From Salpingoeca rosetta (lineage: Eukaryota; Protista; Choanoflagellata), in NCBI GenBank assembly GCA_033442325.1, contig JAWQFM010000030.1, positions 312,334 to 333,847 of the forward strand: a stretch of DNA of 21,514 nucleotides, read 5' to 3'. Under the pieces are notes generated by a model that was given only the letters and a program-made list of their open reading frames with translations, did no database searches and was not told where the DNA came from. Made by a program: the position numbers and the translations under genes. Shown here piece by piece: positions 1-21,514 of this stretch. Positions within the stretch are counted from its first letter, which is position 1; each line of letters opens with the position of its first letter.

Positions 1-50
<50 letters not shown>

Positions 51-102
51 ACAGGGGCCGACACCACCACCACCACCACCACCACGACGCAATCACACAC
101 AC

Positions 103-1508
103 CTGTTGAACCAGGCGTCGTATTTGCCTGGCTCACGGGAATTGATACCACGGAAGGGAAACAGCCAGCACACACCATGTCCATCTGCGTGGGGAATGGA
201 GGTTTGGGTGTCAAGGCTCTTCATCTCGCAGCCCAAGGACATGAGGGACTCGAAATCGTCGCCGTTGCCCATGATGAGCACATCCATGCGCTGGTCCGGC
301 TCGTCGAGCTTCAGCATGCGCCACGCCCTCAGCCACCACTTCACCTGCAGCGTTAGCATGCGACTTGGCTCCATGAAGAAGACGACTGCACGCCTCCCAT
401 CAACGCCCTGCGTTCGTTTTGATGCGCGGGAGTGCGCGCGGTGTGTGAGCTTGCGCGTCTTTGATGCAAGTGTGCGCACGGTGGCCAGGAGTGGCTTGAT
501 CTGCCTCTCTCTGCGCTCCGCCAGCGCAATGAGCTCCTTGTCCCATTGGCGTGGCAGGATGAGCGACCCGTTCACGTCTGTGCGCAGCATCCACTGGCTG
601 TCCATGTCACCGCACGGCTCCAGCGTGATCTTGGTGTGGTAGTTGTATGTGAGGCAGTTGCCGGTCTCCCGGTGCACGAGGCCCTTGCCGGGCACGAACT
701 GCCACGTGTCGACCGCGTCCTTTGTGGAGAGGGAGCCTTCCTTCATCACCTTCGCGTTGGCGAAGATGGACGTGCACAGCCGGTACACGACCTTGCGTGG
801 CACGCTAGGGTCGATGTGGTCGTCATCCTCGTCTGTGTCAGCCAGGCTGGCGAAGCTGTTTGCAAAGATGCGCTCGTCACTGGCATGGAGGCAGTAGTGG
901 CCGACACCCTGCACCTCGAATCCCACGTGCCCCTCTGAGGATAGCGCGAACACCTGATGCCGTGCTGGATCTGCGCTGTTGCACTCCTGCATGTCGGGTG
1001 CAGAGAGGTGGCTGAGGCACAGGTGCGTCAGCGCCGTGTTGTCGGGCACGAGGGAGATGAACAGCGGCGGCTCCGCCAAGCTGCGAAAAGGAGGAAACGC
1101 TGCCACTCCACCGGAATACAGCATGCGACGCACGACTTTGTTCGAGTGAGCTATGGCTGGATGTTGTGGATTGACCTCTCTCGTGTTGTCGGTCTCCTTG
1201 CCGTCGCTGCTGCTGTCGCTGGGTTTGTGCAGACGCGACGCGTCATCATGATGGCTCTTGGCAGGAAGTCGCTGGACATTCGCGTCCGGGTTGCTGTGTG
1301 CGTGCAAGCTTCTGCCATCTGTGTTCTTGCCTGCACTCAAGCGCGCTGCTTCCCTCTCCAGTCGTCGGCCACCATGCACCGTGTCAGAGGAGTGCTTTGG
1401 CGTTGGCGCGTTGGAGTGAACGGCAAGCGCAACCAGCATGCACGCCAGCACCGCCACCCCAACCAGCAGCAAGCGGCGCGGCCCGTGTGGAAAGCTGATC
1501 GCCGTCAT
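103..1508 (-). CDS. Gene A, exon 1 (3' part lies outside the window): signal-anchor + ricin-B lectin + putative GT-A glycosyltransferase-like protein
   Basis: First in-frame ATG is at 1508 (MTAISFPHG; the ORF-track start at 1556 is a TTG). Hydrophobic segment LLLVGVAVLACMLVALAV. Ricin-type repeats with Cys pairs and a QW motif (DTWQFVPGKGLVHRETGNCLTY...LEPCGDMDSQW). The exon ends at TTC AAC AG|GTGTGT (donor 102-101), the same position as the intron in paralog B. Confidence 0.85.
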
Positions 1509-1981
1509 CGTCGTTGTTGCTGCTTGTGGTGGCTGCTGCTGCTTGTGATGAAGCAACGGTTATGTTATTGTTATGTTATTACAGTTAATTAATTTTGTTG
1601 CTTGCTTGCAAGCATGCACTTTTTGCTGTCGTGGGTGTGTGCGAGTGGGCGGAAGCAAAGTGGCTCTCTGCTGTTGTCACATGTCAATTATGTCTTGTTG
1701 TTGTGGGTGGTGTCTGGCTGGTCACATCATCAAGTAAGTGTGTTTGCATGTGAGCAGCGTGTGCATGTGGGCGAGTTTGCTCGCTGTCTCGCCGAATCGT
1801 CATGCCACAAAGTTACACATTTCATAGTTGATATCGCGACGACGACTCGCAGTGTGCAAACTCTTCACAGACAGCCACATACAGAGGCAGACACAGACAG
1901 ACAGAGGCACACAGACAGACAGACACACACACACGCACGTACAGGCATGCACAGCATCAATCACACAACAGCCACCATCAA

Positions 1982-2052
<71 letters not shown>

Positions 2053-2079
2053 TACACACACGCACGCACGCATGCACAA

Positions 2080-4686
<2,607 letters not shown>

Positions 4687-5078
4687 TGCGGGGAAAATAA
4701 ATGAACGCGCGATTCGTTGCGAACAAACTGGCAGTGTGACACAGGTTTGCTTGCAGGCATTTCATTTATTGAGAGTGCTTGTGGGTGGGTGCATAGTGTG
4801 CTCGGTCCTTCTTGCTCCCCCACCACCAAAGTGGCGGCATCACATCACATGGAAAGCGTCTCCCTCTCTCTCTCTCTCGTCGTGTACTACTGTCTGCGGT
4901 GTAACCCAGTCAGCAAGGTAACCAGCCATGCCATGCGATGAATGCAGCCACACGTGTCATCATGAACCATTTTGTGTCACACGAGCGCCGTCACTGAGTC
5001 CTTCAACCCACCCAGCCAATCCCAACTCGCATTCAACTCAGACTCAGCCGGCTCTCCATTCACATCTCCCTCCCACGC

Positions 5079-5226
5079 CTATTCGTATGACCATCGCGAC
5101 GACTTTCGCTTTTGCGCAATCCTGGACAGAACGTCCACCGGCACCAGCATCCGTGCGCACCGCCGCTCGCTCCCAGATCCGCTGTTCGAAGAGAGAGTGT
5201 GTGTGCGTGTGTATGAACGTGAGTGA

Positions 5227-5263
<37 letters not shown>

Positions 5264-6007
5264 TGAGTGAGTGAGAGAGAGAGAGAGAGAGAGTGTGTGT
5301 GTGTGTGTGAGTGTGTGTGTGTGTACATGCATGCGTGTGTGCATGTATGCGTGTGTGTGCAAAAGCAATCAACCCCCCCCCCTACACACACCACACACAC
5401 ACACACATACAATGCATCACACACACACACACATATTCAAGCCAGGCCACCCTCACGAGGCGGTACAAGGAACACGCCAACAAACAGGAACATGTCATCG
5501 GGAAATAGTTCTTACTTCTCCGCCAATTCCGCGATTTCTGCCTCCATCATGTGCAACAGCGGCTCGCACGTGTCCAAGACGTGTTGCAGATGCGCTTTCG
5601 TCATGTCAATTTCCTCCCGCATCTGCGCTTCCCGTTCCAGCCCGCGCCTGTGCAGGTGATAGAGACGGGGAGGAGAGTGGGAGAGGAGGATGATACATTG
5701 CATGAGCATGAACATGAATGAGCATGTGTGTGTGTGTGTGTGTGTTGGAGGGAGGGGAGGGGTTGACGCAAATAACTTGCCCCGATCTTTCCTCCCTGTC
5801 GACACACAGTCACACCAACATCAGCATCACCCCTTACCAGAGCGTGGTGTTGAAGTGCTTGTACAGCGCGGCGTCTACGCGATTGACGGCCAGGATTTTG
5901 CTGCGCAGTTCGTCCGATATTGCCGTCTGCGGAGGGCCGAACATCACATCCACCGCCGCACCTGCACCAGATGGACAGAGACGGGAGGTAGGTGGGGGGG
6001 GGGGGTT

Positions 6008-6049
<42 letters not shown>

Positions 6050-6351
6050 TGTGTGTGTCTGTGTGTGTGTCTGTGTGTGTCTGTGTCTGTCTGTGTGTGT
6101 GTCTGTCTGTGTGTGTGTGTGTCTGTCTGTCTGTGTGTTGACAACATCGCGGACAGGTCGCTCAACACACCGCCACATGCCTGGATACGCGCGCGCTCAG
6201 CCTGCAATGAACCCCAAGCCGACACACACACGCACACACACACACACACACATATGCAAATGTAAAAGGCACCTGCTGGGGCGTTTGGATTGCTTGGGTG
6301 TGCGATATATTCCACCTCTCGCTGGCTCCAACACAGCAACCGCCTCAGATA

Positions 6352-6446
<95 letters not shown>

Positions 6447-6997
6447 GACAAGGGAATGATGGCATGCCAGCAACATAGAGATGGAGATGCAACACCACGC
6501 CAATCTTAAAGTCCTGTCCTGATTTCTCCTTCCATTCCCCGCGCGCACGCGTGAACACATACCAGCGATTCAAACCAGTGTTCGGCAATGAGTCCGAGCG
6601 TAAAGCCCCGGGCAACGCTGGTGGCAGCTCGCTGTGCCTGCAAGCAACCAAAACATATCGAGTCGCGTTGAGGTGGTGGCGAAGCGGCGGGTAGCGCAAG
6701 TGCGTCTGTCTGTGGTGTGTGCGTGTCTGTCTGTCTGTCTGTGTCTGTCACCTTGCCGATGGGCATGTTCGTGTCGACGTCGCCGGTGTAGCCGAGAGAG
6801 CGCGCCATACCTTCGTGTAATCGCAACCGAGCGGCCTGGCGAAGATACGGGAGAGGGAAGGATGTCTCAGATGAGCCAGTGCATAGACGTGTGTGCGTGT
6901 GTATAAGTGTGTACAAGTGTCATGTGTACGCCACTTGTGCGTGGGTTTGCTCGTAGGACGGCGTGCATGCAAGCAAAGCAGCATGTGTGTGTGTGTG

Positions 6998-7060
<63 letters not shown>

Positions 7061-7497
7061 GTGTCTCAGCAAATACCTCGGGCATGCTGTTCCTAAATGC
7101 GTTTGGATCACTCAGGTAGTCCTCCATTGTTGCGCCATCCAGCATCGCGTCCATGCCAAGCTCTGCATGTGCATGTGTGTGTGTGTGTGCGAGGTTCAAT
7201 GACATGTTGTGTATGCCCCAACGGTTGCCAACAGCAACAACATCGACAACTGTCACCACCACCATCACCACCGTCGCCGCCATCACCATCGACAATTACC
7301 GCGCCAGAGGTCGACGAAGCGTGCCGCTGGATCGCGCACGAGTGCAAATGACTTTGGATTCGGAGCCGTGAACTTGGCCGCCGTCGTCATGTTCAGCACT
7401 GCGTCCGTCCTGTGTTGCATGCGTTGTGGTGTGTTTGCATGTGTGTGTGAGGGGGGGGGGGGCTTTCATGTGCTGTGTGCCGGTGAACCCCCATCAC

Positions 7498-7530
<33 letters not shown>

Positions 7531-8414
7531 TACACATACACACATACACACACGCAAGCACACACACGCGCACGCACGCAAGCACACACACATACATACA
7601 CACACACGCACGCAAGCACATCCACGCTCGTCTCACCTGCCAATGAGGACGTTGATTGGCGCCGGGTTGCGTCCCCCACGAGATTTCGGCGTCAGGAACT
7701 GCGCTCGCACATCCGTCCGGCTGTTGGGCATGTTACGGTGAGAGTGCAATGGTGAGTGTGCAATGGCGATGACTGGCGTAAGACAACAATGGGTGGCGAA
7801 ACTTTTTGTTTGTTTGTTTTGAAGACAAGTTGATGATGGTGGTGGCGAGGTGGTGGCGAGTTGGTGGTATTGCCGTACCCTTCGGTGATTGGGGAGCGCG
7901 GGATGGAGAGTGCGAGGTCGTGGTGGATGCCCGTGTTGAGGAGCAGATTGGCAACGACGCCGTCGGCCACCCCGCTGCAGCCGCCGGCAGGGAAGAGAGG
8001 AGGGGCGGTGGTGACACATTGGCATGGAGAACGCGGACATTTGACGGTGGTGTACCATGTGCAGGAGAGGTGACACGCATCTACGCATATATGCATGCAT
8101 GCATGCAGGCAGGCACACATGCGCTGTGTACGCAAAACAAGTCAGCACAGCCCCAACAAACGCGCGCACACTCCGCCCCAAACAGGAACACGACACGGGT
8201 GGTGCAACTGACTCGATGCGGGCGAGAACGGCCGTCTTGTGGGGATATCCCTGTGTTCTGCACTCGATGTCGATGGGATCACCGCCCTCGCGCCACTTGA
8301 AGTGCTTCGAGAACCCCTGCGATTCCAACAGCACCAAGTGGCACATGCGGTCCTGCTCGCCAATGTCCCGCTGCTCGTCGTCGTGGTGGTGGTGGTGGTG
8401 GTGATGGTGGTGGT

Positions 8415-8454
<40 letters not shown>

Positions 8455-9115
8455 CGTGTCAGCAATTTAACACATGCACACGAGCACACGACGCCTATTC
8501 ATCTGCTTGCGTCTGTGACACCAAACACGATGCCACCACCACTGCCTATCACCACCACCACTGCTAATTACCTTCTCTTCAATGCGCGCGCGGTGCAGTC
8601 GTCCGTCCATTCGCGCATGTAAACGACAAATCTCAGACATGCGCGCTTTCCGCTCCCTGGCCGTCAGGGCGCACAGCATGGTGTGTGTGTGTGTGTGTGT
8701 GAGTGTGAGTGTGCGTGTGTGTGTGAGTGTGTCTGTGTCTGTGTCTGTGTGTGTGTCTGTGTGTCTGTGTGTGTCTGTGTGTGTCTGTGCGTGTGTGGAG
8801 AGAGAGAGAGAGAGACGCAGTCGCAGCATTCACAAGGCCGCGCGTACATGCAGGGCGGTTCACAGGCACACATGTTCTCTCACAACACACGCAGATTCAG
8901 GAACAACCCGTAACACAAAACAACACGATACAACAACATGAGTGAGACACGGTACAAACAAGAAAGACGGCAGAAGGGCGTGTTTACCGGAAGTATTTCA
9001 GTTCGTCGTGGAATCCAGGCTCCTCCTCAATGAGGCGAAACAGCGTTTGGTTGAAGTGATCAAACAACATCTGAGGGCGCATGCAGGAGCACATGACATG
9101 AAACGTATGCGGCGT

Positions 9116-9204
<89 letters not shown>

Positions 9205-10292
9205 TTGTGTTCGGGATAATGAGATAGTTGCCTGCCTCCATAAAATAAATAAACTCGATAAAAAATGGCTGCACATGTATGCTTACACACCCCACACGCA
9301 GTATACACTCAGACATAATCATNNNNNNNNNNNNNNNNNNNNNNNNNNNNNNNNNNNNNNNNNNNNNNNNNNNNNNNNNNNNNNNNNNNNNNNNNNNNNN
9401 NNNNNNNNNNNNNNNNNNNNNNNNNNNNNNNNNNNNNNNNNNNNNNNNNNNNNNNNNNNNNNNNNNNNNNNNNNNNNNNNNNNNNNNNNNNNNNNNNNNN
9501 NNNNNNNNNNNNNNNNNNNNNNNNNNNNNNNNNNNNNNNNNNNNNNNNNNNNNNNNNNNNNNNNNNNNNNNNNNNNNNNNNNNNNNNNNNNNNNNNNNNN
9601 NNNNNNNNNNNNNNNNNNNNNNNNNNNNNNNNNNNNNNNNNNNNNNNNNNNNNNNNNNNNNNNNNNNNNNNNNNNNNNNNNNNNNNNNNNNNNNNNNNNN
9701 NNNNNNNNNNNNNNNNNNNNNNNNNNNNNNNNNNNNNNNNNNNNNNNNNNNNNNNNNNNNNNNNNNNNNNNNNNNNNNNNNNNNNNNNNNNNNNNNNNNN
9801 NNNNNNNNNNNNNNNNNNNNNNNNNNNNNNNNNNNNNNNNNNNNNNNNNNNNNNNNNNNNNNNNNNNNNNNNNNNNNNNNNNNNNNNNNNNNNNNNNNNN
9901 NNNNNNNNNNNNNNNNNNNNNNNNNNNNNNNNNNNNNNNNNNNNNNNNNNNNNNNNNNNNNNNNNNNNNNNNNNNNNNNNNNNNNNNNNNNNNNNNNNNN
10001 NNNNNNNNNNNNNNNNNNNNNNNNNNNNNNNNNNNNNNNNNNNNNNNCATCGCTACGACCCCACAAACCTATTATTCTTAAGTCTGTTTTTTTTTTTTCT
10101 ACTGTGTCTTTGCTTGTTCTGGTGCAAGCTTGAATGTACATGTGTGATGCTTTGAGTATGTTTGTGTGAGTGTAGTACCCAAGTGGTCGGTGATGAGGAG
10201 GAAGAATTTCTTTTAGAGCGTGTTAACCAAATCATCAGACTGTGACTTGGACGTCTTCTTCTTCTGCCCCAGTTCAAATGCCTGTGGGTTTT

Positions 10293-10361
<69 letters not shown>

Positions 10362-12544
10362 CCATACATCGGGAGAGTACGCAGCAGCAACAGCACACAT
10401 ACACACACACACACACAAACACAACGCCCAACCTGTGAGTTTTGGAGGAGTGTGCGTTCTGCGAATCGGAAGTATTTGTCAGGATCCTCCATGAATTCGT
10501 CCAGTGTCAGCGATGGGCCCCCGTCTGATGCAACAACAACACAGAGCACAGCCCGATAGTAAGTGTGAGTGAGTGAGAGAGTGTGTGTGCATGAGTGAGC
10601 GAGTGAGCGAGCGAGAGAGTGTGTGTGTGTGTGTGACACATAGAGAGAGAGAGAGAGTGTGTGTGTGTGTGTGCGTGTGTGGGTGAGTGAAAGAGGATGA
10701 GAGAAGAAAGCAAACACACACACACACACACGCACTCACACACACACGCACACACACACACGCACACACACACACACACAAGGGGAGAGAACGAGGCACT
10801 TAACTCACAACGCCAATATCATCTCATCACAACACCACCATCCCCTTGCCTTCTCTTCTCTCCTCCTGTCTACGCACGTGAGATGATGTTTTTTGCAAAC
10901 CCCCAATACGACCACGACGACTTGGCGTGGGTGATTGGCGAGCGCAGCACCGTCACATACGCCGCGTTGGGCACGAGCGTACCCAGTGCCTCGGGCGAGT
11001 AGCTGGCAGCAGTGGTGAATGGTCGTGGTGGAAGCGATGATGGGGTGGGAGGGGGCGCGTGTTGTGTGGTGTGGTGCGCAGTGATATGTGATGAGGTGAG
11101 AGGCGCGAGGCGATGACGACACGGATGATCATGGCATTGTTGTCAAGTGGTGGTGGCGACAAGGATGGAAGTGACAATTTATCGTGATGGCGGTGGTGAT
11201 CGTGCACCGAGTAGATGAAAATGTGAACTGGGGCATACACCAAATCCCACCGAAACATGAACGCACGCGTGGACTAAGGGAAACATGAGCAAACTAGAAT
11301 GCAATGCCAGCATACGCACCGCACGTGCGCGCTGCAGAGACCATCGTATGTCTGGTGAAGAGAGCAAAGGGCGAGATGGAAGCACGGAGAGCGCAAAACA
11401 GAACAAATGAACAAATGAACAAATGAACAAACACATCACGCCCGAGGCACACACACACACACACATACACACACTCTCTCTCACCCTCACACACACACAC
11501 ACTCTCTCACCCTCACACTCACGCACTCACACCCTCACACTCACACTCACACTCACACTCACACTCACACTCACACTCACACTCACACTCACACACGCGC
11601 AAACCTTCGGCGGGTTGTAGTTCCAAATGGAGTTGAGGATCTGTGTCTTTCCTAAATATGGCCACGAATAGAACGTATCGTCCTTTGGCAGTGCAAGATG
11701 CAGACCTGCAACGTCGCGCACGACAAGCACCGTGGTTGAGCTAGCACAAAGGGTCATGTGCACACTACGCTTGCAGAATGTGTGTGTATGTGTGTGTATG
11801 TGTGCACATGCGTGCGTGTGTGTAGTTGCATGTCAAACAGTACACTCAAACAAACATGACATGACACAGGCGCGCACAAGCGCACCGTGTTTGTTGGCGA
11901 AGCGATGAAATATGTTGGCAATGGTGCTTGAGCCCGTCTTGTGGGTCTTGATGTACACAAACTTCTTCCTCGGCTCAATGCAGCGTGGCAGATCCCACAT
12001 CACCTGAGCAGCAAACGAAACTCACAGTGAGTGAATTCAAGCAAGAGTGGATTCAGCGAAACCAAAACCATAGTAAACCTTTCGCTGACGGCGCAAAGAA
12101 ACCCACATGCACTGCCTTGCTCGTGCATGTGCATACACGCACACACTGCAGCATATGATCATGCAAACACACGCATGCACACACATAGAAGCACGCAGGT
12201 ACGCAACTCACGGTGAGATCTTCTGTTCCCGGCGACTCTGTCTCTGCTGCGGCAGAAGCAGTTGTGCATGCACGCACGTCATACATGACATCAAAGAGTG
12301 AGAGAAAGCATGGCACACCAAGACAGGGACAAAGCAACGGCCAGCCAAGACCAAGAACAACGCACGTCCGCTGCACATCACGGCGCATCACAACACATTT
12401 ACGCCCCACTGAACGTCATTTGCAGCACGGTTTTGCTTGTCCCTGCTCACCAGCGTGAACAGAGGACACTACTGCTGCTGCCACTACCAAGGAGAAGGCC
12501 GTGAGCACTGCCATCATGCTCGTCATGCTCGTCATGCTCGTCAT
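5079..12544 (-). CDS. Gene C: galactose-3-O-sulfotransferase (Gal3ST / cerebroside sulfotransferase-like) family protein with two tandem sulfotransferase domains
   Basis: Phase-consistent GT-AG exons: 12544-12451, 12246-12212, 12003-11886, 11705-11605, 11351-11320, 11002-10878, 10524-10433, 10281-10179, [gap], 9070-8988, 8656-8572, 8370-8213, 7974-7879, 7720-7637, 7409-7300, 7162-7077, 6835-6752, 6637-6563, 6354-6273, 5961-5838, 5647-5516, 5181-5079 (TAG). Signal/anchor [22 protein letters not shown]. Domain 1 motifs: [18 protein letters not shown] (5'-PSB), [15 protein letters not shown] (3'-PB), FFLLITDHL and LFDHFNQTL. Domain 2 motifs: [29 protein letters not shown] and [16 protein letters not shown]. 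An alternative in-frame ATG lies at 12595. Confidence 0.88.
9323..10047. other. Assembly gap (N run), expected to hide one or more exons of gene C
   Basis: Run of N. The Gal3ST segment 'DESL..L...W...N..D' of domain 1 is missing between the flanking exons. Confidence 0.98.
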
Positions 12545-12999
<455 letters not shown>

Positions 13000-15814
13000 A
13001 TGAAGCGTCGCGTCGCATCCTTGCCTTCCGGTGATCGACAACGCAGCCGCAAGGAGCACGCTGCACACCACGAGGATGATGACAGTGATGACAACGGTGC
13101 GTTGCCACCGACGACAAAAGTGGCCAAGAGACACTCTTCGATAGCTGCCGACGTCAAAGCTCTCAAGCGAGCAGCGCGGATCTCGGCTCATGGGAGGAGG
13201 CAGACAAGACGACAACAACACACGTCCCCTGACTTGCGGCGCAAGACAAGATCGCCGGCAACACCGACGCAGCCAAGGCTTGCCCGGGCCGTGAAGACAG
13301 TTGAGCGACCGCCGCCATCTTTATCACCCTTGGCCTGGTCAACTTCAAAGAGGACACCAGTCGCCACCTCTCCATCACCATCACCATCACCATCACGGCG
13401 CTCGACAGCTGCAGCAGCGCCACCGTTGTCACACTCATCGTCGACACCGTCAACACAGCGAGATGTAACTTCGGGTCAACACTCAGAGCAGACGCCAAAG
13501 CAGACGCCGCTTGTTTCTTATCCGCTCGGCTTTATGATGACGTCGGGTGGCAGGGTGCGCCCCGCATCAGCACGGCGGCCGGTGTTGATTGCACGACCTC
13601 GACCAGTGCAGCGCCACGCACAGCACGTTGAAGGAGAAGCGCAAACACCATCGCCACAACCATCACAAACGCAAACACCACCACCACAACCACCACAATC
13701 ACCATCATCACCACAACAACAGCGTCAGGCTCATGTTCCATTCACAATCTCGCCATGGAAGATGTCGCAACACAAGGAGCACCCGCCCACGCTGCATGTG
13801 TTTGGCACGCCCATTCGGGGATGGATTGACAAACTCACGGAACGCCACACGCCCACAACCTCGCCGATGGGGCAGCTACAACATCACCACCAGCACCACC
13901 AGCACCACCGGCAGCAGGGGGAAGGAGACAAGGGATTGCAGCACAGCGAGCAAGTAGGTGCTGAGGGTGTGGGCGACGCAGACGACTTGCAGTGCAAGCT
14001 GTGCGGGTTTGAGGCGATATCACGTGCCGAGATGGCGGCACACCATCGCGCACTCCATGACAGTGATGATGAGGCAGAGGCCACACGACCGTCGCCTGCA
14101 ACAGCATCATCAACCGCATCAACAGTTCAAGCAACAGCGCCAACAGCAGTATCGACAACCTCACGAGCAACAGCGCAAGCAACAACACCAGCAACAGCAC
14201 CAGCAGCGACGCTGATGTCAGCCTTGTCTATGCCTGGACAGAATACAACGTTGCTTACGGGAGATGGTGGTGCTGATTGGGGTGATGATTGGGGTGACGA
14301 CGATGATCGTGTGAACTATGGTGGTGATGATGATGATGATGATCGTGGCAGCCATGGCGGCGACAGCATGGGCAGCGATGATCGGGGCGGCACTGAAGAG
14401 GATGCAGGCGGCGGAGTTGAACAAAGGAGTGGTCATGGTTTGGTACCACGCGTACACAAGCAGCAAGGAGGTGGAGAGACACGCGATGGTGGTGGCGATG
14501 GCAATGATGGCGACGATGATGATGATGGTGAAGATGGCGCAGAAGAGGAAGCGGTGAGGGCAGATGAGCATGGAGTGGAGCCTGTGTCGAAGGAAGGAGG
14601 GGAGGGGAAGAAAGCTGAGGATGAGGAGAAGGAACGAGCCAGCCGGAAACACAAGCGCAAGCAGAAGATGGAGGACAAGAAGAAGAAGAAGAACGAGGAG
14701 GAAGACGAGGAGGAGATGAAAGGGCAGCAACCGCCGCAAGAGGAGCATGAGAGACGCAAGCGCAGGCGAAAACGAAAGCGAAGGCGAAGACATAAGCACG
14801 AGCACGAGCACAGCGACAATAAACAACACGAGCACAATGGGGCACAGGGTCATGACGGCTCACAATCACACGCACAGCAGAACCTGGAGGAAGCGGAAGA
14901 AGGGGAGCAACGTAAGCGAGCACTAGAGAAACAGAGCAAGCAACAGCAGCAGCAGGCAAGAGGAAGACGAGGGAAGCGAGCAACACAACAGCAACGAGTA
15001 CAACAGCAGCAAGAACTGCAAGAGCAGAACCAGCGGTGGGCGCGACAGCATGCAGAGCAACTGCAGAAGACAGCGCATGGTCGACACAGTGATGGTGCAC
15101 CTTCATCCAGCTCATCATCCTCGTCACTGCCATCGTCATCGTCATCGTCCAAAGCAGCAACCACAACGACAGCAGTGGCCCTGAATGCGGGAGAGAAGGG
15201 GCAGGAACAGCAGCAGGTGCACGCAGATGCCACAAGTAGACAGCAGCAGCGATCATCCATACGACCGCACGCAACGCGACGTAGCACGCGACTGCTGCAG
15301 CTGCAGCAGCAGCACAAGGAAGGTGACGGGGATGGCACAGCCACCAGAGATGAAGCAGGCGTGAATGCACAGCAACTACAGCATAAGCAGCAAAATCAAC
15401 AGCAGGAACAGCAACAGCAGCATAAACAACAGCATAAGCAGCAGCAGAACCAGCTACAGCAGCAGCATAAGCAGCAGCAGCAGCAGCAGGAACAGCACGT
15501 CTTGTGCTCTGTGTGCAAGCTTCCTGGCCACAACCGACGAACCTGTCCAAATGCAGCCAACCCACCCGCGCATCAGCAACTGCAACAGCAACAGCAACAA
15601 GAGCGGCGCGCACACATAAAGCCAAGCCGCCAGTGGACGCAGCGTCAACGGCAGGGTTTGATGCGAACGGTATTCGGAAGCAAGCAGGTCGAGCGGGCAG
15701 GAGCGGTGCGCAATGATGCTGACAGGAAGCGAAGATCAATTCGACAGCAGGCGCTCAGGCGCAGAACACGGTTACAACAACAACAACAACAACAACACCA
15801 GCAGCAGCAGCAGC

Positions 15815-15881
<67 letters not shown>

Positions 15882-16674
15882 GCACCAGCACCAGCACCAG
15901 CACCAGCACCAGCACCAGCACAAGGAAGTTGACGGGGATGGTACAGCCAACAGAGAAGAAGCAGGTGTGGATGCACAGCAACATCAGCCACGGCAGAAAC
16001 AGCAAGAACAGCAGCAGCAGCGACGGCAACGACAGCCCGTCAAGTGCTCTGTATGCAATGGTGTGGGCCACAACCGTCGAAGTTGCCCGAAGGCAGACCA
16101 GCAACCGAGCGAGCAGCCTCAGCAAAGCAAAAAGTGCACGCTGTGTCAGCGGCCTGGCCACAATCGTCGCACGTGCCCACAGGCGGCGCGCCAGCCACAA
16201 GCAAACCAACACGACGGCCAGAAGACATCGCACGTGGCCCCGCAACAGCAGTCCAGCGACGCGACCTCAGCACCTGCTGCGTCCGAAACAGCCCAGCCAG
16301 ACCACGCAACGACGAACAAGCGCACGAAGAAGGTGTACGAGTGCGACAAATGCAGCTACACCACAACGCGGTCGTACAATTTCAAGGGACACTTGCGCAC
16401 GCACGCTGGTGAGAAGCCATTCAAATGTGAGCTGTGCAACTATTCAGCAGCCTCGCACAGCAACTTGATCAGGCACGTGAAGCTGCACACCAAGGGGCGG
16501 CAGTACAAGTGTGATGTGTGTGATTTCAAAACAGCCTGGCAGCAGAGTTTGGTGGCACACAGGAGGAAGATACATGGCCTTGGCAGCCACGACAACACGA
16601 CTGCTGCACGTGATGACGATGGTGATGGTGTTGATGATGATGACGATGATGACGATGGTGGTGACATGATGTGA
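13000..16674 (+). CDS. Gene D: Gln-rich, low-complexity nucleic-acid-binding protein with 4 C2H2 zinc fingers and 3 CCHC zinc knuckles (putative transcriptional regulator)
   Basis: Uninterrupted ORF from ATG 13000 to TGA 16674. An isolated C2H2 lies at 13993-14058 (CKLCGFEAISRAEMAAHHRALH). Knuckles C-x2-C-x3-GHNRR(T/S)C lie at 15505-15546, 16045-16086 and 16135-16176. Three tandem C2H2 fingers lie at 16336-16575 with a HAGEKPF linker. Basic NLS-like stretch RRKRRRKRKRRRRH. The start is uncertain because (CA)n..ATGCAG at 12997 could be a splice acceptor. Confidence 0.88.
15775..15920 (+). repeat. Coding (CAA/CAG)n poly-Gln followed by (CACCAG)n HQ repeat in gene D
   Basis: Direct reading in the gene D frame. 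Confidence 0.95.
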
Positions 16675-16901
16675 GACGACGTCAGGTGTTGCATGCAAGC
16701 GCGTGTTCGTTGTGGCGTGTTACTGAACGTATACTATTGACATTTCAGCTTGGTTTATGGTCATTTCGCTGGGACAACGTGGGTGAGTGCTGCATGTAGT
16801 TGTGAGGGTGAGTGACTGTCGCGCGTGTTTTGTGATGGCAAGTTCCTGTGAAAGAATATCACACACGGTACGACTGTTGCACAAGAGGGAAGGTGACCAC
16901 A

Positions 16902-16945
<44 letters not shown>

Positions 16946-16994
16946 ACATACACACAAAGTAAGCAATTGAGCAAACGAACACATGCGTACACCC

Positions 16995-18134
16995 TCAGCT
17001 GATGTAGTTTGGCACGAGCTGGAGCATCTCCTCCTGGGTGAAGACGTGGCCGACGGCGAGCTGCTGGGCGATGGCGGTGGCCATCCCCTCAACATCAATC
17101 GTCTGGCCGTTCATCTCTGCCGCGAGGAAGATGGAGTACAGCTGCGTCGTGAACGGGTGCAGGCCCTCGGGGAAGTCCTTGCCTGCCGTCGGCTCTGTGA
17201 AGCGTGCGTCGTCGTTCTGCCAGATGGGCGCCAGGACCAGGCGGATGACATCGGGGCTCTCCAGAAGTGCAAAAGAGGACGCAAACACGTCCTCAACAAA
17301 GAGTGTGGAGCCATCGTCCGTCAGCGGCGTGTAGTAGTCTGGCTCGATGGTGGAGGTGATGCTGGTGATGGTGACTGTGTACACGACACCGAGGTCGGCA
17401 TCGTAGCGCAGCAGGCGGTCGCCAACAGCAAAGTCGCCAGTGAAGATGAACTCGCCTGCTGGCTGCACCGTCACGCCATCAGCAATGTGCACGTCCTCGT
17501 CTGCGCGGAACACAAAGTGGTCGGGTGTGGCCGACATCAGCGCAGGGTTGCCGTCATTGTCCGTGTAGTGCAGCTCGACAGATGTGGTGGTACCGTTCAG
17601 CTCCACGTGCTGGAAGGTCTTGAGCTCGCAGTAGCCAAGGGCGTTGCCGGCCGATGCCTGCAGGCACAGCACGCGGTCGCCAGTCTTCAAGTTCCGCAGC
17701 TGCACGCGCTCGCCGCTCTCCAGAATCACCTCGGCCCAACCAGGGAAGCACGTGGGGTTGGTAGACGTTGGATCAGACAGCACGACAGGGCAGTCTGCAC
17801 CAGAGTTCTTCAGTCGGGCACTGCAGCCGTGGGTAAATGTGCCGTTGATTCCAGCTTCTTGGAGAGTCTGCGTCGCGCCGGTCGCGTCTTGCAAGCGTAC
17901 AAAGTAGCGGTAGCGGTCGGTCCCCGTCGATAAGGACCAAAACGCCGTTGCATTGTCGAGGATGTTGTCGTATTGGTTGTCGGGTTCATCGGAATAACCG
18001 GCGCACTTGATCTCCGTACCAACAGGCGCGCCGCCGTCAATGGTAAATTGAAGGCCTTTACCATAGCTAGAATCATACAAGGACGCCACAGGTGTGCTGA
18101 TTGTTGGGCAGATGTTTTCGGGAAACCCTGAGTC

Positions 18135-18179
<45 letters not shown>

Positions 18180-18208
18180 CGTCGTCGTTGTCGTCGTCGT
18201 CGTCGTCG

Positions 18209-18246
<38 letters not shown>

Positions 18247-18308
18247 GATGATGTTGGTTCTAATAATGGAGATGATGCACGGCCAAAGAGTGTTAGGATA
18301 GTCGTCAT
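16995..18308 (-). CDS. Gene E terminal exon: poly-Thr stalk + unknown Cys-containing domain + Hedgehog-type Hog (Hint + SRR) autoprocessing domain
   Basis: Motifs T|CFPG, LRNLKTGDRVL, ATPDHFVF, VGDRLL, YYTPLTDDGSTLFVEDVFASSFA, VLAP and GLHPFTTQLY match the Hedgehog C-terminal pattern (CF; L..GD.VL; TxxH; YAPLT..GT..V..V.ASCYA; G.HWY...LY). Stop TGA at 16997-16995. The true 5' boundary is probably a splice acceptor near 18325-18330. Confidence 0.92.
17268..17750 (-). other. Hint domain (Hedgehog/intein-type) within gene E
   Basis: Cys1 codon at 17750-17748, block-B TPDH at 17528-17517, terminal ASSFA at 17282-17268. Confidence 0.92.
18135..18245 (-). repeat. (ACA/ACG)n coding repeat, about 37 consecutive Thr (mucin-like stalk)
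   Basis: In frame with the Hog domain. The mixed ACA/ACG synonymous codons support the Thr frame. Confidence 0.93.
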
Positions 18309-18431
18309 GAAGCATGACGGCGCGCTAGGCTAGATTTTTTGTTTTAGTTAGTGGGCAAGGATGATGGTAATCTAATACAGTGCATGTAAAGCGTGACGCT
18401 GCCCAACCACGACATGACAATCTAAGCATCA

Positions 18432-18857
18432 NNNNNNNNNNNNNNNNNNNNNNNNNNNNNNNNNNNNNNNNNNNNNNNNNNNNNNNNNNNNNNNNNNNNN
18501 NNNNNNNNNNNNNNNNNNNNNNNNNNNNNNNNNNNNNNNNNNNNNNNNNNNNNNNNNNNNNNNNNNNNNNNNNNNNNNNNNNNNNNNNNNNNNNNNNNNN
18601 NNNNNNNNNNNNNNNNNNNNNNNNNNNNNNNNNNNNNNNNNNNNNNNNNNNNNNNNNNNNNNNNNNNNNNNNNNNNNNNNNNNNNNNNNNNNNNNNNNNN
18701 NNNNNNNNNNNNNNNNNNNNNNNNNNNNNNNNNNNNNNNNNNNNNNNNNNNNNNNNNNNNNNNNNNNNNNNNNNNNNNNNNNNNNNNNNNNNNNNNNNNN
18801 NNNNNNNNNNNNNNNNNNNNNNNNNNNNNNNNNNNNNNNNNNNNNNNNNNNNNNNNN
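18432..18857. other. Assembly gap (N run) between the 5' exons and the Hog exon of gene E
   Basis: Run of N. Confidence 0.98.
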
Positions 18858-20170
18858 CAGTGACTGAGCAGAATGTTGAAACGGAACCCTGTCCACTGTC
18901 ATTGCCGCAGACCTGTAGCAGCTGTACGTGCTGCTGGGTGAGGTGGTGGTGCAGAAAATGTGGTCCGTTGATGACTTCAATCGTGGCTGCTGTGTCGCCG
19001 TTGTACCCGGCACACCTGCGTGCGTGTGCATTTGGGTCATGGGAAGAAACAGCAAAGGTGAAATGTGCGTGAGTGTTTGTGTGTGTTTGTGTGTGTAAGT
19101 GTGCGTGTGTGTGTGTGTGTATACATACGTGAGTGAAAGGGCGTGCCTACACGCACACAAACATCCGCATGCATAAACATAGAACACACGCTGACACAGA
19201 ACGCCAGCAACTCACGCGTCCAATGTTGCAGTCCTCAGCGAGGGCCTGCTTCCAGCGCATGCCAAAGAAGTCGATACCGTCCTCATCGCGCTCATCAAGT
19301 GGTTCGCGGCAGTCGACAGTCACCTGGGCATGTGTGCACGTGCGTGTATCACAGGGTGTGTGTGTGTGTGTGTGTTCGTGTGTTTGTGTGGGTTTCGGGG
19401 AGATGAAGTTGTGAGAGACGTCACACAGACTCATGGCTGCTGCAAAGCCTGGTGTCAGACAACAGAGAGACGACCGGCAACGAATGAACGCTCATGCACA
19501 CAGAAGCAGTACACATGCGCCACGTGGCTGACGTGCGCACCTCAAACGTCGTGTCGAATGTGGTTTGGACGCAACTGGACACGGCGACGCAGCCGTTGGA
19601 TTCCGTGTCGTTGCAGCGGTACACCTTGAGGCAATCTGGCATGAAGGGAGACGAAGAGAGAAAGAGTGATGAGAAGGGATGTGCGGCAAGGCAGATGACA
19701 ACAACTTTGAGGGATTCGTATCATTGGTATACAAACGTGTATTGTCCCATGCATACACGCAAGCACACAGGTTTGAACTCTGAACGACAACGACAGCAAT
19801 CATGACAGCCATTGATGCTCACGCACCTCCGGTGTCGCACGCCTCGAACTGGCGGCACTGACACGCGCCACCTGTAAGTAGTGAGTCGAGGCCCAATGAA
19901 GTGGCAGGGATGAGACCAAGACTCGACACGGACCGACAACGGCAGGATGTAACAAACTTGCAAGCGCACAGGCACGCGCAGGCACACTGACCAAGAGTGC
20001 ATCGGGAGCGTGAGAGGCCAGAAGCCTGGCCCCTTTCAAAATGATAGCCGGTGGACGATGGGGTCAGCATCACACAGCCATCAATGCCCTGAGAGCCAAT
20101 GTGTGATCCAGGATGGAGAAGTGTCGGGAGGGGTTAAAAACAGAAGTGCGTGAAACAGAGAGAGAGAGAG

Positions 20171-20249
<79 letters not shown>

Positions 20250-20556
20250 AGCATGCGCAGAAGAACTGGAGACAGGACAAGGTTGGTCGGTAAACCCACA
20301 ATCACATCACACACACACACACACACACACAATCACACGTGAACGCACACACACACACACATACATGCGCATGCGCACATGCACGCACACATGCACACGA
20401 TACCGCGTCTGCGAGAAAGTCTTCCAAGGTGAGCTCATCGCCCAGGTCGAGGATGGCATCAGAGACACCAAAGTTGGCCACAAGTAGAGCAGCAGCGACC
20501 ACAAAGGCAGCCATGCGAGCGCTCGCGCTCGAGAAAGCCATATCAGTGGCCGACAT
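18858..20556 (-). CDS. Signal-peptide-bearing Cys-rich exons, probably the 5' part of gene E (alternatively a separate ~178-aa secreted protein)
   Basis: Phase-consistent exons 20556-20404, 20088-19992, 19871-19827, 19635-19541 and 19323-19216, then an acceptor at 19015. Translation: MSATDMAFSSASARMAAFVVAAALLVANFGVSDA-ILDLGDELTLEDFLADAGIDGCVMLTPSSTGYHFERGQASGLSRSRCTLGGACQCRQFEACDTGDCLKVYRCNDTESNGCVAVSSCVQTTFDTTFEVTVDCREPLDERDEDGIDFFGMRWKQALAEDCNIGRVC. The sixth exon reaches TGA at 18979-18977 as assembled, close to the contig edge. Confidence 0.75.
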
Positions 20557-21514
20557 TGTCTCGTAACGATGAAACAGAGAGCAGAGACAAGGGAATGGCG
20601 ACAGAAGGCGTTTGATGTGCGAGCGCGAAGAATGAACGACGCAATGCATGCGCTTGTTCCCCTTGTTCGGTCGGTTGGCTGAGAGCAGACGACATCGCCG
20701 CGGTTGGCTGGCTGTGTCGCGCTCACTGATTGTCGGTTGCGGTTGGGTAGCTGTTGGGTGTCGGGTGTGACATAACGCACTGCGCAGGTGGGGCGGTTCA
20801 CAATTGTCGTTGCATCCCATGTGCACGTCTGTCTGCTCTTCCTCGTGGCGATTCGCAACTTCGTTGCTTCAAGGCTTGCTTGCATGCAAGCAAAATCAGT
20901 CCGTTGACGTTTACAATGGCAGGAATGCAGCGAGGCCGCCGATTCGCTCGCGGAGTGCAACAGCGGACGCGTTGTGCGCAGGACGGTGATGGTGACTGCA
21001 AGCAAGCATCTCTCTCTCTCTCTCACTCGCTTGCTTGCTGCGTAGCTGCGGGATTTGTACTGGACGTTGGACAGACAAACAATGAGTGCAGAGGAGATAC
21101 GAAACCAAGCGAACCGAAACGAAAAGAAGCACAAGCAAAGCATGCAAGGAGAACACTAACCACACACAAATATGTGCGCGCACGCTGGGCAAGCCAAGCA
21201 GTCAACGTGAGCTGAAAGCACAGCATGGCCAATGCGCAAAGAAGTAAAGAAATGAACACACACTCACGCACGCGCGCATACACACACACACAAGAAAGAC
21301 AGACAACCAAAGGACATGGGCACGGCATCGCAGCACAGTGAAAGGGTTAATTAAGGCTTGGAATGAGATGAAGGAAGCGGATGGGGTAGAGAGAGGAGGG
21401 CGAGGTGGAAGGCAATATGTGTGTGTGTGTGACAGGGAGGGAACAGTGCGGGGGAAGAGGCTGAGGGGGAGAGGGAGAGGAAGGGGCGGGAGAGCAAGAC
21501 GAATAAAGAAATGG

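Follow-up and report, generated by a model that had tools for sequence, protein, structure and literature searches.

A candidate secreted Hog precursor in Salpingoeca rosetta, probably encoded by one gene that an assembly gap divides in two

Hog proteins outside the Hedgehog family share a common plan. Warthog, Groundhog, Quahog, the Thog of Xiphinema, and the Hogs of red algae and mosses all combine a signal peptide, a variable cargo and a Hog domain, and the Cys of motif J is usually replaced in non-metazoan Hogs (Burglin, 2008, PMC2362128). In the choanoflagellate Monosiga ovata, Hoglet joins a long Thr-rich stretch to a non-Hedge N-terminal part that resembles cellulose-binding domains and is released by Hog (Burglin, 2008, PMC2362128). 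The Hedgehog C-domain itself is represented by Drosophila Hh-C (1AT0 and 6TD6; PF01079, peptidase family C46). Its engineered D303H variant (6TYY) retains activity and accepts more sterols (PMC9163320).

In this study, we analyzed a locus of Salpingoeca rosetta within a window of 21,514 nucleotides (the whole stretch of DNA examined). Like Hoglet, it is a choanoflagellate locus that pairs a long Thr-rich stretch with a non-Hedge N-terminal part placed for release by Hog. Unlike Hoglet, the cargo consists of a Triquetra_S-S module and a putative FN3/Ig-like beta-sandwich, and it is by these descriptions that the two are set apart. A Thr/Ser-rich cargo is also found in Thog, whereas the cargo domains of nematode and protist Hogs are unrelated in sequence to that of the window. 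With the Hedgehog C-domain, the window protein shares the Hint fold by sequence, Cys1 in a CF motif, the TXXH motif and a predicted helical tail at the SRR position. It differs from Hedgehog in having no Hedge signaling domain, a His in place of the general base Asp303 (a natural counterpart of D303H), a Ser for Cys400 of SCYA, and a Thr rather than a Gly before the cleavage site. Taken as a whole, the best explanation, which we consider moderately probable, is a single gap-split gene whose product is a secreted, self-released Hog precursor induced in colonies.

Layout of the locus and its transcripts

On the minus strand, an open reading frame at 18308..16995 encodes 437 aa with a Thr stalk, a four-Cys domain, a Hedgehog-type Hint domain and a helical tail. 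Upstream on the same strand lie five exons (20556..19216) for a signal peptide and a Cys-rich module. GenBank annotates two genes, one for a 178-aa protein (stop at 18977) and one for the 437-aa Hint protein. The features are listed below.

20404..20556, minus strand: exon 1, which opens the annotated 178-aa gene (ATG at 20556) and encodes a signal-peptide-like N-terminus ending ...LADA, homologous to the N-terminus of PTSG_09162; contig joint 20087/20403 with GT..AG
19992..20088, minus strand: exon 2, Triquetra_S-S module; spliced-contig joints in runs X1, X5 and X7, translation, tblastn to the paralog P0001
19827..19871, minus strand: exon 3, Cys-rich module with three Cys; contig joints and translation
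19541..19635, minus strand: exon 4, Cys-rich module with four Cys and an N-D-T sequon; contig joints, 78% identity to P0001
19216..19323, minus strand: exon 5, Cys-rich module ending ...DCNIGR in phase 0; contig joint 19320/19538, 65% identity to P0001
18858..19015, minus strand: exon 6, which enters the gap; DNA alignment to the paralog locus L002 (3330-3659), tblastn E 2.7e-8 in a shifted frame, annotation
18432..18857, no strand: assembly gap; two other paralog loci are gapped at the equivalent position
18272..18431, minus strand: non-coding stretch, read as the 3' end of an intron; stops in three frames; contains the annotated ATG 18308
18135..18271, minus strand: putative start of the last exon, and Thr stalk; candidate acceptor ttattag followed by AA (phase 1 needed); an RNA contig extends into the repeat from its 3' end
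17751..18134, minus strand: four-Cys domain, 128 aa, ending ...STNPT; alignment and structure model
17268..17750, minus strand: Hint core; Pfam and PDB matches, key residues invariant across five paralogs
16995..17267, minus strand: ARR/SRR-like helical tail (aa 348-437) and stop codon 16997-16995; Pfam Hint profile and modeled helices

Spliced RNA contigs from three data sets/studies define the introns 20403..20089, 19991..19872, 19826..19636 and 19540..19324, all GT..AG on the minus strand, and the 5'UTR reaches upstream past 20700. The 166 aa translated from exons 1-5 begin like a signal peptide and include 11 Cys, and the second codon of exon 6 supplies a 12th. This agrees with a preliminary description made from the sequence, which had placed exons for a signal peptide and 12 Cys across the gap on the same strand. 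The RNA contigs on exon 5 end at 19250/19227, short of the donor, and no RNA contig matched exon 6 at 97% identity or above. The Hog exon is transcribed, as an RNA contig spans 16960-18124 with zero differences, while no run showed RNA depth over 18272..18431, the annotated ATG included. The raw reads of run X21 were discarded as evidence on the window copy. Most of them carry fixed differences (95-99% identity), so they derive from a paralog or another strain and tell little about this copy. The public annotation, which is RNA-seq-refined, retains two genes, against the one-gene reading.

The Hog domain and its cargo

The complete Hint domain with an SRR-like tail reported in the preliminary description was recovered with Pfam PF01079, at 79 bits against a curated cut-off of 29.7 (E 5e-22). 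Residues 183-393 of the ORF align to positions 9-207 of the 213 in the profile, and the match extends into the SRR part of the model. Solved Hedgehog C-domains are also matched (6td6, E 1.5e-6; 6tyy, 2.8e-6; 1at0, 8.3e-5). Cys1 is residue 187 (CFPGW, window 17750-17748) and the TXXH motif is TPDH (aa 261-264), both of them invariant in five paralogs. At the Hedgehog D303 position we found His234, aligned gap-free between two flanking anchors; of the two subfamilies, one has His and the other Asn at this position. The sequence SSFA (aa 344-347) replaces SCYA, so that the motif-J Cys (Hedgehog C400) is a Ser. This Ser speaks against the reading proposed below, and the His/Asn variation at the general-base position makes the second chemical step uncertain. 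The tail that follows the Hint core comprises about 90 residues (aa 348-437), lies partly within the Pfam profile and is helical in the model at a low-to-moderate pLDDT of 57-77. A Pfam scan of the 437-aa ORF, and of P0001 as a carrier of the Cys-rich module, gave no match to the Hedge (HH signal) domain. The ORF itself lacks a signal peptide, and the only signal-peptide-like start is on exon 1, across the gap from the Hog exon to which it would be connected. These data support the identification of the product as a Hog protein (Hint plus ARR-like region) that has a Thr stalk and whose N-terminal part is not Hedge.

The stalk and the domain that follows it were also found much as first described, namely as about 37 Thr and about 125 aa. 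Thr accounts for 38 of the 40 residues of the stalk (aa 19-58, window 18254-18135). The four-Cys domain comprises 128 aa (aa 59-186, window 18134-17751), with two N-x-T sequons and Cys at aa 67, 102, 162 and 173 that are invariant in an alignment of four paralogs. This domain models as an FN3/Ig-like beta-sandwich, with seven to eight strands at pLDDT 72-87. In VIA-align, nearly all of the top 50 rows were FN3 (Z 7.1-8.6, rmsd 2.3-3.6 A, 82-92 residues), Z values that may reflect a common arrangement only. Pfam gave neither an fn3 nor a CBM match in the 437-aa ORF. A feature lead to Expansin_C from the Atlas (score 0.83, below the reliability line of the tool) is weak and unconfirmed.

The cargo had been described as non-Hedge and unrecognized. 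The first part holds, while the second needs revision: precomputed hits to the 178-aa product of the window and to the paralog PTSG_09162 assign the Cys-rich module to Pfam PF26750 (Triquetra_S-S), and the combination of Triquetra_S-S with Hint is on record for PTSG_09162. No publication on this family emerged from a literature search for a protein domain of the name Triquetra. The single-sequence fold of the Triquetra module was unusable (mean pLDDT 37), and an Atlas search with this module gave no usable match. Foldseek on the whole model and the Atlas shape search likewise gave nothing usable because the Hint part was poorly modeled (pLDDT about 30, five sequences).

Relatives, selection and expression

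In word-based searches against 5.8 billion proteins, neither the stalk-free ORF nor the Cys-rich module showed clear relatives outside S. rosetta. Such searches, run with the whole ORF, the ORF freed of its Thr run and the Cys module of P0001, returned three S. rosetta paralogs or the query only, and missed both the 669-aa paralog model on L002, whose length is in range, and the window's own 437-aa product. When a profile of the four-Cys domain was run with HMMER against 1.84 billion proteins, clear relatives came from S. rosetta only. Four weak repeat proteins (E 4e-6 to 1e-3) were rejected as homologs of this domain, the best hhalign probability being 67.5% over 53 columns. As clear relatives were found only in S. 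rosetta, the family looks like a lineage-specific expansion, and the earlier view of the protein as a pre-metazoan candidate is not sustained by these searches.

Within the species, the family is made up of at least five Hog precursors, already listed in databases. PTSG_09162, PTSG_07447, PTSG_07446 and PTSG_08068 share the last exon of the window (Thr stalk, four-Cys domain and Hog) at 52-92% identity, and two of these four paralogs have Triquetra_S-S exons upstream, as in the window. Unlike the window, PTSG_08068 has a membrane-anchor N-terminus that apparently replaces the Triquetra module, and PTSG_07446 has lost the tail beside a gap and a retroelement. The window copy is mixed: its Hog is most similar to that of PTSG_09162, its Cys module to that of the L002 copy. 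The order of Triquetra exons, exon 6, gap and Hog exon on one strand is conserved at three loci.

Both halves of the locus are under purifying selection, with dN/dS of 0.16-0.37 in the Hog exon and of 0.13-0.21 in the Cys module. The two models of the window are most likely PTSG_10585 and PTSG_10584, assigned through a neighboring gene with CCHC and C2H2 zinc fingers. FPKM values of PTSG_10585 and PTSG_10584 are near-equal, with a log-log r of 0.98 over eight samples. Several family members, including these two models, are in a published list of colony-upregulated genes.

One gene or two, and a possible function

No single open frame is shared by the two sides of the gap. Exon 6, which begins at 19015 on the 5' side, has two frames that reach the gap without a stop; beyond the gap, on the 3' side, every frame is closed by stops between 18431 and 18308, and the candidate acceptor lies at 18272/18271. 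Therefore, any link needs a donor hidden in the gap. Splicing exon 5 directly to the 18271 acceptor was rejected, since in phase 0 the repeat would read as Gln and the Hog frame would be missed. Continued in the phase of exon 5, exon 6 gives 12 codons up to the stop 18979-18977, where the 178-aa gene ends in the annotation. The frame homologous to L002 3330-3659 is set off from this annotated frame by a single extra G, which lies within a G run at about 19008-19006. The homologous frame stays open up to the gap, and the counterpart exon of L002 is in frame. DNA alignment and tblastn show that V-C-R and Y-N-G-D-T-A-A-T-I, which flank the extra G, are identical to the paralog. The extra G lies about 150 bases from the contig end in an assembly of 454 and Sanger reads, and is probably a one-base assembly error. 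Judging from the paralog, the gap should contain the remainder of exon 6, with a Thr tract and a C-x3-C-x6-C motif, followed by a donor and the start of an intron. No Pfam family was matched on exon 6 of the window or of the paralog.

Elsewhere in the family, both halves are found in one gene model, namely PTSG_09162 (Pfam Triquetra_S-S and Hint) and the 669-aa model on L002. These two models also cross gaps, so the assembly holds no gap-free joint between Triquetra and Hog. The paralog locus L003 has no gap, and there the exon for the Thr stalk and Hog is compatible with in-frame splicing to membrane-anchor exons upstream of it. There is a precedent in the genome paper, in which another gene split in two by a gap was re-joined by cDNA PCR (PMC4054682). 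Contig depth on exons 1-5 and on the Hog exon is similar in two runs (30.7 vs 27.5 and 22.8 vs 30.7). Run X7 differs, with 7-15 times more depth on the Hog exon than on exons 1-5, which could reflect 3' bias or a separate transcript. Altogether, the Cys-rich exons and the Hint ORF likely form one gene that is split into two annotated models. No RNA contig bridges the gap, and we therefore infer the link between the exons and Hog. That the Cys-rich exons belong to the Hog gene had been proposed before, and most probably they do. The opposite case, in which they end at 18977 as a separate gene, is the current GenBank annotation; we argue that this split is probably an artefact of the gap and the one-base frame problem.

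Read as annotated, the locus would hold two independent genes, a secreted 178-aa Triquetra_S-S protein and a 437-aa Hint protein starting at ATG 18308. Such an arrangement matches the GenBank gene structure, the stop of the assembled exon 5-6 frame and the unequal depth in X7. However, the 437-aa product (MTTILTLFGR...) would carry a Thr stalk, N-glycosylation sequons and a four-Cys domain with no signal peptide, its ATG region has no RNA depth, the 12 codons after exon 5 leave a frame conserved with the paralog, and the FPKM of both models co-vary at near-equal levels. We regard two genes as unlikely. A different objection is that the L003 locus has the same last exon behind another, membrane-anchor N-terminus, and so the gap, whose length is merely an estimate, might hide the first exon (signal peptide or membrane anchor) of a separate gene ending in the Hog exon. 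The estimated 426 bases must already accommodate the remainder of exon 6, which takes about 190 bases in the paralog, as well as intron sequence, though, and the conserved order of elements at three loci also speaks against this possibility, the least probable of those considered here.

Only marginally more credible, and still quite improbable, is a recently disabled copy, in which the extra G is real, translation yields just the truncated Cys-rich protein, and the Hog exon persists as a transcribed but untranslated relic. The frame break in the assembly, the lack of RNA-contig coverage on exon 6 and the many paralogs, which could make the gene redundant, fit this explanation. On the other hand, the Hog exon is an intact 437-codon ORF with a dN/dS of 0.16 relative to its closest paralog and with every family-invariant residue retained, and the break falls in a G run close to a contig end of a 454-based assembly.

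If the locus is a single gene, the precursor would enter the ER by the exon-1 signal peptide. At its head would stand a disulfide-rich Triquetra_S-S module, followed by the small exon-6 module with its Cys, by one or two Thr stalks bearing O-glycans, by the FN3/Ig-like beta-sandwich and finally by Hog. With Cys1 and TXXH present, an N-to-S acyl shift may form a thioester at Thr186-Cys187, which would be resolved by a nucleophile (a sterol, another lipid or water) positioned by the helical tail, with His234 in place of the general base Asp303. The product would be a mucin-like surface or matrix glycoprotein ending ...STNPT, from a gene presumably switched on in colonies. We infer the gap join, the self-cleavage, any adduct and the location of the product, and covalent anchoring is purely conjectural. 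A bolder and doubtful proposal is that Hedgehog-type lipid (sterol) esterification occurs outside animals, with a Hog bearing a natural His tethering a colony-specific, mucin-stalked adhesive protein to the membrane. Hog lipid-anchoring would then predate the Hedgehog morphogen and would have served first in surface or matrix construction in colonies. On the origin of the Hedgehog ligand the gene is uninformative, as it has no Hedge domain and its cargo has no detectable relatives outside the species.

Should the one-gene structure be correct, the annotation of S. rosetta, a main model for animal origins, understates the Hog precursors with a Cys-rich head on a mucin stalk. The colony-upregulated members are candidate components of the extracellular matrix that keeps the cells of a rosette together. 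In addition, the residue before the cleavage site varies in the family between Thr, Ser and Pro, and the paralogs thus represent natural variants at this residue as well as at the general-base position (His/Asn).

The Hog exon and its predicted chemistry

The Hog exon lies on the minus strand and carries a long open reading frame with the following parts.

Features of the Hog exon (aa, residues of the open reading frame)
18308..16995, minus: Hog open reading frame, 437 aa
aa 19-58, minus: Thr stalk, 38 Thr in 40 residues
aa 59-186, minus: four-Cys domain, 128 aa, with all four Cys invariant in four paralogs
from Cys187, minus: Hedgehog-type Hint module, with a Pfam Hint match
C-terminal part of the 437-aa frame, minus: tail after Hint, about 90 residues

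The Pfam Hint profile matched this frame with 79 bits (cut-off 29.7; E 5e-22) and reached profile position 207 of 213; therefore, the match extends into the SRR part of the model. Solved Hedgehog C-domains matched at E 1.5e-6 to 8e-5. Hence, the Hint domain with SRR-like tail, the 4-Cys domain and the Thr stalk reported in the preliminary description are all present, and the window protein fits Burglin's definition of a Hog protein.

Thioester formation by this protein is plausible, because both Cys1 and the TXXH motif are found. In an alignment without gaps between two anchors, His234 occupies the position of the Hedgehog general base, D303. An engineered D303H Hedgehog (PDB 6TYY) is still active and accepts a wider range of sterols (PMC9163320). 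This position is Asn in the subfamily formed by L002 (the locus of a 669-aa model and PTSG_07446) and L003 (the locus of PTSG_08068). The Cys of motif J is Ser in the window protein, and other non-metazoan Hogs share the replacement of this Cys (PMC2362128). Cys1 is preceded by Thr here and by Ser or Pro in the paralogs. The predicted thioester may be resolved by a lipid or by water.

One gene or two

In three independent data sets (2011, 2017 and 2024), spliced RNA contigs skip four introns, all GT..AG on the minus strand, and thus define five exons upstream. These contigs bear out the earlier placement of same-strand exons for a signal peptide and a Cys-rich module across the assembly gap.

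Exons and annotated genes at the locus
20556-20404, minus: exon 1 (spliced RNA contigs)
20088-19992, minus: exon 2 (spliced RNA contigs)
19871-19827, minus: exon 3 (spliced RNA contigs)
19635-19541, minus: exon 4 (spliced RNA contigs)
19323-19216, minus: exon 5 (spliced RNA contigs)
after acceptor 19016/19015, minus: opening of exon 6, downstream of exon 5
20556..18977, minus: annotated gene 1, 178 aa, Pfam PF26750 Triquetra_S-S; exons 1-5 plus twelve out-of-frame codons
18308..16995, minus: annotated gene 2, the 437-aa frame itself

Exons 1-5 encode 166 aa, a signal-peptide-like N-terminus followed by an 11-Cys module, and single exons show 65-78% identity to the N-terminus of PTSG_09162 within matched stretches. 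In the phase of exon 5, exon 6 reads V-C-R plus nine more codons up to a stop at 18979-18977; in the same phase, the paralog exon at L002 3330-3659 reads V-C-R-Y-N-G-D-T-A-A-T-I... The exon 6 DNA equals the paralog letters except for one extra G (CCGGGTAC in the window, CCGGTAC in the paralog), past which the homologous frame is the shifted one (tblastn E 2.7e-8; conserved Cys). Paralog protein identity holds on both sides of this G, and the shifted frame runs for 52 codons without a stop as far as the gap. The paralog counterpart goes on into a Thr tract and a C-x3-C-x6-C motif, and then a donor. On the 3' side of the gap, stops occur in all three frames as far as 18308, and a candidate acceptor at 18272/18271 precedes the Thr stalk. 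No single open frame spans both sides of the gap.

Gaps at an equivalent position interrupt all three loci that have Triquetra exons and a Hog exon (window 18432-18857, L002:3903-4539 and, at the PTSG_09162 locus, L001:7714-8910), and adjoin Thr-coding ACN repeats and CA microsatellites.

GenBank scaffold GL832992.1, found with the 437-aa frame, carries two called genes here. The Cys-rich exons, joined to Hog in the preliminary description, are thus annotated as a gene of their own ending at 18977, the very arrangement named there as contrary to its reading. Two separate genes would fit the RNA contigs in that none matched exon 6 at ≥97% and none bridged the gap, and in the 2024 data, depth over the Hog exon was 7-15 times that over exons 1-5. 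A single gene is favoured by similar contig depths for exons 1-5 and the Hog exon in two runs (30.7 and 27.5 in one, 22.8 and 30.7 in the other). It is also favoured by the nature of the frame break, which affects only one base of a G run, lies some 150 bases from where a contig ends, and occurs in an assembly that combines 454 with Sanger reads. The S. rosetta genome paper describes another gene pair split by a gap and re-joined through cDNA PCR (PMC4054682).

The product of the neighbouring gene (12616-16674, plus strand) is rich in Gln, His and acidic residues and contains CCHC zinc knuckles as well as C2H2/REST-like zinc fingers, in agreement with the InterPro line of PTSG_10583, and therefore the window models are most likely PTSG_10584 (Hint) and PTSG_10585 (without a domain in 2013). 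Both are listed among the genes upregulated in colonial cells, and their near-equal, co-varying FPKM values (log-log r 0.98 over eight samples and three orders of magnitude) argue against two genes; however, this profile is common to many colony genes, so the co-variation is not specific to the pair. The 437-aa frame starts without a signal peptide despite its Thr stalk, N-x-T sequons and disulfide domain, and no RNA depth falls on the stretch holding its ATG. Moreover, two paralogs have both halves in one gene model, but both models cross gaps and are therefore supporting evidence, not proof. In the gap-free L003, canonical sites can join the Thr-stalk exon in frame to upstream membrane-anchor exons, so in this S. 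rosetta family the Hog exon looks like a terminal exon, with ER targeting supplied upstream. Altogether, we still favour a single gene and consider it likely that the Cys-rich exons and the Hog exon belong together.

Purifying selection acts on both halves of the locus, with dN/dS of 0.13-0.21 in the Cys-rich module and 0.16-0.37 in the Hog exon; the four-Cys domain by itself gives 0.27, and exon 6, when read in the homologous frame, 0.38.

Raw reads of a 2026 RNA-seq run showed ten fixed differences (~100% of reads) at 17131-17739, where contigs of three older runs are identical to the window; these reads stem either from a paralog or from a different strain. All first mates map to the plus strand, as minus-strand RNA would give.

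Cargo domains

The cargo had been described as unrecognised. This does not hold for its Cys-rich part, which is Pfam Triquetra_S-S by precomputed record, a domain also recorded together with Hint for PTSG_09162. Our literature search found no paper describing Triquetra_S-S, and single-sequence structure prediction of the module was unusable. The four-Cys domain was modelled as a beta-sandwich (pLDDT 72-87), and FN3 domains filled nearly all of the best 50 structural matches (Z 7.1-8.6, rmsd 2.3-3.6 A over 82-92 residues); in this model, the comparison shows a common Ig/FN3-like arrangement, not FN3 membership. When 1.84 billion proteins were searched exhaustively by HMMER with the four-Cys profile, S. 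rosetta paralogs and four weak repeat proteins were all that came back. The latter were not accepted as homologs, as the best of them reached an hhalign probability of only 67.5%. With the paralogs as sole accepted relatives, the Hog cargo is, judged by sequence, specific to this lineage. Two library proteins, P0004 and P0006, are secreted and carry at least five tandem ~100-aa repeats ahead of a right-handed beta-helix; the motif ..SI.FTVDG.LP.G.D occurs both in these repeats and in the first half of the four-Cys domain, at an hhalign probability of just 67.5%.

Hoglet, likewise choanoflagellate and with Thr-rich cargo, is closest in plan, but appears to differ in its cargo domains. The gene, its Hint and Triquetra_S-S domains and the paralog architecture are already on public record. 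Our analysis contributes a probable merger of the two called genes, the putative beta-sandwich adjoining Hog, the family structure and the tie to colony-biased expression.

The paralog family in S. rosetta

The closest protein is PTSG_09162 (89% identity; Pfam Triquetra_S-S and Hint), followed by PTSG_07446 (81%) and PTSG_08068 (55%); the fifth member is the 669-aa model, in tandem with PTSG_07446. Tables of the genome paper list further genes with Hedgehog Hint InterPro entries: PTSG_10584, 11398, 13209 and 07447 (PMC4054682 supplements). The PTSG_09162 model splices over its gap and enters the four-Cys domain midway; exon 6, the stalk and the greater part of this domain are thus probably missing from it. 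Similarity across 16998-20556 is mosaic: the Hog exon is nearest PTSG_09162 (92% aa), whereas the Cys-rich module is 80% identical to the L002 copy and 72% to PTSG_09162, a pattern pointing to gene conversion or recombination between the paralogs.

At L003:4906-6984, PTSG_08068 (327 aa, Hint) and an upstream 194-aa model look like one gene. Its 5' part would comprise a start codon, cytoplasmic tail, membrane anchor and short Cys region (C-x3-C-x6-C); through a canonical donor and acceptor, this part would connect in frame with a ~70-residue Thr stalk, followed by the four-Cys domain and Hog. If true, this gene is a membrane-anchored family variant without the Triquetra module. PTSG_07446 (L002:6171-7160), a second tandem Hog copy, has lost the ARR tail; its frame stops just short of a gap and an opposite-strand Ty3/gypsy-type retroelement (L002:7188-10526).

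The window has a second assembly gap at 9323-10047, where the annotation holds two separate sulfotransferase models of 221 aa and 437 aa.
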